Sequence record: NC_054915.1 | DNA from: Escherichia phage vB_EcoM_G8 | Reading direction: 5' to 3' (one strand) | DNA: 64,000 bases | Shown: positions 1-64,000 of the stretch, piece by piece | How positions within the stretch are numbered: position 1 is the first letter of the stretch | Layout of the letters: each line of letters opens with the position of its first letter | Notes under the pieces: generated by a model | Seen by the model: only the letters and a program-made list of their open reading frames with translations | Databases searched by the model: none | Told to the model about the DNA's origin: nothing | Program-made: the position numbers and the translations under genes

Positions 1-1
1 T

Positions 2-1129
2 TATGGTATCAAATACCTTAATCCAGACAATGAATTTACATTTAAAACTGGTGCTACTTATGCTGGCGAAGCTGGATATGTAGACCGAGAACAAATCACA
101 GAATTAACAGAAGAGTCTAAATTAACTCTCAATAAAGGCGATTTATTCAAATATAATAATATCGTTTATAAAGTATTAGAAGATACACCATTTGCTGATA
201 TTGAAGAAAGCGATTTAGAATTGGCTCTTCAGATTGCAATTGTTCTTTTAAAGGTTCGTCTATTTTCTGACGCAGCGTCAACAAGCAAATTTGAAAGCTC
301 TGATAGTGAAATTGCGGATGCTAGATTCCAGATTAATAAATGGCAAACCGCAGTTAAATCTCGCAAACTTAAAACTGGTATCACAGTTGAATTAGCACAA
401 GATTTAGAAGCAAATGGATTCGATGCTCCTAATTTCTTGGAAGATTTGCTTGCAACTGAAATGGCAGATGAAATCAATAAAGATATTCTGCAGTCTTTGA
501 TTACAGTATCAAAACGTTATAAAGTTACAGGAATTACTGATACTGGATTCATTGATTTGAGTTATGCATCTGCACCTGAAGCTGGTCGTTCATTATACCG
601 AATGGTATGTGAAATGGTTTCGCATATCCAAAAAGAATCAACTTATACAGCAACGTTCTGTGTTGCTTCTGCTCGTGCCGCCGCGATTCTTGCTGCATCA
701 GGTTGGTTAAAACATAAACCAGAAGATGATAAATATCTTTCACAAAATGCCTATGGGTTTTTAGCTAATGGATTACCTCTTTACTGCGATACCAACAGTC
801 CGTTAGATTATGTTATTGTGGGTGTTGTAGAAAATATCGGCGAAAAAGAAATTGTAGGGTCCATCTTTTATGCTCCATACACTGAAGGAGTAGATTTAGA
901 TGACCCGGAACATGTCGGTGCATTTAAAGTTGTAGTTGATCCGGAAAGTTTGCAACCGTCTATCGGTTTATTAGTTAGATATGCTTTATCAGCAAATCCT
1001 TATACCGTAGCAAAAGATGAAAAAGAAGCAAGAGTAATTGACGGTGGAGACATGGATAAAATGGCGGGTCGTTCAGATTTGTCTGTTTTATTAGGTGTTA
1101 AACTACCAAAAATTATCGTTGATGAATAA
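2..1129 (+). CDS. 24: Capsid vertex protein gp24, C-terminal part (gene starts upstream of window)
   Basis: Frame is open from window position 2 with no stop; capsid-protein-like translation; followed by rnlB as in T4 (synteny). gp23/gp24 are paralogs, so the call rests on synteny. Confidence 0.75.
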   Translation, partial: YGIKYLNPDNEFTFKTGATYAGEAGYVDREQITELTEESKLTLNKGDLFKYNNIVYKVLEDTPFADIEESDLELALQIAIVLLKVRLFSDAASTSKFESSDSEIADARFQINKWQTAVKSRKLKTGITVELAQDLEANGFDAPNFLEDLLATEMADEINKDILQSLITVSKRYKVTGITDTGFIDLSYASAPEAGRSLYRMVCEMVSHIQKESTYTATFCVASARAAAILAASGWLKHKPEDDKYLSQNAYGFLANGLPLYCDTNSPLDYVIVGVVENIGEKEIVGSIFYAPYTEGVDLDDPEHVGAFKVVVDPESLQPSIGLLVRYALSANPYTVAKDEKEARVIDGGDMDKMAGRSDLSVLLGVKLPKIIVDE

Positions 1130-1158
1130 AACAAAGGGACCAAAAGGTCCCTTTTTAT
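1130..1158. terminator. Bidirectional hairpin GGGACC-AAAA-GGTCCC with flanking T/A runs between convergent genes 24 and rnlB
   Basis: Inverted repeat read directly in sequence, followed by TTTTTATTT. Confidence 0.6.
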
Positions 1159-2163
1159 TTAACTTACCAACTCAATCCAAGCTGGACGAAGTACATCTTG
1201 TACCATTTTAACTAATTCCTTCTTAATCAAAGAAGGATTATCTGCTTGAGTTAGAGTAATACCTTCACGAGAAGTTTCTTCCAAAATATCTTGAACAGTT
1301 AGTCCCATCACCTTTCCAAAATCTTTTGGACCAATTTCGCCAATTTTAGAAATAACGTTATTTACTCGGTTTAGTGTAACGTAACAAGCTAAAATCCCCA
1401 CCAATTTGTTATCAGCTTCTGACAGTTCAACTTTAGCTTTAATAGGCTTATCAGACTTTTTCTTTTCACTAAATTTAGAATTCTTGCATTTAATTGCTAC
1501 ACGATTGCGATTAGGCAGCCAAGAAGGATAACAAGGTTTCAATACATATCCTTCAGCGGTAAATACTTCGCCTTTTGCTTCGGCATTCCAAACGCATTTA
1601 TTTGCATCAACTAATCCAGCATGGTCTACTGTAAAATTATAATCTTGGACGACAGAATCTAAATCATTTGGCAATTTAATAAGCTCTTCAAATTTACCGC
1701 GACCTAAAAGTGGAGCCATTTTAAATTTAAATGTATTGCAGAATGATTCCATCATATAATCGTCGACATAAGTCACATCGCCACTTTCTGTAGTGACAAT
1801 AATGTCAAATACATAAAAATCTTTATCACCATAATCGACATTCTTCTGAATGCCAGGTCCAGCGAATTCGCCAAAGACTTGATAAGATACAACCGCTGAG
1901 GTTTCCATAATATCTTGTACTGCTTTAATGGAATCAGCGTAATTCTTTAAAATAATTTCATACCCAAAGAAATCTTCAGCAGGAAGAATAGGACCAGTAC
2001 GTTTAGCGCAAGTTACTTTATCACGCTCAATAATCAATGAGAAATTTGTGCCGTGAATCTTTTCACGAGCTACCCATTCGCCGCCAGTCAATCCCAAGCT
2101 ATAAAGTTTTTCAATAAATTTAGAGTTGTAATGATTTTCAAGACTGCTATACTTTTTAAACAT
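1159..2163 (-). CDS. rnlB: RNA ligase 2 (334 aa)
   Basis: 334-aa ORF; N-terminus [16 protein letters not shown]... with lysine nucleotidyltransferase motif EKIHGTN; position downstream of gene 24. Confidence 0.9.
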
Positions 2164-2172
2164 AATTAATCC

Positions 2173-2451
2173 TCAAAATGTAATTTCTAACCAATCACCA
2201 TCACGCTGATCACTATTAACTTTAAAGCTGAATCCTTCTTTTCTCAGCCAATCACCAATTTCTTCAGTAATCAATTTATCGCGAGCAGTACAATAATAAC
2301 TAAAATATGTTTTACCTTGTTCAGCTGCTTTATTAGCAAGTTCCGAAAAATCTTTAATAAAACACTCTAGCTTAAACTGTTTACTTTTGAATGCTTTTTC
2401 GCGTAATTGATTAGCAAAAGATTCATTTTCATAAAGATCATACTGTTCCAT
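2173..2451 (-). CDS. Conserved hypothetical protein (T4 24.2-like position)
   Basis: 92-aa ORF tightly packed between rnlB and hoc. Confidence 0.55.
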   Translation of the reverse strand: MEQYDLYENESFANQLREKAFKSKQFKLECFIKDFSELANKAAEQGKTYFSYYCTARDKLITEEIGDWLRKEGFSFKVNSDQRDGDWLEITF

Positions 2452-2653
2452 TTTTCACCTTTTTATTAATATGTCTTTTTCTATAGACAACTTTTTCTCG
2501 AGTTTCAAATTTATTTTTAGCAGTCATAGCTCGAGCCCATAATACAGCCACTTCTTTCGCCTGTAAATTTAATTCACGAGCAATTTCAATGAATGACTTT
2601 CCAGACTCATGGAGAGTAAACACCACAACCTCAGTTCTCATAATCAATCTCAT
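2438..2653 (-). CDS. Conserved hypothetical protein, possible HTH (T4 24.3-like position)
   Basis: 71-aa ORF overlapping the downstream gene by 14 nt. Confidence 0.5.
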   Translation of the reverse strand: MRLIMRTEVVVFTLHESGKSFIEIARELNLQAKEVAVLWARAMTAKNKFETREKVVYRKRHINKKVKNGTV

Positions 2654-2704
2654 GTTATCGGGTTGGTGCCATTATATACATCATTTTCTGATTGTGTTTT
2701 GTGT

Positions 2705-2738
2705 GCTTTCAAAATGAAGAAAGGGGCCGAAGCCCCTT
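2705..2738 (-). terminator. GC hairpin GGGGCCGAAGCCCC, terminator after hoc on minus strand
   Basis: Minus strand reads GGGGCTTCGGCCCC followed by TTTCTTCATTTT. Confidence 0.55.
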
Positions 2739-2742
2739 ATGA

Positions 2743-3879
2743 TTATGGATAGGTATAGATGATACCAGTTTCTAAAGCAGTTTTATGAATGATGTATCCA
2801 TTACGCGATTCTTGGACATCAACTTCTGGATAATCTTTCATCATCTTCTGGAGAGTGTAACGATGCAAGTAGTACTTACTATCTGGATCGTCAGTTTTCC
2901 AATCTTTACCTTCTTCAGTCATTTTTTGGATTTCATCCATAACCCACCAACCGCACCAGATATAAGCTGAAGTACGATGTGGAAGAGGATGAACATAAGG
3001 TAATTCACCTTCTGGTTCTGGAGCAACTTTATCAGTTACCTGAACTTGACCTGTTGCTGTAATAGTTTTGCTATCATAATCAGCAGCAGTAACAGTTGCA
3101 GTAACTTCAATAGTTTGACTTCCAATAGATGAGGTATCAACGGTATATACATTAGTTGACCCTTCTACAGGAGAAGAATCTTTCTTCCATGAATAAGCAA
3201 TTTGTGCTTCTTCTGGTGCGCCAGTAACATTAGCAGTAAATGTAGCCGAAGCATCTTGTTGAACGTTAATAGAAGGAGGAGTCAATGTAACCTGTGGATT
3301 CATTGTCTTCTTATTAACCGTTAATGATACTTCATTAGAAGTAACTTCTTTTGCATCATAATCTGTCGCGGTTACTTGAGCTACACACTTGATTTTTTTA
3401 ACTCCACTTATAGTTGGAGTATAGCTAAATGTAGAGTTAGTTTCTCCACCAACTTGTGAATCATCTACATACCACTGATACGTAGCAGACGCTCCAACGG
3501 GTTGAGAAGCTAAGGCAGCAGTAAATTCAACAGCTGTTCCGATTACGCCAGCATCAGGGCTACCAGGAGTTACGGCTAAAGTAGTTGTTTGTGTCTTATT
3601 TTGAACTGTGATAGTTGTAGTAGCTTCTGCTGTTTCAGCTTCAGCTTCAGCTTCTGGAACTGTATTTGTTGCAACTACTTTAATAGTCTTTTGACCGGCA
3701 GGTCCTTTTAATACATAATTAAAAGTTGCTGACGTTTCTTCCTGTTGAACATTATCTACGCTCCAAGCATAGGTAATAGTTCCACCTCCAGTTTCACCAC
3801 TGGGTGTAGCAGTAAACTGCTGAGTCTGATCTATAACTCCAGTAGGTGTTTTAGGAGTTATATCAACTGTAAAAGTCAT
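2743..3879 (-). CDS. hoc: Highly immunogenic outer capsid protein Hoc (Ig-like repeats)
   Basis: 378-aa ORF with repeated Thr/Val-rich Ig-like segments; size and position match T4 hoc. Confidence 0.88.
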   Translation of the reverse strand: MTFTVDITPKTPTGVIDQTQQFTATPSGETGGGTITYAWSVDNVQQEETSATFNYVLKGPAGQKTIKVVATNTVPEAEAEAETAEATTTITVQNKTQTTTLAVTPGSPDAGVIGTAVEFTAALASQPVGASATYQWYVDDSQVGGETNSTFSYTPTISGVKKIKCVAQVTATDYDAKEVTSNEVSLTVNKKTMNPQVTLTPPSINVQQDASATFTANVTGAPEEAQIAYSWKKDSSPVEGSTNVYTVDTSSIGSQTIEVTATVTAADYDSKTITATGQVQVTDKVAPEPEGELPYVHPLPHRTSAYIWCGWWVMDEIQKMTEEGKDWKTDDPDSKYYLHRYTLQKMMKDYPEVDVQESRNGYIIHKTALETGIIYTYP

Positions 3880-3888
3880 AAGTTATCC

Positions 3889-4569
3889 TTATTTTAATGT
3901 TACGAAAGAAGAGTTGCGTGTTTCACGAATTAAAACTGATCCATCACGATTAATGTAATAAATTAAGCTAAATAAAGTTTGGTGTGCTGACGCATGCTCA
4001 AAACTAGTTGGGTGAGATTTCCAATCCGGAGTTTCAGCTATCCATTGATAAATCCACCAAGGAACAGTGCAGAATCCTGGATTTTTTCCAATCAGCTGAA
4101 GATTCGGACTAAAGTTTTCCGGAAGAGTAAATACAGACGGCTTTTCAGATTCAATAATCTCAGCTACAGCCTGTTCAAATTTTTCTTCAACAAAAGGAGT
4201 ATCTTCAATCAAAACTGAGGTATTTTCAGGAATTTTATCCGTTTCTACTACTTCAATTTTAATGTCAGATTTAACCGGAGAATCAATCAGAAGTGCTGCT
4301 TCTGGATTGACTTCTTCATCGTCATATTTTAATCCCTCTGCGGCATCAGCAGCATCAATTAAGTCTTTAATAGATAACCCATCAGTCTCTGGCATAGGTT
4401 CACTAGCGAGCTTCTGGAGGGCTTCTTCAATATCATTAACGATATTATCAAAAGATTTATTCTTTTTGACCTTTATACCAAACTGTTCAGCATATTCAGC
4501 TAATTTAGCTTTAGCTTCTTTGTTATCATCAAGAGCCTTCAGCTCTGCAATATAATCTTTATCTATCAT
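3889..4569 (-). CDS. inh: Inhibitor of prohead protease Inh
   Basis: 226-aa ORF, same size and position as T4 inh. Confidence 0.8.
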   Translation of the reverse strand: MIDKDYIAELKALDDNKEAKAKLAEYAEQFGIKVKKNKSFDNIVNDIEEALQKLASEPMPETDGLSIKDLIDAADAAEGLKYDDEEVNPEAALLIDSPVKSDIKIEVVETDKIPENTSVLIEDTPFVEEKFEQAVAEIIESEKPSVFTLPENFSPNLQLIGKNPGFCTVPWWIYQWIAETPDWKSHPTSFEHASAHQTLFSLIYYINRDGSVLIRETRNSSFVTLK

Positions 4570-4582
4570 AATATTTCCTCAG

Positions 4583-4590
4583 TATAAATA
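4583..4590 (+). promoter_or_regulatory. T4 late promoter box TATAAATA upstream of uvsW
   Basis: Exact TATAAATA about 30 nt upstream of the uvsW ATG. Confidence 0.5.
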
Positions 4591-4619
4591 TAGATATATT
4601 TATTACATGGTATTTAGAC

Positions 4620-6131
4620 ATGACTGACATTAAAGTACATTTTTATGATTTTAGTCACGTGAGAATTGATTGTGAAGAAAGTACATTTCATGAACTCCGT
4701 GATTTCTTTAGCTTTGAAGCTGATGGGTATCGTTTTAATCCGAAGTACAGATATGGCCACTGGGATGGACGAATCCGTCTTTTAGATTATAATCGACTTC
4801 TTCCATTCGGCTTAGTCGGGCAAATTAAAAAGTTCTGTGATAACTTTGGCTATAAAGCCTGGATTGACCCACAAATTAACGAAAAAGAAGAATTATCAAG
4901 AAAAGATTTTGATGAATGGCTTTCTAAATTAGAAATCTATTCAGGAAATAAAAGAATTGAACCACATTGGTATCAAAAAGATGCAGTGTTCGAAGGATTA
5001 GTTAATCGTCGTAGAATTCTTAATCTTCCAACATCCGCTGGTAAATCGTTAATTCAAGCTTTGCTTGCGCGATATTATTTGGAAAATTATGAAGGTAAAA
5101 TTCTTATCATTGTTCCAACAACTGCTCTGACAACTCAGATGGCTGATGACTTCGTCGACTATCGTTTATTCAGCCATGCAATGATAAAGAAAATTGGTGG
5201 CGGAGCATCAAAAGATGATAAATATAAAAATGATGCACCAGTCGTTGTTGGTACATGGCAAACTGTAGTAAAACAACCGAAAGAATGGTTCTCACAGTTT
5301 GGAATGATGATGAATGATGAATGCCATCTTGCTACAGGAAAAAGTATTTCATCTATCATATCAGGTTTAAATAACTGCATGTTCAAATTCGGTTTGTCTG
5401 GTTCATTACGTGATGGCAAAGCCAATATCATGCAGTATGTTGGAATGTTTGGTGAAATATTTAAGCCAGTAACGACTTCTAAGTTAATGGAAGATGGACA
5501 AGTAACTGAGCTAAAAATTAATAGTATTTTTCTTCGCTATCCCGATGAGTTCACTACTAAATTAAAGGGAAAAACTTATCAAGAAGAAATAAAAATTATT
5601 ACTGGGCTTAGTAAAAGAAATAAATGGATCGCTAAATTAGCTATTAAGCTTGCACAAAAAGATGAAAACGCTTTTGTCATGTTTAAACATGTATCGCATG
5701 GTAAAGCTATTTTCGATTTAATTAAAAATGAATACGATAAAGTTTATTACGTATCAGGGGAAGTTGATACCGAAACCCGCAACGTAATGAAAACTTTAGC
5801 TGAAAACGGTAAAGGAATAATTATAGTAGCGAGTTATGGTGTATTTTCTACTGGTATTTCAGTTAAAAATCTGCATCACGTTGTTTTAGCGCATGGTGTT
5901 AAATCAAAAATCATTGTATTACAAACAATCGGTCGTGTATTACGTAAGCATGGTTCTAAGACAATAGCAACGGTCTGGGACCTCATAGATGACGCGGGCG
6001 TAGTTTCTAAATCAAAAACATCTTCTAAAAAATACTCGCATTTAAACTATCTTTTAAAACATGGACTTGATCGTATTCAGCGTTATGCTGATGAAAAGTT
6101 TAATTATGTGATGAAAGAGGTTAAACTTTGA
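4620..6131 (+). CDS. uvsW: UvsW DNA/RNA helicase (SF2)
   Basis: 503-aa ORF, N-terminus MTDIKVHFYDFSHVRIDCEE..., Walker A-like PTSAGKS and DECH box (MMMNDECH). Confidence 0.92.
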   Translation: MTDIKVHFYDFSHVRIDCEESTFHELRDFFSFEADGYRFNPKYRYGHWDGRIRLLDYNRLLPFGLVGQIKKFCDNFGYKAWIDPQINEKEELSRKDFDEWLSKLEIYSGNKRIEPHWYQKDAVFEGLVNRRRILNLPTSAGKSLIQALLARYYLENYEGKILIIVPTTALTTQMADDFVDYRLFSHAMIKKIGGGASKDDKYKNDAPVVVGTWQTVVKQPKEWFSQFGMMMNDECHLATGKSISSIISGLNNCMFKFGLSGSLRDGKANIMQYVGMFGEIFKPVTTSKLMEDGQVTELKINSIFLRYPDEFTTKLKGKTYQEEIKIITGLSKRNKWIAKLAIKLAQKDENAFVMFKHVSHGKAIFDLIKNEYDKVYYVSGEVDTETRNVMKTLAENGKGIIIVASYGVFSTGISVKNLHHVVLAHGVKSKIIVLQTIGRVLRKHGSKTIATVWDLIDDAGVVSKSKTSSKKYSHLNYLLKHGLDRIQRYADEKFNYVMKEVKL

Positions 6132-6820
6132 ATTATAAATTAATATATGATAATTTAATTAATAGAGCCCAGAATCGGGCTCGCCTTAATGGATACACTG
6201 AAACACATCATATAATTCCTAGATGTATGGGTGGTACAAATGATAAGTGTAATTTAGTAGAACTAACGGCTGAAGAACATTTTATAGCCCATAAACTTTT
6301 AGCTAAAATTCATCCAAACCATTACGGTATAATTAAAGCTGTTATATGTATGGGGATGAATTCAAATACTCATGAAAGACACGTCAATAAATCTTACGCA
6401 TGGGAACGTCGTAAAATGGCAGAACTTCAATCCGGCGAAGGTAATCCATTTTACGGAAAACACCATACGGAAGAACATAAACAATATATGTCAAAACTCA
6501 TGAAAAGTCGTCCAATTACATGGGGAAATAAAATTAGTAAAACTAAAAGAATGAACCCAACGAAATGGACTGAAGAAGCTAAAAGATTACATTCAATCAA
6601 TCAATCGGGTAAAAATAACGGCATGTATGGAAGGAAACATTCCGCTAAATCTATTCAGAAAATTAAAGATAACATGCCAGATAATTCAGGAGCTAATAAC
6701 CCAGCTGCTAAACCTATAGAAGTAAATGGTGTTAAGTATAAATGTATGAAAGATGCTTCTAAAGCTACTGGATTATCAATGTACAAACTAAGAATACTTA
6801 GAAAAACAGTCAATTTATAA
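6128..6820 (+). CDS. HNH-family homing endonuclease with NUMOD3-like repeats; apparent TTG start overlapping the uvsW stop
   Basis: HNH motif ETHHIIPRCMGGTNDKCNLVELTAEEHFIAH; three repeats of the form G-x-x-N-P/G-x-YGK/R-x-H-x(3-4)-K; GAGG about 9 nt upstream of TTG. Confidence 0.78.
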   Translation: MNYKLIYDNLINRAQNRARLNGYTETHHIIPRCMGGTNDKCNLVELTAEEHFIAHKLLAKIHPNHYGIIKAVICMGMNSNTHERHVNKSYAWERRKMAELQSGEGNPFYGKHHTEEHKQYMSKLMKSRPITWGNKISKTKRMNPTKWTEEAKRLHSINQSGKNNGMYGRKHSAKSIQKIKDNMPDNSGANNPAAKPIEVNGVKYKCMKDASKATGLSMYKLRILRKTVNL

Positions 6821-6835
6821 GGGCTTCGGCCCTTT
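6821..6835 (+). terminator. Hairpin GGGCTTCGGCCC followed by TTT between the HNH ORF and uvsW.1
   Basis: Inverted repeat with UUCG loop read in sequence. Confidence 0.4.
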
Positions 6836-7076
6836 GGAGAAAAAGATGTTACTAAAATTTAAACAATTTCTTTATGAAGCTTCTATTGATGAATTTATGG
6901 GTAAAATTGCCTCTTGTCAAACATTAGAAGGTTTAGAAGAACTTGAAGCTTATTACAAGAAAAGAGTCAAAGAAACTGAATTAAAAGATACTGATGACAT
7001 CTCTGTGAGAGATGCTTTGGCAGGAAAAAGAGCTGAATTAGAAGATTCAGACGATGAAGTAGAAGAAAGCTTTTAA
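6834..7076 (+). CDS. uvsW.1: UvsW.1-like small acidic protein
   Basis: 80-aa ORF with RBS GGAGAAAAAG; in T4 the uvsW.1 product lies immediately after uvsW. Confidence 0.7.
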   Translation: MEKKMLLKFKQFLYEASIDEFMGKIASCQTLEGLEELEAYYKKRVKETELKDTDDISVRDALAGKRAELEDSDDEVEESF

Positions 7077-7132
7077 ATTAAAAAAAGGCCCAACCAAAAA
7101 GGAAGGGCCAAAACTATAGACTAAAGGTCACA

Positions 7133-7300
7133 CTATAGCAAAAGTTGTGTTTCATTTAATTGTTCTTCCGAACTTTCTGAAACTGGTAGTTCTTTAATGT
7201 AATTATAGCAAGGCCCAGGATGTACAGGACCTTTGTCTGTTTCAACAACCAATGCAGAATCGATTGGAGTTTTACAGACAACACAAATCTTATCTGACAT
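7133..7300 (-). CDS. Small Cys-containing hypothetical protein (55 aa; below the ORF-track length cutoff)
   Basis: Manual translation MSDKICVVCKTPIDSALVVETDKGPVHPGPCYNYIKELPVSESSEEQLNETQLLL; strong RBS GAGGAG upstream; coordinates +/-2. Confidence 0.45.
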   Translation of the reverse strand: MSDKICVVCKTPIDSALVVETDKGPVHPGPCYNYIKELPVSESSEEQLNETQLLL

Positions 7301-7328
7301 GATTGTCTCCTCTGAATTATATATCTAT

Positions 7329-7553
7329 TTATACAACTCTCATATGCATATCAATGCCCATATCTTTAGAATAAAAATATTCATCAAGATATCCGGCAAA
7401 TTTTCCTTTAATATAAAGGACATCTTCACCACACGGGTGGTCGGCCAGGATACGAATATCCTGACGCTTAAGATTATGCTTTTTCATTAAGAATTGAATT
7501 TCCGTTTCAAATTCTTCTTCATAATTAAAAGCATCATCAATGCTATATTTCAT
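7329..7553 (-). CDS. Conserved hypothetical protein upstream-region partner of uvsY
   Basis: 74-aa ORF whose start overlaps the uvsY stop (ATGA-type coupling). Confidence 0.6.
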   Translation of the reverse strand: MKYSIDDAFNYEEEFETEIQFLMKKHNLKRQDIRILADHPCGEDVLYIKGKFAGYLDEYFYSKDMGIDMHMRVV

Positions 7554-7966
7554 TATTTTCCAGCCTCAAATGCTCGCATGTCTTGAATATGCTTAATAGC
7601 AAATCCACGTGATTTAATAGCATCAAGAGCTCCGCTACAGAAATCTAATAAAATTCCCCAATATTGTAATGAAGTATCAACCTTTAAAACATCCTTATCA
7701 GCTGATAAAACTGTCTTCATTTCTGATTTCTCGTAACGATCCATACTAAATTCATCACCATCTCCTCGTCCCGAGTAGTAGTCTAATCTAGCTTTAAGAG
7801 CAACTTTTTTCTGTGCGTCAATTCTAAGCATTTCCTTTTTAATACTTGAATGCTTATTAAGCCATTTACTATATAACATCACATTATTAGCTGCTTCATA
7901 CTGTAATTTAGTCGAATCTATAAACACATCTTTCTTCAATTCTTCTTGAAGATCTTCTAATCTCAT
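7553..7966 (-). CDS. uvsY: UvsY recombination mediator
   Basis: 137-aa ORF, same length as T4 UvsY; N-terminus MRLEDLQEELKKDVF... Confidence 0.92.
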   Translation of the reverse strand: MRLEDLQEELKKDVFIDSTKLQYEAANNVMLYSKWLNKHSSIKKEMLRIDAQKKVALKARLDYYSGRGDGDEFSMDRYEKSEMKTVLSADKDVLKVDTSLQYWGILLDFCSGALDAIKSRGFAIKHIQDMRAFEAGK

Positions 7967-8032
7967 ATTGTTCTCTATTCAATTGTTATTGGATGGACTT
8001 AGATTCATTATACCACGTTTTAACGTGAAGCA

Positions 8033-8431
8033 TTATACCCTATTACTCGAAGCCAGTTGCAGTTTTATCTGCTCAATATCATCAGGGTTATCGATGACCG
8101 AAAAGCGTATTTCTACTATCAGAGTATAATCATCATAAACTGGTATTACATTAACTGATAATTTATCAATACGTGGCTCATAGTTTCTTACTGCGCTTTC
8201 GATATTGCGCTCAACTGTGTCAGCAGTAAGAGGAGTCATATTCTCAAAAAGCTGGTCTGATAAATCACATCCAAATTCAGGGTCAAACGGTCTTGAACCT
8301 TTTCTTGTTGTAATAATTCCCAAAAGACTGTTTTTAATTGACCTTAATCCAAGTGATCTGGAAACATCTTTGTTCCAATCCATTTTCATTTCCGGGTCAA
8401 TGTCAGAATAAAGCTTATTAATATTTGCCAT
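8033..8431 (-). CDS. 25: Baseplate wedge protein gp25
   Basis: 132-aa ORF, size and synteny as T4 gp25. Confidence 0.9.
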   Translation of the reverse strand: MANINKLYSDIDPEMKMDWNKDVSRSLGLRSIKNSLLGIITTRKGSRPFDPEFGCDLSDQLFENMTPLTADTVERNIESAVRNYEPRIDKLSVNVIPVYDDYTLIVEIRFSVIDNPDDIEQIKLQLASSNRV

Positions 8432-9057
8432 TATAGTAACTCAAAGAACTCTTTGAGGCCTCTTATTACGTGAGCATGGGTTTTTCCACACTCTGGACAC
8501 TTAATTGGAACAGCCAAATAAACGGTAGGTTTTAAAAGCATATCTTTTATAGCTACAATATCTGACTCTGTGATGATAGAATATAAATCTTCTAGTTCCT
8601 TTTCATTTAAGTCTTCAACTGGAATGCTTTCCCCGTTAGCATGAATCGTTTCTATACATGATACTATCATGTGGGCTATATTTTTATCATCAAAAATTTT
8701 AGGGTATCGTAATTTAATTTTAATGTCACCCAGTGTATACCAGAGGTCTTCTGGTGCATCTATTTGTGTGTGTAATAGATTTATATGGGTTGGTATTTCA
8801 GTTCCACAGGTGCACTTCCAGGAGTTTTCGTGATTAACTTCGCCGAGAGAATGTGCCCATAAATGAATCAACAATAGTTCTGATTCTTGGCGGTTTAAAT
8901 CTTTTGCATTTGTGCAGTCTTTGATTAGCTTTTTAACAACTACTTCTACTGAACCATTATTTTTGGCAGTAATAAGTTCTAGATATTCTTTAAGCGTGAA
9001 TGCGCGACAATTGATTATTTTAGAACCAACTCTCACATCAAATTTGTATTCATACAT
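8431..9057 (-). CDS. 26: Baseplate hub protein gp26
   Basis: 208-aa ORF, size and synteny as T4 gp26. Confidence 0.88.
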
Positions 9058-9079
9058 ATTTTAGCTCCTTTATTTATCA

Positions 9080-9091
9080 TATTTATAAATA
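9080..9091. promoter_or_regulatory. Overlapping divergent T4 late promoter boxes (TATAAATA on both strands) between genes 26 and 51
   Basis: Sequence ATATTTATAAATAG contains TATAAATA on plus (9084-9091) and on minus (9080-9087). Confidence 0.55.
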
Positions 9092-9108
9092 GAATAAAAG
9101 GAGCATCT

Positions 9109-9858
9109 ATGGCAAACATTATTCGTTGTAAATTACCAGATGGTGTTCATCGTTTTAAACCATTTACGGTAGAAGATTATCGAGATTTTTTGTTAGTTCG
9201 AAACGATATAGAACATCGGTCACCACAAGAACAAAAAGAAATAATTACTGATTTAATTGATGATTATTTTGGAGACTATCCGAAGACTTGGCAACCATTT
9301 ATATTTTTGCAGGTATTTGTAGGGTCAATAGGTAAAACTAAAGTACCGGTCACATTTGTATGTCCAAAATGTAAAAAAGAAAAGACAGTTCCATTTGAAA
9401 TATATCAAAAAGAATTAAAGGAACCTGTTTTTGATGTAGCTAATGTTAAAATTAAATTAAAGTTTCCTTCTGAGTTTTATGAAAATAAAGCAAAGATGAT
9501 TACTGAAAATATTCATTCTGTTCAAGTAGATGAAACTTGGTATGATTGGAAGGAAATTAGCGAATCAAGTCAAATAGAACTCGTTGACGCCATCGAGATA
9601 GAAACATTAGAACAAATTCTCGATGCAATGAATCCTATTAATTTAACTCTACATATGTCATGCTGTAATAAGTACATTAAAAAATACACTGATATAGTAG
9701 ACGTGTTTAAGCTATTAGTTAACCCAGATGAGATATTTACTTTTTATCAAATTAATCACACACTCGTAAAAAGTAATTATAGCTTAAATTCAATAATGAA
9801 AATGATTCCTGCTGAGCGCGGATTCGTATTAAAACTGATTGAGAAGGATAAACAATAA
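9109..9858 (+). CDS. 51: Baseplate hub assembly protein gp51
   Basis: 249-aa ORF, size and synteny as T4 gp51. Confidence 0.88.
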
Positions 9859-11033
9859 TGAGTATGTTGCAACGCCCCGGATATCCAAATCTCAGCGTTA
9901 AATTATTTGATAGCTACGACGCTTGGAGTAATAATAGATTTGTTGAATTAGCTGCTACTATTACCACATTAACTATGCGGGATTCTCTTTATGGCCGAAA
10001 TGAAGGAATGCTGCAGTTTTATGATTCTAAAAACATCCATACAAAAATGGATGGAAATGAAATAATTCAGATTTCTGTAGCTAATGCAAATGATATTAAT
10101 AATGTTAAAACACGAATTTATGGATGTAAGCATTTTTCCGTGTCAGTAGATTCAAAAGGCGATAACATCATTGCTATTGAATTGGGAACTATTCATTCTA
10201 TAGAAAATCTTAAATTTGGTAGACCATTTTTCCCTGATGCAGGTGAATCTATAAAAGAAATGCTTGGTGTCATTTATCAGGATCGCACATTATTAACTCC
10301 AGCGATAAATGCTATAAATGCTTATGTTCCTGATATTCCATGGACTAGCACATTTGAAAACTATTTGTCATATGTAAGAGAAGTTGGTCTAGCTGTAGGA
10401 AGTGACAAATTTGTATTTGTGTGGCAAGACATCATGGGAGTTAACATGATGGACTATGATATGATGATAAATCAAGAACCATATCCAATGATTGTCGGTG
10501 AGCCATCTTTAATAGGTCAATTCATCCAAGAATTAAAATACCCATTAGCATATGATTTCGTTTGGTTGACTAAATCGAATCCTCACAAACGTGACCCAAT
10601 GAAAAATGCTACTATCTATGCGCATTCATTTTTAGATTCTTCATTACCAATGATTACTACAGGAAAGGGTGAAAACTCTATTGTAGTGTCAAGGTCAGGT
10701 GCTTATTCTGAAATGACTTATAGGAATGGATATGAAGAAGCTATTCGTCTTCAAACTATGGCACAATATGACGGTTATGCTAAATGTTCTACTGTCGGTA
10801 ATTTTAACTTGACTCCTGGTGTTAAAATTATTTTTAATGATAGTAAAAATCAATTTAAAACCGAATTTTACGTTGATGAAGTCATCCATGAATTATCCAA
10901 TAATAATTCAGTAACTCATCTATATATGTTCACTAATGCAACGAAACTGGAAACAATAGACCCAGTTAAGGTTAAAAATGAATTTAAATCTGATACTACC
11001 ACTGAAGAAAGTAGTTCTTCCAATAAGCAATAA
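9858..11033 (+). CDS. 27: Baseplate hub protein gp27
   Basis: 391-aa ORF, size and synteny as T4 gp27; stop overlaps gene 28 region. Confidence 0.9.
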
Positions 11034-11565
11034 AGAAGTTTCTATTCCTAAAATGGGTCTTAAACACTATAACATTTTAAAAGATGTTAAAGGTCCTGAT
11101 GAAAATTTAAAACTTCTTATTGATTCTATTTGTCCGAATTTATCACCGGCAGAAGTTGATTTCGTTTCTATTCATTTATTGGAATTTAATGGAAAGATTA
11201 AATCTCGTAAAGAAATAGATGGCTATACTTATGACATTAATGATGTTTATGTATGCCAAAGATTAGAATTTCAATGGCTATACTTATGACATTAATGATG
11301 TTTATGTATGCCAAAGATTAGAATTTCAATACCAAGGAAACACATTTTATTTTAGACCTCCTGGAAAATTTGAACAATTTTTAACGGTGAGCGATATGTT
11401 ATCTAAATGCTTACTTAAGGTCAATGATGAAGTTAAAGAAATTAATTTTCTTGAGATGCCAGCATTCGTTTTAAAATGGGCAAATGATATTTTTACAACT
11501 TTAGCAATTCCTGGCCCTAATGGTCCAATAACTGGAATTGGCAATATTATTGGATTATTTGAATG
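10978..11565 (+). pseudogene. 28: Gene 28 (baseplate hub distal subunit) interrupted by a 55-bp tandem duplication; 5' part 10978-11289 (103 codons, premature TGA), 3' part continues in +1 frame to TGA at 11563-11565
   Basis: ORF track shows ...QRLEFQWLYL* ; sequence after the second repeat copy reads YQGNTFYFRPPGKFEQFLTVSDM...GIGNIIGLFE* in the other frame and ends in ATGA overlap with gene 29; 99+78=177 codons without one repeat copy. Confidence 0.8.
11221..11330 (+). repeat. Perfect direct tandem duplication, 2 x 55 bp (GGCTATACTTATGACATTAATGATGTTTATGTATGCCAAAGATTAGAATTTCAAT)
   Basis: Copy 1 at 11221-11275 and copy 2 at 11276-11330 are identical by direct reading. Confidence 0.9.
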
Positions 11566-13335
11566 AAAAAGCCACAAGAAATGCAAACGATGCGTAGAAA
11601 AGTTATTTCAGATAATAAACCAACACAGGAAGCGGCTAAATCCGCTTCCAACACTTTATCTGGACTTAACGATATATCTACGAAATTGGATGATGCTCAA
11701 GCTGCTTCTGAATTAATTGCTCAAACTGTCGAAGAAAAATCGAATGAAATAATTGGAGCAATTGACAATGTAGAAAGCGCAGTGAGTGATACTACTGCCG
11801 GTTCTGAGTTAATTGCTGAAACTGTCGAAATTGGCAACAATATTAATAAAGAAATCGGTGAATCACTCGGGAGCAAATTAGATAAATTAACAAGTTTACT
11901 AGAGCAAAAAATTCAGACAGCTGGAATTCAACAGACGGGAACTAGTTTAGCCACGGTTGAAAGCGCTATTCCTGTTAAAGTCGTTGAGGATGATACTGCC
12001 GAATCTGTGGGTCCTTTATTACCAGCTCCTGAAGCAGTTAATAATGATCCTGACGCTGATTTTTTCCCTACCCCTCAACCAGTTGAACCCAAACAAGAAT
12101 CACCAGAAGAAAAACAGAAAAAAGAAGCATTTAACTTAAAATTATCACAAGCTTTAGATAAATTAACAAAGACAGTTGATTTTGGATTTAAGAAATCCAT
12201 TTCAATTACTGATAAAATATCAAGCATGCTATTTAAGTACACCGTCAGTGCTGCTATTGAAGCCGCTAAAATGACTGCAATGATATTGGCTGTTGTTGTT
12301 GGAATAGATCTGTTGATGGTTCATTTTAAATACTGGTCAGATAAATTTTCAAAAGCCTGGGATTTATTTAATACTGACTTTACTAAATTCTCTAGCGAAA
12401 CCGGAACGTGGGGTCCTTTATTACAGAGCATCTTTGGTTCTATTGATAAAATTAAGAAGCTGTGGGAAGCTGGAGACTGGGGCGGATTGACAACAGCTAT
12501 TGTCGAAGGACTTGGAAAGGTTCTTTTTAATTTAGGAGAGCTTATTCAACTTGGAATGGCTAAATTATCTGCGGCAATTCTTCGAGTTATTCCTGGTATG
12601 AAGGATACTGCTGATGAAGTAGAAGGAAGAGCACTAGAAAATTTCCAAAATACTACAAATGCTTCTCTTAGCAAAGAAGACCAAGAAAAAGTTGCAAATT
12701 ATCAATATAAAAGAATGAATGGCGATCTTGGTCCAATAGCAAAAGGGCTAGACAAAATTGCGAACTGGAAAACTCGTGCATCTAACTGGATTCGTGGTGT
12801 TGATAATAAAGAAGCACTAACGACTGATGAAGAGAGAGCAGAGGAAGAAGAAAAATTAAAGCAACTTTCTCCGGAGGAAGCTAAAATTGCTTTAATGAAA
12901 GCTAATGAAGCTCGTGCTGCTATGAATCGTTTTGATGAATACGCTAATTCAGCTGATATGAGTAAAGACTCAACGGTTAAATCAGTTGAAGCTGCTTATG
13001 AAGATCTTAAAAAACGGATGGATGACCCGGATTTAAATAATTCACCGGCAGTTAAAAAAGAACTTGCTGCTAGATTTTCTAAAATTGATGCTACTTATCA
13101 AGAGCTCAAGAAAAATCAGCCTAATGCCAAACCTCAAACTTCTGCTAAATCGCCAGAAGCGAAACAGGTCCAGGTTATTGAAAAGAACAAAGCACAGCAA
13201 GCTCCTGTTCAGCAAGCATCTCCTTCAATCAATAATACTAATAATGTTATTAAGAAAAATACTGTCGTTCATAATATGACACCTGTCACAAGCACAACTG
13301 CTCCTGGTGTATTTGATGCGACTGGAGTTAATTAA
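11563..13335 (+). CDS. 29: Baseplate hub / tail length determinator gp29
   Basis: 590-aa ORF, size and synteny as T4 gp29. Confidence 0.9.
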   Translation: MKKPQEMQTMRRKVISDNKPTQEAAKSASNTLSGLNDISTKLDDAQAASELIAQTVEEKSNEIIGAIDNVESAVSDTTAGSELIAETVEIGNNINKEIGESLGSKLDKLTSLLEQKIQTAGIQQTGTSLATVESAIPVKVVEDDTAESVGPLLPAPEAVNNDPDADFFPTPQPVEPKQESPEEKQKKEAFNLKLSQALDKLTKTVDFGFKKSISITDKISSMLFKYTVSAAIEAAKMTAMILAVVVGIDLLMVHFKYWSDKFSKAWDLFNTDFTKFSSETGTWGPLLQSIFGSIDKIKKLWEAGDWGGLTTAIVEGLGKVLFNLGELIQLGMAKLSAAILRVIPGMKDTADEVEGRALENFQNTTNASLSKEDQEKVANYQYKRMNGDLGPIAKGLDKIANWKTRASNWIRGVDNKEALTTDEERAEEEEKLKQLSPEEAKIALMKANEARAAMNRFDEYANSADMSKDSTVKSVEAAYEDLKKRMDDPDLNNSPAVKKELAARFSKIDATYQELKKNQPNAKPQTSAKSPEAKQVQVIEKNKAQQAPVQQASPSINNTNNVIKKNTVVHNMTPVTSTTAPGVFDATGVN

Positions 13336-13343
13336 GGAATAAT

Positions 13344-14438
13344 ATGGCAATTGTTAAAGAAATAACTACTGATTTAATTAAAAAGTCCGGTGAGAAAATT
13401 TCAGCCGGACAGAGCACTAAATCAGAAGTAGTAACTAAAACATACACTGCCCAGTTTCCAACTGGGCGTGCTAGTGGTAATGACACTACAGGGGACTTCC
13501 AGGTAACAGATCTGTATAAGAATGGATTATTATTTACTGCATACAATATGTCATCTAGGGATTCTGGAAGTCTTAGATCGATGAGATCTAACTACTCTTC
13601 TTCATCTTCGAGTATTTTAAGTACAGCTAGAAACACTATTAGTAGTACAGTATCAAAACTATCAAATGGATTAATATCAAATAATAATTCAGGAACAATA
13701 AGTAAAGCTCCTGTCGCAAACATTCTTTTACCGAGATCTAAATCTGATGTTGACACATCATCACATAGATTTAATGATGTTCAAGAAAGCCTTATTAGTA
13801 GAGGCGGAGGTACTGCTACTGGTGTGCTAAGTAATATTGCTTCAACCGCAGTATTTGGGGCACTGGAAAGTATAACACAAGGTATAATGGCTGATAATAA
13901 TGAGCAGATTTATACGACAGCCAGAAGTATGTACGGTGGCGCTGAAAATAGAACTAAAGTGTTTACATGGGATTTGACTCCACGTTCAACAGAAGATTTA
14001 ATGGCTATTATTAATATCTATCAATATTTTAACTATTTTTCTTATGGTGAAACAGGTAAATCTCAATACGCTGCTGAAATAAAGGGGTATTTAGATGATT
14101 GGTATCGTTCTACGTTAATTGAACCTTTATCTCCGGAAGACGCAGCTAAAAATAAAACACTATTTGAGAAAATGACAGCAAGTTTAACGAACGTTCTTGT
14201 AGTTTCAAACCCGACAGTTTGGATGGTGAAAAACTTTGGTGCAACATCTAAGTTTGATGGAAAAACGGAAATATTTGGTCCATGCCAAATACAGAGCATT
14301 AGATTTGATAAAACACCTAATGGTAACTTTAACGGATTAGCTATTGCTCCAAACCTCCCTAGTACATTTACTCTCGAGATTACTATGAGAGAAATTATCA
14401 CGTTAAACCGTGCTTCTTTATATGCGGGGACTTTTTAA
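13344..14438 (+). CDS. 48: Baseplate tail-tube junction protein gp48
   Basis: 364-aa ORF, size and synteny as T4 gp48. Confidence 0.9.
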   Translation: MAIVKEITTDLIKKSGEKISAGQSTKSEVVTKTYTAQFPTGRASGNDTTGDFQVTDLYKNGLLFTAYNMSSRDSGSLRSMRSNYSSSSSSILSTARNTISSTVSKLSNGLISNNNSGTISKAPVANILLPRSKSDVDTSSHRFNDVQESLISRGGGTATGVLSNIASTAVFGALESITQGIMADNNEQIYTTARSMYGGAENRTKVFTWDLTPRSTEDLMAIINIYQYFNYFSYGETGKSQYAAEIKGYLDDWYRSTLIEPLSPEDAAKNKTLFEKMTASLTNVLVVSNPTVWMVKNFGATSKFDGKTEIFGPCQIQSIRFDKTPNGNFNGLAIAPNLPSTFTLEITMREIITLNRASLYAGTF

Positions 14439-15361
14439 TGTATTCTTTAGAGGAATTTAATAATCAAGCAATAAACGCAGATTTCCAACGTAATAATATG
14501 TTTAGCTGCGTTTTTGCAACAACTCCATCAACTAAAAGCTCTTCGTTGATAAGTTCAATTAGCAACTTTTCTTATAATAACTTGGGCCTAAATTCAAATT
14601 GGTTAGGATTAACTCAAGGTGATATTAATCAGGGAATTACCACGCTAATTACAGCTGGCACACAAAAACTAATAAGAAAATCAGGAGTCAGTAAATATCT
14701 TATTGGTGCCATGAGTCAACGTACTGTCCAGAGTTTATTAGGATCATTTACAGTCGGTACATATTTAATCGATTTCTTTAATATGGCGTATAATTCATCT
14801 GGATTGATGATATATTCTGTAAAAATGCCAGAGAATAGATTATCCTATGAAACTGACTGGAACTATAATTCTCCTAATATTCGTATAACTGGGAGAGAAT
14901 TAGACCCTTTGGTTATTTCATTTAGAATGGATTCAGAAGCTTGTAACTATCGTGCAATGCAAGACTGGGTTAACTCCGTTCAAGACCCAGTAACTGGACT
15001 ACGTGCTTTGCCGCAAGATGTCGAGGCAGATATTCAGGTTAATCTTCATTCTCGTAATGGATTGCCTCATACTGCGGTGATGTTCACCGGATGCATTCCA
15101 ATATCAGTGAGCGCTCCTGAGTTATCATATGATGGAGATAACCAAATAACTACATTTGATGTTACTTTTGCGTATAGAGTGATGCAGGCTGGAGCAGTTG
15201 ATAGGCAAGCTGCGCTTGAATGGCTTGAATCTGCTGCTATAAATGGTATTCAAAGCGTTCTCGGAAATAGTGGAGGTGTTACTGGACTATCTAATTCGCT
15301 TTCACGACTCAGTAGACTAGGAGGAACCTCAGGAAGCATTTCAAATATTAGTATACTATGA
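14438..15361 (+). CDS. 54: Baseplate tail-tube initiator gp54
   Basis: 307-aa ORF, synteny with T4 gene 54 (T4 protein is about 320 aa by my recollection). Confidence 0.85.
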   Translation: MYSLEEFNNQAINADFQRNNMFSCVFATTPSTKSSSLISSISNFSYNNLGLNSNWLGLTQGDINQGITTLITAGTQKLIRKSGVSKYLIGAMSQRTVQSLLGSFTVGTYLIDFFNMAYNSSGLMIYSVKMPENRLSYETDWNYNSPNIRITGRELDPLVISFRMDSEACNYRAMQDWVNSVQDPVTGLRALPQDVEADIQVNLHSRNGLPHTAVMFTGCIPISVSAPELSYDGDNQITTFDVTFAYRVMQAGAVDRQAALEWLESAAINGIQSVLGNSGGVTGLSNSLSRLSRLGGTSGSISNISIL

Positions 15362-15402
15362 CAGGGATTGTCAATTCGCAGAGTAAAATATTAGGAGCAA
15401 TA

Positions 15403-15433
15403 TAACAACGGGGACCTTTCGGTCCCCATATTT
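15403..15433 (+). terminator. Hairpin GGGGACC-TTTC-GGTCCCC followed by ATATTTTTATTT
   Basis: Perfect 7-bp stem and U-run downstream of gene 54. Confidence 0.65.
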
Positions 15434-15724
15434 TTATTTGCGGAATGAAATGAAAGCAGAAACTGAAGCAACTAAACTGTCTTCAATATAAACTTCAATT
15501 TTTACCGGAGCTTCTGACTCAAATTTACCTGTTACTACACCCTGAAAAATACTTTCAGTCTGTTCTGGCTTTGAAAAATTTTCAGAAGGAAAAATTCCAA
15601 ACTTTTTATCTGTTCCGAAAATTTTGATAAATTCATCATAAACTGCTTCATTAAAAGCATTATCAGCAGGAATAACGCCTTCAACTACAAGTTCTTGACC
15701 TAAAAAGCGTAAAGAAGATTTCAT
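15434..15724 (-). CDS. Conserved hypothetical protein (alt-upstream region ORF)
   Basis: 96-aa ORF downstream of alt on the minus strand. Confidence 0.55.
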   Translation of the reverse strand: MKSSLRFLGQELVVEGVIPADNAFNEAVYDEFIKIFGTDKKFGIFPSENFSKPEQTESIFQGVVTGKFESEAPVKIEVYIEDSLVASVSAFISFRK

Positions 15725-15732
15725 TTTGTGTT

Positions 15733-15790
15733 CCTCATGTTATGTCAGTAAGACTACTATAACACAACACGAGGGACTTGTAAACTACAT
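15733..15790 (-). promoter_or_regulatory. T4 early-type promoter cassette (GTTTAC -35, about 17-nt spacer, TATAGT -10) - copy 1 of a 2-copy repeat
   Basis: Minus strand reads GTTTACAAGTCCCTCGTGTTGTGTTATAGTAGTCTTACTGACATAACATGAGG; near-identical copy at 28160-28225. Confidence 0.5.
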
Positions 15791-15960
15791 TTTGAACTTT
15801 TTAGTACGCGTAATAGGCATGCGTCGATTTTATACTGTTTCATTGTTTGAAGAGCAGTATCAAAAACAGCATTAATGACACCAATTGGATTTCCACCCAA
15901 GTTTTTAAGCTTAACTAATGATAGTTTCTCATTAACACCTATCATTACGATATGCATCAT
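15757..15960 (-). CDS. Alt N-terminal paralog, downstream fragment (67 aa)
   Basis: Translation MMHIV...TALQTMKQYKIDACLLRVLKS aligns to Alt residues about 63-130 (MMHIVPFTL...VAMQTMRQYKIDACMLRILKS). Confidence 0.5.
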   Translation of the reverse strand: MMHIVMIGVNEKLSLVKLKNLGGNPIGVINAVFDTALQTMKQYKIDACLLRVLKSSKCSLQVPRVVL

Positions 15961-16142
15961 TTTATCGCCCGGCTTAACGTTTTATTCGTATCACCGCCAG
16001 AGGTGTATGTACAAAATCTAAATCCAGGAAGCACGCTTTCTTCGCCGGCTTGAATAGCAAAAATTTGTGGTATTTTATGCTTAGGATTTAAGTTAACAGC
16101 CGGCGCCGAAGCGCCGTCAAATAATTCTGTAATAAGTTCCAT
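15957..16142 (-). CDS. Alt N-terminal paralog, upstream fragment (61 aa)
   Basis: Translation MELITELFDGASAPAVNLNPKHKIPQIF...CTYTSGGDTN aligns to Alt residues 2-55; out of frame with the downstream fragment. Confidence 0.5.
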   Translation of the reverse strand: MELITELFDGASAPAVNLNPKHKIPQIFAIQAGEESVLPGFRFCTYTSGGDTNKTLSRAIK

Positions 16143-16145
16143 GAT

Positions 16146-18197
16146 TTATCCTTGAACGAACTTGTAAGGCATGTTTGCAATATCTATGCAAGACGCAATA
16201 ATTCCAAGAGATGATTCTACTTTCTGTTTAACATTTGATGAAACAAATGATGCAAAGTCAACTCTATCTTCTATATCACCTGTCATTGTAACCAATTCAC
16301 CAGTTTCCATTAAACGGTCACCGTCATAAATTACCGATTCGGTGAGTTCTTCTGTGGTCATAACTTCAGCTTGAATAAGCTTGTTGTTAGTTCTAACTGT
16401 TCCATCGTTGTAAGATGCATCGGTTATTTTATTAACTTTGACCATTAATCCACGTGGCAAAATGACTTCCATTTCATTTGAAGGCGCTAAACTTCCACCG
16501 GGTAAAACAACATTGACCTTATCAGCCCCAGTAATAACCCATCCAATTCCAACTAAATTATCACTAGAATTTACAAGTCCTTCATCAGTTTTATCAATAG
16601 AAACACTTAAACGCTTTTCGTCTGGTAAAACACCCACAGATGAATCAGTCATCCAAGTACCAAAAATATTTGGATATAATGATGTTGACACAAAGTTTCT
16701 AAAATAAAAAACTCGATTTTTTACCATTGCTTCATATATTGAAGGTAACATTCGTTGTGAACGATACAAAGTAATACCTTTTGGTAATCGTTCACCATTT
16801 TTAAAGGCTGAATCTAAATTATCAATGGCTTGTTCTATTTCAGGTGCTGTTAAAATACTTGTACGCTCATCTGGATTATATAATCCCAAAAGAGCATTAT
16901 TCATGTCTACATATCCTGAACCTACATATTCACGAATTCCGCGTTTTTGCGCTGGTGTGTATTTAGATGAATCTTTATTTTCGACTATAGGATGTAATGA
17001 CCATCCAGCGGTAAGAGCATATCCACGTAATTCTCTTCGAATAATCTTTGTTTTTATTGCATTCCAAGAATTTTGTACTAACTCATTTGCAGCATCTTGG
17101 TTTAAATGCGAATGTCTGTTAATATTTCTTTCAAACCAAGCACCTTTATATTTTTCTAAAGTATCATCAACTATAGAAGCAATAGTTTCTAAAGTTTTTA
17201 TTGAAGTAATAGATTCTTTTCGTAATCTTTCTAAAGCTTTATTTTTTATTTCTGCATTAATAATGGATTCTTTATCTTCAGGAATTATAGAAGCTTCTCT
17301 GAATGCCATTCCAGCTGTAACACTACTAAGAGCATTCTCTAATGCAAATCCTGAAGTAGAAATAACAGTTAATTCATTAGCGTCAGAAATTAAAGGAGCG
17401 TCCGCTGGTTTATTTAATTCTGCCGCTGAAGCCTCAAATTTTTGAAACATCGGTGTTTCAAATCTAGAAGATTCCAATGACTGACTTTGTGCAATTGCTC
17501 TACGGGAAATTTTAACTTTAACGATTACAGCTTGGTCAGAACGTTTATCATTTTCTTGTGCAATAGATGCTGCAATTGCCTCATTTTTAGTTACTTGAGC
17601 TCCAGTATCTTTATTGATATAAACATCACCGACCTTCGATTCAACTTTAGTAAAGAGCTCGGTACTAATTTCCGGAACCCCTGGAATGTCTTCTAGTGAT
17701 ACATTTTTGCGATGTATAAGAATATATGCATACTTTTTATCATAATCCCAGAGTTCCTTAAGAAGGACGTATCTGCCACCTGAACGACTACGGATAAGTC
17801 TATCAGCAATAACTTGAATTTGTCGAGCTTGACCGGCGGTTTTAGACTTAAGAATACGAAGCATACAAGCATCAATTTTATACTGACGCATTGTTTGCAT
17901 TGCAACAGTAAAAACCGAATTGATATAATTAATTGGGCTTGGACCAAGACCTTTCAATTTAGCAATTGAACCTTTAGCGGTTAATGTAAAAGGAACAATA
18001 TGCATCATTTTATCGCCCATCTTTAAATCACGATTAGTATCACCTCCAGATGTATAGGTACATAAACGAAAGCCTGGTTGTTCAATTGCGTCATCAACAT
18101 GAACTGAAAAAATTTGCGGTATTTTCTTCTTTGGATTTAAGTTTGTAATCGGAAGAGTAGTATCTTCGTCAAATAATTCTGTAATTAGTTCCATCAT
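16146..18197 (-). CDS. alt: Alt ADP-ribosyltransferase (packaged internal protein)
   Basis: 683-aa ORF, size and synteny as T4 alt (about 682 aa). Confidence 0.9.
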   Translation of the reverse strand: MMELITELFDEDTTLPITNLNPKKKIPQIFSVHVDDAIEQPGFRLCTYTSGGDTNRDLKMGDKMMHIVPFTLTAKGSIAKLKGLGPSPINYINSVFTVAMQTMRQYKIDACMLRILKSKTAGQARQIQVIADRLIRSRSGGRYVLLKELWDYDKKYAYILIHRKNVSLEDIPGVPEISTELFTKVESKVGDVYINKDTGAQVTKNEAIAASIAQENDKRSDQAVIVKVKISRRAIAQSQSLESSRFETPMFQKFEASAAELNKPADAPLISDANELTVISTSGFALENALSSVTAGMAFREASIIPEDKESIINAEIKNKALERLRKESITSIKTLETIASIVDDTLEKYKGAWFERNINRHSHLNQDAANELVQNSWNAIKTKIIRRELRGYALTAGWSLHPIVENKDSSKYTPAQKRGIREYVGSGYVDMNNALLGLYNPDERTSILTAPEIEQAIDNLDSAFKNGERLPKGITLYRSQRMLPSIYEAMVKNRVFYFRNFVSTSLYPNIFGTWMTDSSVGVLPDEKRLSVSIDKTDEGLVNSSDNLVGIGWVITGADKVNVVLPGGSLAPSNEMEVILPRGLMVKVNKITDASYNDGTVRTNNKLIQAEVMTTEELTESVIYDGDRLMETGELVTMTGDIEDRVDFASFVSSNVKQKVESSLGIIASCIDIANMPYKFVQG

Positions 18198-18218
18198 ATC
18201 CTCTCTAGTGTTTATTCT

Positions 18219-18246
18219 ATTTATAAAATTAAAGGCCCGAAGGCCT
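18219..18246 (-). terminator. Hairpin AGGCC-TTCG-GGCCT with U-run upstream of alt
   Basis: Minus strand reads AAAGGCCTTCGGGCCTTTAATTTT. Confidence 0.5.
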
Positions 18247-18435
18247 TTAGTAATCTAGTGGTAAGAGAGTACGATATATTTCAAACTTTGGTCCTTTTTC
18301 ATAGGCATCAAATGTTTCTGTGAATTTATTATAAGCGTATGCATCTACAAATTCGAGAATGACTTGTGATACAGAAGTAGAAACATCTCCACCTTCTTTT
18401 TGAGCAATGACAATTGTTTCTAAGTAAGCTTTCAT
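18247..18435 (-). CDS. Small hypothetical protein between gene 30 and alt
   Basis: 62-aa ORF whose start overlaps the gene 30 stop. Confidence 0.5.
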   Translation of the reverse strand: MKAYLETIVIAQKEGGDVSTSVSQVILEFVDAYAYNKFTETFDAYEKGPKFEIYRTLLPLDY

Positions 18436-19895
18436 AGACCAGTTACCTCATGAAAATCGCCAAATACATCTTCGAACGTATTAGCTTTAGTTTTATCTTC
18501 ACGTAAACGAATCGCAATCGGAAGAAATAATTTAACGTAATCAGTGCGGCCATCAGATTTTAACCAACCGTTGCATTCGCACTCTAGAATTTTTCCAATA
18601 TAATAATTTTGGTTTTCCATAATGCGAGTACGGTCAAGTTCATGCGATTTTACACCGGCTTTATCTTTTAAGCCTGAACCAGCATTTACCTTAATTTTTC
18701 CACACTCTGACTCAAGAATAAATCCACCTGCTTTAGTAGGGTCTTTACGGTGAGGATAAATTCCTACAATTTTTAAATCAACATCAATTACTTCTTTAAA
18801 TTTATAGATATTTTTTGAACGAGCATTTTCCCATAATCCATCGATATTTTTGAGAATAATACCTTCAAGACCTTGGTCAATATACTTTTTATAAATTACC
18901 TTAGCTTCATCTAGGTTATTTACTACCTGGTTTTCAATTAAAATTACTTTATCATAGCCTGATGTCATTTGTTCTAGTTTAGAAAAACGTACATCATATT
19001 TCAAACGAAATGCAGGAAGACCGTATATTTCTACCAACGGGACATAATCCCAGACCTGAAACTTCATGCATTGAGCTTCTTTTTCAGAAATGGTTCCCTT
19101 TAAAGATTTATTGGCGATTCCATTAGAAGTAGTACGTGATTCAGCTACTTCGGCGAATTCTTTGGCTTTACTAATTTCAGGATAAGCATCAAAAAGAAAA
19201 TCTAGGCCTTCTGGCTCCTTTTTAACTTGCTCATGGTATACCAATTCGCCATCAATTAACACGCCTTCTGGATGAATCTGGCGGGCTTCAGCGGTCATTT
19301 TGATTAATTCTTCCTTAAGAAGATCTAATCCTAGATATTCATTACCGGCTCGTGATAAAAGACGAACATCATCTAATTCATCACCTCTGACTTCGGCAAA
19401 GCACCGAGCCCCATCAGCTTTTAACTGGGCAAAGGCTGGAAATTTGATATTCTTATTAATGCCTTTTTCATCATAAGAACTTGCAAGCATTTGAGGTTGT
19501 TCAGGAATTAAACCTGGCCAAACTTTGTTTGCAATAGATACTGAAGCACCACATTCAAGGTCTCGCATCATCACTCGACGCAAAACTTCAACATCATCTT
19601 TTTTACCATCGGTGATATATCCAGTTAATTCCTCAATTGCTGCATTTCCAGTCAATTTCCGAGTAGCTAATGTGAATTCAATGAAGTCAAGCATATCGGT
19701 AAGAGTCAACATTCCAAAACTCTGGGTAGCAATACCAGGTTTAGGCCATTTCTTGATATAATACTGCAACCCACGAGAATAAGTCAGACGATATACTCGT
19801 TTAAGCAATTCATTATCTTCATTCTTTTCAAGAATTGCTTGCTTCTGCTTAGTTGAACCAATAGATGCTATTTCGTTCAGAATTTTAAGAATCAT
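18432..19895 (-). CDS. 30: ATP-dependent DNA ligase gp30
   Basis: 487-aa ORF, same length as T4 DNA ligase; adenylation lysine motif context (FAQLKADGARCF). Confidence 0.93.
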   Translation of the reverse strand: MILKILNEIASIGSTKQKQAILEKNEDNELLKRVYRLTYSRGLQYYIKKWPKPGIATQSFGMLTLTDMLDFIEFTLATRKLTGNAAIEELTGYITDGKKDDVEVLRRVMMRDLECGASVSIANKVWPGLIPEQPQMLASSYDEKGINKNIKFPAFAQLKADGARCFAEVRGDELDDVRLLSRAGNEYLGLDLLKEELIKMTAEARQIHPEGVLIDGELVYHEQVKKEPEGLDFLFDAYPEISKAKEFAEVAESRTTSNGIANKSLKGTISEKEAQCMKFQVWDYVPLVEIYGLPAFRLKYDVRFSKLEQMTSGYDKVILIENQVVNNLDEAKVIYKKYIDQGLEGIILKNIDGLWENARSKNIYKFKEVIDVDLKIVGIYPHRKDPTKAGGFILESECGKIKVNAGSGLKDKAGVKSHELDRTRIMENQNYYIGKILECECNGWLKSDGRTDYVKLFLPIAIRLREDKTKANTFEDVFGDFHEVTGL

Positions 19896-20161
19896 TATTC
19901 ATCCTTCAGAGTTTGGTTTACAGCTCTATTATAAATCAATTCATCATTAAGCTCAGTCAAAGACTTATGATATGTGGTTCTAACTTTATTTCCTTGCATC
20001 CAGTGCTTGATATAAATGAAACCTTGCTCTACACATTTTTTAAAAATTCGTTCGTCTTTTTGAGCTCGGAATTCTGGATTGCATCTAAAAAATTGATTTA
20101 CGTGACCGTAATCACGTGTAGTATTACCTTCATTTTCATAAATAGTGTGAACAACAAACAT
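19895..20161 (-). CDS. Conserved hypothetical protein (30.1 position)
   Basis: 88-aa ORF, start overlaps upstream stop. Confidence 0.55.
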   Translation of the reverse strand: MFVVHTIYENEGNTTRDYGHVNQFFRCNPEFRAQKDERIFKKCVEQGFIYIKHWMQGNKVRTTYHKSLTELNDELIYNRAVNQTLKDE

Positions 20162-21009
20162 TAGAATGCTCCTTGGAAAATATTATCACCACTAGTAAGT
20201 CTATTAAAATACCCTGCGTCGCCAGGCTTAATATAACTCCACGTATGGAATGGATGCATCTGGTGTGAGTGCGTATAATATGGATGATATGGATTATAAG
20301 GATTAAATCCAGGAGTTCTCCAGGTAGTGTTCCAGCGAAAAGAATCGTTTTTAATCATCTTCTCAATTACATCTTTTATAGCTTTTTCACTATCAAAACT
20401 TTCTTTATTTTCCTTTGATGGAAAAAGCTTATTCTCTACATCATTCCATGTATAAACTCGCTGTGCAGTTTTTGGAATACTGTCACGCTCTCCTCGAGCC
20501 ATCCAATAAACTGGAACATTTAATATTTCACTCGCATGATCGCAGTGGTGAGCGAGATCGTCAATATAACAAATTACGTTATATTTCTCTTTTGCCTTTT
20601 TGAACAACTCTTCTTTTGAAGAATCATGACCACACATCAATACTTCTGAGAAGGCACCAGGAAAAAGAGCATTCAAATTAAATTGACGATTCAGCAGAGC
20701 GTCAATAGAATCACCCAATGCTGTAACAGCTACAAAATTATAATCTTCTTTTAATTTGTTAATTACACACAGGGCATCTTTATATGGCGACAAGTAACGA
20801 ATAAAATCTGAACGATTGTATTTTTCAATTAGCTTAACGCCAAGTTCTTCATCACAATTAAAAAGTTTACCAGGAGAAATAAATTTCTCATCTTGGATCA
20901 TTTTTAAAATATGTTCCAATGGAAGATTATATTTCTGAGCAAAATAAGGAAGGCCTGATTGCCAGCTTAAACATACTCCATCAATATCAGTTAAAATAGT
21001 AGGCTTCAT
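20161..21009 (-). CDS. HAD-superfamily hydrolase-like protein (30.2 position)
   Basis: 282-aa ORF with N-terminal motif ILTDIDGV (DxDG of HAD phosphatases). Confidence 0.6.
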   Translation of the reverse strand: MKPTILTDIDGVCLSWQSGLPYFAQKYNLPLEHILKMIQDEKFISPGKLFNCDEELGVKLIEKYNRSDFIRYLSPYKDALCVINKLKEDYNFVAVTALGDSIDALLNRQFNLNALFPGAFSEVLMCGHDSSKEELFKKAKEKYNVICYIDDLAHHCDHASEILNVPVYWMARGERDSIPKTAQRVYTWNDVENKLFPSKENKESFDSEKAIKDVIEKMIKNDSFRWNTTWRTPGFNPYNPYHPYYTHSHQMHPFHTWSYIKPGDAGYFNRLTSGDNIFQGAF

Positions 21010-21470
21010 AGAGAGTCTCTTAATAGGTTTAACACATCAATAAATTCAGCTTCGGTTAGTATTGTATCATCTTTTGTTAGACCACTAGCCATGCTGTGCT
21101 TCAAAACTTTTCCTTTCGAGACTTGTAATGCATCACGAAAGCCCTTGTTTTGGATCGCTGCTTCAAAATATGCATTTGTGTATAATTCTTTCCACGCCGG
21201 GGAGTATCTTGAAAACGGAACTCCGAGCCAGAAGAGGGTCCCACGGTCCTGAGCTCTTGCATAAGACCTTCCAGCTTGCTGTGCGGCCAATCCAGACAAC
21301 CCAAATATACGACGTTGTTGTTCAACATTTTTCACCTTGCACTCTTGGAGGAATCCTTCAAGACCTCCAAATTGAATACCATCCATAACGAAAGGCCATT
21401 GGGCGAAATTACTTAATGCGCATGATGGCCATCTAAAACTACTTCTAATCTCTAACTCAGACATTTTCAA
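21006..21470 (-). CDS. Conserved hypothetical protein (30.3 position)
   Basis: 154-aa ORF, translationally coupled. Confidence 0.55.
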   Translation of the reverse strand: MKMSELEIRSSFRWPSCALSNFAQWPFVMDGIQFGGLEGFLQECKVKNVEQQRRIFGLSGLAAQQAGRSYARAQDRGTLFWLGVPFSRYSPAWKELYTNAYFEAAIQNKGFRDALQVSKGKVLKHSMASGLTKDDTILTEAEFIDVLNLLRDSL

Positions 21471-21662
21471 TACTTATAATTTCAACATCAGCCCAATGAC
21501 CATAGCAAGGAAGACGAAATTCAACTGGCCAGTTAGGGTCCTTTCTAATATAATAGACTCAACTCGTGGTTCTTCATGTTCATCAGTATATGGATTTTTA
21601 TCTGTTACTTTATATGTGACCTTAATGTACTGAATTCCAAAAATCTTATTAATTAATTATAT

Positions 21663-21860
21663 TCATACTAATTCCTTTAATCCGTAAATAGGAGATAATT
21701 CATCACCCATGCGAAGGTCTTCATTTCCATCTACCCAGGAAACAATATAAGCCTCTTTTATTTGAATACCACTCCATTTAAATGGAGGTAGAACCTTAGA
21801 AATTAATCCAGGTATACCAACTCCCTTTAATTCAACAGTTTGACCTAAAAAGAATTTCAT
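21663..21860 (-). CDS. Small hypothetical protein
   Basis: 65-aa ORF, stop overlaps next start. Confidence 0.45.
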   Translation of the reverse strand: MKFFLGQTVELKGVGIPGLISKVLPPFKWSGIQIKEAYIVSWVDGNEDLRMGDELSPIYGLKELV

Positions 21861-22147
21861 TAGAACCTCATCTGAAAACCATGCGATTTAACATTACCGC
21901 CACCAATATCAGAGATATTAATTTCGCGCGCAATTGAAGGGTCAATGTCAATTTCGCGATTGAGTTTAGTGATAGCTAAAGTATCGCGCCCATTTACAGT
22001 ACGAAACTCTAAAGGACAAACCACATCAACGTAGTTTTTAATCGATTCGCTAGTAGGTTGCAAATGTGCAGGAAGGTCTTTAGGCGCCTTTGAGAAAACA
22101 ACTTCACAGAAATTTTTGCGGGTATCAAAATAAGTAGTCATAAACAT
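21860..22147 (-). CDS. Hypothetical protein (about 95 aa; start trimmed to MFMTTYF with RBS GAGGAAAA)
   Basis: The track ORF extends upstream through a GC hairpin; an internal ATG with a good RBS is the more plausible start. Confidence 0.45.
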   Translation of the reverse strand: MFMTTYFDTRKNFCEVVFSKAPKDLPAHLQPTSESIKNYVDVVCPLEFRTVNGRDTLAITKLNREIDIDPSIAREINISDIGGGNVKSHGFQMRF

Positions 22148-22254
22148 AACATTTTCCTCAATAGGGGCCGAAGCCCTTTTCTTTTGTTTGTATAAGATAA
22201 TACTATCACAAAGGAACCGTACTGTAAACAACTTTGTGCAATCTTTGGAAAATA

Positions 22255-22283
22255 AAAAAAGGACTCCCGAAGGAGTCCTCAAC
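22255..22283 (-). terminator. Hairpin GGACTCC-TTCG-GGAGTCC followed by TTTTTTTATTTT
   Basis: Perfect stem and U-run on minus strand. Confidence 0.6.
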
Positions 22284-22460
22284 TTATGCTTTCTGCTTAC
22301 CAAAACGAGAAGCATCATCTCGAAGAACCGCACGTGCTCGGCGCATGATCTTCTCAACAGTTTGATTGATACGAGAGTTCGACCCACGCTTGTAGCCAGC
22401 GCGTTTAGAATCACCAACTTTCTTTTCAACTGATTTCTTTGCTTTAGCTTGTTTTGCCAT
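22284..22460 (-). CDS. Small lysine/arginine-rich protein (58 aa from MAKQAKAKK)
   Basis: Basic ORF with internal ATG start; no function assignable from sequence. Confidence 0.45.
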   Translation of the reverse strand: MAKQAKAKKSVEKKVGDSKRAGYKRGSNSRINQTVEKIMRRARAVLRDDASRFGKQKA

Positions 22461-22705
22461 TATAAATTCTCTTTTAAATGAAAATGCAGGACTTATTGGC
22501 ATTGCCTGCGCAAGCCCTCAAGGGGAACATAGGTTTTTGGATATTTAACGACCAGGATAACCATAAACCCGTCATCATTCACATTCAAGAGGTACACCAT
22601 AAAACTGCCGGGGTCTTAAAACTATAATGATTCGCAAATCATTAATCAGACAGTTCGATGGCTCCTCGATTTTAGATCACACTAAGGCAGTGAATCTCCA
22701 ATAAA

Positions 22706-22954
22706 TTACTTCAGTGTTACCACAAAGTGACGAACTGCTTTTCGTGCAGCAGAAGCCAGAGGCTTAGCATACTTAAGTTCATCTTTTTCCTGAAGCTCAG
22801 CAGCTAATGCAGTTTGAGCAGGATTTAGATGTTTGAAATAACGCAGGATTTCAAGAGCTTCGGCTTCAACATCAATAGATGCGCCATAGTTTTCGTGACC
22901 ATTATTCCATGCGTTTCGTTGCAGTTCAAGAGCGTGTTGTAATTGTTTAATCAT
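22706..22954 (-). CDS. rIII: rIII lysis inhibition accessory protein
   Basis: 82-aa ORF, same length and position as T4 rIII. Confidence 0.85.
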   Translation of the reverse strand: MIKQLQHALELQRNAWNNGHENYGASIDVEAEALEILRYFKHLNPAQTALAAELQEKDELKYAKPLASAARKAVRHFVVTLK

Positions 22955-23101
22955 TTAAAAATTCTCGTTAGAGATTAAAACTCGGTAGTCACGTTCTTCT
23001 GAATTTCATCTTCTTTCGACAGATCTCTCAGTTGTAGACTACCACATAGAATTGTTCGGTTAACTTATTATTCCGACACCCAATTCATATTATTATTTAT
23101 A

Positions 23102-23437
23102 TCACTTATAAAGACACGGAATAGCTTTATAGTGACAGGTAACAAATTTTTGTTTAATTTCTTTTGGCTGCTTAAGACCCAGAGCTACAAAAGGATGCGG
23201 AACGTTTCGAATTTGACCAACTGGAAGAGAAGTCAAATCACCAACTTCACAAAAACCTTCAGGAACATCAGGACCGACAGAGTGAATTACACACAGTTCA
23301 GGAACTTCACCTTGAACACGTTTACCGATAATAAGTCCTGATTCTGTAACTTCTTCATCACCGGCTTGTGCAGGTTCAGAAACTAAAATAACATATTCAC
23401 CTACAGCACGAATTGGTAGCTGTTGTACTTCAGACAT
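23102..23437 (-). CDS. 31: Co-chaperonin gp31 (GroES analogue for capsid protein folding)
   Basis: 111-aa ORF, same length and position as T4 gp31. Confidence 0.9.
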
Positions 23438-23493
23438 CGTTTTTCCTTTTTGTTAACAGATGAATTAATAATAACAAATAATTCTTAAAGCAT

Positions 23494-23802
23494 TTATTTA
23501 CCAATAAATTGAAGCAAATGCTCAACTTTCATACCATTAACGGAAATCAATTTGTCAATAGAAAAACCTCGCCATGCACCAAGCTCAACATCAAATACCG
23601 GAATCATGTCAGTAGATTCTTTCCGAGTAGATTCAGTCAATTTACCAGTTTGCATGGTTGGCATAAAGTCTGCATCACGAGTACCTTTCATAGTACGAAT
23701 AGTACCATCAGACTTTTCAAAAACTACGTTTGAAATACCCATGGACAATTTAGTTTTTAAAATTTCGCGAATTGCTACTTTCTGCTCAGTTGTTAGTTTC
23801 AT
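23494..23802 (-). CDS. Conserved hypothetical protein (31.1 position)
   Basis: 102-aa ORF. Confidence 0.55.
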   Translation of the reverse strand: MKLTTEQKVAIREILKTKLSMGISNVVFEKSDGTIRTMKGTRDADFMPTMQTGKLTESTRKESTDMIPVFDVELGAWRGFSIDKLISVNGMKVEHLLQFIGK

Positions 23803-24039
23803 TTATTTACCTATCACAGTTTTAATATGAGTTGTTCCACGTTCTTTAAGGGTGGAAAGTAATTTTTGGCATTTTTCTAAATCAGATTTCCAACTATATG
23901 GTTTATCAATACAAACCCAATTTGTCTTATAATACTGTTTCCATTTAGAGAAAAAATATTTCTTATACTCTACAGCAAACGAGATGTTCTCATTAGAATA
24001 AGAACTAATTGCTGTGAGCTTTACCAAACGAAATTTCAT
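23803..24039 (-). CDS. Conserved hypothetical protein (31.2 position)
   Basis: 78-aa ORF. Confidence 0.5.
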   Translation of the reverse strand: MKFRLVKLTAISSYSNENISFAVEYKKYFFSKWKQYYKTNWVCIDKPYSWKSDLEKCQKLLSTLKERGTTHIKTVIGK

Positions 24040-24620
24040 TATTCACCGCAGAATTCGTTGATATTTTCCCAGTTTAACTTATTCAAGTTTTTCTTAGGAA
24101 CATTAAACACTTCAATACCTGCATTTCGCAGAATATCATCCCAGCCAGGTTTATTTTTATCATATGTTTCGCAATAAACCAGCTTTTTAATACCAGATTG
24201 AGCTATCGCTTTTGCGCAATCTGGACAAGGAGAAAGTGTTACATACATAGTAGCACCTTCAATAGAAGAACCATTTCGTGCAGCAAACAAAATTGCATTT
24301 AGTTCAGCATGAATTTCATTTTTAGATGACCATTCCGAGTGAGCACTACGATATTCTTTCGCCAAGACAAAACGATCAGTTGAACCAAATGATACGCATT
24401 CAGGCTTATGACCTTGAATGATAGTATGTTTAGGCTTATTCAACAACCAACCTTGCTCAGCAGCATAATCACAACAGTTCACACCCCCTGCGGGTGAACC
24501 ATTATACCCAGTAGAAATAATACGTCCATTCTTTTCAATTACTGCTCCTACCTTCCAGGAGCAACATTTTGATTCCTGCGATACTAAATATGCAATTTGA
24601 AGTACTGTACTCGCTTTCAT
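24039..24620 (-). CDS. cd: dCMP deaminase
   Basis: 193-aa ORF with zinc-binding deaminase motifs HAELNAI and PCPDCAKAI. Confidence 0.93.
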   Translation of the reverse strand: MKASTVLQIAYLVSQESKCCSWKVGAVIEKNGRIISTGYNGSPAGGVNCCDYAAEQGWLLNKPKHTIIQGHKPECVSFGSTDRFVLAKEYRSAHSEWSSKNEIHAELNAILFAARNGSSIEGATMYVTLSPCPDCAKAIAQSGIKKLVYCETYDKNKPGWDDILRNAGIEVFNVPKKNLNKLNWENINEFCGE

Positions 24621-24955
24621 TTCATAATCACCAGATAAGCAGATTTAGCAGTTTCAACCCGATAAATTTCGTGACGAAGTTTAGTTATACTTTTAATAAC
24701 AGAACTAATTATATTCTGCCCATCTTTAAAGCGGTTTTTCTTATCAATAAAAACTGCGCCAGTCATCTTTTTGTGAAGCTCAACCGGATACTTCGTCACA
24801 ATAATAGCATCATACACAGAAGGATGAATACTATTCACTAGAGTGTCATTCATTAAAGTTATTCTAATGAACTGTGCTGTTTCAGAATCAAGCGCTCTAT
24901 GATCACCAGTATCGTTTTCAAGACAATTATCAATTATATCAGTTAAATTCATCAT
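24617..24955 (-). CDS. Conserved hypothetical protein (cd.1 position)
   Basis: 112-aa ORF. Confidence 0.55.
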   Translation of the reverse strand: MMNLTDIIDNCLENDTGDHRALDSETAQFIRITLMNDTLVNSIHPSVYDAIIVTKYPVELHKKMTGAVFIDKKNRFKDGQNIISSVIKSITKLRHEIYRVETAKSAYLVIMK

Positions 24956-25191
24956 AGTACGCCATACACCCTTTGTGCTTCAACTAATCCATCAAAATCC
25001 AGTTTAAGATGCGATATTTGATCGCCATCACCTGGATTCACAATTACTAATACTGAACGAGGAGTTTCGGTAATAACACGAACCGATGTTTCAGGAAATC
25101 GTTCAGAAACCTTATTTACTAATTCCTGTGCAAATAGTTTAACTTTTTCTTGGAATTCTTTAACAGTAATCGGTTTTTCACTTAGCAGCAT
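24952..25191 (-). CDS. Conserved hypothetical protein (cd.2 position)
   Basis: 79-aa ORF. Confidence 0.55.
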   Translation of the reverse strand: MLLSEKPITVKEFQEKVKLFAQELVNKVSERFPETSVRVITETPRSVLVIVNPGDGDQISHLKLDFDGLVEAQRVYGVL

Positions 25192-25252
25192 TTTGTTTTC
25201 CTCATTTGTTTGGTAGAGCTATAATATCACAACTCTACCGTAAAGTAAACTA

Positions 25253-25558
25253 TTAAATTGCTTTGAATTCCGCAGTTTGAGATTCAAAGCGAATGTCGCC
25301 TTGAATAACTAGTTCAGCATCAAGACCAAATACGACAATGATATGCGCTGACCCAGGATACAGTTGAATAACAACAGAATCTACTTGACCAGGAAGCAAA
25401 GTATTCAAAACATGAGTCACTTGAGCATGGATTCGAAGCTCAGCTGCGTTATCAAGTTTTTCAAACATATTATTAGCGATAATTTGGCTAAACACTACTT
25501 CTACGATTTTAGAGTAAGTCGGAAATATATTTACCTCACATAATTTTCTTCGAGCCAA
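25253..25558 (-). CDS. Conserved hypothetical protein (cd.3 position)
   Basis: 101-aa ORF. Confidence 0.5.
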   Translation of the reverse strand: MARRKLCEVNIFPTYSKIVEVVFSQIIANNMFEKLDNAAELRIHAQVTHVLNTLLPGQVDSVVIQLYPGSAHIIVVFGLDAELVIQGDIRFESQTAEFKAI

Positions 25559-25592
25559 TTAATAATAGTCCAAGTTTCATGGTGCCAAGCCA

Positions 25593-26793
<1,201 letters not shown>

Positions 26794-26797
<4 letters not shown>

Positions 26798-27024
26798 TTA
26801 TTTTTCTCAACCAATGATTGAATATAATCATGCAGGTCTTTAGATGCTTTACCCCATTTATTTTGATATTCATTTTTGAGATTAGCACGTGATTGAGCTA
26901 ATAAAACATCATTAGTTGGAGGTAAAGATTCTAACCGCTGAATCTGGCGTCCATAAATCATTGCAGCCATCTCGGATTCATAAATCAATCCTTTGAGATG
27001 TTCAAATTGATGCCATGAAATCAT
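26794..27024 (-). CDS. Conserved hypothetical protein (pseT.2 position)
   Basis: 76-aa ORF. Confidence 0.55.
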
Positions 27025-27320
27025 TTACATTTATCCTCTTTTAACTCTTGACGATAATAACATATCATAGTTTTCTGGTCATGTACATATCGTTTTACAT
27101 CATTAAGCCAAATACGAAATTCCTGGGAATCTTCAAATGGCATACCGACCCAAGCTTTACCATCGATAACTTTAACTTGCCAAGATAGTTTAGCTTCATC
27201 ATATGACTTTATTTGTACAGGCCAATTAGGATGAACTGTTTCTTTCTTTACTTCTAGAGGCTTTGTAGAACAACCAACTAGAAGACCAATAGATAATATT
27301 ACTGCTGATAGTTTAATCAT
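27021..27320 (-). CDS. Predicted lipoprotein (pseT.3 position)
   Basis: Signal peptide plus lipobox LLVGCS at N-terminus of 99-aa ORF. Confidence 0.6.
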   Translation of the reverse strand: MIKLSAVILSIGLLVGCSTKPLEVKKETVHPNWPVQIKSYDEAKLSWQVKVIDGKAWVGMPFEDSQEFRIWLNDVKRYVHDQKTMICYYRQELKEDKCK

Positions 27321-27670
27321 TTAGAAAGGTCCTGGATGTCTTCTGCGAACTTGTTGAAGGAGTTGTTGATTTGTTTTTCAACCAATCCTGGCTTATGAGC
27401 CACCACATCCGCCTTCTTTGCGTCTTTGCGCAGTTTTTCATTTTCACGCTCAATAGCAGCAATTGCCTCACGATTTTTATTATTCATCGCATCAATATAA
27501 TTATACTGAATTCGCAAATTATTTAATGCTAAGGCGTTTTCATTGGCCGTTTTTGTAATTTCTACAACAGACGTTTCTAATCTTTCAATTTTATTTTTTA
27601 AAATTAAAGAAGTTCCGCCTAATGCAATTACAATTAATAGCAAACCTGTTGTCGTATTACTTAATTGCAT
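27317..27670 (-). CDS. Membrane-anchored coiled-coil hypothetical protein
   Basis: 117-aa ORF with hydrophobic N-terminus. Confidence 0.5.
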   Translation of the reverse strand: MQLSNTTTGLLLIVIALGGTSLILKNKIERLETSVVEITKTANENALALNNLRIQYNYIDAMNNKNREAIAAIERENEKLRKDAKKADVVAHKPGLVEKQINNSFNKFAEDIQDLSK

Positions 27671-28167
27671 AAAGTTTTAATAACCTCTATAATATCGTCT
27701 TGAGAAAGACCGTTAATTAAAATATGATGTTCAGCCGGAGATTTAGAAATTTTAAAGCATGCCTCAACATCTTCTGCCATATCCGATGCACTACGATTTG
27801 GATTACTAATTCCAAGGCGGTGTTTTCCCGTTAAAGGATTAACGATAATATAGCATTTACAGCTATTGATATGAACATTAGGTTGAGTCTGATTAATGAA
27901 CACTTCACAATCATACTTAGCGAGTTGATTTTCTAAAAAGACTTTCATCTCCTCAACCGCATCAGGAAGCATATCACGGGCTTTCTCAAGACGACGATTT
28001 CGATATTCTTTAACGGTCGTTTTCCGCTTAACTTGCTTAGCTAAATCTTTCTTAAGATCAGTGATATATCCAACTCGACGATTTCCTTTGAATACAGAAA
28101 TCCCATCTGTAGTATCACCGTATGCTTCAACGACCATTTCAGTAGTAATAAGCTGCAAATCCATCAT
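27661..28167 (-). CDS. alc: Alc, inhibitor of host transcription elongation on cytosine-containing DNA
   Basis: 168-aa ORF at the T4 alc position (T4 Alc about 167 aa). Confidence 0.75.
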   Translation of the reverse strand: MMDLQLITTEMVVEAYGDTTDGISVFKGNRRVGYITDLKKDLAKQVKRKTTVKEYRNRRLEKARDMLPDAVEEMKVFLENQLAKYDCEVFINQTQPNVHINSCKCYIIVNPLTGKHRLGISNPNRSASDMAEDVEACFKISKSPAEHHILINGLSQDDIIEVIKTLCN

Positions 28168-28225
28168 AAAGTCCTCATGTTATGTCAGTAAGACTACTGT
28201 AACACAACACGAGGGACTTGTAAAC
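28160..28225 (-). promoter_or_regulatory. T4 early-type promoter cassette - copy 2 of the 15733-15790 repeat, upstream of alc
   Basis: About 52 nt near-identical to 15733-15786 (one mismatch) with GTTTAC and TATAGT elements. Confidence 0.5.
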
Positions 28226-28228
28226 AGC

Positions 28229-29816
<1,588 letters not shown>

Positions 29817-29843
29817 AATAAAATGGGCCTTGCGGCCCACTCC
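29817..29843 (-). terminator. Hairpin GGGCC-GCAA-GGCCC then ATTTTATT between nrdB and denA
   Basis: Read on minus strand. Confidence 0.5.
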
Positions 29844-30346
29844 TTAAAAGTATTTTTTAAAACTCATCATAACTTTATCATCAACATCATTATCAATCTG
29901 TGCAACAAGATAGGATGACAGTTCTACTTCTTGTGGCGCGGATTGAACATTATCAGAATTAAGATATTCACGAATCCAAGGATATGGATGTTTAACCGGA
30001 GCATCGGTAATTGGGCATGGAAGACCACACTGTTTCATACGAGATACAGTTAAGTAATCAATAAAGCTCCACATGCTATTTGTATTTAATCCAGGAACAT
30101 CGCCATCTTTAAATAAATGAACTGCCCAATCTTTTTCTTGGCGGTTAACTTCCATGAAAATATCAACTGCTTCTTGTTCACACTCTTGAGCAATTTTAAC
30201 CCATTCATCACCATCAGTACCGGATTGAAGTTGACGAATAATATATTGAGTGCCTTTAAGGTGAAGCTGCTCATCACGTGCAATGAACTTCATAATCTTG
30301 GCATTACCTTCCATAATTTCCATGTTCTTATGGAAGTTAAAGGTAC
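29844..30346 (-). CDS. nrdB: Ribonucleotide reductase small subunit NrdB, exon 2 (boundary approximate)
   Basis: Translation ...MEGNAKIMKFIARDEQLHL... matches the conserved R2 core; joining to exon 1 gives ...RFYVSFAC|TFNFHKNMEIMEGNAKI, analogous to E. coli [22 protein letters not shown]. Confidence 0.85.
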
Positions 30347-30938
30347 CGTTATGTTCGATTGAGCTCGCTAATTCTCAACCCGTTCTCTTATGAACTGCTA
30401 CATATTACTATGCAGACCAGACTATATCACAATCCCAGAGGGATTCTCCCCATTTCGAGTCGCTTGACTCTACGTCCGAAGACTAGTCGTTGAACCTTGC
30501 TTTGCAATTGTCGCCGTGCCATCGTTTATATGTTGATGGTGATAAATCTTTCTTATCACAATATGGACAATTCAATTGAATTCTATTTGGATTTAATTTA
30601 CATCTGTCATTATGTTTTAGATAAAATCCAGGACCTTTACCAATGTGACCACAGAAATCACATGTGATTTCTTTTTGTGCAGGATGGGTCCCGTTCTTAA
30701 CCATTTCTAATGTTTTTGCTGATGTTCTTTTCTTATGGTCTTCCATCAGAATCTTTAGGTAGGTCCGTCAGCATCTATCCAAATTTTTCTATAGTTCAAT
30801 TGTGCATCCTCTTAAAAGTATAATCATATTATACCAATTAAAGGTGCAAGCAAAACCTTGGCTGCTAGTTTTCCTATAAAGGACTTTCCAGCAATTAAAG
30901 GAGTTTTCGATAAACGTTACCGTTTAAAGGCGCATTTT
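30347..30938 (-). other. Group I self-splicing intron in nrdB (about 590-600 nt; boundaries inferred, +/-10 nt)
   Basis: R2 reading frame is broken between ...YVSFA and ...MEGNAKI by about 0.6 kb containing a zinc-finger ORF; T4 nrdB is known to carry a group I intron at this place. Confidence 0.8.
30483..30746 (-). pseudogene. Truncated intron-encoded endonuclease ORF (I-TevIII-like remnant, zinc-finger part only)
   Basis: 87-aa ORF with CxxC...CxxC motifs but no HNH catalytic core; the T4 nrdB intron ORF is known to be truncated. Confidence 0.6.
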
Positions 30939-31614
30939 ACGCAAAAGATACATAAAAACGAATAGCTTCTAAGGCATTAATAACGTGCAAACAGAGGTAA
31001 AGAGATTTCATTAAAGCACGTTTAGCTTCGGCTTCTTGCTTAATAGCCCGGTTTAAACGAAAGTCGGCATCAGGAGATTCTTTAGCTAGTTCTACAAATT
31101 CTTTAGCATTTTCCCATTCACGGGTTTTAGTTAAAACATCATCATAATAGCGACCGATAGATTCAGCACGTTTCATAATAGCTTCATCTAATACAATCTC
31201 ATCAAATACCTTTGACGGATCAGTATAAAGATTTCGCATGATATGAGTATATGAACGACTGTGAATAGTTTCACTAAAAGTCCATGTAGCAACCCATGTA
31301 TCAAGGCTTGGGTCTGAAAGCAATGGCATAAGTACAGCAGACGGCGCACGACCTTGAATACTATCAAGTAATGATTGATACTTCAGATTATTAGTAAAAA
31401 TATTTTGTTGATACTGAGGAAGCTTATTAAACTGTGCAGCATCCATCATCAAGTTTACTTCTTCCGGACGCCAGAAAAACGAGAGCGAACGTTCAATAAG
31501 TTCTTCAAATACTCGATGCCGTTGAATATCATAACGCGCAATACCAAGACCTGAACCAAAAAACATAGGTTCTTTTAAAACATCGACCTGTTTAGTATTA
31601 AAAACTGTACTCAT
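30939..31614 (-). CDS. nrdB: Ribonucleotide reductase small subunit NrdB, exon 1
   Basis: 225-aa ORF ending ...LEAIRFYVSFA followed by in-frame TAA at intron start. Confidence 0.88.
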
Positions 31615-33206
31615 TATTTTGTCCTGTAAACTAAATTTCCACAGTCCCAGATTCTTCTAAGACCATTTGCATAACAATTTTCTACTTCAGTTATTGTATC
31701 ATCATAATTTTTAAGCTTGTTTTTAAGCTTATGTTTCATATAGCTTGAGCGGTGAAATACCTCTCCTTTATCGACGTACCAATAACATGGCTCAGAGATA
31801 TGACTAAATTCCATGACAGAGTCATAAACATTTGATAATGTACTGCACCATCTTCGATTGCCATAAGATAGACAATTAATTCCTTTTAATAATTTTGAGG
31901 CTCCTCCTACAACGCAAACCCCTAATTTTGAACACATCCTTAAAAGTTCATCACCCGAGCTATATCTAGATTTACCGATAGAAATAATTTGAACTAACTC
32001 ATTATTGTAATAAAGTCCTTTATACGTATGAGCTCCTGAGCAAAATCCTTGAAGATGATTCTTATTAATAAATTCTTTTGCCTCATCCTTATTAACAAAA
32101 CGCGCTTTGCATTTTCGGGCTGGTATTCTTTCTGATAATCCTAATTTATGCTTTATAATGGATTTCCAGATCTCTCTTTTTGTATCATCAATCCATTCAT
32201 TTTCGAAGATGTGAAGTAATTGAATTCCTTGTGCTTCACACATCTCTGTCTTCATCAAATGATAAGTTTCTTTAATTTTATCTGTTTCCTTTGACCCGCT
32301 AGAATGCCAATAAATTCCATCGTATTCTATAGCCAATTTTTTCTCAGGAATGTAAATATCTAATTCATACGGAGGAATAATTTTTCTAGTTTCTACGCAA
32401 TCAAATCCTAGATCTAAAATGAATTGCTCTATAGAACTTTGAGTATAATGAACGTCAATTAGTCCTTTGGATGAAAGAGCTCTATAAGCCGTCATCCGAG
32501 AACAATTTGCTAATTGTTGTAGTTCTTCTATAGAAATTTTGTAATTGATTTTATCTAGTATATCATGATTAATATGACCGTTATTTTTAATAGATTTTCC
32601 TATAGATGAATATAACGATGCCTTATATTCTTCAGTCCAATTTAATTTAGTCTTCTTAGATTTTTCGCGAGATTTTCTAGAATTCAGAATATCAACTGAT
32701 TTACCGTTTTCTATAACTTTTCTCGCTTCTTTCACGCTTTCTAATTGTGAATTATGCGTTACCCCATATCGTTCAATTAAAGTTTTTCTATTTTTATTTC
32801 TTGAAATTTTTTGATGAGTTGTTCCATATTTTTCTAAATAATTTTTGCGTTGAAGTTCAGACAAATATTTTTTATATTTTTCTTTTCCGCCAAAATTTGT
32901 ATCACGGCTTTGAATTCTCTTATCCGCGAAAAATATCCCTGCGCAGGATTTACTACATGTTGCTGGAAATACACGTTTCTTTGCTGTTTTCAGAGAAATG
33001 AAATTTCCACAAACTGCACATTTTAGATCGTTAATGTCAATGCCTTCCATAATTTGGAACACATTGAGCTTAAAATCTATTCCATCAGTTAGAAGAGCTT
33101 TATCTTCTTCTGTTAGTCTAGATTTAAGTTTTTCTTCTCCAAATGGAAGAAACTTTCCGTTTTTGTATATATTATCAAACATAGCGTTATTCTTAGTTAA
33201 CCACAT
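31614..33206 (-). CDS. Putative freestanding homing endonuclease, 530 aa: N-terminal Cys cluster, YG-x-xH repeats, HTH-like segment, Vsr/DUF559-like PD-(D/E)xK nuclease motif
   Basis: Motif YELDIYIPEKKLAIEYDGIYWHSS...GIQLLHIFENEW; no HNH motif; occupies the nrdA-nrdB interval where T4 carries mobE. Confidence 0.6.
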   Translation of the reverse strand: MWLTKNNAMFDNIYKNGKFLPFGEEKLKSRLTEEDKALLTDGIDFKLNVFQIMEGIDINDLKCAVCGNFISLKTAKKRVFPATCSKSCAGIFFADKRIQSRDTNFGGKEKYKKYLSELQRKNYLEKYGTTHQKISRNKNRKTLIERYGVTHNSQLESVKEARKVIENGKSVDILNSRKSREKSKKTKLNWTEEYKASLYSSIGKSIKNNGHINHDILDKINYKISIEELQQLANCSRMTAYRALSSKGLIDVHYTQSSIEQFILDLGFDCVETRKIIPPYELDIYIPEKKLAIEYDGIYWHSSGSKETDKIKETYHLMKTEMCEAQGIQLLHIFENEWIDDTKREIWKSIIKHKLGLSERIPARKCKARFVNKDEAKEFINKNHLQGFCSGAHTYKGLYYNNELVQIISIGKSRYSSGDELLRMCSKLGVCVVGGASKLLKGINCLSYGNRRWCSTLSNVYDSVMEFSHISEPCYWYVDKGEVFHRSSYMKHKLKNKLKNYDDTITEVENCYANGLRRIWDCGNLVYRTK

Positions 33207-33222
33207 CCTTGTGGTAATTATA

Positions 33223-35487
33223 TCATAATTTACAGGATGAACAATCTTCAGCTTTTGGAGTTTCTATTTCATAATCATCAGTACCAGAACCATCGCGGGT
33301 ATTATGATAATAGAAATTTTTTCCGCCAAAATACCAAAAATACAAAAGGTCATCAATCATTATTGACATTGGAACCTTTCCTTTTGGAAAAATCTGTGGG
33401 TCATAATATGTATTTGCTGAAGCTGATTGACATACCCATTTCAGCATAATAGCTACCTGCGTAAGATAAGGTTTATTGCCTTTCTTAGCTAATTTCCACG
33501 TATAATCATATAGGTCTATGTTATGCTCAATATTGGGCACGACTTGATTAAAGGAGCCCTCTTTTGATTCTTTAACAGAGACTGGTCCACGTGGAGGCTC
33601 GATACCGTTTGTACTGTTAGAAACTTGGGAAGATGACTCACATGGCATAAGTGCTGATAATGTGCTATTACGGATGCCAAAGAGCTTAAGGTCTTCCCGC
33701 AGCGACGACCAGTCACAAACGTATTTTGGAGCTGCGATTTGGTCAATCTTTTTATTGTACCAGTCGATAGGTAATTCGCCTCGAGACCAACGAGTGTCTG
33801 AATAATATTCGCAAGGTCCTTTTTCTTTGGCGAGCTTAATGGATGCTTTAATGAGTCCATACTGTAATCTCTCAAATAGTTCATGTGTTAAATCGTTAGC
33901 ATCTTCATAAGAAGCAAAGTTACTTGCCAGCCAAGCCGCATAGTTGGTAACACCTACACCGAGGTTACGACGCTTTTTAGCTTTTTCTGCTTCAGGAACT
34001 GGATATCCTTGATAATCCAAAAGATTATCAAGAGCGCGAACTTGAACTTCTGCCAATTCATTAATTTTATCTTGGTCTTGCCAATCGAAGTTATCCAACA
34101 CAAATGCAGATAACGTGCACAAGCCAATTTCCGCATCAGGACTATTCACATCATTTGTTGGAATAGCAATTTCACAGCACAAGTTACTCTGACGAATGGG
34201 TGCCTTTTCACGAATAAACGGAGTATAGTTATTCGTATTATCAATGAACTGTACATAAATCCTTGCTGTTCCTGAACGTTCAGTCATGAGCAATTCAAAT
34301 AGTTCACGGGCTTTAATACGCTTTTTACGAATATTAGGGTCTTTTTCTGCTGCTTCATATAATTCACGGAAACGGTCTTGGTCTTTAAAATAAGAATAAT
34401 AAAGCTCGCCACCCATTTCATGCGGACTGAACAAAGTAATGTAATCGTTCTTTCCGAATCGTTCCATCATTAGATCATTCAGTTGAACACCATAATCCAT
34501 ATGACGAATGCGGTTTTCTTCTACACCTTTGTTATTTTTCAAAACAAGAAGATTTTCAACTTCCAAATGCCAAATAGGATAATAAGCAGTAGCAGCGCCG
34601 CCACGAATTCCACCTTGTGAGCATGATTTAACAGCAGTCTGAAAATGTTTCCAAAAAGGAATAACACCAGTATGGCGTACTTCACCCATGCCAATCTTAG
34701 AACCTTCGGCACGAATCATACCAACGTTAATACCAATTCCAGCACGTTTGGAGATATATTCAACAATTGAAGCGGAAGCCTTATTGATAGACTTTAATGA
34801 ATCACCTGCCTCAATAACAACACATGAACTAAACTGTCGAGTCGGAGTACGACAACCAGCCATAATAGGAGTTGGTAATGAAATCTGTCGAGTAGATACT
34901 GCTTCATAAAAACGGATAACGTGTTTTAATCTATCAACAGGTTCATCTTGATGCAGTGCCATTCCAATAGTCATAAATGCAAACTGTGGAGTTTCATAAA
35001 TTTGACCAGTGGTTTTATCTTTAACTAAATATTTTTCTTTTAATTGCATCGCCCCGGAATAAGTAAATTCCATATCCCGCTCGTGCTTAATTTTTGATTC
35101 TAAAAATGTAATTTCTTCTGCTGAATATTTTGACAATAATTCAGGGTCATATTTACCTGCATTTACACAATAAGAAATATGGTCAATAAATGAACGTGGT
35201 TCATACTGCCCATAAACATGCTTACGAAGAGCGAACATTAAACAACGTGCAGCTACATATTGGTAATCAGGCTCTTCAACCGAAATAGAATTCGCAGCGG
35301 CCTTAATGACAATAGTCTGAATATCATCAGTTGTCATTCCATCACGGAGATAAGATTTAATATTTTCATATAATTCATAAGGATCTACTGATGTTCCTTC
35401 AGCTGCCCAAGATAAAACTTTAATAATTTTTTGTGGGTCAAAGCTCTGAGAAACACCACTACTTTTGATAACATTAATTAATTGCAT
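33223..35487 (-). CDS. nrdA: Ribonucleotide reductase large subunit NrdA
   Basis: 754-aa ORF (same length as T4 NrdA) with N-terminal ATP-cone and C-terminal CSSCKL tail. Confidence 0.95.
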   Translation of the reverse strand: MQLINVIKSSGVSQSFDPQKIIKVLSWAAEGTSVDPYELYENIKSYLRDGMTTDDIQTIVIKAAANSISVEEPDYQYVAARCLMFALRKHVYGQYEPRSFIDHISYCVNAGKYDPELLSKYSAEEITFLESKIKHERDMEFTYSGAMQLKEKYLVKDKTTGQIYETPQFAFMTIGMALHQDEPVDRLKHVIRFYEAVSTRQISLPTPIMAGCRTPTRQFSSCVVIEAGDSLKSINKASASIVEYISKRAGIGINVGMIRAEGSKIGMGEVRHTGVIPFWKHFQTAVKSCSQGGIRGGAATAYYPIWHLEVENLLVLKNNKGVEENRIRHMDYGVQLNDLMMERFGKNDYITLFSPHEMGGELYYSYFKDQDRFRELYEAAEKDPNIRKKRIKARELFELLMTERSGTARIYVQFIDNTNNYTPFIREKAPIRQSNLCCEIAIPTNDVNSPDAEIGLCTLSAFVLDNFDWQDQDKINELAEVQVRALDNLLDYQGYPVPEAEKAKKRRNLGVGVTNYAAWLASNFASYEDANDLTHELFERLQYGLIKASIKLAKEKGPCEYYSDTRWSRGELPIDWYNKKIDQIAAPKYVCDWSSLREDLKLFGIRNSTLSALMPCESSSQVSNSTNGIEPPRGPVSVKESKEGSFNQVVPNIEHNIDLYDYTWKLAKKGNKPYLTQVAIMLKWVCQSASANTYYDPQIFPKGKVPMSIMIDDLLYFWYFGGKNFYYHNTRDGSGTDDYEIETPKAEDCSSCKL

Positions 35488-35804
35488 AAGTCCTCAACTT
35501 GAAAATCGTCTTTAAACAATCGGTTAACTATATGAGCTATTATATCACCATGACACGGCTTTGGTTTACATGTGCATCCTAGCCTCATTCCACGTAAAGG
35601 CTCTAAATGTGCTTTAGTTATTTCTCCAGATTTAATTCGACGTATAAAATCTTTTTTGAATAATTCAATGGCAGCCTCCCGGCTGCCAGCATCTTTACCG
35701 ACGTAATTTCCCCAAAATGTACCGCGATGAATATTAACATCAAAGTCGGATTTGTATTTATTCACTACCCGGCATAGACGGCCCACGCTGGAATAATTCG
35801 TCAT
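35478..35804 (-). CDS. Conserved hypothetical protein (nrdA.1 position)
   Basis: 108-aa ORF. Confidence 0.55.
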
Positions 35805-36021
35805 ATTGTTTTTCCGTTAAAACAGTAATATCATAGTAACAATCAGAAGAAGTTTTAACTGTAGAAATTTTATTATCAAAATACTCACGAGTCATTTTAT
35901 GAGTATAATATTTTTTGCCATAAATGATAATAGGCTGTTCTGGTCCTGGAACTTCTAACTCGCTTGGATTAGGAAGTGTAAAAAGAACAACACCAGAAGT
36001 ATCTTTAAATCGTAAAATCAT
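35758..36021 (-). CDS. Conserved hypothetical protein (nrdA.2 position)
   Basis: 87-aa ORF. Confidence 0.5.
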
Positions 36022-36329
36022 ATTGCCATTTTCCCTTTAATTGCTGGATGCGATTCATAATTTTCAAGGATAAAATCTTTCGGTTTCATGTATTCAGTTA
36101 ACCAGTAAAGCTGTGTTTCGGTGTCACAATTTCCAAACTCTATAGGCCAATCAATTTTAAGTTCACACAGTTCTTTAGGCTCACGACGTAAAATTTCTTT
36201 ACATTGCTCAGTATGATTCATATAGATATGAGTATTACCACCGGAAAATATCAAATCTCCCGGAATAAGATTACACATCTTAGCCACAATATGCGTCAAG
36301 GCAGCGTACGAGGCAATGTTGAATGGTAG
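36018..36329 (-). CDS. td: Thymidylate synthase, exon 2
   Basis: Translation [39 protein letters not shown]... continues the TS fold; exon begins right after intron-terminal ...CATAATG. Confidence 0.9.
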
Positions 36330-37345
36330 CATTATGTTCAGATAAGGTCGTTAATCTTACCCCGGAATTATATCCAGCTGCATGTCACCATGCAGATCAG
36401 ACTATATCTCCAACTTGTTAAAGCAAGTTGTCTATCGTTTCGAGTCACTTGACCCTACTCCCCAAAGGGATAGTCGTTAGGCATTTATGTGGAACCAATT
36501 CCATTTATCAGATTTTACACGATAAGTAACTAATCCAGACGAAATTTTAAAATGTCTAGCTGCATCTGCTGCACAATCAAAAATAACCCCATCACATGAA
36601 ATCTTTTTAATATTACTAGGCTTTTTACCTTTCATCTTTTCTGATATTTTAGATTTAGTTATGTCTGAATGCTTATGATTAAAGAATGAATTATTTTCAC
36701 CTGAACGATTTCTGCATTTACTACAAGTATAAGCAGAAGTTTGTATGCGAACACCGCACTTACAAAACTTATGGGTTTCTGGATTCCAACGCCCGTTTTT
36801 ACTTCCGGGTTTACTGTAAAGAGCTTTCCGACCATCAGGTCCAAGTTTAAGCATCTTAGCTTTAACAGTTTCAGAACGTTTCTTAATAATTTCTTCTTTT
36901 AATGGATGCGTAGAACATGTATCACCAAACGTTGCATCAGCAATATTGTATCCATTAATTTTAGAATTAAGCTCTTTAATCCAAAAATTTTCTCGTTCAA
37001 TAATCAAATCTTTCTCATATGGAATTTCTTCCAAAATAGAACATTCAAACACATTACCATGTTTGTTAAAAGACCTCTGAAGTTTTATAGAAGAATGGCA
37101 TCCTTTTTCTAAATCTTTAAAATGCCTCTTCCATCTCTTTTCAAAATCTTTAGCACTTCCTACATATACTTTATTGTTTAAAGTATTTTTAATCTGATAA
37201 ATTCCGCTTTTCATAAATACCTCTTTAAATATAGAAGTATTTATTAAAGGGCAGTCCTACAATTTAGCACGGGATTGTCTACTAGAGAGGTTCCCCGTTT
37301 AGATAGATTACAAGTATAAGTCACCTTATACTCAGGCCTCAATTA
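36330..37345 (-). other. td group I intron (1016 nt)
   Basis: Minus strand after exon 1 reads TAATTGAGGCCTGAGTATAAGGTGA..., the 5' end of the T4 td intron as I remember it; length matches. Confidence 0.9.
36477..37214 (-). CDS. Intron-encoded GIY-YIG homing endonuclease I-TevI (245 aa)
   Basis: N-terminus MKSGIYQIKNTLNNKVYVGSAKDFEKRWKRH (GIY...YVG motif); 245 aa; inside td intron. Confidence 0.93.
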   Translation of the reverse strand: MKSGIYQIKNTLNNKVYVGSAKDFEKRWKRHFKDLEKGCHSSIKLQRSFNKHGNVFECSILEEIPYEKDLIIERENFWIKELNSKINGYNIADATFGDTCSTHPLKEEIIKKRSETVKAKMLKLGPDGRKALYSKPGSKNGRWNPETHKFCKCGVRIQTSAYTCSKCRNRSGENNSFFNHKHSDITKSKISEKMKGKKPSNIKKISCDGVIFDCAADAARHFKISSGLVTYRVKSDKWNWFHINA

Positions 37346-37894
37346 ACCCAAGAAAACATCTACTGATCGTTGATACCACTGCAAATCCAAATAACCATTA
37401 CGCACATTAAACTGATAGAACATATGACAGGGCGGTAATGCCATTTGATTGATTTCAGCTGGATTCCATGCTGAAACGATTTGACGTCGATCAGTTGGTA
37501 ATTTTTTAATACGATCAATAGTTTCAACTAATTGATCCACACCACCGAAATCACGCCATTGTTTACCGTATATAGGACCAAGTTCACCACTATGATATCC
37601 TAGGTCTTTAGCCTGGTTTTCATAGTTATCGTCCCAAATAGTTTTACCTTGAATAAGACTACCATGAGTGCGAAGACGTAAATCATTAACATTGGTAGAA
37701 CCGGAAATAAACCATAAAAGCTCAGCAACGCATGCATTCCAGGCGAGCTTCTTAGTTGTTACTGCAGGAAAACCTTTGGTTAAATCCCAACGCAATTTAG
37801 TACCGAACAGAGCAATTGTTCCTGTGCCCGTTCGGTCATCGGTTTCATAGCCATTTTCAAAAATGTCTTTAATTAAATCTTGGTATTGTTTCAT
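37346..37894 (-). CDS. td: Thymidylate synthase, exon 1
   Basis: 183 codons MKQYQDLIKDIFENGYE...WYQRSVDVFLG then intron. Confidence 0.92.
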
Positions 37895-37939
37895 TTAGTA
37901 CCTTATATAAATTATAATACATTTTATGAAGCTAAATAA

Positions 37940-38299
37940 TCAATACGGTTTAGCATCAAATTTTCTCTCAATTTCAGGCGTGAAATATAATTCTTTACCG
38001 CGTTTGGAAAAGCGACCAATAATATGATAATTATTCTCATCAAACGTGATATTACCAATATCCATAGCTTTCAACCAAATATCGATATTTCTATCCAGCT
38101 TTATGTCAAAATTCCAATACGGAGAACTATTACCGAAAATACTGCAAGCGGATTCAGTGAAACAACTGCTATAAATCTTGTCTTTAGGAACTACTAATTG
38201 ATAGACACCTTTAATAAACTGAGGACCCTGCCACTTTGGCTGTTTCGCGTCTTTTTCTAATAAAATAGGGTAATAATTAAAATTCATATTTTCCGCCAC
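37940..38299 (-). CDS. Hypothetical protein (119 aa) inserted between frd and td
   Basis: ORF with no recognisable motif; in T4 frd and td overlap directly. Confidence 0.5.
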   Translation of the reverse strand: MAENMNFNYYPILLEKDAKQPKWQGPQFIKGVYQLVVPKDKIYSSCFTESACSIFGNSSPYWNFDIKLDRNIDIWLKAMDIGNITFDENNYHIIGRFSKRGKELYFTPEIERKFDAKPY

Positions 38300-38307
38300 G
38301 CGTTATT

Positions 38308-39128
<821 letters not shown>

Positions 39129-39137
39129 TATATTTCC

Positions 39138-39437
39138 TCAAACAGACTTTTTCACAATTTTCCAATCAGCTTTAAACTGTTCAACGTCAGAATGGTAAAT
39201 CCAGAATCCTGCGCTTTCTCCATCCTCATAAAGAGGGCATCCATCACATTCATCTTCCCATCCCATATCACGCAAAAGACGTTCAGCTTTTTCAACAAGT
39301 TCAGAATCTTTACCAATAATATTAAAATACCATTTACCTCTAACTTCTGAATCTTTGATACTCTGGCGTTGTAATCTCATTTTATTCTCCTTAGTTGATA
39401 AGGCTATAGTATCACTACCATAGCCTGTTGTAAACAA
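39138..39437 (-). CDS. Conserved hypothetical protein (frd.2 position)
   Basis: 99-aa ORF. Confidence 0.55.
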   Translation of the reverse strand: MFTTGYGSDTIALSTKENKMRLQRQSIKDSEVRGKWYFNIIGKDSELVEKAERLLRDMGWEDECDGCPLYEDGESAGFWIYHSDVEQFKADWKIVKKSV

Positions 39438-39740
39438 TTATTTTTGAATTTTATCGAGCCACTTACCAAGCTTAATCATTTCTTTAGTAGCCTTTTCCAT
39501 ACTTCTGAACTTAACCAATAGAGGATAGGTATCGACACCCATAACTAAACTGGTTACAAGACTGTGTTCACCCACAAGCCATAACGAATACGTTTGAATA
39601 TCGAGCCCGTAATTTCTGTCTTTATGGACCCGTACACCCATCACTTCAAATTTCTCACTAGCTTTTTCTACCGCATCCAGGAAATCATCTTTAGTCATAT
39701 TAGGCCTTAAAAGTTTTTCGCAAAAGTTCAATGATTTCAT
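39438..39740 (-). CDS. Conserved hypothetical protein
   Basis: 100-aa ORF. Confidence 0.5.
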   Translation of the reverse strand: MKSLNFCEKLLRPNMTKDDFLDAVEKASEKFEVMGVRVHKDRNYGLDIQTYSLWLVGEHSLVTSLVMGVDTYPLLVKFRSMEKATKEMIKLGKWLDKIQK

Positions 39741-40080
39741 CTACATTATTTTCGTCAACAATGCAGTGAATTTTTGTTACGCCATAAACCTTGTCTTTGA
39801 CTTCATCTTCTTCAGAAGTCGGTTCTTTATACTCACGAAAACAATGAAATTCGTCTTCGCAAATTTCTAAAAGTCTATCTTTGAGGTAAAAATGCTTTCC
39901 ATTTGCACATTCAATGTGTTTTACTGCTTTATATCCATTAGCGACGGAAACTTCTTTAACTTCAAACCATCCTCCATTCTCTCGAATGGCTTTAACTATT
40001 GATGAATTAGAACGTGGGCTATAATTAATAAATGTATCAATAAGTCTTGGAACAAGTTCATACTTTTTACCGGTATACAT
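39700..40080 (-). CDS. Conserved hypothetical protein
   Basis: 126-aa ORF overlapping the downstream ORF by about 40 nt. Confidence 0.5.
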   Translation of the reverse strand: MYTGKKYELVPRLIDTFINYSPRSNSSIVKAIRENGGWFEVKEVSVANGYKAVKHIECANGKHFYLKDRLLEICEDEFHCFREYKEPTSEEDEVKDKVYGVTKIHCIVDENNVDEIIELLRKTFKA

Positions 40081-40124
40081 TACGGTTTCCTCATTTTAAT
40101 AGGGGCTTGATAGCCCCTTGATAA

Positions 40125-40352
40125 TTATTGTTCAATCAATCCCATGTAAAATTCTGCGTCTTCAGAATCCATGCCATCACAATATTCATTAGCCATAAAG
40201 CGGGTGAGGTCTTCAAGAGGACCTTCAATAACAATTTGAATACTCCAAAACTTAGAATCTTGCACGCTTGTGATACTAAGTTCAGGATAACGATTACGAA
40301 TAATCTCTTCAATATATTCAAAATCAACGATGTCAATATCAACTTTAGCCAT
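40125..40352 (-). CDS. Small acidic hypothetical protein (75 aa from MAKVDIDIV; frd.3 position)
   Basis: Internal ATG with RBS AAAGAGGAAAATAAT; track ORF start would lie upstream of the promoter elements. Confidence 0.5.
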
Positions 40353-40384
40353 ATTATTTTCCTCTTTAATTATTAGCAGTATTG

Positions 40385-40440
40385 CCGATAGTTGTATAGT
40401 ACCATGGAAGGACAAGAATGTAAACCGTTTTGTGAAAAAA
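40385..40440 (-). promoter_or_regulatory. T4 early-type promoter cassette (GTTTAC ... TGGTACTATAC), one of four similar copies
   Basis: Minus strand GTTTACATTCTTGTCCTTCCATGGTACTATACAACTATCGGCAAT; related copies near 58262, 61395, 61905. Confidence 0.5.
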
Positions 40441-40449
40441 TTTTTGAAA

Positions 40450-40482
40450 TAAAAAAGGGGACCTCTAGGGTCCCCAATTAAT
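40450..40482 (-). terminator. Gene 32 terminator hairpin GGGGACCCTAGAGGTCCCC followed by TTTTTTATTT
   Basis: Perfect stem and U-run immediately downstream of the gene 32 stop. Confidence 0.7.
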
Positions 40483-40497
40483 TAGTAATATAATCTA

Positions 40498-41403
40498 TTA
40501 AAGGTCATTCAAAAGGTCATCTAGGTCCGTGTCATCAGCACTAGATGAACTGCCAGAGCTTGAGCTCATAAAATCATCTTCAGTTTTTGTATTGAAGTCA
40601 TCAACATTGAATGCATCCAAATCATCAGCAACTTTATCAGCTTTCTTAGCAGCAGTCGCTGCGGCACCACCCATAGCAGCAGTTCCCATAACTTGACTGA
40701 ACTTAGTGCTCAGTTCTTCAAACGATTTGAATTTATCTTTAGAAGTCATTTCAGAAAGGTCAACCATTTGTTCGAACAGTTCTTTCTGGAAAGATTCATC
40801 ATCAATGTTTGGAATCGCAGATTGATTCAGGAATTTAGATTCGTCGTAGTTACTAAAACCAGAAACTTGTTTAACTTTCAGTACAAAGTTAGCACCTTCC
40901 CACGGACAAGTTACATCAACTGGAGTTTCACCCATTTCAACATCAACCGCAATCATTGCATTGATTTTATCCCAGATTTTCTTACCGAAGCGGTATTTAA
41001 ATACTTTACCTTCGTTTTCTGGAGCAGCTGGGTCTTTTACTACAAGAATATTAGCCCAGTAAGAAGTTTTACGTTTAACAAGACTGTACTCTTTATTGTC
41101 AGTGTTGTACAGATCATTTTTACTGATGTACTGACATACTGGGCAAGAATCGTAATCACCATGGGTAGATGAACATGTTTCAATATACCATTTACCATTT
41201 TTCTTGAAACCGTGATTTACAAGAATTGCGAATGGTGCTTGTTCATCATTTTTAGACGGAAGAAAACGAATTACTGCTTGACCGTTACCCGCATTATCGA
41301 GTTTCAGTTTCCACTCGCCTTTATCTTCAGAAGAAAAACCTTTATTGCCATTCAGTTTAGCCATTTGTGCAGCAAGTTCAGCAGTAGATTTACGTTTAAA
41401 CAT
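40498..41403 (-). CDS. 32: Single-stranded DNA-binding protein gp32
   Basis: 301-aa ORF (same as T4 gp32); Zn site context [15 protein letters not shown] and acidic C-terminal tail. Confidence 0.95.
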
Positions 41404-41460
41404 TTTATTTCCTTTTTAATTTAATTTAATTAACAGTTGGTGCTATGACACTTTACCTCA
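41404..41460 (-). promoter_or_regulatory. Gene 32 autoregulatory translational operator (AU-rich leader preceded by pseudoknot-forming region)
   Basis: Minus strand TGAGGTAAAGTGTCATAGCACCAACTGTTAATTAAATTAAATTAAAAAGGAAATAAAATG; matches the known T4 gene 32 leader architecture. Confidence 0.65.
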
Positions 41461-42090
41461 TAGCTGGCATAATTCGCAATACTCTGGGTCTTCGAGAGGT
41501 ATCCAACCTGAGTTGAAATACTTTACCATCGATTTAGCAGTTGTATCAGTTATATTTATATTACCTTTAACTCTTCGCCATCCAGGAGTTTTACCGTACA
41601 GATTAGAGGATAATAATAACACATAATTCTCGTAAGCAATATGAGATAATTTCCAAGACTCTATATTAGCTCGTGATGTTTTCCAAGGTCTAAAATCGTC
41701 ACGGTTCATATAATTAGCCAATCTCATATGCTCTCTAACTTCCGGGTCTTTGGCTGGATGAGTTTCACCACTCACACCAAATCCACCACCAGCATATACC
41801 AGATTAAAATAGTCTGGATTATCTCTGGCATTTACTTCAAGTTGGTATTTTCGTTCTGCTTCAATAACATCCAAGTCATCATCAATTTGAATTATTTTAA
41901 CGCTCGGTTTTTGAAGCATTAGCGCATTCAAAAATCTTTTTTGTTTACATGAGCTCCAGTATTCCTTTCCGGAAGAGTCATATATTATTCCGTTCTCAAA
42001 TGAGCAATTTAATTTACTACCGATATAGTAGTATGGCGGAGTCTTATTTTTGACACGGTCTTCAAATGTAAACCAATATACTATATTCAT
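41458..42090 (-). CDS. GIY-YIG-like (SegG-like) endonuclease candidate between genes 59 and 32
   Basis: 210-aa ORF; N-terminus IVYWFTF...YYYIGSK resembles a degenerate GIY-(x10-12)-YIG motif. Confidence 0.5.
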   Translation of the reverse strand: MNIVYWFTFEDRVKNKTPPYYYIGSKLNCSFENGIIYDSSGKEYWSSCKQKRFLNALMLQKPSVKIIQIDDDLDVIEAERKYQLEVNARDNPDYFNLVYAGGGFGVSGETHPAKDPEVREHMRLANYMNRDDFRPWKTSRANIESWKLSHIAYENYVLLLSSNLYGKTPGWRRVKGNINITDTTAKSMVKYFNSGWIPLEDPEYCELCQL

Positions 42091-42091
42091 A

Positions 42092-42745
42092 TCAATACTT
42101 ACAAGATTTCACAGTTTCAATGAAAACACTTTTAGCTTTCTGTGAATCAATATTTAAAATTTTTCTATAAGCCTTTAACTTTATAGAATAATTATTCCAG
42201 ACTAAATTATCAGTCTGTTCATCATGTTTATCAATTATATTTAAAAACGAATCAAGCAAGATAAACGTCTCAAACGAAATTATGTTCGATTGCAGAAGTT
42301 TAAAAATATAACTTGATTGAACTTTTGGATTATACTCAAAGATTTCTTTAAAAGCAGAAACTTCAACTTTTTTACTAAAATAGTAAATATTGCGAATATC
42401 TTCTTCAAACTTAAATTTAATTTGCTTTAAGCGTCCGATATATTCACGATAAAACACAAGTGCATCAGCGTCAGAGATGTCACCAATCCAAGCATCTTGG
42501 TTAGCAACCAAATTACTTATAAAAATTAAAGCAAGTTCCTTTAATTTATATTTTTCTGATAACTTCTGGAAAAAATACTTATCCCTTCGCTTTTGATAAG
42601 CGGCATCAGACACCCGCATGCACCAATTATACTTAATTACATCATACTTTCCATTCATATGTTGTTTTATCATTAAGTATAATTTATAAACTGATTTACC
42701 ATCAATGTATCTTTCACCACCAGCAGGCATGCGGAGTTTAATCAT
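42092..42745 (-). CDS. 59: Helicase loader gp59
   Basis: 217-aa ORF, same size and position as T4 gp59. Confidence 0.9.
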   Translation of the reverse strand: MIKLRMPAGGERYIDGKSVYKLYLMIKQHMNGKYDVIKYNWCMRVSDAAYQKRRDKYFFQKLSEKYKLKELALIFISNLVANQDAWIGDISDADALVFYREYIGRLKQIKFKFEEDIRNIYYFSKKVEVSAFKEIFEYNPKVQSSYIFKLLQSNIISFETFILLDSFLNIIDKHDEQTDNLVWNNYSIKLKAYRKILNIDSQKAKSVFIETVKSCKY

Positions 42746-43080
42746 AGTAGAAAATCTAATGTATTAGTTTTTTCACAACGAACAACAGAAGGACGTAAAA
42801 GATTTTCGTCAATAGCTTCTGACTGAATTTTTTCAATTATACCCGAAGGAATAAATTTAGCAAATTGAGTTTCAGGAATAGAATTTTCTTCTAAGAATGC
42901 TGTTGTAGCTTCAAGATAACTCATTCCAAACTTTTCTACCATTTTTTCAATAATAAATCCGTTTTCTTGACGATCAAGAAGCTTTGCTATTTCATCCTTT
43001 TCTTTCTTGATTGAAAGTTCTTTTTCTGAAAGACCGGTCTCATCGACCGGACGAATATCATTTAGAGAAAACTGTGTCAT
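42742..43080 (-). CDS. 33: Late transcription co-activator gp33 (112 aa from MTQFSLND)
   Basis: Start trimmed by 3 codons to match the T4 gp33 length. Confidence 0.85.
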   Translation of the reverse strand: MTQFSLNDIRPVDETGLSEKELSIKKEKDEIAKLLDRQENGFIIEKMVEKFGMSYLEATTAFLEENSIPETQFAKFIPSGIIEKIQSEAIDENLLRPSVVRCEKTNTLDFLL

Positions 43081-43327
43081 AAAGTTCAACTACCTCTTCA
43101 GTTTCAGCTTCAAACACATCACGATTATCTTTATGATACAAAGCTAATAGACGATTAAACATCTTACCATCAACGCCAAGTTCATCTTTGGCACGAATTC
43201 GAATGTCTTTAATCAATTCATTATAACCGGAAATTTTCAGTTTATGATCAGATGCTTCTTTAATAAATTTAGCCAAGTCTTCGCCATGGATAGCTTCATC
43301 AAATTCAACCATTTCTTTTTTAGCCAT
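43058..43327 (-). CDS. dsbA: Double-stranded DNA-binding protein DsbA (late transcription enhancer)
   Basis: 89-aa ORF, same size and position as T4 DsbA. Confidence 0.85.
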   Translation of the reverse strand: MAKKEMVEFDEAIHGEDLAKFIKEASDHKLKISGYNELIKDIRIRAKDELGVDGKMFNRLLALYHKDNRDVFEAETEEVVELYDTVFSK

Positions 43328-43335
43328 TATTCACC

Positions 43336-44253
43336 TCAAAATTCATTAATGCTATTAGTTAATTTAGAAAGACCCGCTTTTACAAAATATGAATAAATTT
43401 TGCCACGCGGTGGTAATTTATATGAATTATAGTAATTCACAATGTTTGAAGCAATATTATCAGGAATATAATCAAAATCAATTAGAACTAAATTTTCTTT
43501 ATAACGATTATATTCAGATTCTGTGAGAAGCACCTTAGCTTGCTCACGGTCATTAGCAATAGCTTCAACGATTGAAGTTTTCATTGAAGGAGTTCGTTCA
43601 CCTTCAACTTTGGTAAACCAAAAGTCAGATCGTACTTTAACTGAAGCAACGTTATCCTTTTTGTCGCCTTTAAGGATTTTAGTCATACAGTCAATTTCAG
43701 CAGAACCGCTTTTAATTTTAACCCATTTCTTGTGCATCGGTGACCATTGCTTAACATTTGGATATTTGTGAAGCTGTGTAAAGTCACCATCCGATGAAAT
43801 GATTAAAATCTTGTGTCCTTCTAAAGAGAACTTTTTAACAAGAACAGCAATGTGGTCATCTGCTTCATACTTATCAATATCCATAACAATGTATGGCATA
43901 TAAGCTTTCAATTCATCTATAACTTTATGGCTGGATTCAAAATAACCTTCCCAGTCCCAAGTAGATTCTTCTCGTGCTTTTCCACGGTTTTTCTTGTAAT
44001 AGTAAGCAAAATCACGACGCCAATATCCAGATTTCGCGTTATCAATACACAGTACAATTTTAGTGTATCCAAGCGTTTTTGCTTTTTTGACATTAAACTT
44101 AATTGAGTTCAATATCAAATGACGAACCATTGATAAATTAATTTTTTCTTTATCTGGAAAGTTTACCAAAGCAGTTGAAAGCGCAATTTGACTAAAGTCA
44201 ATTAAGCAGATTCCTTCTTTGTAATCTTCATCCAACATCATTTCTAAATCCAT
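43336..44253 (-). CDS. rnh: RNase H (5'-3' exonuclease / flap endonuclease), 305 aa from MDLEMM
   Basis: Track ORF 310 aa; internal ATG gives the T4 RNase H length. Confidence 0.88.
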   Translation of the reverse strand: MDLEMMLDEDYKEGICLIDFSQIALSTALVNFPDKEKINLSMVRHLILNSIKFNVKKAKTLGYTKIVLCIDNAKSGYWRRDFAYYYKKNRGKAREESTWDWEGYFESSHKVIDELKAYMPYIVMDIDKYEADDHIAVLVKKFSLEGHKILIISSDGDFTQLHKYPNVKQWSPMHKKWVKIKSGSAEIDCMTKILKGDKKDNVASVKVRSDFWFTKVEGERTPSMKTSIVEAIANDREQAKVLLTESEYNRYKENLVLIDFDYIPDNIASNIVNYYNSYKLPPRGKIYSYFVKAGLSKLTNSINEF

Positions 44254-44315
44254 ATGAACCTCGTTCAATTAGTGAGATTTCTATTATATACCATCCAAAT
44301 CTTAAAGTAAACAAG

Positions 44316-44323
44316 TATAAATA
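44316..44323 (+). promoter_or_regulatory. T4 late promoter TATAAATA upstream of gene 34
   Basis: Exact TATAAATA about 35 nt upstream of the gene 34 ATG. Confidence 0.6.
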
Positions 44324-44357
44324 CTTATTATTGAAAACACAATAGGAGCCCGGGAGA

Positions 44358-47300
44358 ATGGCCGAGATTAAAAGAAAGTTCAGAGCAGAAGATGGTCTGG
44401 ACGCAGGTGGTGATAAAATAATCAACGTAGCTTTAGCTGATCGTACCGTAGGAACTGACGGTGTTAACGTTGATTACTTAATTCAAGAAAACACAGTTCA
44501 ACAATATGATCCAACTCGTGGATATTTAAAAGATTTTGTAATCATTTATGATAACCGCTTTTGGGCTGCTATAAATGATATTCCAAAACCAGCAGGAGCT
44601 TTTAATAGCGGACGCTGGAGAGCATTACGTACCGATGCTAACTGGATTACAGTCTCATCTGGTTCATATCAATTAAAATCTGGTGAAGCTATTTCGGTTA
44701 ACACTGCAGCTGGTAATGACATCACGTTTACTTTACCATCTTCTCCAATTGATGGTGATACTATCGTTCTCCAAGATATTGGAGGAAAACCTGGAGTTAA
44801 CCAAGTTTTAATTGTAGCTCCAGTGCAAAGTATTGTAAACTTTAGAGGTGAACAGGTACGTTCAGTACTAATGACTCATCCAAAGTCACAGCTAGTTTTA
44901 ATTTTTAGTAATCGTCTGTGGCAAATGTATGTTGCTGATTATAGTAGAGAAGCTATAGTTGTAACACCAGCGAATACTTATCAAGCGCAATCCAACGATT
45001 TTATCGTACGTAGATTTACTTCTGCTGCACCAATTAATGTTAAACTTCCAAGATTTGCTAATCATGGCGATATTATTAATTTCGTCGATTTAGATAAACT
45101 AAATCCGCTTTATCATACAATTGTTACTACATACGATGAAACGACTTCAATACAAGAAGTTGGAACTCATTCCATTGAAGGCCGTACAACAATTGACGGT
45201 TTCTTGATGTTTGATGATAATGAGAAATTGTGGAGATTGTTTGACGGGGATAGTAAAGCACGTTTACGTATTATAACAACTAATTCTAATATTCGTCCAA
45301 ATGAAGAAGTTATGGTATTTGGTGCGAATAACGGAACAACCCAAACAATTGAGCTTCAGCTTCCTACTGATATCTCTGTTGGTGATACTGTTAAAATTTC
45401 CATGAATTACATGAGAAAAGGACAAACAGTTAAAATCAAAGCTGCCGGTGAAGATAAAATTGCTTCTTCAGTTCAATTGCTGCAATTCCCAAAACGTTCA
45501 GAATATCCGCCTGAAACTAAATGGGTAACTGTTCAAGAATTAGTTTTTAATGGCGAAACTAATTATGTTCCAGTTTTACAACTTGCTTATATAGAAGATT
45601 CTGATGGAAAATACTGGGTTGTACAGCAAAACGTTCCAACTGTCGAAAGAGTAGATTCTTTAAATGATTCTACTAGAGCAAGATTAGGCGTAATTGCTTT
45701 AGCTACACAAGCTCAAGCTAATGTCGATTTAGAAAATTCTCCACAAAAAGAATTAGCAATTACTCCAGAAACGTTAGCTAATCGTACTGCTACAGAAACT
45801 CGTAGAGGTATCGCAAGAATAGCAACTACTGCTCAAGTGAATCAGAACACCACATTCTCTTTTGCAGATGACCTTATCATTACTCCTAAAAAGCTGAATG
45901 AAAGAACTGCTACAGAAACTCGCAGAGGTGTCGCAGAAATTGCTACGCAGCAAGAAACTAATACAGGTACTGATGATACTACAATCATTACTCCTAAAAA
46001 GCTTCAAGCTCGTCAAGGTTCTGAATCATTATCTGGTATTGTAACTTTTGTATCTACTGCAGGTGCTACTCCAGCTTCTAGCCGTGAATTAAATGGTACA
46101 AATGTTTATAATAAAAACACTAATAATTTAGTTGTTTCACCTAAAGCTTTGGATCAGTATAAAGCTACTCCAACACAGCAAGGTGCAGTAATTTTAGCAG
46201 TTGAAAGTGAAGTAATTGCTGGACAAAGTCAGCAAGGATGGGCAAATGCTGTTGTAACGCCAGAAACGTTACATAAAAAGACATCAACTGATGGAAGAAT
46301 TGGTTTAATTGAAATTGCTACGCAAAGTGAAGTTAATACAGGAACTGATTATACTCGTGCAGTCACTCCTAAAACTTTAAATGACCGTAGAGCAACTGAA
46401 AGTTTAAGTGGTATAGCTGAAATTGCTACACAAGTTGAATTCGACGCAGGCGTCGACGATACTCGTATCTCTACACCATTAAAAATTAAAACTAGATTTA
46501 ATAGTACTGATCGTACTTCTGTTGTTGCTCTATCTGGATTAGTTGAATCAGGAACTCTCTGGGACCATTATACACTTAATATTCTTGAAGCAAATGAGAC
46601 ACAGCGTGGTACACTTCGTGTAGCTACACAGGTCGAAGCTGCTGCAGGAACATTAGATAATGTTTTAATAACTCCTAAAAAGCTTTTAGGTATTAAATCT
46701 ACTGAATCGCAAGAAGGTGTTATTAAAGTTGCAACTCAGTCTGAAACTGTGACTGGAACATCAGCAAATACTGCTGTATCTCCAAAAAATTTAAAATGGA
46801 TTGTGCAGAGTGAACCTACCTGGGCAGCTACTACTGCGATAAGAGGTTTTGTTAAAACTTCATCTGGTTCAATTACGTTCGTTGGTAATGATACGGTAGG
46901 TTCAACACAGCCATTAGAATCATATGAGAAAAATAGCTATGCAGTATCACCATATGAATTAAACCGTGTATTAGCAAATTATCTGCCGTTAAAAGCAAAA
47001 GCTGTAGATAGTAATTTATTGGATGGTCTAGATTCATCTCAGTTCATTCGTAGGGACATTGCGCAGACAGTTAATGGTTCACTAACCTTAACCCAACAAA
47101 CGAATCTGAGTGCCCCTCTTGTATCATCTAGTACCGGTGAATTTGGTGGTTCATTGGCCGCTAATAGAACATTTACCATCCGTAATACAGGAGCCCCGAC
47201 CAGTATCGTTTTCGAAAAAGGTCCTGCATCTGGGGCAAATCCTGCACAGTCAATGAGTATTCGTGTATGGGGTAACCAATTTGGCGGCGGTAGTGATACG

Positions 47301-48227
47301 ACTCGTTCGACAGTGTTTGAAGTTGGCGATGAAACATCTCATCACTTTTATTCTCAACGTAATAAAGACGGTAATATAGCGTTTAGCATTAATGGTACTG
47401 TAATGCCAATAAATGTTAATGCTTCCGGTTTGATGAATGTGAATGGCACTGCAACATTCGGTCGTTCAGTTACAGCCAATGGTGAATTCATCAGCAAGTC
47501 TGCAAATGCTTTTAGAGCAATAAACGGTGATTACGGATTCTTTATTCGTAATGATGCCTCTAATACCTATTTTTTGCTCACTGCAGCCGGTGATCAGACT
47601 GGTGGTTTTAATAGATTACGCCCATTATTAATTAATAATCAATCCGGTCAGATTACAATTGGTGAAGGCTTAATCATTGCCAAAGGTGTTACTATAAATT
47701 CAGGCGGTTTAACTGTTAACTCGAGAATTCGTTCTCAGGGTACTAAAACATCTGATTTATATACTCGTGCGCCAACATCTGATACTGTAGGATTCTGGTC
47801 AATCGATATTAACGATTCAGCCACTTATAACCAGTTCCCAGGTTATTTTAAAATGGTTGAAAAAACTAATGAAGTGACTGGGCTTCCATACTTAGAACGT
47901 GGCGAAGAAGTTAAATCTCCTGGTACATTGACTCAGTTTGGTAACACACTTGATTCGCTTTACCAAGATTGGATTACTTATCCAACGACGCCAGAAGCGC
48001 GTACCACTCGCTGGACACGTACATGGCAGAAAACCAAAAACTCTTGGTCAAGTTTTGTTCAGGTATTTGATGGAGGTAACCCTCCTCAACCATCTGATAT
48101 TGGTGCTTTACCATCTGATAATGCTACAATGGGCAATCTTACTATTCGTGATTTCTTGCGAATTGGTAATGTTCGCATTGTTCCTGACCCAGTGAATAAA
48201 ACAGTTAAATTTGAATGGGTTGAATAA
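44358..48227 (+). CDS. 34: Long tail fibre proximal subunit gp34
   Basis: 1289-aa ORF (same as T4 gp34) with internal TPxxLxxRTATETRRG repeats. Confidence 0.95.
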   Translation: MAEIKRKFRAEDGLDAGGDKIINVALADRTVGTDGVNVDYLIQENTVQQYDPTRGYLKDFVIIYDNRFWAAINDIPKPAGAFNSGRWRALRTDANWITVSSGSYQLKSGEAISVNTAAGNDITFTLPSSPIDGDTIVLQDIGGKPGVNQVLIVAPVQSIVNFRGEQVRSVLMTHPKSQLVLIFSNRLWQMYVADYSREAIVVTPANTYQAQSNDFIVRRFTSAAPINVKLPRFANHGDIINFVDLDKLNPLYHTIVTTYDETTSIQEVGTHSIEGRTTIDGFLMFDDNEKLWRLFDGDSKARLRIITTNSNIRPNEEVMVFGANNGTTQTIELQLPTDISVGDTVKISMNYMRKGQTVKIKAAGEDKIASSVQLLQFPKRSEYPPETKWVTVQELVFNGETNYVPVLQLAYIEDSDGKYWVVQQNVPTVERVDSLNDSTRARLGVIALATQAQANVDLENSPQKELAITPETLANRTATETRRGIARIATTAQVNQNTTFSFADDLIITPKKLNERTATETRRGVAEIATQQETNTGTDDTTIITPKKLQARQGSESLSGIVTFVSTAGATPASSRELNGTNVYNKNTNNLVVSPKALDQYKATPTQQGAVILAVESEVIAGQSQQGWANAVVTPETLHKKTSTDGRIGLIEIATQSEVNTGTDYTRAVTPKTLNDRRATESLSGIAEIATQVEFDAGVDDTRISTPLKIKTRFNSTDRTSVVALSGLVESGTLWDHYTLNILEANETQRGTLRVATQVEAAAGTLDNVLITPKKLLGIKSTESQEGVIKVATQSETVTGTSANTAVSPKNLKWIVQSEPTWAATTAIRGFVKTSSGSITFVGNDTVGSTQPLESYEKNSYAVSPYELNRVLANYLPLKAKAVDSNLLDGLDSSQFIRRDIAQTVNGSLTLTQQTNLSAPLVSSSTGEFGGSLAANRTFTIRNTGAPTSIVFEKGPASGANPAQSMSIRVWGNQFGGGSDTTRSTVFEVGDETSHHFYSQRNKDGNIAFSINGTVMPINVNASGLMNVNGTATFGRSVTANGEFISKSANAFRAINGDYGFFIRNDASNTYFLLTAAGDQTGGFNRLRPLLINNQSGQITIGEGLIIAKGVTINSGGLTVNSRIRSQGTKTSDLYTRAPTSDTVGFWSIDINDSATYNQFPGYFKMVEKTNEVTGLPYLERGEEVKSPGTLTQFGNTLDSLYQDWITYPTTPEARTTRWTRTWQKTKNSWSSFVQVFDGGNPPQPSDIGALPSDNATMGNLTIRDFLRIGNVRIVPDPVNKTVKFEWVE

Positions 48228-48235
48228 GAGGTATT

Positions 48236-49351
48236 ATGGAAAAATTTATGGCAGAGTTTGGACAAGGATATGTCCAAACGCCATTTTTATCGGAAAGTAA
48301 TTCAGTAAGATACAAAATAAGTATAGCGGGTTCTTGCCCGCTTTCTACAGCAGGACCATACGTTAAATTTCAGGATAATCCTGTAGGAAGTCAAACATTT
48401 AGCGCAGGCCTTCATTTAAGAGTTTTTGACCCTTCCACGGGAGCATTAGTTGATAGTAAGTCATATGCTTTTTCGACTTCAAATGACACTACATCAGCTG
48501 CCTTTGTTAGTTTCATGAATTCTTTGATGAATAATCGAATTGTTGCTATATTAACTAACGGAAAGGTTAATTTTCCTCCTGAAGTAGTATCTTGGTTAAG
48601 AACCGCCGGAACGTCTGCTTTTCCATCTGACTCTATATTGTCAAGATTTGACGTATCATACGCTGCTTTTTATACTTCTTCTAAAAGAGCTATTGCATTA
48701 GAGCATGTTAAATTAAGTAATAGAAAAAGCACAGATGATTATCAAACTATTTTAGATGTTGTATTTGACAGTTTAGAAGACGTCGGAGCTACCGGGTTTC
48801 CAAGAAGAACGTATGAAAGTGTTGAGCAATTCATGTCAGCGGTTGGTGGAACTAATAACGAAATTGCGCGTTTACCAACTTCAGCTGCTATAAGTAAATT
48901 ATCTGATTATAATTTAATTCCTGGAGATGTTCTTTATCTTAAAACACAGCTATACGCCGATGCCGATTTACTTGCTCTTGGAACTACAAATATATCTATC
49001 CGTTTTTATAATGCATCAAATGGATATATTTCTTCAACACAGGCTGAATTTACTGGACAAGCTGGGTCTTGGGAATTAAAGGAAGATTATGTAGTTGTTC
49101 CAGAAAATGCTGTGGGATTTACGATATACGCGCAAAGAACTGCTCAAGCGGGACAAGGCGGTATGCGAAATTTAAGCTTTTCTGAAGTATCAAGAAATGG
49201 CGGAATTTCAAAACCCGCTGAATTTGGCATCAATGGTATTCGTGTTAATTATATCTGTGAATCTGCTTCACCTCCGGATATAATGGTACTTCCTACGCAA
49301 GCATCGTCTAAAGCTGGTAAGGTGTTTGGACAAGAATTTAGAGAAGTTTAA
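48236..49351 (+). CDS. 35: Long tail fibre hinge connector gp35
   Basis: 371-aa ORF at the T4 gene 35 position. Confidence 0.9.
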   Translation: MEKFMAEFGQGYVQTPFLSESNSVRYKISIAGSCPLSTAGPYVKFQDNPVGSQTFSAGLHLRVFDPSTGALVDSKSYAFSTSNDTTSAAFVSFMNSLMNNRIVAILTNGKVNFPPEVVSWLRTAGTSAFPSDSILSRFDVSYAAFYTSSKRAIALEHVKLSNRKSTDDYQTILDVVFDSLEDVGATGFPRRTYESVEQFMSAVGGTNNEIARLPTSAAISKLSDYNLIPGDVLYLKTQLYADADLLALGTTNISIRFYNASNGYISSTQAEFTGQAGSWELKEDYVVVPENAVGFTIYAQRTAQAGQGGMRNLSFSEVSRNGGISKPAEFGINGIRVNYICESASPPDIMVLPTQASSKAGKVFGQEFREV

Positions 49352-49354
49352 ATT

Positions 49355-49381
49355 GAGGGAGCCTTCGGGTTCCCTTTTTCT
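49355..49381 (+). terminator. Imperfect hairpin GGGAGCC-TTCG-GGTTCCC followed by TTTTTCTTT after gene 35
   Basis: Read directly. Confidence 0.45.
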
Positions 49382-49382
49382 T

Positions 49383-49390
49383 TATAAATA
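49383..49390 (+). promoter_or_regulatory. T4 late promoter TATAAATA upstream of gene 36
   Basis: Exact TATAAATA about 24 nt upstream of the gene 36 ATG. Confidence 0.6.
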
Positions 49391-49413
49391 CTAATAAAAT
49401 AAAGGGGCATACA

Positions 49414-50079
49414 ATGGCTGATTTAAAAGTAGGTTCAACAACCGGAGGCTCTGTCATTTGGCATCAAGGAAATTTTCCATTGAATCCAGCCGGTGACGAT
49501 GTACTCTATAAATCATTTAAAATATATTCAGAATATAATAAACCACAAGCTGCTGATAACGATTTCGTTTCTAAAGCTAATGGTGGTACTTATGCATCAA
49601 AGGTAACATTTAACGGCGGTGTTCAAATACCATATGCTATAAACAATACAAATCAATCTGGTATTTATCCTGGTAATGGAGATGCAGCTACTTTTGTTAC
49701 AGCAAATATTGATATTGTTTCATGGTATGGTATTGGTTTTAAATCATCACAGGGTTCAGCAGCCAGAACTGTAGTAATCAATACACGTAATGGTGATATT
49801 AGTACAAAAGGTGTTGTATCCGCTGCAGGTCAAGTAAGAAGTGATGCGGCTGCTCCTATAGCAGCGAATGACCTTACTAGAAAGGACTATGTTGATGGAG
49901 CAATAAATACTGTTACTGCAAATGCGAACTCTAGGGTGCTACGGTCTGGTGACACCATGACAGGTAATTTAACGGCGCCAAACTTTTTCTCGCAGAATCC
50001 TGCATCTCAACCTTCACACGTTCCACGATTTGACCAAATCGTAATTAAGGATTCTGTTCAAGATTTCGGCTATTATTAA
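49414..50079 (+). CDS. 36: Long tail fibre distal connector gp36
   Basis: 221-aa ORF, same size as T4 gp36. Confidence 0.9.
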   Translation: MADLKVGSTTGGSVIWHQGNFPLNPAGDDVLYKSFKIYSEYNKPQAADNDFVSKANGGTYASKVTFNGGVQIPYAINNTNQSGIYPGNGDAATFVTANIDIVSWYGIGFKSSQGSAARTVVINTRNGDISTKGVVSAAGQVRSDAAAPIAANDLTRKDYVDGAINTVTANANSRVLRSGDTMTGNLTAPNFFSQNPASQPSHVPRFDQIVIKDSVQDFGYY

Positions 50080-50087
50080 GAGGACTT

Positions 50088-53000
50088 ATGGCTACTTTAA
50101 AACAAATACAATTTAAAAGAAGCAAAATCGCAGGTGCACGTCCTGCTGATTCAGTATTAGCCGAAGGTGAATTGGCTATAAACTTAAAAGATAGAACACT
50201 TTTTACTAAAGATGATTCAGGAAATATCATCGATTTGAGCATTTCTGCTGGTGGTAATATCAGTGGAAATATCACTCAAACTGGTAATTATTTACAAAAT
50301 GGAACATATAATCTTAATGGAAACCAGTTTGTTTATGCAGGAAGATATATTGAATTTTTACCTAAAACAGCTGGTAATGGCGCTTGGGCAAATCAACACC
50401 TAAATAAAGCTCCTATCTTTACAGATTTAAGTTCAGCTACTTCTGTTTCAGAATACCATCCGTTGATTAAACAACGCTATAAAGATGGAACTTTTTCATT
50501 AGGTACTTTAGTTTCTGAAGGTTCATTAAAATTCCATTACATTAATGAGGCAGGTGAATCTAAATATTGGACGTTTGCGCGCTCAGGTAATTTTCAAGTT
50601 GATTCTGGTAATTTATTAGTATCTGGTGGGTATTTAGTCGCTCATAGTAATATTGAAACAAGAACAGGTTCTTTGATTGGTCCATCTGTTATAACTAAAA
50701 ATATTTCATTTGATACAAAAGCATTCGGACAGTATGATTCACAGTCATTAGTTCAATATGTTTATCCTGGAACAGGTGAAGAAAATGGTATAAACTATCT
50801 TCGTAAAGTTCGAGCTAAATCAGGTGGAACCATTTACCATGAAATCGCTTCAGCTCAAACTGGTAAGAATGATGAAATTTCTTGGTGGACAGGAAATATA
50901 CCTACTACTAAATTAATGGGTCTTCGTAATGATGGAGCAATGGTATTACGTCGTTCGCTTGCTATTGGCACAATTACCACTGACGAAAATACTAACAACT
51001 ATGGCTCTCCTACTCCAATGGGAGAAAGATATATTGCTTTGGGCGATGCTGCCACTGGTTTAAAATACATTAAGCAGGGTGTTTATGATTTAGTAGGTAA
51101 TTGGAATTCTGTTGCTTCTATTACTCCTGACAGTTTCCGTAGTACTCGTAAAGCATTATTTGGACGTTCAGAAGACCAAGGCGGAACCTGGACAATGCCT
51201 GGAACGAACGCTGCTCTCTTGTCTGTTCAAACTCAGGCAGATGTGAATAACGCAGGCGATGGTCAAACCCACATTGGATATAATTCTGGCGGTAAATTTT
51301 CCCATTATTTCCGCGGTAAAGGCCAAACCAACATTAATACACAAGAAGGTATGGAAGTTAACCCTGGTATTTTGAAATTGGTAACTGGTTCTAATAATGT
51401 ACAGTTTTATGCTAACGGAACAGTATCTTCAATACAAAGAATTAAATTTGATAATGGATTAGTTCTTACTGGTGCTAGACCCGATGGTATTCAACTTGAC
51501 GCTCCTACAACAACAGATGGCACTAAAACTATACTGTGGGCTGGTGGTACTCGCCCAGGTCAGAATAAAAGTTATGTATCTATCAAAGCATGGGGTAATG
51601 CCTTTAACGCATCTGGCGATCGTTCCCGTGAAACAGTTTTTGAGGTAGGTGATGGGCAAGGTTACCATTTTTATTCTCAACGTGTAGCTCCTGCGCCTGG
51701 TTCGACTGTCGGGCCTATTCAACTTCGAGTTAATGGTGGTTTATTGACTTCAGGTAGTATTGTTGCTTCTGGTTCTATTACAACCGAATCTTCTTTGAGT
51801 GTTAATAACGGCATGTCAGTAAACGGCCAAGTTAAAATCGGCGGAACGGCAGATAATTTCCGTATCTGGAACTCTCGTTATGGTGCCATTTTCCGTCGCT
51901 CCGAAACATCATTATATATTATCCCAACTAATGAAAATGAAGGGGAAAACGGTGCAATAAGCAACCTTCGTCCGTTTAGTATTGAGTTAGGCACCGGCTC
52001 TGTTGTAATGGGAAACCATACTCAAGCGGGTAAAAACCTTTTCACGGTTGATAACGTTTCTAAATTAGTACAAACTGATGTTCGTTTCCGTGTTAACATG
52101 GATTCCGACGGTATTGTTTTGAATGCTTCTTCTCAAGCAGCGTCTAACTTTATCCAAGGACGTAAAGCGGATGTTACAAAATGGTATCTCGGTATTGGCG
52201 ACGGTGGTAACGTTGTTCGTTTACATAACTATACTTATTCCCACGGTATTGCATTAAACTCTGATACTGTAGATATTACTAAGCCTCTTAAAATTAATAA
52301 TATTCGAATTGGTACAGATGGCAACATCACAGGTGGTACTGATAATTTTGCCAATTTAAATACAACGTTAAACAATAAAGTCAATGTTGGTGGTTGGTCA
52401 GGCGGAGCTACAACTGGGTGGTATAAGTTTGCGACAGTTAATATTCCTCAATCTACTGGAACAGTATCATTTAAAATATATGGTGGTTCAGGATTTAATT
52501 TTAAAAGATATGGGCAAGCTTCTGTCGCAGAAATAATTCTTAGAACTGGAAATAATCCTAAAGGACTTAATGCCACACTATGGAACAGAACTTCTGAAGC
52601 ATTTTCACAAATTGCCACAGTTAACACGAGCAATGATACATATGACGTTTATGTTTATGTGGGAGGATATTCAAATGCTTTAGTCATCGAATATTCATGC
52701 ACCAGTAATAGTACAGTAACCGTAGTCGGTCTTAACGGAGGAATTCAACCTATTGTTGAAACACTTCCAGAAGGTCATGTAGTAGGTAAAACTGTAAGAT
52801 TATTGAATAACATCGATGGAATGTTTGCTGCTGGCGAATCTGATGTTGTTACTCGTGGTGAATTTGTTACCAATAACCAAAAAGGTTTACGTATTAAATC
52901 TAGAGGTAATGATATTGATTCGAATGCTGCTATCATTCGAAATGATGGTGGAAGTTTTTATATTTTAGCTACAGACAAGAATACGTCAGAAAAACCCAAT

Positions 53001-53978
53001 GCGGCTAGTGGTGATTGGAATAATTTAAGACCTTTCTCCATTAATATGGCTGATGGTCGCGTTGGTATGAACCATGGTCTAAATATTACCGGCGGTGGCT
53101 TGAATGTTACTGGTGGCTTGAATGTTACTAGTGGTAATACTAGTTTAGGTAATATCTCGTCTCGTGTAGTAGCAGGTTGGCGAGGAGCGTCTGGTTGGGC
53201 TGATAACTCGGATACAATGAAATCTAAAATCACCTTTATGGCAGACCATGGGGATTTATCTAATTCAGGCAGTTATTATCCTATTGTAGGTGCATACAGT
53301 AACTACGGCTCGGCGGGTTATCGTCAAACCTTTGAGTTCGGATGGGTCGGTTCCGGCACTACAGCGGGTTGGCGCGATGGTATTATTCGTATTCGCGGAG
53401 ATAATGCTAATGGCCAGCAAGCAAGATGGCGCTTTACAATGGACGGTACTTTAGATTGCCCTGGTAAAGTACTGCTACCACAAACAGGTGCCTTTGGTGT
53501 CAATACATCAAATGGTCTCGGTGGAAATAGTATAACATTTGGTGATAGCGATACCGGTATTAAGCAAAATGGCGATGGATTATTAGACATATATGCGAAC
53601 AATGTGCAAGTGTTCCGTTTCCAAAATGGTGATTTGTACTCATATAAAAATATAAATGCTCCAAACGTTTATATTCGTTCTGATATTCGTTTAAAATCCA
53701 ACTTTAAGCCTATCGAAAATGCACTTGATAAAGTTGAAAAACTTAACGGTGTCATTTACGATAAAGCTGAATACATCGGTGGAGAGGCAATTGAAACTGA
53801 AGCGGGTATTGTGGCCCAAACGTTACAAGACGTTTTACCAGAAGCTGTCCGTGAAACAGAAGACAGCAAGGGTAATAAAATACTCACTGTTTCTTCTCAA
53901 GCCCAGATTGCTCTTCTGGTTGAAGCTGTGAAAACACTTTCTGCTCGTGTAAAAGAACTTGAATCTAAACTTATGTAA
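50088..53978 (+). CDS. 37: Long tail fibre distal subunit gp37, T2-type with C-terminal intramolecular-chaperone-like domain
   Basis: 1296-aa ORF; N-terminus as T4 gp37; C-terminal DIRLKSNFKPIENALDKVEKLNGVIYDKAEY...KELESKLM resembles the S74-type self-cleaving chaperone domain. Confidence 0.9.
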   Translation: MATLKQIQFKRSKIAGARPADSVLAEGELAINLKDRTLFTKDDSGNIIDLSISAGGNISGNITQTGNYLQNGTYNLNGNQFVYAGRYIEFLPKTAGNGAWANQHLNKAPIFTDLSSATSVSEYHPLIKQRYKDGTFSLGTLVSEGSLKFHYINEAGESKYWTFARSGNFQVDSGNLLVSGGYLVAHSNIETRTGSLIGPSVITKNISFDTKAFGQYDSQSLVQYVYPGTGEENGINYLRKVRAKSGGTIYHEIASAQTGKNDEISWWTGNIPTTKLMGLRNDGAMVLRRSLAIGTITTDENTNNYGSPTPMGERYIALGDAATGLKYIKQGVYDLVGNWNSVASITPDSFRSTRKALFGRSEDQGGTWTMPGTNAALLSVQTQADVNNAGDGQTHIGYNSGGKFSHYFRGKGQTNINTQEGMEVNPGILKLVTGSNNVQFYANGTVSSIQRIKFDNGLVLTGARPDGIQLDAPTTTDGTKTILWAGGTRPGQNKSYVSIKAWGNAFNASGDRSRETVFEVGDGQGYHFYSQRVAPAPGSTVGPIQLRVNGGLLTSGSIVASGSITTESSLSVNNGMSVNGQVKIGGTADNFRIWNSRYGAIFRRSETSLYIIPTNENEGENGAISNLRPFSIELGTGSVVMGNHTQAGKNLFTVDNVSKLVQTDVRFRVNMDSDGIVLNASSQAASNFIQGRKADVTKWYLGIGDGGNVVRLHNYTYSHGIALNSDTVDITKPLKINNIRIGTDGNITGGTDNFANLNTTLNNKVNVGGWSGGATTGWYKFATVNIPQSTGTVSFKIYGGSGFNFKRYGQASVAEIILRTGNNPKGLNATLWNRTSEAFSQIATVNTSNDTYDVYVYVGGYSNALVIEYSCTSNSTVTVVGLNGGIQPIVETLPEGHVVGKTVRLLNNIDGMFAAGESDVVTRGEFVTNNQKGLRIKSRGNDIDSNAAIIRNDGGSFYILATDKNTSEKPNAASGDWNNLRPFSINMADGRVGMNHGLNITGGGLNVTGGLNVTSGNTSLGNISSRVVAGWRGASGWADNSDTMKSKITFMADHGDLSNSGSYYPIVGAYSNYGSAGYRQTFEFGWVGSGTTAGWRDGIIRIRGDNANGQQARWRFTMDGTLDCPGKVLLPQTGAFGVNTSNGLGGNSITFGDSDTGIKQNGDGLLDIYANNVQVFRFQNGDLYSYKNINAPNVYIRSDIRLKSNFKPIENALDKVEKLNGVIYDKAEYIGGEAIETEAGIVAQTLQDVLPEAVRETEDSKGNKILTVSSQAQIALLVEAVKTLSARVKELESKLM

Positions 53979-54003
53979 AAGAGGGCTTCGGCCCTCTAAG
54001 GAT
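53979..54003 (+). other. GC-rich hairpin AGAGGGC-TTCG-GCCCTCT between genes 37 and 38 (no U-run)
   Basis: Perfect 7-bp stem with UUCG loop. Confidence 0.4.
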
Positions 54004-54008
54004 TTTTA

Positions 54009-54815
54009 ATGGCAATTGTAGGTGTTCCTGGCTGGATTGGTGAATCTGCCGTGAATGAAACTGGACAACGTTGGATGGATGCTGCGATGAGAGCTGTTCG
54101 TGTTTCAGTTCCCGGTTGGATGAGTTCAATGGCAGGAAAGTCAGTTGAAAAAGCTTATTCAATTGGCTCAAATCATTCATATAATAAAGATACTTTAATT
54201 AATTGGCTTAAATCAATTGGAACAGCTCCTGCTGTTGTAACAATAACAGGAGATATTGTTTCTAGTTCTTCAACTATTCCGTGCTTAGATTTTCCTAGTT
54301 CATTAACCAATGAATATGTGACATTGATTATTAACTCTGGCGTTACTGTTTACGGCCGAGGAGGTAATGGGTCTGGATCTAGTGGAGGTTCTGGAGGCGC
54401 TTTAGTTCAAGCAACTGCTGGTGGTACGGCGATTAATAATGGTATTGGTGCACGCTTACGTATTACGAATAATGGTGCAATTGCTGGCGGCGGCGGCGGC
54501 GGCGGCGGTTGGTCCGCAGATTATAACTTCACATTACGTAATGTTGCTGGCGGCGGCGGCGGACGTCCTTTCGGTACTGGTGGTCGAGGTGGTCGAGGTA
54601 ATGGTGGTAATGCATCGTTAACCGCCGCAGGTGGTAAAGTAACCGTTGATGGTAATAACATGAGTGGTGCTGGTGGTAACGTTGGTGCGGCTGGTGGTGC
54701 TGCCGTTCGTACATCAAACTATAATACCAGTGGTGCTGGTGCTGCTGGTAAAGCTGTTACTGGTAATGCTCCAACTTGGACTAAAGTTGGTACAATATAC
54801 GGTTCAAGAGTATAA
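54009..54815 (+). CDS. 38: Receptor-recognising adhesin gp38 (T2-type, glycine-rich motifs)
   Basis: 268-aa ORF; N-terminus MAIVGVPGWIGESAVNETGQRWM; poly-Gly stretches GGGGGGGW and GGGGGRPFG. Confidence 0.88.
   Translation: MAIVGVPGWIGESAVNETGQRWMDAAMRAVRVSVPGWMSSMAGKSVEKAYSIGSNHSYNKDTLINWLKSIGTAPAVVTITGDIVSSSSTIPCLDFPSSLTNEYVTLIINSGVTVYGRGGNGSGSSGGSGGALVQATAGGTAINNGIGARLRITNNGAIAGGGGGGGGWSADYNFTLRNVAGGGGGRPFGTGGRGGRGNGGNASLTAAGGKVTVDGNNMSGAGGNVGAAGGAAVRTSNYNTSGAGAAGKAVTGNAPTWTKVGTIYGSRV
54486..54506 (+). repeat. (GGC)7 trinucleotide repeat encoding poly-Gly in gp38
   Basis: Read directly. Confidence 0.9.
54549..54560 (+). repeat. (GGC)4 trinucleotide repeat encoding poly-Gly in gp38
   Basis: Read directly. 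Confidence 0.85.
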
Positions 54816-54845
54816 TTTGAATAAATATCCTTAAAAGGAGGGTCT

Positions 54846-55502
54846 ATGGCAGCACCTAGAATATCATTTTCGCCCTCTGATATTCTGTTTGGTGTTCTAG
54901 ATCGCTTGTTCAAAGATAACGCTACCGGGAAAGTTCTTGCTTCCCGGGTAGCTGTCGTAATTCTTTTGTTTATAATGGCGATTGTTTGGTATAGGGGAGA
55001 TAGTTTCTTTGAGTACTATAAGCAATCAAAGTATGAAACATACAGTGAAATTATTGAAAAGGAAAGAACTGCACGCTTTGAATCTGTCGCCCTGGAACAA
55101 CTCCAGATAGTTCATATATCATCTGAGGCAGACTTTAGTGCGGTGTATTCTTTCCGCCCTAAAAACTTAAACTATTTTGTTGATATTATAGCATACGAAG
55201 GAAAATTACCTTCAACAATAAGTGAAAAATCACTTGGAGGATATCCTGTTGATAAAACTATGGATGAATATACAGTTCATTTAAATGGACGTCACTATTA
55301 TTCCAATTCAAAATTTGCTTTTTTACCAACTAAAAAGCCTACTCCCGAAATAAACTACATGTACAGTTGTCCATATTTTAATTTGGATAATATCTATGCT
55401 GGAACGATAACCATGTACTGGTATAGAAATGATCATATAAGTAATGACCGCCTTGAATCAATATGCGCTCAGGCGGCCAGAATATTAGGAAGGGCTAAAT
55501 AA
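54846..55502 (+). CDS. t: Holin T
   Basis: 218-aa ORF (same as T4 holin) with single N-terminal transmembrane segment. Confidence 0.92.
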   Translation: MAAPRISFSPSDILFGVLDRLFKDNATGKVLASRVAVVILLFIMAIVWYRGDSFFEYYKQSKYETYSEIIEKERTARFESVALEQLQIVHISSEADFSAVYSFRPKNLNYFVDIIAYEGKLPSTISEKSLGGYPVDKTMDEYTVHLNGRHYYSNSKFAFLPTKKPTPEINYMYSCPYFNLDNIYAGTITMYWYRNDHISNDRLESICAQAARILGRAK

Positions 55503-55775
55503 TTATTTGTTCGTATACATCTCTAGATATCGATATACACCCTCAAAACCCTCGTTGAATTCGTCGATGAGGGTTTTCTTATCTTCTTGAGTTAATTCAG
55601 AAACAATTTTACGGAATGAATTCTGATTTAATTTTCTACCTTCATGCGTTACTCCAATCTCATTCAGAAATGCAATAAAATTAGCACGATTCTCAACAAT
55701 ATCTTCTCTGGAAAATTTAATCAAAATAGACGCAACAGTAATAATTTCACGAACTGTATCAATGTTTTTATTCAT
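55503..55775 (-). CDS. asiA: Anti-sigma70 factor AsiA
   Basis: 90-aa ORF MNKNIDTVREIITVASILIKFSRED... Confidence 0.92.
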   Translation of the reverse strand: MNKNIDTVREIITVASILIKFSREDIVENRANFIAFLNEIGVTHEGRKLNQNSFRKIVSELTQEDKKTLIDEFNEGFEGVYRYLEMYTNK

Positions 55776-55785
55776 TAACTATACC

Positions 55786-55939
55786 ACTCAATTAGTTGAC
55801 TTTGTTATAATATCATCAGACGCTTGATTTGTAAACTGGTCTGTGTTATTTTCTTCAAAAATTTTTTCTACGAATTCCTTGAACGACTTACGTTCCTGAG
55901 CTACATTATGCTCGATTACTTTTTCAAGATTATGACTCA
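55786..55939 (-). CDS. Small hypothetical protein (about 50 aa) between arn and asiA
   Basis: Manual translation MSHNLEKVIEHNVAQERKSFKEFVEKIFEENNTDQFTNQASDDIITKSTN; ATG overlaps the arn stop; coordinates +/-2. Confidence 0.4.
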
Positions 55940-56215
55940 TTCGAAATAATCTTCAATTTCATAATCATGGACGTAAATCATTATAGTTTTTAATACATCA
56001 TCAATACTTTTTCCTGGAGCTGGAATTACGTAGAAATATCCTGCTTTTGAGAGGTCTTTATAAGTTCCAATCAAGAAATCATTATTCTCAAGATGTAGTT
56101 CTTCAACTAATTCATTAACAATTGAATGGTATAGGTTTGGTAGAAACTTATATAGCTTTTCTAGAATATCAATTTTGATTGTGTATTGAACCACAGACTG
56201 AGAATCAATAATCAT
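55937..56215 (-). CDS. arn: Anti-restriction nuclease Arn (McrBC inhibitor)
   Basis: 92-aa acidic ORF at the T4 arn position. Confidence 0.85.
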   Translation of the reverse strand: MIIDSQSVVQYTIKIDILEKLYKFLPNLYHSIVNELVEELHLENNDFLIGTYKDLSKAGYFYVIPAPGKSIDDVLKTIMIYVHDYEIEDYFE

Positions 56216-56298
56216 AGACCTTCCCCTTATGTTTCTGTTTGCGATTAGATTCTTTAAACGCTTTCTTCTTATCCTTATGAACAGAAGCTTTATTGAAA

Positions 56299-56517
56299 TT
56301 ATGTTTTGCGACTAAATTGTTCATAGTGCTGAATTACCTCTCTCAAACATTTGCATGTGAATGAAAACTTTTTAGCTACACCACATTCAAATATATGTTC
56401 TCTTAAATCGCGTGTATCGGTATATCCCATCTCAACAATAAAATGCCGTATTAGATTTTTATCTTTATCATTGAGAGAATTAAAATAATCAGATTTTGAA
56501 TTAATTTCCCTGGCCAA
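56299..56517 (-). CDS. Small hypothetical protein
   Basis: 72-aa ORF. Confidence 0.5.
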   Translation of the reverse strand: MAREINSKSDYFNSLNDKDKNLIRHFIVEMGYTDTRDLREHIFECGVAKKFSFTCKCLREVIQHYEQFSRKT

Positions 56518-56797
56518 ATTGAATCACCTTCAGTTGACGTTTTAATTCTTTTATCATTTCTTCGTTCATCGCAATATAAAGATCGCGTAAAGCAGGTTTT
56601 AGCATTCCATTTACTGGAGAACTAAATGGACATACATAATCTTTTCCTACAAGCTTTTTGGCAAATTCCATATCACAAAATTTAAATGCCGGCTCATTCG
56701 CATAAATTCCCCAATTAGTTGACATCATTTTATTGGCATATTCCAGTGCCTGGATTTGATTCATAATTCCATCGATTTGAAACTTTTTAATATTCAT
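56501..56797 (-). CDS. Conserved hypothetical protein
   Basis: 98-aa ORF. Confidence 0.5.
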   Translation of the reverse strand: MNIKKFQIDGIMNQIQALEYANKMMSTNWGIYANEPAFKFCDMEFAKKLVGKDYVCPFSSPVNGMLKPALRDLYIAMNEEMIKELKRQLKVIQFGQGN

Positions 56798-57258
56798 TAG
56801 TAAAGGTCCTCAGAGTAAAGTTCTTTTTCACTACCACCACGTTCAATACGTACTTGTCCAGCGTAAGTTGCAATAATCATTGCTTCTTCACGTGTCCAAT
56901 AATTACTGTATTGGTCAATAAACCCTTGGTCATCATCACAAACTTGTTGAGTAACTAATTGAGGTTTAACTACATCTAAAACTTCGGCCATATCTTTAGA
57001 ATAATGACGAGCACCTGGAATAATAAGAGTTCGTCCATCTTTTAATTTAAAACGGTTGGCTGCACAGACAATTCGTCGTTGATACTTTTGGTTTTCATCC
57101 CAGTACGCAGTCTGCCAACAGATTTCAGGAACTTCTTTCAGAATATCTTCTTCTGTGCATTTATAACCATGCGTTTTAAATTTTTCAACAAGACTTTCTG
57201 GAGTTTCACGAGATAAAGGAACATTCAGCATTTTTAAACGATTGATAAATGGGTTCAT
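56797..57258 (-). CDS. Conserved hypothetical protein
   Basis: 153-aa ORF. Confidence 0.5.
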
Positions 57259-57584
57259 TTAAACCATCCTTTAATACGTTGCCACAAAGTTTTCTGCTGA
57301 GCTCTGTTAACACCAATTGAACGAATAACCGGTTGAGATTCCTGGAATTCTTTATAATCAGCAAGGTAAATTTCGTAAGCTGCATCCGTAAATGAACTTA
57401 TCGCTGCCATAAAATTATTACGAATACCTACTGGAGCATCTTTACTTTCACGAATAATCATGTATTTACCAGTCTTAATCTTTACGATAGTTCCAAGATA
57501 AGCTCCATGATACCAGATGTCCCAACCCTCTTGTGTAGGTTCTGCACAACGACGAAGTTCATTAACAATTTCTAACTTGTTCAT
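57255..57584 (-). CDS. Conserved hypothetical protein (motA.1 position)
   Basis: 109-aa ORF. Confidence 0.5.
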
Positions 57585-57594
57585 TATTTATTCC

Positions 57595-58230
57595 TCACAG
57601 TTCAGATGCTACAGTGATTACTGCTTCAATGTTTTCTGCTGAGCGTTTAATGTCAAGATACACATTACCGTTTTTAGCGATTTTACATGACATTCCGATA
57701 TCAGTAAATTTCTGAATATGATGTTCCATCATTTTGTATCCAAAAATTCGCATATTTCCATTGTTGTTAATTTCAAAATTGCGAATTCCATGTGTACGTT
57801 TTTCTAAAATGGCAAGATAATTACTACGATAAGTTTCAACCTTTTTAAGAACAAATCCATTTTCATCTAGCAGTTTTAACATGAGGTCTTTATCTTCTTC
57901 CATATCAGAAGTAATCTCACGAGCTTTACGAGTTGCTCGTTTTTTCAGAAGTTCTGGAGCATTTTCCTGTGCATATAAAGTTGCTGCATTTGAAATAATA
58001 TCTTGTGCTTCACCCGTGATGATTAATCCATCACCTGATTTCTCTACCAGGCCTTTTTTAATTAATACCCCAATATTACTATTAACTACTGCGTTACCTA
58101 AATCTGGATGCACCTCACGAACTTCTGCAGCTGTAATGAAATCTTTCTTAGCAATGGTAATTAAAATCGCAGCGGTTTTTTCATTCAGAACATCGTTAGA
58201 AGCTTTGATGATGTAAGTTACTTTAGACAT
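57595..58230 (-). CDS. motA: Middle-transcription activator MotA
   Basis: 211-aa ORF, same size and position as T4 MotA. Confidence 0.9.
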   Translation of the reverse strand: MSKVTYIIKASNDVLNEKTAAILITIAKKDFITAAEVREVHPDLGNAVVNSNIGVLIKKGLVEKSGDGLIITGEAQDIISNAATLYAQENAPELLKKRATRKAREITSDMEEDKDLMLKLLDENGFVLKKVETYRSNYLAILEKRTHGIRNFEINNNGNMRIFGYKMMEHHIQKFTDIGMSCKIAKNGNVYLDIKRSAENIEAVITVASEL

Positions 58231-58261
58231 TTTCTAATCTCCGTAATTCTGTATCAGTAGT

Positions 58262-58310
58262 TGATAGTTGTATAGTACCACAGTATGCTTTGGTTGTAAA
58301 CCGTTTTGTG
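58262..58310 (-). promoter_or_regulatory. T4 early-type promoter cassette upstream of motA
   Basis: Minus strand CGGTTTACAACCAAAGCATACTGTGGTACTATACAACTATCAA; similar to cassettes at 40385, 61395, 61905. Confidence 0.5.
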
Positions 58311-58331
58311 AAAAAATTTTTGAAATAAAAA

Positions 58332-58350
58332 AGGGAGAGCCTCGGCTCTC
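58332..58350 (-). terminator. Hairpin GGGAGAGCC-TCG-GCTCTCCC flanked by T/A runs
   Basis: Read directly. Confidence 0.5.
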
Positions 58351-58353
58351 CCT

Positions 58354-58506
58354 AAAATTACTGCATGACTGTGATAACTGTCATGATAACACGTTGAATG
58401 CCGAACGCAAGAAGACCTCCTGCTACGGCTGGAACAACACCTAAACCCGCCAGTAAAATGCTACCGGATACTAATGCAGCGCTTGTAATACCTATGAATG
58501 GACTCA
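58354..58506 (-). CDS. Small hydrophobic membrane peptide (about 49 aa)
   Basis: Manual translation MSPFIGITSAALVSGSILLAGLGVVPAVAGGLLAFGIQRVIMTVITVMQ; coordinates +/-2. Confidence 0.4.
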
Positions 58507-59832
58507 TTTGATTTCCTCTAAATCTTTGGTGTATTCTGTAACTACATCAGTAGTTTTCCAATATTCGTTTTCTTCTTTTTTAGCTTTAGCTTCTTCAGCA
58601 AGTTTCTTTGCTTCATCAGAAGTCATATGAAAAATATTCATACCAACTAGTTTATCAACATAAGAAGAATACATCTCAATTTTAGAAAGTTCTTCGGTCA
58701 GTTCTTTACGAGTTTTACCCTGTACAACAATTTCACCTGAAATTACTTTCTTAATGAAATGTGCCTTGGCAAAGGCTAAACGAAAAGCTGACTCAGTTTC
58801 TTTAATTTTGTTATCAATTCGTTTTTGGACATAAGTTTTACGAACTTCAACAAAGTCTTTAATTAAATCAACTACGTTATCGTAAACTTGTAGTTTTCCT
58901 TTCTCATTAATAACCGTAATATTCTGAGAACGACGCTCAATCAACCCGAAGTCTTTCATAATTTTTGCATGGCGTTCTTCTTCATTATCGCTCAAAGAAT
59001 ATTCTTTACGGAATTTAACTTTAAAGCCAAAACCATGCTCACCACAAGCATCATCCCATGTAATGAAGCCTTTATCTTCAAGTGGGTCTAAGATTTTACT
59101 CACATAAGTTTCACGATCATACTTATACGGAATCTCAGTGATATGCATTTGAGTTCGTGAAGTAAACTTATATGTTCCACGAATTTCATATTGCCCATCA
59201 ATTTCAACGACTTCACCACGAAATTCTGGGAATTCTACCTTCGGTTTAGTTACTTTCTTTCCTTGAATAGCTTGCAGTACAGCTTTCTTGACAGAAGAAA
59301 CACTATGAGGAAGAATGTAAGTTGCATAACCAGTTGCAATACCGGAAACGCCATTAAGAAGAACAGTAGGAATAATAGGCAAATAGAAAGCAGGCGGAAT
59401 GTGTTCTTTATCTTGATGTACCGGAGCATATTCAGTATCTTTATATACATTATAGAAATTTTTACTTACACGAGCAAAAATATAACGACTTGCCGCTGCT
59501 TTTTGAACGGTACGAGAACCAAAGTTTCCTTGACCATCTAATAGAGGAAAGTTATTATTCCAAGTATTAGCCATCAAAGCACCTGCGTCTTGCGCAGAGT
59601 TTTCACCATGATGATATCCAAGGTCTGCTACACCACCTGCAATAGAAGCGAGTTTGTGAAACTTATCTTTATTTCCTCGTGCCAAATCAAGAGCTCGAGC
59701 AATAACAAATCGTTGAACTGGCTTAAATCCATCAATCATATTTGGAATGGCACGATTTTCAACCGTGTACATAGCATAAGCCAATGCTTCATTATCAATG
59801 ATACTTTTTAAATCGCGATTATTCAGTTGCAT
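58504..59832 (-). CDS. 52: DNA topoisomerase II medium subunit gp52
   Basis: 442-aa ORF, same size and position as T4 gp52. Confidence 0.92.
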   Translation of the reverse strand: MQLNNRDLKSIIDNEALAYAMYTVENRAIPNMIDGFKPVQRFVIARALDLARGNKDKFHKLASIAGGVADLGYHHGENSAQDAGALMANTWNNNFPLLDGQGNFGSRTVQKAAASRYIFARVSKNFYNVYKDTEYAPVHQDKEHIPPAFYLPIIPTVLLNGVSGIATGYATYILPHSVSSVKKAVLQAIQGKKVTKPKVEFPEFRGEVVEIDGQYEIRGTYKFTSRTQMHITEIPYKYDRETYVSKILDPLEDKGFITWDDACGEHGFGFKVKFRKEYSLSDNEEERHAKIMKDFGLIERRSQNITVINEKGKLQVYDNVVDLIKDFVEVRKTYVQKRIDNKIKETESAFRLAFAKAHFIKKVISGEIVVQGKTRKELTEELSKIEMYSSYVDKLVGMNIFHMTSDEAKKLAEEAKAKKEENEYWKTTDVVTEYTKDLEEIK

Positions 59833-59836
59833 AAAT

Positions 59837-59977
59837 TTACCATACTAGTGAATGTAGTGCCATAATAACATCAGAAATGAAAAGCACGACTTGAATTAAT
59901 CCGAACATTATTCCGTAATATAACGCTACCAATAAAGTAGCAAGGGCTAGTGAATAGCCCAAGATTTTCTTAATCAT
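59837..59977 (-). CDS. Small hydrophobic membrane peptide (46 aa)
   Basis: Manual translation MIKKILGYSLALATLLVALYYGIMFGLIQVVLFISDVIMALHSLVW; start overlaps upstream stop; coordinates +/-2. Confidence 0.45.
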   Translation of the reverse strand: MIKKILGYSLALATLLVALYYGIMFGLIQVVLFISDVIMALHSLVW

Positions 59978-60128
59978 TAGTAGATAACAACACAAATGTT
60001 AAATATGCACACATACCCTGGGCTAAAGCTTGTGAAAACACACTGCTGGCATCAATACAGATAGTTAAAACACATGCTACTATCCAACAAATAAATGAAA
60101 TAACTCCTAATAATTTTGCGATATTCAT
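59970..60128 (-). CDS. ac: Small membrane protein, likely Ac (acriflavine sensitivity)
   Basis: About 52-aa hydrophobic ORF MNIAKLLGVISFICWIVACVLTICIDASSVFSQALAQGMCAYLTFVLLSTND with RBS GAGGAAAA; coordinates +/-2. Confidence 0.5.
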   Translation of the reverse strand: MNIAKLLGVISFICWIVACVLTICIDASSVFSQALAQGMCAYLTFVLLSTND

Positions 60129-60135
60129 ATTTTCC

Positions 60136-60216
60136 TCACTGGCGTCCGAAGACGCCTTTGGTTTTAAGATTGTTACGATAGAACTGCATCACGTGTTCGT
60201 TGTGGAAATTACTCAT
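60136..60216 (-). CDS. stp: Stp peptide (26 aa), activator of the host PrrC anticodon nuclease pathway
   Basis: Manual translation [26 protein letters not shown], matching the T4 Stp peptide as I remember it; ATG overlaps the ndd stop; coordinates +/-2. Confidence 0.75.
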
Positions 60217-60674
60217 TAATATGCCTGCAAAACAAATTTAAAGTTATCAGCCAACATACGGTTCATTTCTTCAAGTGTTTGATACTCAGAATGATGATTA
60301 CGAGTAAACGCTAAAGCTAACTGTCCTTTTCCAAATCCCGTCGTCAGAGGTTTCATCTTAGAAGCAGGCAGATAAAATACTGTGTATGGAACATTGTTAT
60401 TTGCAATAGTACGTGCAAGTTGAGACCGACGCTGGCGAATATGACTTAGAACCGCACTGAATCCTTGCTTAGAACGCTGATTACCTACATAAAATCGTGC
60501 AGACACACATGGATTACTAAATGGACGACCATCTAATTTACTTACTAAAAAGTAAAATCCAGGTTTAGATAAAATATCTTTATGCGGAGTTCCTAAAAAC
60601 CATTCACCACCCTTGATTGTACCAATAACAGTTGCGCCTGCATTATTCAGATCAGTAACAGTCATGTATTTCAT
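60216..60674 (-). CDS. ndd: Nucleoid disruption protein Ndd (152 aa from MKYMTVTD)
   Basis: Track ORF 168 aa; an internal start gives about the T4 Ndd size (151 aa). Confidence 0.8.
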
Positions 60675-60734
60675 ATTAATTTCCTCTAAATTATTTTCTA
60701 CTCCAAGGCCGCATAAATACACACGGCCATTAAA

Positions 60735-60950
60735 TTAATCGTCGCAGTCGACGCTCAATTCCCAAAACTCTTCTACAGTATAAGTTTCAGTATCATTTTC
60801 AATACAGAAACGTTCATTACTGTTATTTGCTAAAGTAGCGTTAACTGTCATTTTCTCGCTGGTGCTCTTAAGAGGTGAAATACGAATTAACTGATCACCG
60901 TTATCTAAACAGAAAATTTCACCAACTTTTACATCTTTAAAGATTTTCAT
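60735..60950 (-). CDS. Conserved hypothetical protein (ndd.1 position)
   Basis: 71-aa ORF. Confidence 0.5.
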   Translation of the reverse strand: MKIFKDVKVGEIFCLDNGDQLIRISPLKSTSEKMTVNATLANNSNERFCIENDTETYTVEEFWELSVDCDD

Positions 60951-61065
60951 AATTCACCTCAAGGAGTATAAAATCCAAATGCAGTTGTTGACCATCCCAT
61001 CCAATACGGAAAATTTGCACCAATGTAAAACATAAGAATATAAAACCAAATGTTTAGTAAATTCA

Positions 61066-61284
61066 TTATTTTACACCATTCCAAATTGTTTCAACCACAG
61101 ATTTTAAACCATTTTGATGAATATCAATTCCGACTACTGTCATCAAATAGATTCCAACTACAACTGAACCTAAGGCAAAAATCAGCATGAAAATGAATAA
61201 AGCCGGAAAAATATTATCGAAAAACCATTCAATAAATGTAAAAGCACTGCGTTTACGCTTCATATTTTCCTCACATAAATCCAA
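61066..61284 (-). CDS. Small membrane protein
   Basis: 72-aa ORF with two hydrophobic segments. Confidence 0.5.
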   Translation of the reverse strand: MDLCEENMKRKRSAFTFIEWFFDNIFPALFIFMLIFALGSVVVGIYLMTVVGIDIHQNGLKSVVETIWNGVK

Positions 61285-61384
61285 AGTAAACGTTTAATAC
61301 ATCAATCATTAAAACGATTGGGAATATACTCAAAACTATTAGTATTATAACTACATTCCATATAGCTTTAATAATCTTTTTCAT
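61271..61384 (-). CDS. Small membrane peptide (37 aa from MKKIIKAIW)
   Basis: Internal ATG with RBS GGAGGAACAGAA; track start lies inside the promoter cassette. Confidence 0.4.
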   Translation of the reverse strand: MKKIIKAIWNVVIILIVLSIFPIVLMIDVLNVYFGFM

Positions 61385-61632
61385 TTCTGTTCCTCCGTAG
61401 TTGATAGTTGTATAGTACCACAGAGGAACAGTCTTGTAAACAACTTTTTTAAAAATATTCGTAATAAATGTGAATACCAACTACTACCGCTGAAACCTGT
61501 GCAACCCACCACGCACAAGCAATAAGTACAGAATTCAAAATTTTCATAATAACCCCTCATTACAAAAGTAAATGTTAAACAAATTACTGGAATACTAATT
61601 AACCAAACAAAACACCACCACAGTGAACTCAT
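61381..61632 (-). CDS. Small Cys-rich membrane protein
   Basis: 83-aa ORF; start may be internal. Confidence 0.4.
   Translation of the reverse strand: MSSLWWCFVWLISIPVICLTFTFVMRGYYENFEFCTYCLCVVGCTGFSGSSWYSHLLRIFLKKLFTRLFLCGTIQLSTTEEQK
61395..61450 (-). promoter_or_regulatory. T4 early-type promoter cassette
   Basis: Minus strand GTTGTTTACAAGACTGTTCCTCTGTGGTACTATACAACTATCAAC. Confidence 0.5.
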
Positions 61633-61892
61633 AGCTCAATCTCAATGATTTTCATTTCATTACTATTAATAGCCGCTTTAAGACTATCTGAAAGAATTAC
61701 ACACCAGTGGTCATTCATATGACCATTAACTAAGCGTGTAATTTCTTCGGGAGTTGAAAAATAAGGCGTATCAGACTCCCAATGCGATAATCCCAAGCGA
61801 GTATAAATCATACCTTCATCATCGCTAGAATATTCAACTGACACAAACTCATCAGTTATTTTATGTTTAGCGTAATAAAATTTAAATTTCAT
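61629..61892 (-). CDS. Conserved hypothetical protein (87 aa from MKFKFYY)
   Basis: Internal ATG with RBS GGAGGAGTAAAA. Confidence 0.5.
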   Translation of the reverse strand: MKFKFYYAKHKITDEFVSVEYSSDDEGMIYTRLGLSHWESDTPYFSTPEEITRLVNGHMNDHWCVILSDSLKAAINSNEMKIIEIEL

Positions 61893-61904
61893 TTTTACTC
61901 CTCC

Positions 61905-61960
61905 GTAGCTGATAGTTGTATAGTATACCACAGTCCTTGTGGTATGTAAACTGTTTTGTG
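61905..61960 (-). promoter_or_regulatory. T4 early-type promoter cassette
   Basis: Minus strand ACAGTTTACATACCACAAGGACTGTGGTATACTATACAACTATCAGC. Confidence 0.45.
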
Positions 61961-61967
61961 AATTTTT

Positions 61968-62525
61968 TTAAATGGAAAGATACCATCCGTTGTAGTTGCT
62001 TTTTCTTACAACCTTACGAAGGTCTTCTCTGTCACCGATGAACTTCGGAGTGTACTGGATGACACCTGGATGAATTTCTTTAGTGTTGAATATAATTATA
62101 CAGTCAGCGACCTGATGATTCAGAATGGGCCCTAGATTTATTCCAGAACCATATGGATACTCTCCGCTGCATCCTGTTGTAACCGAAATCCAACGTGAGT
62201 CAGTTTGATGTGTCTTAACTTCTACACGAAGCCCACAGTATTTTGGATGCGCCAATACATCCCATGCATATGTGTACGGATCATCGACATCTTCTTGACC
62301 TTTGTTAACATACCCGCTTAGCCAATCTGCTACAAAAAATTCTGCGTACACAGCGATACGGCATCTTTCGATAACTTCTGTCTTATCCTGATTCGGATTT
62401 TGTTTTAAAGAGTATCTTGCTGTATCAGCAATTTTGACCTTCATTTCACTAGTCAAGTCACTGTTCGATAGGGTAAATGTCGGAATCTGAAATAGTCTCT
62501 GTAAACCCGGATTCGTTTTCTGCAT
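61968..62525 (-). CDS. denB: Endonuclease IV (dC-specific)
   Basis: 185-aa ORF, same size and position as T4 DenB. Confidence 0.88.
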   Translation of the reverse strand: MQKTNPGLQRLFQIPTFTLSNSDLTSEMKVKIADTARYSLKQNPNQDKTEVIERCRIAVYAEFFVADWLSGYVNKGQEDVDDPYTYAWDVLAHPKYCGLRVEVKTHQTDSRWISVTTGCSGEYPYGSGINLGPILNHQVADCIIIFNTKEIHPGVIQYTPKFIGDREDLRKVVRKSNYNGWYLSI

Positions 62526-62787
62526 TTAGACTTTCCTTTTTACCGCTGAGATAAGCGTTATATACTTTAAGAGTGCCGTAATAAATTCGGTCATTTTCAT
62601 CTAAAGACTCACGGTCAAGTTCATCGAGTTCCTTTTTATCCATGACTATAACATCATTGCAGTAAAGAAACCCAAGTTTTTCGTGACCAAACTCAAATTT
62701 ATTACAGTACACAATATTAGCGTGATGATTTCCGTGCAGTTTAATCTCTTTTATGTCGGAATCACCGATATTCATACAATAAATCAT
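62458..62787 (-). CDS. Conserved hypothetical protein (denB.1 position)
   Basis: 109-aa ORF overlapping the denB start region. Confidence 0.5.
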   Translation of the reverse strand: MIYCMNIGDSDIKEIKLHGNHHANIVYCNKFEFGHEKLGFLYCNDVIVMDKKELDELDRESLDENDRIYYGTLKVYNAYLSGKKESLNAENESGFTETISDSDIYPIEQ

Positions 62788-62797
62788 AATTTTTCCT

Positions 62798-62823
62798 TAA
62801 AACAAAAGGGCCGAAGCCCTTAT
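62798..62823 (-). terminator. Hairpin GGGCTTCGGCCC with flanking T/A runs
   Basis: Read directly. Confidence 0.5.
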
Positions 62824-63045
62824 TTATTTGAATTGTGCAATTCTTTTCTCTAAACAATCTGCGTAAGATTTCATTGAGATAAACTGTGAAAGCAGCAGTT
62901 CTTGCTCAACTGCACTAACTGTTAAAAACTTTGCGCTTTCTAAAAATTTGCTCAGTGCATTAATTTTGAGCATTAATTGATCGTATTCTTCTTTTACTCG
63001 TGCTTGATAACCTAACATAATTTTCCTTAATGCGATAAGGGCCAA
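62824..63045 (-). CDS. Small coiled-coil hypothetical protein
   Basis: 73-aa ORF. Confidence 0.5.
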   Translation of the reverse strand: MALIALRKIMLGYQARVKEEYDQLMLKINALSKFLESAKFLTVSAVEQELLLSQFISMKSYADCLEKRIAQFK

Positions 63046-63050
63046 AGCCC

Positions 63051-63989
63051 TTATTTAAATTGTTCAGTAACATCTTCAACTACTTCGTATTGGCAGGTAC
63101 GCATTTTAGCGTCGTTGTAATCAATCGGAATTGATACTACATCGCGAGGATGTACTTTAACTTTTACAACTCGGCTGGTTGAACTACCAAAGTGACGAAT
63201 ATAAGATTTAGAACACACATGCAGACCACGAGAACAAGTTTGTGTATCATCGTCGTTCACACGAGTACGTGGCATTTTAACTACTTTACCCGGACTGTTA
63301 TCAAAGGTATTTGAGTGACAGTCAAAGTAATTACTACGAACTACTTTCCAAGCATAGAAGTAACCATCTTCTGTAATTTCAATATCATTTGCTACCAAGA
63401 AATCAAAGAGTCGAGATACCGCTTTTTGGCTTGGGTTTTCCAACAGATTTTCCAAGAACGGAAAATAAAATTCAAAGTTTTCACCTTTTTCCATCGAGTC
63501 AAGAATACGATCAACCAGACCAGACCGTAATTCAATATTTTGATAGAACAAGCTTCCGCCTTCAATTCGAACATCGCCGGAAATATATTTTTCAACAGCG
63601 CGACGAACATTAATTTTTTGTGCAGCTTCTTCCAACTTATCCGCTACAAGCAGATTAAGAATTTCCTGGAAGTTTGAATGAGTATTAGGAGTTGCGTTAT
63701 AAGTTACACCGTCGACAGTAATTGAAATGAATTTTTTAGATGCATTCCAAATAATGTCAGATTTAGCAACTGGAGCAATAACTGCATCGCTATTAACTTT
63801 AACTGTAATATCACCGCTAATAGTAACTTTAGGGCGTTTAGCTTCTTCAGCATTTTTCAAAACACGACGGATTGTGTCAACCGATACATCCTTCCAATAA
63901 GCTAATTCCTGTTGGGTATAATTACCACTTGAATACAGTTTAACAATTTCAGCTTGTTCGTTTTTGGTCAGGCATTTAATATTGTACAT
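63051..63989 (-). CDS. rIIB: rIIB lysis inhibition / membrane integrity protein
   Basis: 312-aa ORF (same as T4 rIIB), MYNIKCLTKNEQAEIVKLYSSGNYTQQELA; the rIIA side would lie beyond the window. Confidence 0.92.
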   Translation of the reverse strand: MYNIKCLTKNEQAEIVKLYSSGNYTQQELAYWKDVSVDTIRRVLKNAEEAKRPKVTISGDITVKVNSDAVIAPVAKSDIIWNASKKFISITVDGVTYNATPNTHSNFQEILNLLVADKLEEAAQKINVRRAVEKYISGDVRIEGGSLFYQNIELRSGLVDRILDSMEKGENFEFYFPFLENLLENPSQKAVSRLFDFLVANDIEITEDGYFYAWKVVRSNYFDCHSNTFDNSPGKVVKMPRTRVNDDDTQTCSRGLHVCSKSYIRHFGSSTSRVVKVKVHPRDVVSIPIDYNDAKMRTCQYEVVEDVTEQFK

Positions 63990-64000
63990 AATTTTCCTTA

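Follow-up and report, generated by a model that had tools for sequence, protein, structure and literature searches.

T4 MobE, a free-standing HNH homing endonuclease encoded between nrdA and nrdB (Wilson & Edgell 2009, PMC2790892), nicks the non-coding strand of T2 nrdB in an HNH motif-dependent manner, shows super-Mendelian inheritance in mixed infections (PMC2790892) and is, with MobA, one of only two among T4's five Mob endonucleases for which there are activity data (review table, PMC2988022). In Aeromonas phage Aeh1, mobE interrupts a coding sequence instead of lying between two genes: it splits nrdA at a functionally critical region, so that two polypeptides must reassemble, and adds coding sequence to the new ends of its host gene (PMC2988022, PMC3045599). 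T4 SegE, also free-standing, is a GIY-YIG double-strand cutter that is encoded between inh and uvsW and targets uvsW (Table 1 of PMC2988022), a gene that in T4 is separate from uvsW.1 (PMC1524935). The intron-encoded I-HmuI, an HNH nickase (PMC2988022), and I-TevI, whose catalytic domain is GIY-YIG, have a 'beads-on-a-string' design with an N-terminal nuclease, NUMOD3-type minor-groove helices and a C-terminal helix-turn-helix.

The window (the whole 64,000-nt stretch of Escherichia phage vB_EcoM_G8 DNA analysed, record NC_054915.1) carries a 230-aa ORF at the junction of uvsW and uvsW.1 that shares features with each of these systems. As in MobE, HNH and NUMOD3-type repeats occur together, the gene is promoterless, its start codon shares nucleotides with the stop codon of the essential gene before it (UAAUGA for mobE, UUUGA here), a GC-rich hairpin lies ~30–40 nt into the ORF (MobE precedent, PMC2790892), and presence among T-even phages is sporadic. 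Unlike MobE, its host junction is uvsW/uvsW.1 rather than nrdA/nrdB, its start is TTG rather than AUG, its hairpin has no U tract, and the insert lies within the last codons of the upstream gene, which are re-coded. Insertion within coding sequence and the addition of coding sequence to the host gene are shared with Aeh1 mobE but, in contrast to the split nrdA, UvsW here stays in one piece with only its last four residues replaced (TVNL to EVKL). With SegE the ORF has in common its host gene and a localised diverged patch beside the endonuclease gene, although segE adjoins the opposite end of uvsW and the window lacks it. It has the modular design of I-HmuI and I-TevI but is not intron-encoded. 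Separately, the nrdA/nrdB junction of the window holds a 530-aa Hef-like gene instead of mobE. We put at roughly 0.8 the probability that the ORF encodes a free-standing HNH homing endonuclease that is functional, belongs to the T4 Mob (MobE-like) clade and is specialised for the uvsW 3' end.

Structure of the insertion at the uvsW 3' end

The features of the locus are as follows.

4583..4590, + strand: T4-type late promoter consensus TATAAATA, ~30 nt upstream of uvsW
4620..6131, + strand: uvsW helicase, the host gene, 503 aa (Pfam UvsW_N 5.2e-43, ResIII, DEAD, Helicase_C)
5967..6116, + strand: uvsW 3' tract in which carrier and empty alleles differ (putative co-conversion tract and target region)
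6117..6805, + strand: 689-bp insert, by comparison with the T4-type empty site (alignment boundaries)
6117..6131, + strand: re-coded uvsW tail GAG GTT AAA CTT TGA, EVKL* in place of native TVNL*
6128..6820, + strand: homing endonuclease ORF, 230 aa, MobE paralogue (PHROG 655 'homing endonuclease' 3.9e-60; MobE homology)
6165..6182, + strand: GC-rich hairpin GAGCCC-AGAATC-GGGCTC, codons 13–18, located where T4 mobE has its internal terminator hairpin
6194..6301, + strand: HNH (beta-beta-alpha-metal) catalytic core, aa 23–58, with invariant H28, N42, H51 and H55
6407..6502, + strand: NUMOD3 repeat 1, aa 94–125 (best Pfam NUMOD3 stretch, aa 94–122)
6605..6673, + strand: NUMOD3 repeat 2, aa 160–182 (second Pfam NUMOD3 stretch; placed by the motif read in the sequence)
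6686..6808, + strand: linker and I-TevI-type C-terminal helix-turn-helix DNA-binding subdomain, aa 187–227 (profile against 1I3J)
6803..6820, + strand: displaced native uvsW tail AAA ACA GTC AAT TTA TAA (KTVNL*), forming the endonuclease's last codons and stop
6821..6845, + strand: native uvsW/uvsW.1 spacer, with UUCG-tetraloop hairpin GGGCTTCGGCCC (6821–6832) and Shine-Dalgarno GGAG (6836–6839)
6846..7076, + strand: uvsW.1, 76 aa (Pfam UvsW-1 1.5e-30)

The initial annotation described an endonuclease gene inserted between uvsW and uvsW.1. Alignment of this junction across T-even phages, which it had proposed for defining the insertion and a putative target, bears out the junction but not the spacer: the insert (6117–6805, with a boundary movable within shared GAAA(A) microhomology) lies within uvsW, five codons before the stop, and the putative target is the uvsW 3' end. 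Empty-site phages align to the window up to 6116 and then stop, and when carriers are aligned to the empty site the match resumes at the last five uvsW codons, the displaced tail being identical at 17 of 18 nt to that of T4-type empty sites. The gene order is uvsW, endonuclease, uvsW.1, with the endonuclease as the middle cistron and 25 nt between its stop and the uvsW.1 start. Because the endonuclease ends on the displaced native tail, the native spacer, which is the same as in T4, and the ribosome-binding site of uvsW.1 are left untouched.

At the upstream end, the re-coded uvsW tail supplies the endonuclease gene with both a Shine-Dalgarno GAGG (6117–6120, 7 nt before the TTG) and, together with its stop, the TTG start (6128–6130, overlapping the uvsW TGA at 6129–6131); the annotation had read both, placing the GAGG at ~9 nt. 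This TTG is the first start downstream of an in-frame TAA (6122–6124), and the next in-frame ATG is codon 34, within the HNH motif. Comparison supports the TTG, because the starts of orthologues match: those in other genera use TTG, GTG or ATG at the equivalent position, the overlap with the uvsW stop is 4 nt in all five lineages (TTGA, TTGA, GTGA, ATGA, ATGA), and directly after the start comes a conserved N-terminal NY(K/Q)K(I)Y. Moreover, uvsW tails bearing a Shine-Dalgarno pair with TTG or GTG starts and those without one pair with ATG, Proteus phage PM2 having an identical layout of GAGG, 7 nt and GTGA. Fusion of UvsW to the endonuclease through frameshifting was rejected, since the TAA leaves a single codon before the TTG and no slippery heptamer was found on inspection. 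With a dN/dS of 0.05 (21 synonymous and five non-synonymous differences) and 73 intact full-length homologues, the 230-aa ORF is far beyond chance.

We also considered whether the uvsW/uvsW.1 split was itself created by an ancestral insertion that left genes in pieces, and rejected it: a phmmer search with UvsW.1 of 1.84 billion representative proteins gave 26 matches, none of them a helicase-length fusion. The strong matches are all 40–145 aa long; among weak ones, five are proteins of 287–295 aa with the domain at the N-terminus, and one (E 6.5e-5) is a 523-aa protein matched near its N-terminus.

Domain composition and expression signals

The HNH motif first read in the ORF (ETHHIIPRCMGGTNDKCNLVELTAEEHFIAH) is present, and its four catalytic-core residues are invariant in a 60-sequence alignment with relatives down to ~30% identity. 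A profile search, suggested earlier for HNH and NUMOD3, placed NUMOD3 well above its cutoff (E 7.6e-14, 51.8 bits vs 20.4, in two stretches), whereas Pfam HNH (PF01844) stayed below threshold for the protein alone (16.2 bits vs a cutoff of 21.4, E 0.012). The HNH assignment is nonetheless significant at the level of the family and through MobE homology: Pfam HNH is found at E ≤ 0.01 in 45 of the 60 relatives (best 2.3e-6), and a family profile matches the HNH domains of McrA (E 1.6e-4; aligned motif HHVIP...GG...N...L...H) and of a group II intron maturase (E 0.003). In the predicted model, the core comprises strands 25–28 and 43–46 and helix 48–61, with pLDDT ~97.

Three NUMOD3-like repeats had been proposed. 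Two hold, the second aligning to the minor-groove helix region of I-TevI, and the supposed third corresponds instead to the linker and the I-TevI-type helix-turn-helix. The C-terminal 60–95 aa align to the I-TevI DNA-binding domain in structure 1I3J (profile E 5.4e-10; phmmer E 0.006), and residues 197–227 are predicted to fold as strand-strand-helix-helix. PDB searches with the endonuclease returned no match to I-HmuI. In BLASTP, the protein is 42% identical to T4 MobE over 181 aa (E 8e-34), rising to ~75% in the N-terminal catalytic 60 aa, and its DNA is 72% identical to mobE over the first ~190 nt. On these alignments it is a MobE paralogue belonging to the T4 Mob (MobE-like) clade, and since its C-terminal DNA-binding region has no similarity to MobE past ~aa 170, its target would be a different one.

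The late promoter consensus TATAAATA upstream of uvsW is the only one on the + strand up to the end of uvsW.1, and the endonuclease ORF has no late-promoter consensus of its own; we infer that uvsW, the endonuclease gene and uvsW.1 are carried on one late transcript from TATAAATA. A late-promoter-like TATAAATT just within the ORF (6134–6141) is absent from orthologues and was taken as chance. Translation of the endonuclease may be weak, as first suggested. In the 6165–6182 hairpin, 41 of 42 cells are paired across six lineages, with 2–4 pair types per position, a count (tallied by script) that is inflated because the registers were picked by folding. The lack of a U tract makes a MobE-like terminator role for this hairpin doubtful.

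Distribution of the gene and divergence of the uvsW 3' tract

The distribution of the gene was surveyed in the GenBank phage collection, since IMG/VR gave few T-even relatives (13 loci). Among 497 Tequatrovirus-level relatives, 47 (~9.5%) carry the endonuclease gene and 450 have an uninterrupted site. T6 is a carrier, and T2 and T4 have the empty site, the absence from T4 asserted in the initial annotation being found in both the reference record and resequenced T4. Of the two outcomes named there as refutations, the same ORF in T4 is excluded, and a lack of significant HNH homology is countered by the family-level and MobE matches. Its statement that segE is lacking here agrees with the 50 bp between inh (ending at 4569) and uvsW (starting at 4620), and the endonuclease repertoire does differ from that of T4, which, like T6 and PST, has segE. 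The endonuclease gene occurs on segE-positive (T6, PST) and segE-negative (window, ZN18) backgrounds, and T6 and PST have both genes, one at either end of uvsW.

Beyond these relatives, at least four other lineages have intact orthologues at this junction (53–70% identity). All 73 full-length homologues are single-piece ORFs at the helicase junction, free of frameshift or truncation, nearly all of the homologues listed (73 intact) overlap a helicase annotation, and they occur in Tequatrovirus, Gaprivervirus, Jiaodavirus-like Klebsiella phages, Bragavirus and a Morganella phage. The gene is already in databases and is not new there: it is annotated as a homing endonuclease in T6, PST and ~45 other Tequatrovirus records; phages with this annotation include ACG-C40 and HY03, and Yersinia phage PST bears the label 'mobD/MobE'. 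A search of mostly open-access literature found no description of it.

Carriers and empty-site phages differ also in the adjoining part of uvsW. At 6064–6116 there are nine substitutions in 53 nt (eight synonymous and one Ile/Leu), all endonuclease-linked, and the carrier tract is present at ≥95% identity in 47/47 carriers and 0/450 empty-site records. A variable patch at 6012–6056 was rejected as a strictly linked marker, as it occurs in the endonuclease-less phage OES_C-2. In three independent within-genus comparisons of carrier with empty alleles, identity is 79–80% over the last 75 nt of uvsW (mostly synonymous differences), 86–93% over the next 300 nt and 97–98% over the rest of the gene; in the downstream flank it is 97–100%. 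UPEC01 is a mosaic of a VR20-like backbone and a VR7-like 3' tract. The SegE/uvsW 5' system, which served as a positive control, has a similar diverged patch within uvsW (4620–4760, 14–17 mismatches per 60 nt) that follows segE presence. The codon after GAR in the uvsW 3' tract is AAA in seven of eight empty lineages and non-AAA in five of five carrier lineages, an association drawn from ~13 non-independent lineages; the Lys codon in GAA AAA TT is on this basis a candidate immunity position. The diverged upstream tract could, instead of immunity changes, be hitch-hiking donor sequence.

Proposed mechanism, alternative readings and significance

By analogy with MobE and from the polymorphism patterns, the protein is probably an active or recently active endonuclease, a nickase that targets the uvsW 3' end. 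It would be made late and in small amounts, through translational coupling to UvsW on the uvsW late transcript, with the conserved 5' hairpin perhaps lowering expression further. When a carrier and an endonuclease-less relative infect the same cell, the conserved stretch of the uvsW 3' end that encodes ...RIQRYADEKFNYVMK would be bound through the NUMOD3 repeats and helix-turn-helix and nicked by the HNH domain, as nrdB is by MobE. The recipient would then acquire the donor uvsW 3' tract together with the endonuclease gene through recombination-dependent repair. Carriers would be immune because the insert splits the site and synonymous changes are present, and the Lys codon of GAA AAA TT, changed in every carrier lineage, may be part of this immunity. 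Exact flanking repeats, which some lineages have and which are 16–19 nt long in UPEC01 and PM2, may permit precise loss, leaving resistant empty sites such as that of Gaprivervirus VR7.

The gene might instead be a domesticated resident, kept for the benefit of the phage rather than as a purely selfish element, which we consider unlikely. Such a protein could exclude co-infecting relatives (interference competition), or its nicks could feed late UvsW/UvsX/UvsY recombination-dependent replication. The intactness of 73/73 full-length copies in five lineages and the dN/dS of 0.05 fit this idea, although purifying selection is also expected for an element that needs to keep homing. Co-option is also favoured by the embedding of the gene in the uvsW operon with translational coupling kept on both sides, and by an orthologue divergence (53–70%) of the same order as that of UvsW (~58–75%), compatible with long residence; PMC11620839 gives a precedent for an intron endonuclease that aids phage competition. 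Yet only ~9.5% of close relatives carry the gene, T4 and T2 do well without it, the surrounding recombination mosaic is of the kind that selfish homing produces, and any functional link to UvsW is hypothetical. It is similarly improbable that the uvsW late operon has stably taken in the element as its third cistron and that at least five Straboviridae lineages (three classified in different genera) keep it intact since its nick serves the phage. Were this so, the re-coded tail, duplicated tail and covarying 5' hairpin would be a conserved expression-control cassette, and carrier, sensitive empty and resistant empty (VR7) isolates would represent a complete invasion-loss cycle.

Quite unlikely, and slightly more so, is an inactive relic of a single invasion that has lost cutting and persists as a passenger through vertical descent and ordinary recombination. 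Several T4 mob genes are indeed listed as 'ND' for activity in Table 1 of PMC2988022, and Pfam HNH is sub-threshold for this protein alone, but its catalytic residues are invariant, none of 73 records has a frameshift or truncation, the dN/dS is low (0.05), and the localised foreign tract recurs in three genera. The weak TTG start, which might also point to decay, is compensated by the Shine-Dalgarno of the re-coded tail.

An intron-encoded endonuclease, with uvsW and uvsW.1 as exons of one gene, can be dismissed as extremely improbable: it is suggested by the label 'group I intron endonuclease' in GenBank records G28, G2540-3 and UPEC01 and by a sub-threshold match to TIGR01453 'group I intron endonuclease' (30 bits vs 56) that arises because the NUMOD3/helix-turn-helix domain is shared. 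An Rfam search of 4400–7500, however, found no group I intron or other family even at E ≤ 1, and an intron core would not fit, as the ORF takes up the insert between the uvsW stop and a point 25 nt short of uvsW.1. In T4, moreover, uvsW is distinct from uvsW.1 (PMC1524935), and helicase-fused UvsW.1 is absent among the 1.84 billion representatives. With no intron at 4400–7500 and a reading frame of its own that overlaps the uvsW stop, the endonuclease is free-standing, as originally proposed.

The preferred reading, a functional MobE-like homing endonuclease specialised for the uvsW 3' end, leaves the general view of phage biology unchanged: this is an ordinary kind of phage parasite and an additional member of the known T-even Mob endonuclease set. 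It does explain the T6-type annotation of uvsW 'A' and 'B' genes with an ORF between them, which arises because the endonuclease gene is inserted, and it makes the labels 'mobD', 'group I intron endonuclease' and 'GIY-YIG' on this gene wrong. New details are the position of the insert within uvsW, the re-coded and displaced tails, the orthologues at the same junction, the uvsW divergence in three genera and the dN/dS. The locus offers an unusually clean natural experiment, a single genus containing both 47 carriers and 450 empty sites and four further lineages having diverged orthologues, and the carrier/empty contrast points to a putative target in the last ~75 nt of uvsW. It also illustrates harmless insertion within a coding sequence, in which the gene tail brought by the element both replaces that of the interrupted gene and serves as the element's translation start.

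Identity and layout of the encoded protein

The endonuclease ORF and its immediate neighbours occupy the following positions in the window:

4620–6131, + strand: uvsW (Pfam UvsW_N, 5.2e-43)
6117–6120, + strand: GAGG, Shine-Dalgarno (SD) sequence ahead of the endonuclease start
6128–6820, + strand: endonuclease ORF, 230 aa
6846–7076, + strand: uvsW.1 (Pfam UvsW-1, 1.5e-30)

The ORF opens with TTG (6128–6130), which shares bases with the TGA stop of uvsW (6129–6131) and has an in-frame TAA one codon before it (6122–6124). ORF, start, overlap and GAGG were all found where the initial annotation had placed them, and its statement that segE is absent between inh and uvsW was confirmed, inh ending at 4569 and leaving a gap of 50 bp. 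The same annotation had proposed an HNH motif followed by three NUMOD3-like repeats. Pfam recovered two NUMOD3 stretches, well over threshold (7.6e-14), the third proposed repeat corresponding instead to a linker and helix-turn-helix, and HNH stayed under the gathering score for the ORF by itself (16.2 vs 21.4 bits) but was matched by 45 of 60 relatives. In an alignment of the 60 relatives' sequences, H28, N42, H51 and H55 are invariant. The ORF matched PHROGs family 655 ‘homing endonuclease’ (3.9e-60) and T4 MobE (42% identity, E 8e-34; ~75% over the first 60 residues), an HNH-dependent nicking homing endonuclease by experiment (PMC2790892). Against solved structures, the family profile matched McrA in its HNH domain (1.6e-4) and I-TevI in its DNA-binding domain (5.4e-10), and the AlphaFold model (pLDDT 89) has strand-strand-helix at 25–61 and strand-strand-helix-helix at 197–227. 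Taken together, these results indicate a layout of HNH, two NUMOD3 repeats and an I-TevI-type helix-turn-helix. Judged by its sequence, the ORF is a free-standing HNH homing endonuclease of the MobE clade whose DNA-binding tail and site are its own; it has every family feature that sequence can test, nicking and biased inheritance being predicted only. The DNA of the HNH motif (6197–6258, + strand) is 93.5% identical to T4 mobB over 62 nt, far above the rest of the gene; either conversion among the paralogous mob genes or strong constraint on the motif may account for this.

Anatomy of the insertion and its distribution

Empty sites read ...TAC GTA ATG AAA / ACA GTT AAT TTA TAA GGGCTTCGGCCC... 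(slash, insertion point), whereas the window reads ...TAT GTG ATG AAA [GAG GTT AAA CTT TGA ... endonuclease ... AGA AAA] ACA GTC AAT TTA TAA GGGCTTCGGCCC. Aligned to the window, empty-site phages match only as far as 6116, and carriers aligned to the empty site match again from the last five uvsW codons onwards, so that the alignments indicate an insert of 689 bp (6117–6805) lying inside uvsW, five codons ahead of its stop. The insertion between uvsW and uvsW.1 described initially is upheld as to the junction, although the insert does not lie in the spacer. The element supplies a replacement UvsW tail, EVKL* in place of TVNL*, whose codons make both the GAGG and, with TGA, the TTG start. The endonuclease frame runs through the displaced native uvsW tail and ends on the native stop, so that uvsW.1 keeps its native hairpin, SD and ATG.

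We identified 73 full-length homologues by tblastn, each single-piece and, among the matches listed, nearly all overlapping a helicase annotation:

Homologues of the endonuclease by identity
≥95%, n=47: Tequatrovirus
60–80%, n=14: Klebsiella Jiaodavirus-like phages, Salmonella PSE-D1, Citrobacter NM4.3
<60%, n=12: Gaprivervirus UPEC01, SP18, PSD2002; Proteus PM2; Morganella Rgz1

All five loci inspected are at the uvsW–uvsW.1 junction, and a 4-nt overlap of start and uvsW stop recurs in 5/5 lineages (TTGA, TTGA, GTGA, ATGA, ATGA). In the TTG and GTG lineages the uvsW tail contains an SD (GAGG, AGGTGG); the two lineages whose tails lack one start with ATG. Exact direct repeats of the uvsW tail flank the gene in UPEC01 (19 nt) and PM2 (16 nt); the window's two copies differ, the left resembling the PM2 tail, and in Roth21 the duplication is limited to the ATGA junction. 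In PM2 (L005, 745–1620), a 291-aa ‘hypothetical protein’ ORF also splits uvsW into two helicase ORFs and is a second insertion in that gene.

A census with a 291-nt empty-site probe matched 497 records at ≥95% identity, 450 of them uninterrupted and 47 interrupted, the same 47 having both the uvsW 3' tract and the endonuclease gene. T4 has no ORF at this position, and resequenced T4, like T2, has an uninterrupted uvsW end, bearing out the initial view that T4 lacks such an endonuclease; the T4 RefSeq record still retains a known sequencing error, which gives a fused uvsW of 587 aa (PMC1524935; PMC6486255). Insertion as the origin of the uvsW/uvsW.1 split was not supported, since UvsW.1 was never fused to a helicase among 1.84 billion representative proteins; five weak matches (P0142–P0146, E ~1e-4; 287–295 aa) have a UvsW.1-like domain at the N-terminus.

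Co-conversion signature and predicted target

The gene occurs in both segE+ (T6, PST) and segE− (window, ZN18) backgrounds. Across three genera, uvsW identity between carriers and empty relatives is 79–80% over the last 75 nt, where changes are nearly all synonymous, 86–93% over the next 300 nt and 97–98% over the remainder, compared with 97–100% directly downstream of the insert. UPEC01 is a mosaic, with a VR7-like uvsW 3' tract within a VR20-like backbone on both sides, a pattern that homing with co-conversion would produce. VR7 (L106, NC_014792.1, 1400–1560) has no endonuclease, yet its 3' tract is of the carrier type, 97% identical to that of UPEC01 (L004; against 80% for VR20, L107), and the 19-nt repeat occurs once; it looks like either precise loss by recombination between flanking repeats or a resistant ancestor. 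One position, the Lys codon in GAR AAA TTY, splits all carrier lineages (AAG, CGT, CAA or CAG in 5/5) from nearly all empty ones (AAA in 7/8, the exception being VR7). Since the foreign tract lies only upstream of the insert, and almost all lineages examined conserve its protein sequence, RIQRYADEKFNYVMK (the exact motif is missing in three of the most distant loci), the most likely target is predicted to be either the junction or the last ~75–150 nt of uvsW. The uvsW 5' end (4620–4760, + strand) has two haplotypes (14–17 mismatches per 60 nt) that track segE, one in segE+ T4, T6 and PST and the other in the window and a segE-less relative. This patch matches the target of SegE, which is uvsW (PMC2988022), and serves as an internal control for the 3' patch.

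Selection, expression and genomic context

Endonuclease copies of the window and ZN18 differ by 21 synonymous and five non-synonymous changes (dN/dS 0.05), and none of the 73 full-length homologues is disrupted, so selection acts on the protein. That the gene serves a co-opted function is improbable, that it is an inactive relic slightly more so, and an intron-encoded origin is very improbable, no intron having been found at the locus. As the sole T4-type late promoter consensus on the + strand of the locus lies upstream of uvsW (4583–4590), the gene, like mobE (PMC2790892), seems to lack a promoter of its own, and its expression would come late, together with that of uvsW. It also resembles T4 mobE in that a GC-rich hairpin (6165–6182) sits where mobE has its internal terminator hairpin. 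The hairpin occurs, in differing sequence, in 5/5 uvsW-junction lineages and mobE, with 41/42 cells paired and 2–4 pair types per position (registers picked by folding, which favours pairing in this tally), compared with 3.3/7 pairs if one phage's arm is matched with another's. Because the hairpin is missing in most of the distant relatives and the window copy has no U tract, its role may be attenuation, translational throttling or RNA processing.

Elsewhere in the window, a 530-aa ORF (31614–33206, − strand; PHROG 3339 ‘homing endonuclease’, 4.7e-152) fills the nrdA/nrdB junction (nrdA end 33226, nrdB start 31614), T4's mobE position; it has no similarity to MobE and appears to be the Hef-type gene published as replacing mobE. 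A 245-aa GIY-YIG ORF (36477–37214, − strand), whose C-terminal half nearly exactly matches the I-TevI DNA-binding domain sequence, is flanked by two thymidylate synthase-like ORFs, and so was read, by eye, as I-TevI in a td intron carried by this phage. HY03 (L105, 2000–2124), G2540-3 and F26 have ~97 bp more than the window between uvsY.-2 and uvsY.-1, unrelated to the endonuclease.

Phage T6, AV121 and Pu-Krd phages are ~99% identical to the window around the endonuclease locus. The ORF is labelled ‘homing endonuclease’ in T6, ‘mobD / MobE’ in Yersinia phage PST and ‘group I intron endonuclease’ or ‘hypothetical protein’ in others; ‘mobD’, ‘GIY-YIG homing endonuclease’ and ‘group I intron endonuclease’ are annotation errors in various records. 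The T6 record (L001, AP018814.1; 1404–2021) wrongly names segE ‘tail tape measure protein’ and calls uvsY ‘ribonucleotide reductase large subunit’. Our literature search found no paper describing the uvsW-junction gene. It is an ordinary finding, a gene annotated in GenBank beforehand and uncharacterised, to which the analysis adds the exact anatomy of the insertion, site fidelity across lineages, a co-conversion signature replicated in three genera and a prediction of the target that can be tested.

Follow-up and report, generated by a model that had tools for sequence, protein, structure and literature searches.

Does gene 28 of this T4-like phage carry a genuine frameshifting duplication, or did the duplication enter its sequence when the genome was assembled? 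The window analyzed here, the whole stretch of 64,000 nt, is a Tequatrovirus (T4-like) segment that runs from gene 23 to rIIB. Within it, the initial annotation had described a perfect 55-nt duplication, back to back at 11221-11330, under a title that presented it as the frameshift of an essential baseplate gene, and had offered three readings: a very recent duplication, an assembly artefact, or a phage that depends on some rescue mechanism. Gene 28 is essential in classical T4 genetics. The further claim that gp28 is a baseplate hub component in T4 agrees with a review of the T4 tail, which counts it among the hub proteins at approximately one copy per tail, with its exact location unsettled (PMC3004832). 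A sequence search of the PDB returned no solved gp28 structure.

The Repeat and Its Effect on Gene 28

The duplication is exact at the level of the sequence. In a script comparison, 11221-11275 and 11276-11330 are identical at 55/55 positions and follow each other head-to-tail without a gap, and Tandem Repeats Finder calls the same array (11219-11330, period 55, 2.0 copies, 100% matches, score 224), bearing out the repeat as first described. The identity of the two copies extends a further 2 nt leftward (AT) and 0 nt rightward, and the unit, GGCTATAC...TTTCAAT, has a register that is uncertain within 2 nt. The joint between the copies reads CAAT/GGCT, and the 110 bp lie between unique flanks at 11220 and 11331. 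It is effectively impossible for a perfect 55-nt match at a fixed offset to occur by chance. In the 64 kb, the repeat is the single Tandem Repeats Finder array with a period >21, and a whole-window repeat search likewise found no second long tandem pair that is perfect; the long repeats that it reports elsewhere are dispersed and imperfect.

These dispersed repeats are intergenic. They comprise a direct pair of 54 nt and 98% identity (15732-15785 and 28172-28225), a direct pair of 98 nt and 78% identity (40387-40484 and 58263-58360), and a five-copy family of 30 nt (39388, 40378, 58254, 61394, and 61902); the dispersed direct repeats are presumably shared promoter or terminator modules.

The effect on gene 28 is to divide it between two reading frames (Table 1). 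The open reading frame from the ATG at 10978 is 103 aa long, ends in ...QRLEFQWLYL and is closed by TGA 11287-11289, while the frame opening at 11276, GYTYDINDVYVCQRLEFQYQGNTFYF...GIGNIIGLFE, closes in the ATGA overlap with gene 29 (start 11563). Both of these features had been reported previously, namely that the frame from 10978 runs into that TGA and that the +1 frame after copy 2 ends in the ATGA overlap, and both were reproduced here, the first by the ORF list and translation and the second by translation. It had also been claimed that removal of one copy gives a single ORF, and deletion of one copy by script does produce an unbroken ORF of 177 codons. This collapsed 177-aa ORF matches the Pfam family PF11110 (Phage_hub_GP28) over its full length, at profile positions 1-154 of 154 (E = 3.2e-108), whereas gene 28 as written yields two PF11110 fragments, at positions 1-78 and 97-154, the latter from a 59-aa sub-ORF. 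Similarly, when the gp28 of a relative is compared with the window by tblastn, query residues 1-100 align in frame 1 and residues 81-177 in frame 2. A function on the minus strand was also considered for this locus and rejected, as merely chance ORFs of 25-27 aa are found there.

Table 1. Coordinates of the duplicated unit, the two parts of gene 28, and neighboring or terminal features in the window.
Feature	Coordinates	Strand	Basis and remarks
Gene 27 (baseplate hub), intact	9858..11033	+	99.7% identical to relative, full length
Gene 28 as written	10978..11289	+	gp28 residues 1-99 plus WLYL, then TGA; PF11110 profile positions 1-78 of 154
Copy 1 of 55-bp unit	11221..11275	+	Exact identity with copy 2
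Copy 2 of 55-bp unit, the presumed surplus copy	11276..11330	+	Relatives single-copy; 55-column alignment gap
Remainder of gene 28, residues 100-177	11331..11566	+	+1 relative to the upstream part; translation, tblastn, Pfam
Gene 29 (hub / tape measure), intact	11563..13335	+	ORF list and tblastn
rIIB and 11-nt rIIB/rIIA spacer	63054..64000	-	tblastn places rIIB at 63989-63054

Comparison With Related Phages and Sequence Collections

The gene 27-29 region shares 95-99% identity with ~500 Tequatrovirus phage records, and the best genome match to the window is ~97% over 25 kb. The second copy is peculiar to the sequence studied here. The aligned span is 55 bp below that of the query in 498 of the 498 matching phage records, the alignment with relatives contains a clean 55-column gap in 11/11, and the BLAST HSP of every relative breaks at window position 11274/11275, with an overlap of 57 nt in the coordinates of the relative. 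The same two-copy structure in related genomes, an outcome for which the initial annotation had allowed, was therefore not found, the 11 aligned relatives and ~500 records being single-copy.

Wider searches gave a similar result. No contiguous two-copy junction was found among phage records with a 60-nt query, which returned only rearranged two-piece matches to single-copy genes. The junction 31-mer has zero matches in IMG/VR, where the 55-mer occurs once and as a single copy; the 55-mer has zero matches in metagenome contigs and GTDB genomes, and BLAST searches gave zero matches in E. coli genomes and plasmids (PLSDB). A protein identical to the gp27 of the window is present on 23 public contigs, and gene 28 is intact on all ten of the independent contigs listed among these, with a product of 177 aa, or of 152 aa where a later start is called. 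Exact-product look-ups for the gp28 fragments, gp29, gp37, and gp38 found no identical proteins on record.

Three sites within the 55-bp unit are variable among relatives. The two copies in the window are identical at these sites, and both carry the SNP combination of this genome, which indicates that the second copy was made from this same template, whether in silico or in a very recent event.

Two other origins of the insert were considered and rejected. A chimeric joint between two different phages does not fit the shared SNP combination of the copies or the flanks, which align continuously to relatives, and a small intron or mobile insertion does not fit an insert of just 55 nt that repeats the neighboring coding sequence exactly.

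Translations of ~97 CDS annotated in Pu-Krd-SF5, the closest relative, were compared with the window by tblastn. Approximately 95 of them are found full-length and in one frame, the exceptions being accessory and naturally variable genes, and gp28 is the only product of an essential gene that is split over two frames. As ~95 CDS are intact in a single frame, the base-level quality of the assembly is high, with one isolated structural oddity. General or random sequencing error is thus an unlikely source of the break, while a single structural joint fits.

A Probable Assembly Origin for the Second Copy

We consider it highly likely that the second 55-bp copy is an artefact of circular closure, generated in silico during assembly, and not a mutation of the phage. 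When a genome is circular or circularly permuted, the contig returned by a de Bruijn assembler has ends that overlap by k, and the largest k-mer used by default is 55 in metaSPAdes and, for shorter reads, in SPAdes. The period of the repeat is exactly 55 and matches this default, a length that could in principle be mere coincidence. The copies adjoin at one joint only in 64 kb, and the genome is of the circularly permuted Tequatrovirus type.

In the mechanism that we propose, a de Bruijn assembler would have turned the circularly permuted T4-type genome into a contig in which the first k bases equal the last k bases, and with k = 55 the contig ends would overlap by exactly 55 bases. The contig would then have been re-oriented to the T4 origin at the rIIA/rIIB junction, that is, cut there, with the old end pasted onto the old start and the overlap left untrimmed. 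Since an overlap that is untrimmed before reopening results in a perfect tandem duplication of length k at the former contig ends, the old ends would carry a 55-bp unit repeated perfectly in tandem, and here they would happen to fall within gene 28. Copy 1 would then probably correspond to the final 55 bases of the contig as originally assembled, or else to its first 55, with a 2-nt ambiguity in the register. For this genome, we infer the identity of the assembler, its k value, the re-orientation, and the cut-and-paste step.

The position of the window end bears on the re-orientation. By tblastn and direct comparison of end sequences, the window ends 11 nt beyond the rIIB ATG; the T4 reference record terminates at the rIIB ATG, and that of Pu-Krd-SF5 terminates 9 nt beyond it. 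In the T4 reference record, rIIA starts at nt 12. The chance that a random cut in a genome of ~168 kb falls at this origin is ~1e-4, and the source record has therefore very probably been rotated. This conclusion, that re-orientation after assembly is very probable, requires the record to end with the window.

Overlapping ends of this kind have precedents. For the T4-like phage 132, Roush et al. ran SPAdes 3.12.0 with its default settings. The assembly was a single contig whose ends overlapped by 55 bp, which they took as a sign of a circular genome, and they trimmed one end before reopening the contig in alignment with T4 (PMC8483715). Another study describes '127 bp artificial overlaps' (PMC5923482). 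As a control sample, we compared the two termini of six deposited Tequatrovirus genomes whose orientation differs from that of T4, and one of the six, OR062944.1 (Escherichia phage 303Ecol101PP), has an exact 99-bp overlap between its prefix and suffix, demonstrating that untrimmed overlaps do reach databases in Tequatrovirus. Another k value of SPAdes is 99, and this 'complete genome' record is probably 99 bp too long. The terminal overlaps produced by SPAdes-type assembly resemble the repeat in gene 28 in that they are exact, have the length of k, and occur in circularly permuted T4-type genomes. They differ in sitting at the two ends of a record, whereas the repeat here is internal and tandem, as expected from rotation without trimming.

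The ends of the record PP400787.1 (FL23) share a terminal match of 12 nt.

A Recent Duplication in the Phage as an Alternative

The same repeat could instead reflect a very recent, real 55-bp duplication, with a gene 28 null allele held in a mixed population and complemented by co-infecting wild-type genomes, a reading that we regard as improbable. The proposed origin of such a duplication is replication slippage between two AT dinucleotides at a spacing of 55 nt, possibly with the aid of a hairpin, and the sequence offers both a 2-nt AT microhomology at the repeat boundary and a unit that holds a hairpin (-12.3 kcal/mol, z = -2.3). The presence of the genome's own SNP combination in both copies fits a recent event, but is equally expected for an artefact. 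Slippage-type tandem duplications are a cause of frameshift mutations in T4, known from classical rII and lysozyme genetics, and the repeat resembles them in being short, tandem, and not a multiple of 3, with microhomology at its boundary. Those mutants, however, came from non-essential or conditionally selectable genes, whereas a gene 28 null would not persist as the consensus. Because gene 28 is essential, a null allele of this hub gene is not expected as the consensus of a plaque-purified stock. Moreover, neither the ~500 relatives nor any collection searched contains the duplication, its length is precisely a k value of assemblers, and a separate line of evidence points to re-orientation of the record.

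Possible Translational Rescue

A further reading accepts the duplication as real and holds that the phage tolerates it because ribosomes shift by +1 ahead of UGA 11287 or hop, or because the gp28 fragments cooperate. We regard this as highly improbable, and give equally little credence to its more specific form, in which the duplication is present in phage DNA and enough gp28 is made by a hop from UUA-UGA (11284-11289) to UUA 11318 or by an unrecognised +1 event. If true, it would be a newly arisen and unselected translational bypass, in a gene whose product is needed at just ~1 copy per tail.

For a hop, the sequence has a take-off-like arrangement of UUA 11284-11286, the UGA stop 11287-11289, and a hairpin at the stop codon. 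An in-frame UUA (11318-11320) lies 31 nt downstream, and a hop to it would give a 184-aa protein. The predicted junction peptide of a rescued 184-aa or full-length gp28 is ...EFQWLYLEFQYQGNTF..., and ...LEFQWLYLEFQYQGNTFYFR... is a further peptide to be expected should the duplication prove real. This UUA is, however, third in line, as it is preceded by UUA 11292 and UUA 11302, neither of which is in frame and both of which soon run into a stop. The hairpin (11276-11313 on the plus strand, with the same sequence in copy 1) is imperfect, GGCUAUAC...GUAUGCC, and the z-score of its folding energy within the gene 28 coding sequence was obtained against shuffles; it is conserved in relatives and is normal coding sequence in every one of them.

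The sole shift that would restore the frame is a +1 shift before UGA 11287, in the context UAC UUA UGA C preceded by GAAUUUCAAUGGCUA. Neither a slippery site of the CUU-U type nor an SD-like stimulator lies upstream of the UGA, and the 25 nt upstream of UAC UUA UGA C contain no purine-rich SD-like element. For a restart, an in-frame ATG at 11396 follows a GGTGA sequence, but initiation at GTG 11387 or ATG 11396 would lose residues 100-121, and the Pfam domain is split mid-way. No relative has such an arrangement, so that there is no sign of selection for any of these routes.

Two known systems of recoding provide a comparison. The bypass of a 50-nt coding gap in T4 gene 60 is similar in that a non-coding stretch lies inside an essential gene, where a sense codon directly precedes a stop and a hairpin and is matched by a codon further downstream. 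In gene 60, however, the gap is unique and conserved and does not duplicate adjacent coding sequence. In gene 28, two out-of-frame matching codons precede the in-frame one, the insertion is missing from every relative, and neither a nascent-peptide nor an SD-like signal can be seen. With RF2 (prfB)-type +1 frameshifting, gene 28 shares a position just before an in-frame UGA at which a +1 shift would restore the frame, but the hallmarks of that system, a CUU-UGA slippery context and an upstream SD-like stimulator, are missing.

Frameshifting, hopping, and re-initiation were accordingly rejected, as direct reading and folding gave no supporting signals. The biological frameshift announced in the title of the initial annotation has nothing in its favor beyond the raw sequence, and no rescue signal accompanies it. 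Among the three readings put forward there, the assembly artefact is strongly favored over the recent duplication and the rescue mechanism by the length of 55, the apparent re-orientation, the published precedent, the control genome OR062944.1, and the relatives.

Other Features of the Window

Besides gene 28, a single other frame break was seen in the window, at 21470-21663 on the minus strand. A hypothetical Pu-Krd-SF5 gene of 68 aa has its counterpart there, matched in frames -3 and -2 with no intact minus-strand ORF left. This is a small accessory gene, decayed or naturally variant. At 31614-33206 (minus strand), between nrdA and nrdB, lies a 530-aa ORF in a position where Pu-Krd-SF5 has just a 52-nt spacer. 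It shows sub-threshold, restriction-endonuclease-like Pfam similarity (MTES_1575, E = 1.5e-4; DUF559, E = 8.5e-3), and is probably a free-standing homing-endonuclease-like insertion. At 15760-16142 (minus strand), two short ORFs, whose counterparts in the relative are 67 and 61 aa long, adjoin the full alt gene and match an Alt-like ADP-ribosyltransferase at its N-terminus. A second alt paralogue is full-length (685-697 aa) in most relatives, and the two ORFs appear to be what is left of it.

The tail-fibre region at 50088-54815 (plus strand) encodes gene 37 (distal tail fibre, 1296 aa) and gene 38 (adhesin, 268 aa), the product of the latter matching Pfam GP38 over its full length as well as Gp38_N. 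The amino acid identity to the closest whole-genome relative is ~36% for gp37 and ~41% for gp38, and the DNA of this region is at most ~89% identical to any phage record. From the divergence of genes 37 and 38, the receptor specificity of this phage is likely to be distinct.

Significance

If the second copy is an artefact, the source record contains 55 bp too many and presents an essential baseplate gene in disrupted form, and annotation pipelines would call gene 28 a pseudogene or two fragments. For scans of other genomes, a perfect tandem duplication with the length of an assembler k (21, 33, 55, 77, 99, 127, or 141) should be suspected as a closure artefact; this rule applies to re-oriented genomes that assemble as a circle, and an artefact is to be presumed until reads show otherwise. 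The 55-bp duplication is best classed as not being a real feature of the phage, and its importance lies mainly in data quality. In the phage genome, gene 28 is most likely a normal gene of 177 codons with one copy of the unit, and the locus would be of biological interest only if reads confirm the duplication, in which case it would represent a lethal-looking allele that survives.

Follow-up and report, generated by a model that had tools for sequence, protein, structure and literature searches.

Two Short ORFs between alt and alt.-3

Directly downstream of alt, the genome of Escherichia phage vB_EcoM_G8 (sequence record NC_054915.1) carries two short, overlapping open reading frames that recall the beginning of Alt in two different frames. 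This arrangement raises the question of whether the two ORFs are a pair of small genes, a damaged partial copy of alt, or what is left of some other gene. The locus was analyzed in the window, i.e. the whole stretch of 64,000 nucleotides under study, and compared with its counterparts in related phages. The region, named alt.-1/alt.-2 in T4, is very probably a non-functional, decaying pseudogene of a second alt-like ADP-ribosyltransferase gene; homology, two lesions, distribution among relatives, loss of constraint, and absence of the domain were all observed directly. The features of the locus are collected in Table 1.

Table 1. Features of the alt to alt.-3 region in the window
Feature	Position	Strand	Size	Description
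alt	16146-18197	minus	683 aa	ORF from first ATG; functional first paralog, full-length Alt ADP-ribosyltransferase; annotated alt in T4 and e11/2
Shine-Dalgarno-like AAGGA	16149-16153	minus		6 nt 5' of the alt.-1 ATG; overlaps the last alt codons; read by eye
alt.-1 (ORF1)	15957-16142	minus	61 aa, 186 nt	Starts 4 nt past the alt stop; codons 1-53 of the former second alt paralog, then 8 out-of-frame codons (KTLSRAIK) and TGA
Frameshift site	15980-15983	minus		AAAA in the window, AAAAA in intact paralogs and some remnants; 1-nt homopolymer deletion
alt.-2 (ORF2)	15757-15960	minus	67 aa, 204 nt	ATG overlaps the ORF1 TGA (ATGA); from the paralog's internal Met-Met (codons 62-63) to codon 116, then 12 out-of-frame codons past the junction
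Deletion junction	15796-15804	minus	9 bp	Sole surviving copy of the direct repeat CTAAAAAGT
Original TAG stop of second alt paralog	15785-15787	minus		Now out of frame within alt.-2; RB3_194 ends at the homologous position
Promoter-like site	15756-15784	minus		TTTACA-17-TATAGT; overlaps the last codons and stop of alt.-2
alt.-3	15434-15724	minus	96 aa	DUF5498 protein (PF17602, E = 5e-64); intact downstream gene
Bidirectional hairpin terminator	15408-15429			Between alt.-3 and gene 54; end of the alt/alt.-1/alt.-2/alt.-3 transcription unit

Pfam placed the PF03496 match of the window Alt at aa 375-615 (E = 1.3e-33). The out-of-frame tail of alt.-2 crosses the old paralog TAG (15787-15785) and ends at the TAG at 15759-15757. 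Terminators are annotated at the same place in e11/2, and gene 54 (baseplate) is the convergent neighbor beyond the hairpin. Tryptic peptides predicted for Alt.-1 and Alt.-2 include, as examples, IPQIFAIQAGEESVLPGFR, LSLVK, and NLGGNPIGVINAVFDTALQTMK.

Likeness to the Adjacent Alt

In protein alignments, ORF1 matched Alt residues 2-58 (36 of 57 identical, E = 2e-23) and ORF2 matched residues 64-118 (34 of 55 identical, E = 2e-21). The resemblance to Alt is far above chance. The initial annotation had described the ORFs as reproducing the first about 130 residues of Alt in different frames; its coordinates were exact, and the homology and the frames are real, but the span comes to about 118 residues. 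ORF2 starts at offset 182 from the ATG of ORF1 and is therefore in frame +2/-1, in agreement with the +2 frame originally given. Identity to the adjacent alt amounts to only about 62% at the protein and 72% at the DNA level, so the remnant cannot have been copied from alt recently. The same holds against T4 Alt, the packaged NAD+:arginine ADP-ribosyltransferase: its N-terminal 118 residues, including the MELITE propeptide-like start, are homologous to the remnant (about 62%), which lacks the catalytic domain and is a paralog, not a copy.

A Full-length Second alt Paralog as the Parent Gene

Phage RB3 carries an intact Alt-like gene of 2058 bp (685 aa) between alt and alt.-3. BLASTN of the window against RB3 returned two collinear matches. 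One covers the 3' end of alt and the first 348 nt of the paralog with 96.3% identity; the other covers the last 20 nt of the paralog, the spacer, and alt.-3 with 96.6% identity. Where they meet, the two matches have 9 nt in common, CTAAAAAGT (window 15804-15796). RB3 carries this 9-mer on either side of the missing segment, at a spacing of 1699 bp, a pattern typical of deletions that arise between short direct repeats. Five of the eight intact copies that were compared have it at offsets 339 and 2038. The 1699 bp lost in the window correspond to codons 117 to about 682 and include the ART domain, which Pfam located at aa 416-620 of the RB3 paralog (PF03496). In line with this, alt.-1, alt.-2, and the 128-aa form found in phage AV121 gave no domain match in Pfam; the ART catalytic domain (PF03496, ADPrib_exo_Tox) is absent from them.

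Within the first RB3 match there is only one gap. A single base is missing from an A-run, which reads GAATAAAAACG in RB3 and GAATAAAACG in the window (A5 to A4, 15980-15983). The decay by frameshift that the initial annotation had proposed is thus borne out as a 1-nt loss relative to the intact RB3 paralog.

The gene of the RB3 type (RB3_194, RB51ORF198, and "alt.-2" of ime09; 685 aa, "Alt-like RNA polymerase ADP-ribosyltransferase") in Tequatrovirus is the parent of the remnant. Both share 96% identity over the retained 5' (348 nt) and 3' (20 nt) ends, and they have the ribosome-binding site, the downstream promoter, and alt.-3 in common, whereas the window copy is frameshifted and without the 1699 bp that include the PF03496 ART domain. 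The AAGGA preceding alt.-1 originally served the second alt paralog as its ribosome-binding site, and the same bases stand 5' of the intact second copy in RB3. The two intact Alt paralogs are 44% identical over their whole length. We also asked whether alt.-3 might be what remains of the C terminus of the lost paralog and rejected the idea, as alt.-3 is a separate DUF5498 gene that also lies 3' of the intact paralog. In the extracted RB3 region (L004), alt occupies positions 4504-6597 and RB3_194 positions 6601-8658; homologs of RB3_194 are present in loci L018-L022.

These findings suggest the following course of events. In the lineage of T4, e11/2, and the window, a deletion of 1699 bp between two copies of CTAAAAAGT removed codons 117 to about 682 together with the whole catalytic domain and left behind a stump of 128 codons, a state that AV121 still shows. 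A later loss of 1 nt in the A5 run shifted the frame, and the stump then terminates at a TGA overlapping the internal Met-Met codons of the parent. The deletion was likely the earlier event, giving an AV121-like state, with the small lesions following afterwards.

Distribution and States of Decay among Relatives

With the RB3 paralog as query, 402 of 498 matching phage records contained it at full length, and the rest matched at the two ends only. The remnant arrangement of the window was matched end to end by 89 records. Thus, the gene order alt, 685-aa alt paralog, alt.-3 is the usual one in Tequatrovirus, and laboratory T4 is without an Alt-like ADP-ribosyltransferase found in about 80% of the T4 relatives that have been sequenced. 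No report on the function or targets of the second Alt-like paralog was found in the literature searched; functionally, the intact gene is of greater interest than the remnant.

Base-level comparison comprised the window and 19 further remnant carriers (20 of about 89) as well as eight intact copies, mostly from the GenBank phage collection, from which 22 regions were taken; a scan of IMG/VR with Alt.-3 yielded 4 loci. Short-query BLAST was not used to class all of the about 89 carriers, as nearby SNPs would confound the identity bands. The record spans among the end-to-end matches (1001, 1002, 1000, and 992 nt) define length classes that agree with the lesions of the 20 genomes sampled.

The junction of the 1699-bp deletion was common to all 20 remnants. 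The form with two ORFs of 61 and 67 aa was present in seven of them: the window, e11/2, T4, T4T, one IMG/VR contig, HMD-9, and TB004. In 12 of the 20, codon 6 of alt.-1 had changed from GAA to TAA, abolishing alt.-1. These 12 include three genomes with an extra 1-nt deletion in a T-run that shortens alt.-2 to 39 aa (235Ecol030PP, CE1, and PD112), one with a 9-bp deletion (F1), and one in which the alt.-2 stop codon is lost (PTE-Eco15). AV121 alone carries the deletion in unshifted form, with a single ORF of 128 aa, and keeps GAA at codon 6. Among the 20 carriers, the state of codon 6 and that of the A-run (A4 or A5) occurred in all four possible combinations, pointing to recombination among these phages or to recurrent slippage in the A-run. 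The 67-aa alt.-2 ORF was intact in 16 of the 20, a figure to be read in the light of the 97-99% identity of the carrier genomes, which implies that little time has elapsed. At window position 16098, codon 15 of alt.-1 reads GCT versus GTT in e11/2 (V15A); this is the single base of the remnant that differs from the deposited e11/2 sequence, and none of the other genomes compared had the change.

Selective Constraint

Across the 116 codons that intact copies and remnants have in common, the eight intact copies differed by 35 synonymous variants and one non-synonymous variant (K80R), giving a crude omega of about 0.008, where the counts, here and for the remnants, are of variant types and not of tree-based events. 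This indicates strong purifying selection on the N-terminal region of the intact paralog. Among variants found only in remnants, 7 were synonymous and 9 non-synonymous, with the nonsense codon counted among the latter (Fisher p = 2.7e-5 versus the intact copies). In the alt.-1 part, 4 were synonymous and 6 non-synonymous; in the alt.-2 part, the numbers were 1 and 3. Constraint is clearly relaxed in the remnants. The crude omega of the remnant-only variants was about 0.36 and not 1; synonymous polymorphisms that entered from unsampled intact copies via recombination may account for this value.

According to the initial annotation, a two-ORF arrangement conserved across the T-even phages with purifying selection on both ORFs would have spoken for a stable gene pair. 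The arrangement is kept by seven of the 20 carriers, with 9 non-synonymous and 7 synonymous changes, and the reading as a decaying copy therefore stands. Likewise, conservation of both ORFs together with their junction under purifying selection, by which a coupled gene pair or a programmed frameshift would be recognized, was not found.

Transcription and the Promoter of alt.-3

The promoter-like site at the 3' end of the stump matches in 10 of 12 positions. A preceding G completes GTTTAC, the T4 early -35 motif, and a TG stands before the -10 element. The bases are kept in RB3 and in all remnants; in RB3, GTTTAC overlaps the stop codon of the paralog. Judged from these motifs and from the early class of the T4 alt.-3 RNA and protein, the site at 15756-15784 is probably the early promoter of alt.-3. 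Between the end of the deletion and the GTTTAC -35 motif downstream of it lie 17 nt. Longer deletions may have been selected against because alt.-3 expression would depend on this site, and the alt.-3 promoter is presumably the only selected element within the stump. In pSe_SNUABM_01, the -10 hexamer of alt.-3 is the consensus TATAAT and not TATAGT. That alt.-3 is a genuine gene is shown by T4 mutants in which its product has a C-terminal extension and which escape the CmdTAC defense system (PMC11618068).

Time-resolved omics of T4 (PMC9697503, Table S2) detected alt.-1 and alt.-2 RNA, assigned to the class "middle," and did not detect the Alt.-1 and Alt.-2 proteins in the whole-cell proteome, although non-detection of proteins of 6-7 kDa by proteomics is weak negative evidence. 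In the same data set, alt.-3 was early at the RNA and protein levels, and alt was late. A MotA-box middle promoter was not evident by eye 5' of alt.-1, and the "middle" class of the T4 alt.-1/alt.-2 RNA may stem from read-through. Given its place within the alt to alt.-3 unit, the remnant DNA would still be transcribed. From the ribosome-binding site of the parent, alt.-1 may be translated into a short-lived, functionless peptide of 61 aa.

Alternative Explanations

Several other explanations of the locus were weighed. Alt.-1 (61 aa) and Alt.-2 (67 aa) could form a stable pair of small proteins, both of them made, Alt.-2 by termination-reinitiation at the ATGA, and serving a function of their own, for example through entry of Alt.-1 into the prohead by way of its Alt-like N terminus. 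A good Shine-Dalgarno sequence and ATG for alt.-1, the ATGA overlap, the retention of MELITE with its I-x-E gp21-type motif, and the detection of RNA in T4 are in keeping with such a pair, which had also been put forward in the initial annotation as two small proteins made by coupling. However, a nonsense change at codon 6 has inactivated alt.-1 in 12 of 20 carriers and three have a shortened alt.-2, non-synonymous changes outnumber synonymous ones among the remnant-only variants by 6 to 4 in alt.-1 and by 3 to 1 in alt.-2, neither protein was detected by T4 proteomics, and the targeting invoked has been shown for IPIII, whereas the N-terminal propeptide of Alt is known as a cleaved one. The overlap itself is accounted for by the parent gene. 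A new ORF appears to begin at MMHIV with an ATGA overlap because the TGA is formed by the conserved K-M-M codons of the parent (AAA ATG ATG), and ORF callers report a "coupled" second ORF because the post-shift TGA overlaps these Met-Met codons; the ATGA is thus an accidental by-product. Taken together, a functional gene pair appears unlikely. A programmed -1 ribosomal frameshift, for instance by slippage of tRNA-Lys on A-AAA before the TGA, would fuse alt.-1 and alt.-2 into a product of about 128 aa. It would fit with the -1 frame of alt.-2, with the sequence ATA AAA TGA, in which A-AAA precedes the stop codon, and with the unshifted 128-aa ORF of AV121. There is, however, no canonical X-XXY-YYZ heptamer, the motif is the coding sequence for G-D-K-M-M and is conserved in alt as well, 12 of 20 carriers have lost the upstream ORF, the product would be without a domain, and a stimulatory structure is not needed to explain the data. 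We give this explanation hardly any credence.

A partial tandem duplication of the adjacent 5' part of alt, followed by a frameshift, had been proposed in the initial annotation and is also the view taken in a note of the older T4 record AF158101. The ORFs do resemble the first 118 residues of Alt. Against this, identity is 96% to the full-length RB3 paralog versus 72% to alt, the 3' end runs exactly into the last 20 nt of the paralog and the spacer across the 9-bp repeat junction, and the full-length form is the majority state (402 of 498 records). The ancestor was a full-length, diverged second paralog, 44% identical to alt, from which 1699 bp between the 9-bp repeats were lost, and a partial duplication is very improbable. 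An artifact of sequencing or assembly, by which a 1-nt indel would disguise a stump that is truly a single ORF, might be suspected since homopolymer runs are error-prone. Yet A4 is present in T4 (AF158101), T4T, e11/2, the IMG/VR contig, HMD-9, TB004, and others, all independently sequenced, and an unshifted gene would still lack 566 codons. The probability of such an error is negligible.

Capsid Targeting of Alt.-1

The start of Alt.-1, MELITE/LFD, is identical to the N terminus of Alt and contains an I-x-E gp21-type cleavage motif. Alt.-1 thereby conforms to the (L/I)-x-E gp21 cleavage motif that ends the short N-terminal propeptide of the CTS-type proteins packaged into the T4 prohead. The gp21 protease cleaves a propeptide of 7 residues from the N terminus of Alt, which is processed at its C terminus too (PMC9026906). 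A capsid targeting sequence has been demonstrated for IPIII and inferred for other internal proteins. The statement in the initial annotation that the N terminus of Alt is an established packaging signal therefore went too far: in the literature, targeting is on record for IPIII, and what is documented for Alt is cleavage of the propeptide by gp21.

It is conceivable that Alt.-1 (61 aa), or the unshifted 128-aa form in AV121-like phages, is made and enters the prohead core through its Alt-like N terminus and the gp21-cleavable MELITE, where it would serve as a small peptide of the head interior or compete with Alt and so tune the number of Alt copies packaged. We regard this as quite unlikely. 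Any role in the capsid is dispensable, since 12 of the 20 carriers have lost alt.-1 through the change at codon 6.

Previous Records and Related Systems

Over positions 15400-16400, the window shares 99.9% identity with Escherichia phage e11/2 (vB_EcoM_112) and 97.5% with T4. The alt.-1/alt.-2 region of T4 (GenBank AF158101 and HM137666; UniProt P39495 and P39494) occupies the same site between alt and alt.-3 on the same strand, its ORFs have the same lengths (186 and 204 nt), and the deletion junction, the A4 frameshift, and the ATGA overlap are all as in the window, with DNA identity of 97.5-98%. There are few point differences from T4; V15A is private to the window relative to e11/2 and T4. 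The comparison with alt and with the T4 region that the initial annotation had recommended thus gave the same position, ORFs, junction, and A4 shift.

A note in the T4T record explains alt.-1 and alt.-2 by a deletion and then a frameshift in the second copy of gene alt. The reference T4 record AF158101 states that the first part of gene alt was duplicated and that a stop codon entered, and in a Yersinia phage record the region is flagged "putative pseudogene." Nolan et al. 2006 (PMC1524935) listed alt.-1 and alt.-2 among paralogous alt duplications. Given these GenBank notes, the paper, and the pseudogene flag, the finding is not new: the remnant is real and highly significant, but it has already been annotated and explained. 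RB49ORF183c and 44RRORF187c and 188c are likewise paralogous duplicates next to alt, and Nolan et al. 2006 (PMC1524935) noted that not all such copies are complete; they belong to distantly related phages, and the events appear to be independent of the T4-type remnant.

In T4-type genomes, alt.-1 and alt.-2 are better annotated as one pseudogene than as two hypothetical proteins. The locus neatly illustrates how a gene of a model phage can die: a deletion between 9-bp repeats that spared the promoter of the neighboring gene was followed by independent small lesions.

Observations on Neighboring Genes

The alt gene itself varies in an uneven manner. Between the window Alt and the first Alt of RB3, identity is about 100% for residues 1-250 and 92-94% at the C terminus; for residues about 251-600, which include the ART domain, it drops to 27-63%. 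In tblastn searches, Alt identities fell into bands, with 173 records at ≥90%, 321 at 60-80%, and 1 at 80-90%, a pattern that fits two allele classes. The allele is sharply mosaic, which suggests cassette-like exchange or diversifying selection on the catalytic or target-binding part.

At the 3' end of gene 54 (window positions about 15345-15361, plus strand), the window has 2 bp more than T4, RB3, and fPS-2 (ATTAGTATACT versus ATTA--ATACT), an insertion that shifts the frame, so that gp54 has 307 aa in the window versus 321 aa (966-nt gene) in T4. The shorter gene 54 of 924 nt is also annotated in e11/2, F1, SG1, and BYEP01. The terminator hairpin at 15408-15429, read on the plus strand, is GGGGACC-TTTC-GGTCCCC in the window and in fPS-2, and GGGGACC-GAAA-GGTCCCC in T4T and RB3. 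Its loop is polymorphic by inversion, which resembles a hairpin-loop flip such as template switching produces.

Follow-up and report, generated by a model that had tools for sequence, protein, structure and literature searches.

Hef of phage U5 was reportedly named in 2005, in an article by Sandegren, Nord and Sjöberg in Nucleic Acids Res 33:6203, and is said to be a homing endonuclease replacing mobE. Excerpts of later work state that U5 hef takes the place of mobE and that its product is an endonuclease active close to its own locus (PMC3322345), and that nrdB is the cleavage target of Hef (PMC2988022). In T4 the nrdA-nrdB interval is filled by mobE, and also holds nrdB.1. According to passages of two papers, MobE targets nrdB and acts in trans to mobilise the neighbouring intron with its defunct I-TevIII (PMC2790892; PMC2988022). 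Taylor et al. assigned Hef-type enzymes in 2011 to the Vsr-like EDxHD family, whose prototype is I-Bth0305I (PMC3239194).

A second known system is Mom of phage Mu (8bv8, PF25680), a stand-alone enzyme of 241 aa (231 aa in the older numbering) without a nuclease; its family carries out tRNA-dependent modification of adenines in DNA. Its active-site residues are H58, Y59, R111, S124, D149, R151 and Y159 (PMC13219725). Sections of Iyer et al. 2021 describe Mom-REase fusions of jumbo phages, in which the order of the REase and Mom domains is that of Hef (PMC7824862).

The window analysed here is a stretch of 64,000 nucleotides from Escherichia phage vB_EcoM_G8 (NC_054915.1), to which all positions refer. 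The gene between its nrdA and nrdB is very probably hef, coding for a free-standing homing endonuclease in the nrdA-nrdB spacer and replacing the mobE of T4. Hef is already known, having been named and described in U5 in 2005 and assigned to the Vsr-like enzymes in 2011. The gene call is therefore not new, and it has little significance, since slot, DNA cutting and family are already published. The initial annotation, made from the sequence alone, had proposed a selfish non-HNH endonuclease in the mobE slot. It thereby arrived at the published Hef of U5, which is a useful calibration point. The less-noticed point is the likeness of the C-terminal part of Hef to Mom.

The hef locus and its neighbours

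The coding sequence (31614..33206, minus strand, stop codon included) specifies 530 aa and is the lone entry of that length in the ORF list, in agreement with the initial annotation of a 530-aa ORF filling the nrdA-nrdB gap. It is flanked by nrdA (33223..35487) and by exon 1 of nrdB (30937..31614). The nrdA stop is separated from the hef ATG by 16 nt, and the TAA stop of hef overlaps the nrdB ATG (TAATG). That this ORF is a real gene is clear from its relatives: over 2,500 homologues reach E ≤ 1e-5, and residues 7-529 match PHROG 3339 ‘homing endonuclease’ (E 5e-152). Its 5′ end is ambiguous and the product measures 530 or 522 aa. The majority of homologues begin where this protein has M9 (window position 33182), an alternative start that gives the shorter product; residues 1-6 are poorly modelled by AF2; and the ATG from which the U5 CDS is annotated, 14 codons further upstream, is AAG here.

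The protein is identical to U5 Hef (ABI48935) at 524 of 530 residues, with six substitutions, and the gene is 98.3% identical at the DNA level to the U5 record AY262133.2. This full-length orthology places it in Hef and PHROG 3339. In U5, hef likewise lies between nrdA and nrdB and likewise overlaps nrdB as TAATG. The two phages differ in the nrdB intron next door, which in U5 is ~1.09 kb long and encodes full-length I-TevIII; in the window it is a ~0.6-kb T4-type group I intron with a truncated ORF (30483..30746, minus strand). This ORF is identical to T4 I-TevIII at 85 of 87 aa, and the T4 record annotates the truncated I-TevIII as ‘defective DNA endonuclease’; the defunct intron endonuclease claimed for this site is thus a T4-type I-TevIII remnant. 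Genomes with hef have no nrdB intron (N2) or one of ~0.3, ~0.42, ~0.6 or ~1.09 kb. An obligatory partnership of hef with a defunct nrdB intron was rejected, as hef is found with every state of this intron.

Among T-even-type records, 15 of 545 carry hef. Alignment of both junctions with the hef-less phage RB14 delimits the cassette precisely (31615..33215, minus strand). Homology to RB14 stops 7 nt past the nrdA stop codon (10 nt including the stop: TGATATAATT) and restarts at the nrdB ATG, the cassette substituting for 41 nt of the 51-nt spacer of RB14. In the hef-less records among the matches listed (H16-H30), nrdA and nrdB lie directly side by side in a 444-bp span in 15/15 cases. By its distribution and junctions, hef is a free-standing, optional gene. 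Its GC content is 31.3%, against 37% in the flanks, and no second Hef-like copy occurs in the 64-kb window. Neither the T4 late-promoter core (TATAAATA) nor a MotA box was found in window positions 31500-33500, which cover hef and its flanks; hef is therefore probably transcribed by read-through from nrdA transcripts.

A three-part protein

The N-terminal region contains a four-Cys cluster, CxxC...CSxxC (residues 63-88; 32943..33020, minus strand), which is a probable zinc finger. The residues C63, C66, C84 and C88 are invariant in an alignment of 50 sequences and are present in 101-115 of 121 sequences. A helical region follows (residues about 94-215; 32562..32927, minus strand), modelled by AF2 as helices with pLDDT 81-93 and carrying two K-x3-T-x3-(K/R)YG repeats. 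By homology it is of the DUF7487 type: the Pfam profile (PF24308) matches 34 of the 50 aligned relatives (best E 1.3e-46), including P0011 with 51% identity, and has no match in the window protein itself at E ≤ 1. The YG repeats escaped a BLAST comparison of residues 90-215 with themselves and show up solely in the family alignment and as short motifs. The next segment (residues 222-246; 32469..32543, minus strand) is helix-turn-helix-like, with AF2 helices at 226-233 and 237-246 and a weak match to Pfam HTH_11 (E 0.12). NCBIfam gave no match. The best explanation of zinc finger, DUF7487-type repeats and HTH is a putative DNA-binding region. All motif strings quoted in the initial annotation are present: the cluster C63-x2-C66...C84-x3-C88, the repeats LEKYGTTHQK (124-133) and IERYGVTHNSQ (144-154), and the segments ISIEELQQLANCSRMTAYRAL (224-244), YELDIYIPEKKLAIEYDGIYWHSS (280-303) and GIQLLHIFENEW (327-338).

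The initial annotation had further proposed a C-terminal Vsr/DUF559-like nuclease with a D...IE-x-DG-x-x-WH-type signature, to be checked by profile searches, by structure prediction of residues about 250-350 and by comparison with T4 MobE. The nuclease type is confirmed by profile and AF2 fold; its placement needs correction. The Vsr/DUF559-type domain, of the EDxHD lineage, is central (residues about 253-355; 32142..32450, minus strand), with a 175-aa domain beyond it. I-Bth0305I (3r3p) is the sole solved structure found by sequence, with E 0.028 for the single window sequence, 1.5e-4 with the family profile and 2.6e-7 with the family member P0087. For residues 251-356, AF2 predicts a nuclease fold whose best Foldseek match is again 3r3p, followed by Vsr and DUF559 structures. 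Pfam MTES_1575 and DUF559 match the window protein below their gathering scores.

The key residues of this domain are D283, E294, H301, H316 and K319, of which E294 is present in 120/121 sequences and the other four in 121/121. D283 corresponds to D196 of I-Bth0305I, E294 to its conserved acidic residue, D296 to the N208 position and H301 to H213. The proposed signature thus stands for D283, E294 and H301; the literal EDxHD residues, E...D...x(acidic)...H...D, are only partly kept. Where I-Bth0305I has the last Asp of this motif (D222) and Vsr has D97, Hef has His316, which all 121 Hef relatives share. Gln256 stands in this protein where 108/121 sequences have the first Glu of the family, and Ser258 where 89/121 have a second one; this segment has no direct alignment to E170 of I-Bth0305I. 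D309 was dismissed as a candidate for the missing last Asp, since only 71 of 121 relatives have it and since H316 is invariant and aligned without gaps with D222 in P0087. The Vsr-like PD-(D/E)xK fold and significant similarity to the I-Bth0305I catalytic domain are both present. Because the five-residue motif is only partly kept, we class Hef, on its sequence, as a divergent offshoot within the Vsr-like lineage and not as a literal EDxHD protein. Catalysis is predicted to involve D283, E294, H301 and H316. Both enzymes are bipartite, with an N-terminal DNA-binding region that includes a putative HTH before the nuclease. However, I-Bth0305I is intron-encoded in recA and has 266 aa, a NUMOD N-terminus and a C-terminal nuclease, whereas the free-standing Hef has double the length, begins with the zinc finger and DUF7487 repeats and adds a Mom-like domain after the nuclease.

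This last domain (residues 356-530, 175 aa; 31617..32141, minus strand) adopts a GNAT fold and carries the motifs NHLQG (383-387), GGASK (434-438) and SYGNRRW (447-453). Its homology to Mom of phage Mu emerges from hhalign and fold comparison, the similarity being specific to Mom; the family profile searched against PDB sequences did not reach Mom. The window protein has no match to Pfam Mom (PF25680) at E ≤ 1 and so lies below the gathering threshold. Its relatives P0059, P0064 and P0101 exceed the cut-off of 27.1 bits with scores of 29.5-33.6, and 6/50 relatives match the profile at E ≤ 0.001.

Four, probably five, of the seven Mom active-site residues are kept. According to hhalign, H58 is H384, R111 is R423, R151 is R452 and Y159 is Y461; Y59 is replaced by L385, and D149 by N450 (N in 93 and D in 28 of 121 sequences). 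S124 aligns with V430 in hhalign, but S437 seems its likelier structural equivalent: this serine, present in 120/121 sequences, stands at the start of helix α3, and S124 itself is in α3. Furthermore, the essential HTH-like insertion of Mom has a counterpart in position: between its last strands, the Hef domain has an insertion with the invariant basic residues R486, K491 and H492. We infer that the domain is mainly a DNA-binding or base-flipping module and not an enzyme. Many of its residues are kept in 120-121 of 121 sequences, a strength of conservation that a passive role in DNA binding would not obviously require. It seems unlikely that the domain is a working base-flipping or adenine-modifying module, which would make Hef a bifunctional nuclease and DNA modifier.

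Homing, its candidate target and other explanations

In nrdB, hef is accompanied by the haplotype ACTAAACAGGT (NrdB T7-K8-Q9; 31586..31596, minus strand), where hef-less phages have ACAAATCCAGT (T-N-P). The four substitutions in codons 7-9 are common to 15/15 GenBank records with hef and to the window and, among the records seen, occur only there. A 47-mer with the hef-linked haplotype matches records with hef only, and the alternative 47-mer matches 412 records, from all of which the four-substitution haplotype is absent. The 3′-terminal 200 nt of nrdA showed no hef-linked differences. Because the haplotype is perfectly linked to hef, codons 7-9 are a probable target or immunity site, and the exact target of Hef most likely lies within the first ~30 nt of nrdB. 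For U5 Hef, site-specific cleavage close to its own locus in DNA lacking hef and preferential inheritance in mixed infections are reported (PMC2988022, PMC3322345), and for the window gene the linked haplotype supports them indirectly. The linked haplotype could instead be hitch-hiking donor sequence.

The following picture of homing is proposed. When a phage with hef and a hef-less relative infect the same cell, Hef would recognise and cut the recipient DNA at or beside the empty site, most likely in those first ~30 nt of nrdB. The break would then be repaired by recombination with the genome that has hef, so that the recipient acquires the gene together with markers close to it. The donor genome would escape cutting because its own nrdB codons 7-9 carry the four substitutions.

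The fusion of a nuclease with a Mom-like domain also invites comparison with a restriction-modification-like conflict system, in which the REase-fold domain would attack host or competing phage DNA in general and the Mom-like domain would protect the phage's own DNA by modifying its adenines. Such a system is predicted for the Mom-REase fusions of jumbo phages in sections of Iyer et al. 2021 (PMC7824862). In line with it, nuclease and Mom-like module form the conserved core of the Hef family (47-59% identity across very different phages), the N-termini being variable, and the Mom active-site residues H384, R423, R452 and Y461 are retained, with S437 as a structurally suggested fifth. However, the window protein has Asn in place of D149, a residue whose change to alanine strongly impairs Mom, and Leu in place of Y59, and the four linked nrdB substitutions explain the protection of the genome with hef more simply. 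In addition, excerpts of two papers report that U5 Hef, which is 99% identical, cuts site-specifically near its own locus (PMC2988022, PMC3322345). The sporadic, precisely bounded occurrence of hef in few relatives, together with the multi-copy Hef-like genes of Campylobacter phages, at 11-12 places per genome, fits a selfish element better. A conflict system is thus quite improbable.

Two further explanations concern the nuclease itself. An intact ORF without endonuclease function, kept only by linkage to nrdA and nrdB, would agree with the Gln in place of the first family-motif Glu, and T-even phages do carry defunct endonuclease genes, the neighbouring I-TevIII remnant among them. Such a relic is nevertheless very improbable: every family-invariant nuclease residue is present, the ORF is full-length in 15 independent isolates at 97.6-99.4% DNA identity, and U5 Hef, described as active in excerpts of the papers on it, shares Q256/S258 (the two proteins are identical over residues 241-300). 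Finally, a match of PHROG 559 ‘HNH endonuclease’ to residues 61-528 (E 2e-77) would agree with a divergent MobE-type enzyme with an unrecognised HNH core, a case that the initial annotation had itself raised against its reading, but the PHROG label is a family name and not a tested feature. Both C-terminal domains have other, well-supported folds, and the window protein contains no HNH Pfam family at E ≤ 1, as had been claimed from the absence of an HNH motif. MobE, with 141 aa against 530 aa in Hef, belongs to a different nuclease superfamily and has no sequence similarity to Hef (BLASTP best E 0.96). Pfam search, MobE comparison and the Foldseek result for the nuclease domain together refute an unrecognised HNH core, and a MobE-type HNH enzyme is exceedingly improbable. 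Homing by a Vsr-type nuclease remains the preferred reading.

Meaning for the Hef family

Of possible interest to specialists is the build of Hef: in this protein of three parts, a Vsr-type nuclease and a Mom-like GNAT domain are joined into the conserved core. The Mom-like domain goes unmentioned in excerpts of the homing-endonuclease papers that name Hef (PMC2988022, PMC3239194, PMC3322345), and Hef is unnamed in sections of the comparative-genomics paper on Mom-REase fusions (PMC7824862). In the literature searched, ‘Hef-like’ was not found combined with Mom or GNAT terms. If Hef were bifunctional, it would link the literature on homing endonucleases and that on Mom-REase conflict systems on one family, and the modification might mark or protect the element's own target or, as with Mom, draw on an acyl or aminoacyl-tRNA donor. 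The hef-linked haplotype across public T-even genomes offers a concrete and cheap prediction for the site of recognition or immunity.

A known homing endonuclease gene between nrdA and nrdB

Between nrdA (window 33223..35487), its upstream neighbour, and exon 1 of nrdB (30937..31614), its downstream neighbour, a sole long open reading frame of 530 amino acids occupies positions 31614..33206 on the minus strand. This is the gene proposed in the initial annotation, and all the motif strings quoted there are found in the protein. The hef stop codon overlaps the nrdB start (TAATG), and 16 nt separate the nrdA stop from the hef ATG. The 5′ end is slightly ambiguous, as synthesis may begin at the ATG at 33206 or at Met9 (33182). 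An SD-like AAGG immediately abuts the former, most Hef homologues start at the position of the latter, and residues 1–6 have a pLDDT below 50 in the AF2 model. In the GenBank record of phage U5, the hef CDS starts at an upstream ATG overlapping nrdA; the window has AAG at that place.

A megablast search of phage records with window 31400-33400 matched 545 T-even-type records, only 15 of which match over its full length. For each of the 15 hef-less records listed, the match consists of the nrdA and nrdB flanks alone, with a 444-bp span. The full-length matches include AY262133.2 ('Bacteriophage U5 NrdA, Hef and NrdB'), and the window and U5 proteins are identical at 524/530 residues. Judged by sequence, ORF 31614..33206 encodes Hef, a homing endonuclease that has been characterised before, and is not new. 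Sandegren, Nord and Sjöberg reportedly coined the name in 2005 for 'homing endonuclease-like function'; they are also said to have found that U5 hef takes the place of mobE in the nrdA-nrdB interval and that U5 Hef has endonuclease activity close to its own locus. Both the replacement of mobE and the nearby activity are restated in PMC3322345, and the Edgell review describes cleavage of nrdB by both T4 MobE and U5 Hef (PMC2988022).

One hef+ record, FL18 (PP400780.1), is filed as Mosigvirus and is 97.9% identical to the window over 31400-33400. This points to lateral movement of hef between genera or, alternatively, to an error in the taxonomy of the record.

A Vsr-like nuclease with a modified motif

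In Pfam searches of the window protein, REase_MTES_1575 (residues 258-346, E 1.5e-4) and DUF559 (residues 275-351, E 8.5e-3) are sub-threshold matches and no HNH family is found. The only solved structure reached by sequence search is 3r3p, the catalytic domain of I-Bth0305I, with E 0.028 for the single window sequence, 1.5e-4 for a 49-sequence family profile and 2.6e-7 for the family member P0087 as query. The AF2 model of residues 251-356 (pLDDT 87.8) also has 3r3p as its top Foldseek match (E 6.8e-4, 26% identity), followed by Vsr (1cw0, TM 0.72; 1vsr) and the DUF559 protein 3hrl. The profile and structural matches support the Vsr/DUF559-like nuclease of the initial annotation. Its remark that an HNH motif is missing also holds: Hef shows no similarity to T4 MobE (best E 0.96). 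Neither of the two outcomes named there as refuting the interpretation, a MobE-like protein with an HNH core or a C-terminal domain devoid of a predicted nuclease fold, was encountered. Taylor et al. 2011 counted 'bacteriophage Hef type homing endonucleases' among the further members of the EDxHD (Vsr-like) family, and this classification is therefore already published.

Conservation was counted in an alignment of 121 family members; for residue equivalences, the family profile alignment and a gap-free pairwise alignment of P0087 agree. Every sequence has D283, H301, H316 and K319, and 120/121 have E294. D283 corresponds to D196 of I-Bth0305I and D51 of Vsr, H301 to H213 and H69, and H316 to D222 and D97. 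Where the motif has its last aspartate, the Hef family therefore invariably has histidine. D309, a few residues upstream of H316, occurs in only 71/121 sequences. The nuclease domain typically starts with the pattern S-x-x-E-x-E-I (glutamate in 108/121 and 89/121, respectively), replaced by H-Y-T-Q-S-S-I in the window protein and its closest relatives. Since U5 Hef has this same sequence and is reported active, glutamate at the domain start appears dispensable. Homology and fold place Hef in the Vsr-like lineage, but it does not preserve the 'EDxHD' signature to the letter.

Insertion junctions, nrdB haplotype and neighbouring elements

When the window is compared with hef-less RB14, homology ends 7 nt after the nrdA stop (TGATATAATT) and restarts at the nrdB ATG. 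According to this junction alignment, the hef cassette takes up window 31615-33215 and stands in place of 41 nt of the 51-nt RB14 spacer. In RB14 and hef-less genomes the spacer contains an inverted repeat, GACTC-ATGGAC-GAGTC, which is lost where hef is present and may act, for example, in the processing of mRNA or in controlling nrdB translation.

Over the first 200 nt of nrdB, the window was compared with 7 other hef+ genomes, with 5 genomes that lack hef and with T4. Every hef+ genome in this set has the same four substitutions (nrdB nt 21, 24, 26 and 27), reading ACTAAACAGGT (Thr-Lys-Gln) where hef-less genomes have ACAAATCCAGT (Thr-Asn-Pro). This haplotype spans codons 7-9 (window 31586-31596, nrdB nt 19-29) and comprises N8K, P9Q and a silent change at T7. 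Polymorphisms farther downstream within these 200 nt are independent of hef status, and the last 200 nt of nrdA show no hef-linked differences in the genomes compared. In the phage collection, a 47-mer of the hef-type haplotype matched 14 records, all hef+, and the alternative 47-mer matched 412; FL18, the fifteenth hef+ record, carries the hef-type haplotype with one more change. Linkage to hef is thus perfect (15/15 hef+ records) among public T-even genomes.

Such a pattern would be expected if Hef recognised the nrdB 5′ end of genomes lacking hef and if the four substitutions shielded the hef+ carrier from its own enzyme. The linked haplotype could also represent a short hitch-hiking tract. 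The reading of nrdB as target agrees with the published cleavage of nrdB by Hef (PMC2988022), and codons 7-9 are a narrowly delimited candidate for the target and immunity site.

The initial annotation correctly described an nrdB intron with a defunct endonuclease: an 87-aa ORF (30483-30746, minus strand) is identical at 85/87 positions to the truncated I-TevIII of T4, annotated as defective in the T4 record. By analogy with MobE (PMC2790892), hef could carry this intron along by co-conversion. An obligatory hef-intron pairing is rejected, as the nrdB intron occurs in every state among hef+ genomes: absent in N2, ~0.3 kb in CJY920 and SP21535, ~0.42 kb in SG1, ~0.6 kb with truncated I-TevIII in the window, ESh36 and Manna, and ~1.09 kb with full-length I-TevIII in U5. 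The intron is present in 127 records overall. These states suggest stepwise decay or loss of the intron ORF, independent of hef.

The td gene (window 36018-37894) is also intron-split, with a full-length I-TevI-like GIY-YIG ORF of 245 aa (MKSGIYQIKN..., window 36477-37214). Three endonuclease-type mobile elements, namely I-TevI, hef and the remnant of I-TevIII, thus fall within 7 kb of the window. In the hef+ Salmonella phage Manna (record L010), a distinct 'homing endonuclease' CDS (5303-6013) interrupts nrdA (4324-7001); together with hef (2715-4307), two different selfish endonuclease genes thus lie within ~1 kb of each other in its RNR operon.

Modules flanking the nuclease

In the N-terminal half, the cysteines C63, C66, C84 and C88 do not vary within the close Hef family, which suggests a zinc finger. 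Two (K/R)YG repeats lie in a helical region matched by Pfam DUF7487 in 34/50 relatives; no DUF7487 match is found in the window protein. Residues 222-246 form a helix-turn-helix-like pair in the AF2 model (Pfam HTH_11, E 0.12). More distant relatives retain the nuclease plus Mom-like module (47-59% identity over it) and have different N-terminal modules (DUF723, DUF4379, CapR), a distribution that fits a conserved cleavage core with exchangeable targeting regions.

The initial annotation identified the nuclease segment of the C-terminal half and missed the Mom-like domain that it also contains. Several relatives match PF25680 'Mom' above threshold. When a profile of Hef 356-530 is aligned by hhalign with one built from 32 sequences of the Mom family, the probability is 94.5% (E 8e-8). 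For the full-length AF2 model (pLDDT 91.4), the best Foldseek PDB match is 8bv8, the Mu Mom crystal structure (E 2.8e-6), with GNAT acetyltransferases ranking after it. The proposed active site of Mom comprises H58, Y59, R111, S124, D149, R151 and Y159 (PMC13219725). H58, R111 and Y159 correspond to Hef H384, R423 and Y461, each kept in 120/121 family members, and R151 to R452 (121/121). Y59 is changed to L385, and D149 aligns with N450, a position that is Asn in 93 and Asp in 28 of the 121. S124 is aligned with V430 by hhalign; as S124 is described as a helix α3 serine and S437 (120/121) stands at the start of Hef α3, S437 is probably the equivalent. The Mom pocket is largely kept, with two residues differing, including D149, on which the activity of Mom strongly depends. 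Between its last strands, Hef also carries an insertion (residues 486-516; R486 and K491 invariant, H492 in 114/121), at the same place as the essential HTH-like DNA-binding insertion of Mom.

Some phages have several copies of the Hef-like nuclease plus Mom-like module: Campylobacter phages carry it at 11-12 places in each genome, Dickeya phages and Pseudomonas phage vB_Pa-PAC2 at 3-5, and Lak phages at 2-4. Iyer et al. (2021) described jumbo-phage fusions of a Mom domain with an REase-fold nuclease, for which they predicted a function resembling restriction-modification; in the literature searched, we found no link of this observation to Hef. The remaining interest of the gene lies in the candidate site in nrdB codons 7-9 and in the putative role of a Mom-like domain within a homing enzyme.

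Follow-up and report, generated by a model that had tools for sequence, protein, structure and literature searches.

The distal end of the long tail fibre locus in Escherichia phage vB_EcoM_G8 raises the question of which kind of tip it builds: one in which gp37 itself would contact the receptor, as in T4, or one in which a separate adhesin, gp38, would do so, as in T2 and S16. The window analysed here, a single stretch of 64,000 nucleotides, runs collinear to T4 107478-168903; identity in the aligned blocks is mostly 94-98%, and the window departs from T4 only at this locus. We hold with high confidence that the distal tip encoded by genes 37 and 38 is of the standard T2/S16 type. In domain content, motifs and homology the two proteins group with T2, S16 and PP01, and it is by analogy with these phages that cleavage, docking and receptor binding would follow. 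Nothing in the sequence speaks against this model, and the module is a textbook arrangement, long known and already annotated for vB_EcoM_G8 gp38.

The elements of the locus and its flanks are the following:

49383..49390, + strand: putative late promoter of T4-type consensus TATAAATA (exact match), upstream of gene 36
49414..50079, + strand: gene 36, distal hinge connector, 221 aa (Pfam Phage_T4_gp36, E 3.5e-43)
50088..53978, + strand: gene 37, distal half-fibre subunit precursor, 1296 aa (open reading frame; Pfam Gp34_trimer, gp37_trimer and Peptidase_S74)
50235..54820, + strand: T4-divergent segment, from about codon 50 of gene 37 to the end of gene 38 (blastn against T4)
53980..53997, + strand: C(UUCG)G hairpin AGAGGGC-UUCG-GCCCUCU between genes 37 and 38 (folding; match in a terminator-like scan)
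54009..54815, + strand: gene 38, tail fibre tip adhesin, 268 aa (Pfam GP38, E 1.4e-66; Gp38_N, E 8.5e-18)
54846..55502, + strand: holin gene t, 218 aa, the conserved right-hand flank of the module (Pfam Phage_holin_T, E 1.5e-118)

The blastn match to T4 ends at 50234, being 96.6% identical up to that point, and restarts at 54821 with 98.2% identity; between them, T4 similarity is limited to patches of 74-76% reaching to 51948. Both genes have exactly the coordinates and lengths given in the initial annotation, whose T4 lengths for comparison (gp37 1026 aa, gp38 183 aa) are also right. Its statement that the other proteins are T4-sized holds as well: gp34 (1289 aa), gp36 (221 aa) and the holin (218 aa) have the T4 lengths, and gp35 has 371 aa against 372. 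The holin shares 218 of 218 residues with its T4 counterpart and gp36 is 91% identical to T4 gp36 as a protein, with the central part of gene 36 just 81-86% identical at the nucleotide level. Gene 38 is placed directly between gene 37 and gene t, and the order around 37-38-t is the same in T2, T6, RB51, S16, Lutter and fPS-65.

The TATAAATA copy at 49383..49390, at the same position as a late promoter annotated upstream of gene 36 in Lutter and fPS-65, is likely to start a 36-37-38 late transcript, and an exact scan found no further copy directly upstream of gene 37 or gene 38. The hairpin between the two genes precedes AAGGAUUUUUAAUG, which comprises the Shine-Dalgarno sequence and start codon of gene 38, and its T2 counterpart is annotated in X04442 as 'stem-loop; pot. 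transcription terminator'. It could act as a brake on gene 38 expression, with a minimum free energy (-13.4 kcal/mol; z -1.75) that is unexceptional against shuffled sequences, 10 of 200 of which fold equally well or better. An Rfam scan of the whole 64-kb window returned nothing at gathering thresholds.

Inside the divergent segment, the closest relative changes from block to block. Residues 26-125 of gene 37 are closest to PaulHMueller (94-96% nucleotide identity), residues 126-225 are Lutter-like, 226-575 T2/PaulHMueller-like, 676-1075 IsaacDaniel-like (92-100%) and 1076-1296 T2-like, and the best match in the collection for residues 576-675 reaches just 85%. Gene 38 is Lutter-like, with a nucleotide identity to T2 of only 47-74%. 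The 37-38 locus is best read as a recombinational patchwork drawn from the T2-type fibre pool and set between conserved flanks, namely gene 36 with the start of gene 37 on one side and gene t on the other. The fine-scale mosaic of gene 37 and the 19-nt repeats in gene 38 described below are further examples of an evolution by recombination that is already known for this locus. Acquisition of the fibre module by recombination, as initially proposed, is thus borne out as heavy mosaicism within both genes, but not as a one-off import into a T4-like backbone. The polarity of that import has to be reversed, because the adhesin type is the predominant T-even form (761 phage records against 297 in the collection searched) and T4, whose tip is a lambda-derived replacement, is the exception (PMC3157838; PMC6851490).

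A recent one-step transfer, in which a T4 genome received its fibre cassette from T2, rather than the piecemeal shuffling of an ancestral T2-type state, would draw on the sharp breakpoints at 50234 and 54821, the identity of the flanks to T4 and the unchanged holin protein. Even so, these flanks are no mark of T4 origin, since they are conserved equally in T2, Lutter and IsaacDaniel, and no single donor provides both the gene 37 blocks and gene 38. The nearest backbones, F26, FL23 and Lv5cm (95-97%), are no more distant than T4, and FL23 at least has a gp38 adhesin; T4's own tip, moreover, is the replaced one (PMC3157838). A foreign base composition of gene 38 was considered and rejected, as its GC content of 45.9% drops to 37.2% without the 60 glycine codons, which are the cause of the rise. 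We regard the one-step transfer as highly unlikely.

The gene 37 product is 83% identical to T2 gp37 and 48% identical to T4 gp37 across 958 aligned residues, and its distal end is made up of two parts:

53511..53678, + strand: distal beta-helical tip, gp37 aa 1142-1197 (aligns to the S16 gp37 tip, 6F45_A)
53679..53975, + strand: Peptidase_S74 intramolecular chaperone domain, gp37 aa 1198-1296, 99 aa (PF13884)

The C-terminal sequence quoted in the initial annotation is present, and the resemblance to an S74 chaperone suspected there was confirmed by the profile search, which gave a complete PF13884 match (aa 1198-1255 against HMM positions 1-58 of 58; E 3.5e-15; 56.5 bits with a cut-off of 22 bits), Ser/Lys dyad included, followed by a helical tail up to the C-terminus. 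The two residues, Ser1198 and Lys1203, lie in SDIRLK starting at aa 1198, with the lysine five residues after the serine, and form what we take to be the catalytic dyad of this family (MEROPS S74; Schulz et al. 2010). T2 gp37 also has an S74 domain (aa 1243-1300), whereas Pfam finds none in T4 gp37. MYRF, likewise an S74 protein, matches gp37 (E 1.2e-3), its ADLRAK aligning with S1198-D-I-R-L-K1203. The tip and chaperone match S16 gp37 (6F45_A; E 1.3e-10 and 9.8e-12; BLASTP 4e-19), and the predicted autocleavage site between R1197 and S1198, in the motif NVYIR^SDIRLK, matches that of S16, DLNVS^SDRRIKK, whose serine falls on Ser1198 in the BLASTP alignment (S16 site from PMC7917993). For S16, autoproteolytic release of the domain has been reported, and the literature states it for T2 and T6 as well (PMC3157838; PMC7917993). 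The tip segment is 96-100% identical to T2 in nucleotide sequence, and aa 1142-1197 would, after cleavage, become the docking surface of gp38, to judge from the S16 structure (PMC6851490).

The domain might instead be a relic that folds the fibre without being cleaved, or gp38 might bind independently of cleavage. In favour of this, the predicted scissile serine follows an Arg, in a place occupied by Ser in S16. Nevertheless, the dyad and all 58 profile positions are intact, the domain is 96-100% nucleotide-identical to that of T2, and T2 gp37 is reported to lose its C-terminal part (Drexler et al. 1986). The fPS phages, which have the same YIR^SD motif, have been given the same cleavage interpretation (PMC7917993). 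Loss or irrelevance of cleavage is therefore most improbable, and a processed gp37 remains our reading.

The gene 38 product is identical (100%) to vB_EcoM_G8 YP_010069544.1, annotated in GenBank/RefSeq as "tail fiber protein; host specificity". It matches PF05268 GP38 with 225 bits (aa 47-268 against HMM positions 1-218 of 218) and PF21721 Gp38_N with 64.5 bits (aa 1-42), both far above the cut-off of 25 bits each. Its fold can be considered settled, because the sequence matches solved structures over nearly its full length: the S16 adhesin 6F45_D (E 9.2e-42, aa 8-266) and the PP01 gp38 fusion 9V85 (E 1e-42, aa 39-268). As the initial annotation had anticipated, the protein aligns to T2/S16-type adhesins, with 67% identity to T2 gp38, and it is rich in glycine (22% overall, 32% in aa 117-268), with runs at G160-G167 and G181-G185. 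That gp38 could work as in T4, as a non-structural assembly chaperone for a gp37 whose own C-terminus binds the receptor, is barely credible: gene 38 does occupy the position of T4 gene 38, and the name 'distal long tail fiber assembly catalyst' is still given to its homologues in several database records, but its product shows no similarity to T4 gp38 (the BLASTP match covers 7 residues with E 3.7, and a global alignment pairs 3 residues, none of them identical), it matches virion-bound adhesins, and gp37 has S74 in the place of the Collar and Phage_fiber needle domains that Pfam detects in T4 gp37 and not in the window protein.

The adhesin itself consists of an attachment domain and, following the definition in PMC3157838, five glycine-rich motifs (GRM1-5) between four hypervariable segments (HVS1-4), which were located by alignment:

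54009..54143, + strand: N-terminal attachment domain, aa 1-45, with W9, W22 and W37
54372..54419, + strand: HVS1, aa 122-137, with the 6-residue insertion ALVQAT (alignment of 13 adhesins)
54510..54548, + strand: HVS2, aa 168-180
54585..54665, + strand: HVS3, aa 193-219
54699..54737, + strand: HVS4, aa 231-243

The three tryptophans align with those that dock S16 gp38 (PMC6851490). The glycine-rich motifs show 54-100% conservation in a comparison with 12 reference adhesins, and they encode the exact 19-nt direct repeat (54481-54499 and 54544-54562) that flanks HVS2. Outside the allele group, identity in the hypervariable segments does not exceed 37%. The ALVQAT insertion, which sets HVS1 apart from most adhesins, recurs among the 13 aligned only in Lutter and IsaacDaniel; HVS3 is 100% identical to Lutter and SH-2 and at most 37% identical to every known-receptor adhesin, and HVS4 is 84-92% identical to Lutter, IsaacDaniel and SH-2 and at most 23% to the known-receptor adhesins. 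Replacement changes relative to Lutter gp38 are concentrated here: of 8 such changes, 6 fall in these segments (Fisher p 0.004), where dN/dS is 0.46 against 0.02 elsewhere.

Taken together, the tip would be assembled as follows. Expressed late, probably from the promoter ahead of gene 36, gp37 would trimerise as a beta-helical fibre, guided by its own C-terminal S74 intramolecular chaperone. This domain would then cut itself off between Arg1197 and Ser1198 through the Ser1198/Lys1203 dyad, freeing a 99-residue fragment and exposing a hydrophobic gp37 tip. On this tip, a single gp38 would dock by its N-terminal helical domain (W9, W22, W37), its glycine-rich motifs would form a polyglycine-II sandwich, and its distal loops, the four hypervariable segments, would touch the bacterial surface receptor and so determine the primary host range.

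The claim that gp38 sets receptor specificity is well supported by homology and by published swaps (bioRxiv 10.64898/2026.04.02.716166; PMC3157838), and would hold for this phage by analogy: the hypervariable segments determine porin choice, and an exchange of gp38 that begins at HVS2 changes the receptor (bioRxiv 10.64898/2026.04.02.716166; PMC12032242; PMC3157838). Assigning the receptor by homology was tried and rejected, as the hypervariable segments are at most 26% identical to every known-receptor adhesin aligned, a set formed by T2 (FadL), T6 and JK38 (Tsx), PaulHMueller/Bas45 (OmpA), RB51 (OmpF), S16 and PP01 (OmpC), and fPS-65 (LPS core). The hypervariable allele is rare: a blastn search of 50,697 phage records found the specificity region in only five phages (six records), FJ1, Lutter, IsaacDaniel, SH-1 and SH-2, none of them with a defined receptor. 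In the literature and supplements on Lutter, FJ1, IsaacDaniel, SH-2 and G8, the receptor information consists of one crude result, namely that FJ1 adsorption is sensitive to periodate and insensitive to proteinase K (PMC10035155). This does not clearly point to a protein receptor, and hints at one outside the established gp38 set. We consider it doubtful, if conceivable, that the allele recognises a receptor beyond Tsx, OmpA, OmpC, OmpF, FadL and OmpW; if so, the candidates are a further conserved protein of the outer membrane, or else a glycan epitope, of LPS or of another kind, that E. coli, Shigella and Hafnia share. It is more likely that the allele is a divergent one that binds OmpA or OmpC. 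It is gene 38 that should be consulted for the primary host range of this phage, where in T4 it would be the tip of gp37. This is of limited practical value, and the small group to which the allele belongs, having no assigned receptor, is relevant to receptor-prediction models and to the design of phage cocktails.

Among the known systems, T4 shares with the window the locus, the genes on either side of it, codons 1-49 of gene 37 and an internal Gp34_trimer-like region, but its gp37 carries a receptor-binding needle (Collar, Phage_fiber) and no S74 and its 183-aa gp38 is unrelated. The S16 tip complex (PDB 6F45; OmpC) is the structural prototype, whose trimeric gp37 beta-helix, autocleaved chaperone, single gp38 held by three tryptophans and polyglycine-II sandwich all map by sequence onto the window proteins (PMC6851490), even though S16 belongs to the genus Gelderlandvirus, its chaperone fragment has 113 aa instead of 99, and its gp37 tip and gp38 hypervariable segments are only about 30% and 18% identical, respectively, to those of the window. 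The closest relatives of the gp38 allele, beyond vB_EcoM_G8 itself, are those of vB_EcoM_Lutter and vB_EcoM_FJ1 (97%) and Hafnia phage IsaacDaniel (95%), with Lutter and IsaacDaniel differing in a gp37 that is 81% identical and matches other blocks in each. Shigella phages SH-1 and SH-2 have a gp38 85% identical to that of the window, with HVS2-4 in common; since HVS1 and the N-terminal half of the SH-2 protein are different, it looks like an intragenic recombinant. A further counterpart is the T2 system, a FadL/OmpF-binding adhesin on the tip of a proteolytically processed gp37, with the same gene order (36-37-38-t) and Pfam architecture, 98-100% identity over gp37 aa 1001-1296, S74 included, and 95% in the gp38 docking domain. 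The differences lie in gp37, 45 aa shorter in the window and unlike T2 over aa 651-750 (22-44% in 50-aa bins), and in gp38, which is only 67% identical to its T2 counterpart overall and 20% identical in the hypervariable segments, and a receptor different from that of T2 is therefore expected.

Genes 37 and 38 of the window encode a T2/S16-type tip of the distal long tail fibre, and both open reading frames (ORFs) lie where the initial annotation had placed them:

50088..53978, plus strand: gene 37, ORF of 1296 aa
54009..54815, plus strand: gene 38, ORF of 268 aa

The lengths cited there for the T4 proteins, 1026 aa for gp37 and 183 aa for gp38, are likewise correct. As had been claimed, gp38 is a T2-type adhesin and not the T4 chaperone: it matches the Pfam families GP38 (1.4e-66) and Gp38_N (8.5e-18), and almost all of it aligns to the adhesins of known structure from S16 (6F45_D, 9.2e-42) and PP01 (9V85, a gp38 fusion, 1e-42), whereas BLASTP finds no similarity to T4 gp38 (E 3.7). 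Its poly-glycine character is evident (Gly 22% overall and 32% from aa 117 on, with runs at G160-167 and G181-185). Alignment with 12 reference adhesins locates the docking tryptophans W9, W22 and W37, and a layout of five glycine-rich motifs (GRMs) and four hypervariable segments (HVS):

gp38 aa 122-137: HVS1
gp38 aa 168-180: HVS2
gp38 aa 193-219: HVS3
gp38 aa 231-243: HVS4

Gene 38 exceeds the window in GC content (45.9% and 35.6%), which is no evidence of foreign origin, since the value falls to 37.2% once its 60 glycine codons are removed.

The gp37 C-terminal sequence quoted earlier is found in the translated ORF, and the proposed S74-like chaperone domain is detected as a full-length profile match: a complete Peptidase_S74 lies at the extreme end of the protein (aa 1198-1255 against HMM 1-58 of 58, E 3.5e-15; 56.5 bits, cut-off 22). 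Pfam also identifies Gp34_trimer (aa 508-632) and gp37_trimer (aa 675-749). T2 gp37 likewise has the S74 domain, at its aa 1243-1300; in T4 gp37 it is absent, and Collar and Phage_fiber are matched instead. Ser1198 opens the domain with the motif S-D-I-R-L-K, Lys1203 standing at +5, and the S16 gp37 tip of known structure (6F45_A) aligns to the final 155 residues (BLASTP 4e-19), with S16 'SDRRIK' on 'SDIRLK'. Since NVYIR^SDIRLKS matches the cleavage sites of S16 (DLNVS^SDRRIKK) and of the fPS phages (DVYIR^SDGRLKI) (PMC7917993), gp37 is predicted to be cleaved between R1197 and S1198; a split before Ser1198 would give a mature chain of 1197 residues and a C-terminal fragment of 99. Elsewhere in gene 37, a perfect 18-nt tandem duplication (53094-53129) encodes GGLNVT twice (gp37 aa 1003-1014). 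Given these domain matches and alignments, the assignment stands on both points at which it could have failed, namely an alignment of gp38 to the T4 chaperone or a missing S74 domain.

The window is collinear with T4 107478-168903: most aligned blocks are 94-98% identical, and weighting all the pieces by length gives a mean of 95.2%. In amino-acid sequence, gp34 and gp35 are 98% identical to their T4 counterparts and the holin matches at 218/218 residues. Gp35 (48236-49351) also shows a modest Pfam match to ILEI, the interleukin-like EMT inducer (aa 58-127, E 1.3e-08). Because the T4 alignment ends at 50234 (around codon 49 of gene 37) and restarts at 54821, six bases past the end of gene 38, the segment departing from T4 is 50235-54820, close to the coordinates first proposed. 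The centre of gene 36 (49564-49863) shares 81-86% identity with T4 and 60-61% with T2, and both ends share 93-98% with both, so mosaicism already starts upstream of gene 37.

Several other loci depart from T4. A 678-bp insertion directly after uvsW (6125-6802) holds an ORF (6128-6820, plus strand) of 230 aa with NUMOD3 motifs (E 7.6e-14), probably a homing endonuclease, and segE is missing at about 4607-4625. At 31616-33208, in the interval from nrdB to nrdA that contains nrdB.1 and mobE in T4, lies a 530-aa ORF (31614-33206, minus strand). Its only similarity, weak and sub-threshold, is to nuclease folds (REase_MTES_1575 and DUF559); near this place, a 'Hef-like homing endonuclease' is annotated in relatives. 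Two further insertions, 37898-38302 (405 bp, ORF of 119 aa) and 26496-26790 (295 bp, ORF of 100 aa), encode products with no Pfam match, and nothing in the window aligns with T4 129476-130257 (the 30.7/30.8 region). In the td and nrdB regions (about 28200-31600 and 35800-37900), the window runs collinear with T4, whose td and nrdB genes contain introns, and an ORF of 245 aa (36477-37214) occupies the I-TevI position; an Rfam scan of the whole window gave no match at gathering thresholds, and long ORF insertions may defeat its group I intron models.

The exact late-promoter consensus TATAAATA precedes gene 34 (44316) and gene 36 (49383), and was not found directly ahead of gene 37 or gene 38, which suggests that genes 36-37-38 probably share one transcript. 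Two hairpins matched the terminator-like scan, the second of which has an annotated equivalent in T2:

49355-49376: C(UUCG)G tetraloop hairpin, 3' of gene 35, just before TATAAATA (49383-49390)
53980-53997: C(UUCG)G hairpin between genes 37 and 38, -13.4 kcal/mol

The initial annotation spoke of a T2-type module in a T4-like backbone, which is accurate as a description but not as an unusual import. In the T4 superfamily the gp38 adhesin predominates, and it is the T4 tip (gp37 C-terminus plus gp38) that is the replaced one, derived from lambda (PMC3157838; PMC6851490). In a collection of 50,697 phage records, 761 have the adhesin type and 297 the T4 type; the flanks of the module are conserved equally in T2, Lutter and IsaacDaniel; and the closest backbones, F26, FL23 and Lv5cm (95-97%), are no more distant than T4, the adhesin being present in FL23 at least. 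The module thus represents the normal state of the genus.

The module as a whole has no match among the records of this collection; IsaacDaniel (88% over 90%) and Lutter (82% over 100%) come closest. Along gene 37, the nearest relative changes from block to block:

Nearest relatives of gene 37 blocks (gp37 residues; nucleotide identity in 150-nt windows)
26-125: PaulHMueller, 94-96%
126-225: Lutter, 90-95%
226-575: T2 / PaulHMueller, 88-98%
576-675: no close relative; best SholemSchwarzbard, 85%
676-1075: IsaacDaniel, 92-100%
1076-1296: T2, 96-100%

Gp38 is 97% identical to that of Lutter and FJ1, 95% to IsaacDaniel, 85% to SH-1 and SH-2, and 67% to T2. These sequence data show that blocks have been exchanged repeatedly within the pool of T2-type fibres. 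Since the gp38 of Shigella phage SH-2 (locus 301-1089) joins HVS2-4 as in the window to an ime09-like N-terminal half and HVS1, it looks like a natural intragenic recombinant with its crossover in GRM2. An exact 19-nt direct repeat, TTGCTGGCGGCGGCGGCGG, lies at 54481-54499 and 54544-54562, in two glycine-rich motifs bracketing HVS2; loops could be exchanged or deleted through it. Micro-homology of this kind was reportedly proposed by Tetart et al. in 1998 to mediate adhesin shuffling.

The HVS are 91% identical to those of Lutter, 89% to IsaacDaniel and 73% to SH-2, but only 10-26% to ime09 and to adhesins of known receptor, namely T2 (FadL), JK38 and T6 (Tsx), Bas45 (OmpA), RB51 (OmpF), S16 and PP01 (OmpC), and fPS-65 (LPS core). 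By blastn, this specificity region occurs in only five phages (six records) of the collection, and no receptor is reported in the literature for phages bearing it; adsorption of FJ1 is sensitive to periodate and insensitive to proteinase K (PMC10035155). Against Lutter, dN/dS of gp38 is 0.08 overall, 0.46 in the HVS and 0.02 elsewhere, with six of the eight replacements within the HVS (Fisher p 0.004). Because one HVS3 substitution can turn OmpF into OmpW specificity (bioRxiv 10.64898/2026.04.02.716166), 97% identity should not be taken to guarantee the same receptor.

The observation of the module is confirmed, and its interpretation in the initial annotation is supported. The module is already known and ordinary, the sole remaining novelty lying in the receptor of a rare gp38 allele. 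Escherichia phage vB_EcoM_G8 has exactly this gp38 (QBQ80132.1 in GenBank, YP_010069544.1 in RefSeq), under the annotation 'tail fiber protein; host specificity' and in a 90% cluster of 54 members; the window probably comes from G8 or from a phage very close to it. Korf et al. (2019), who described G8, expected tips of the S16 kind for G10400 and G50 alone and did not classify the other gp37 sequences (PMC6563267); by their matches, the gp37 and gp38 of the window belong in the S16/T2 class too.
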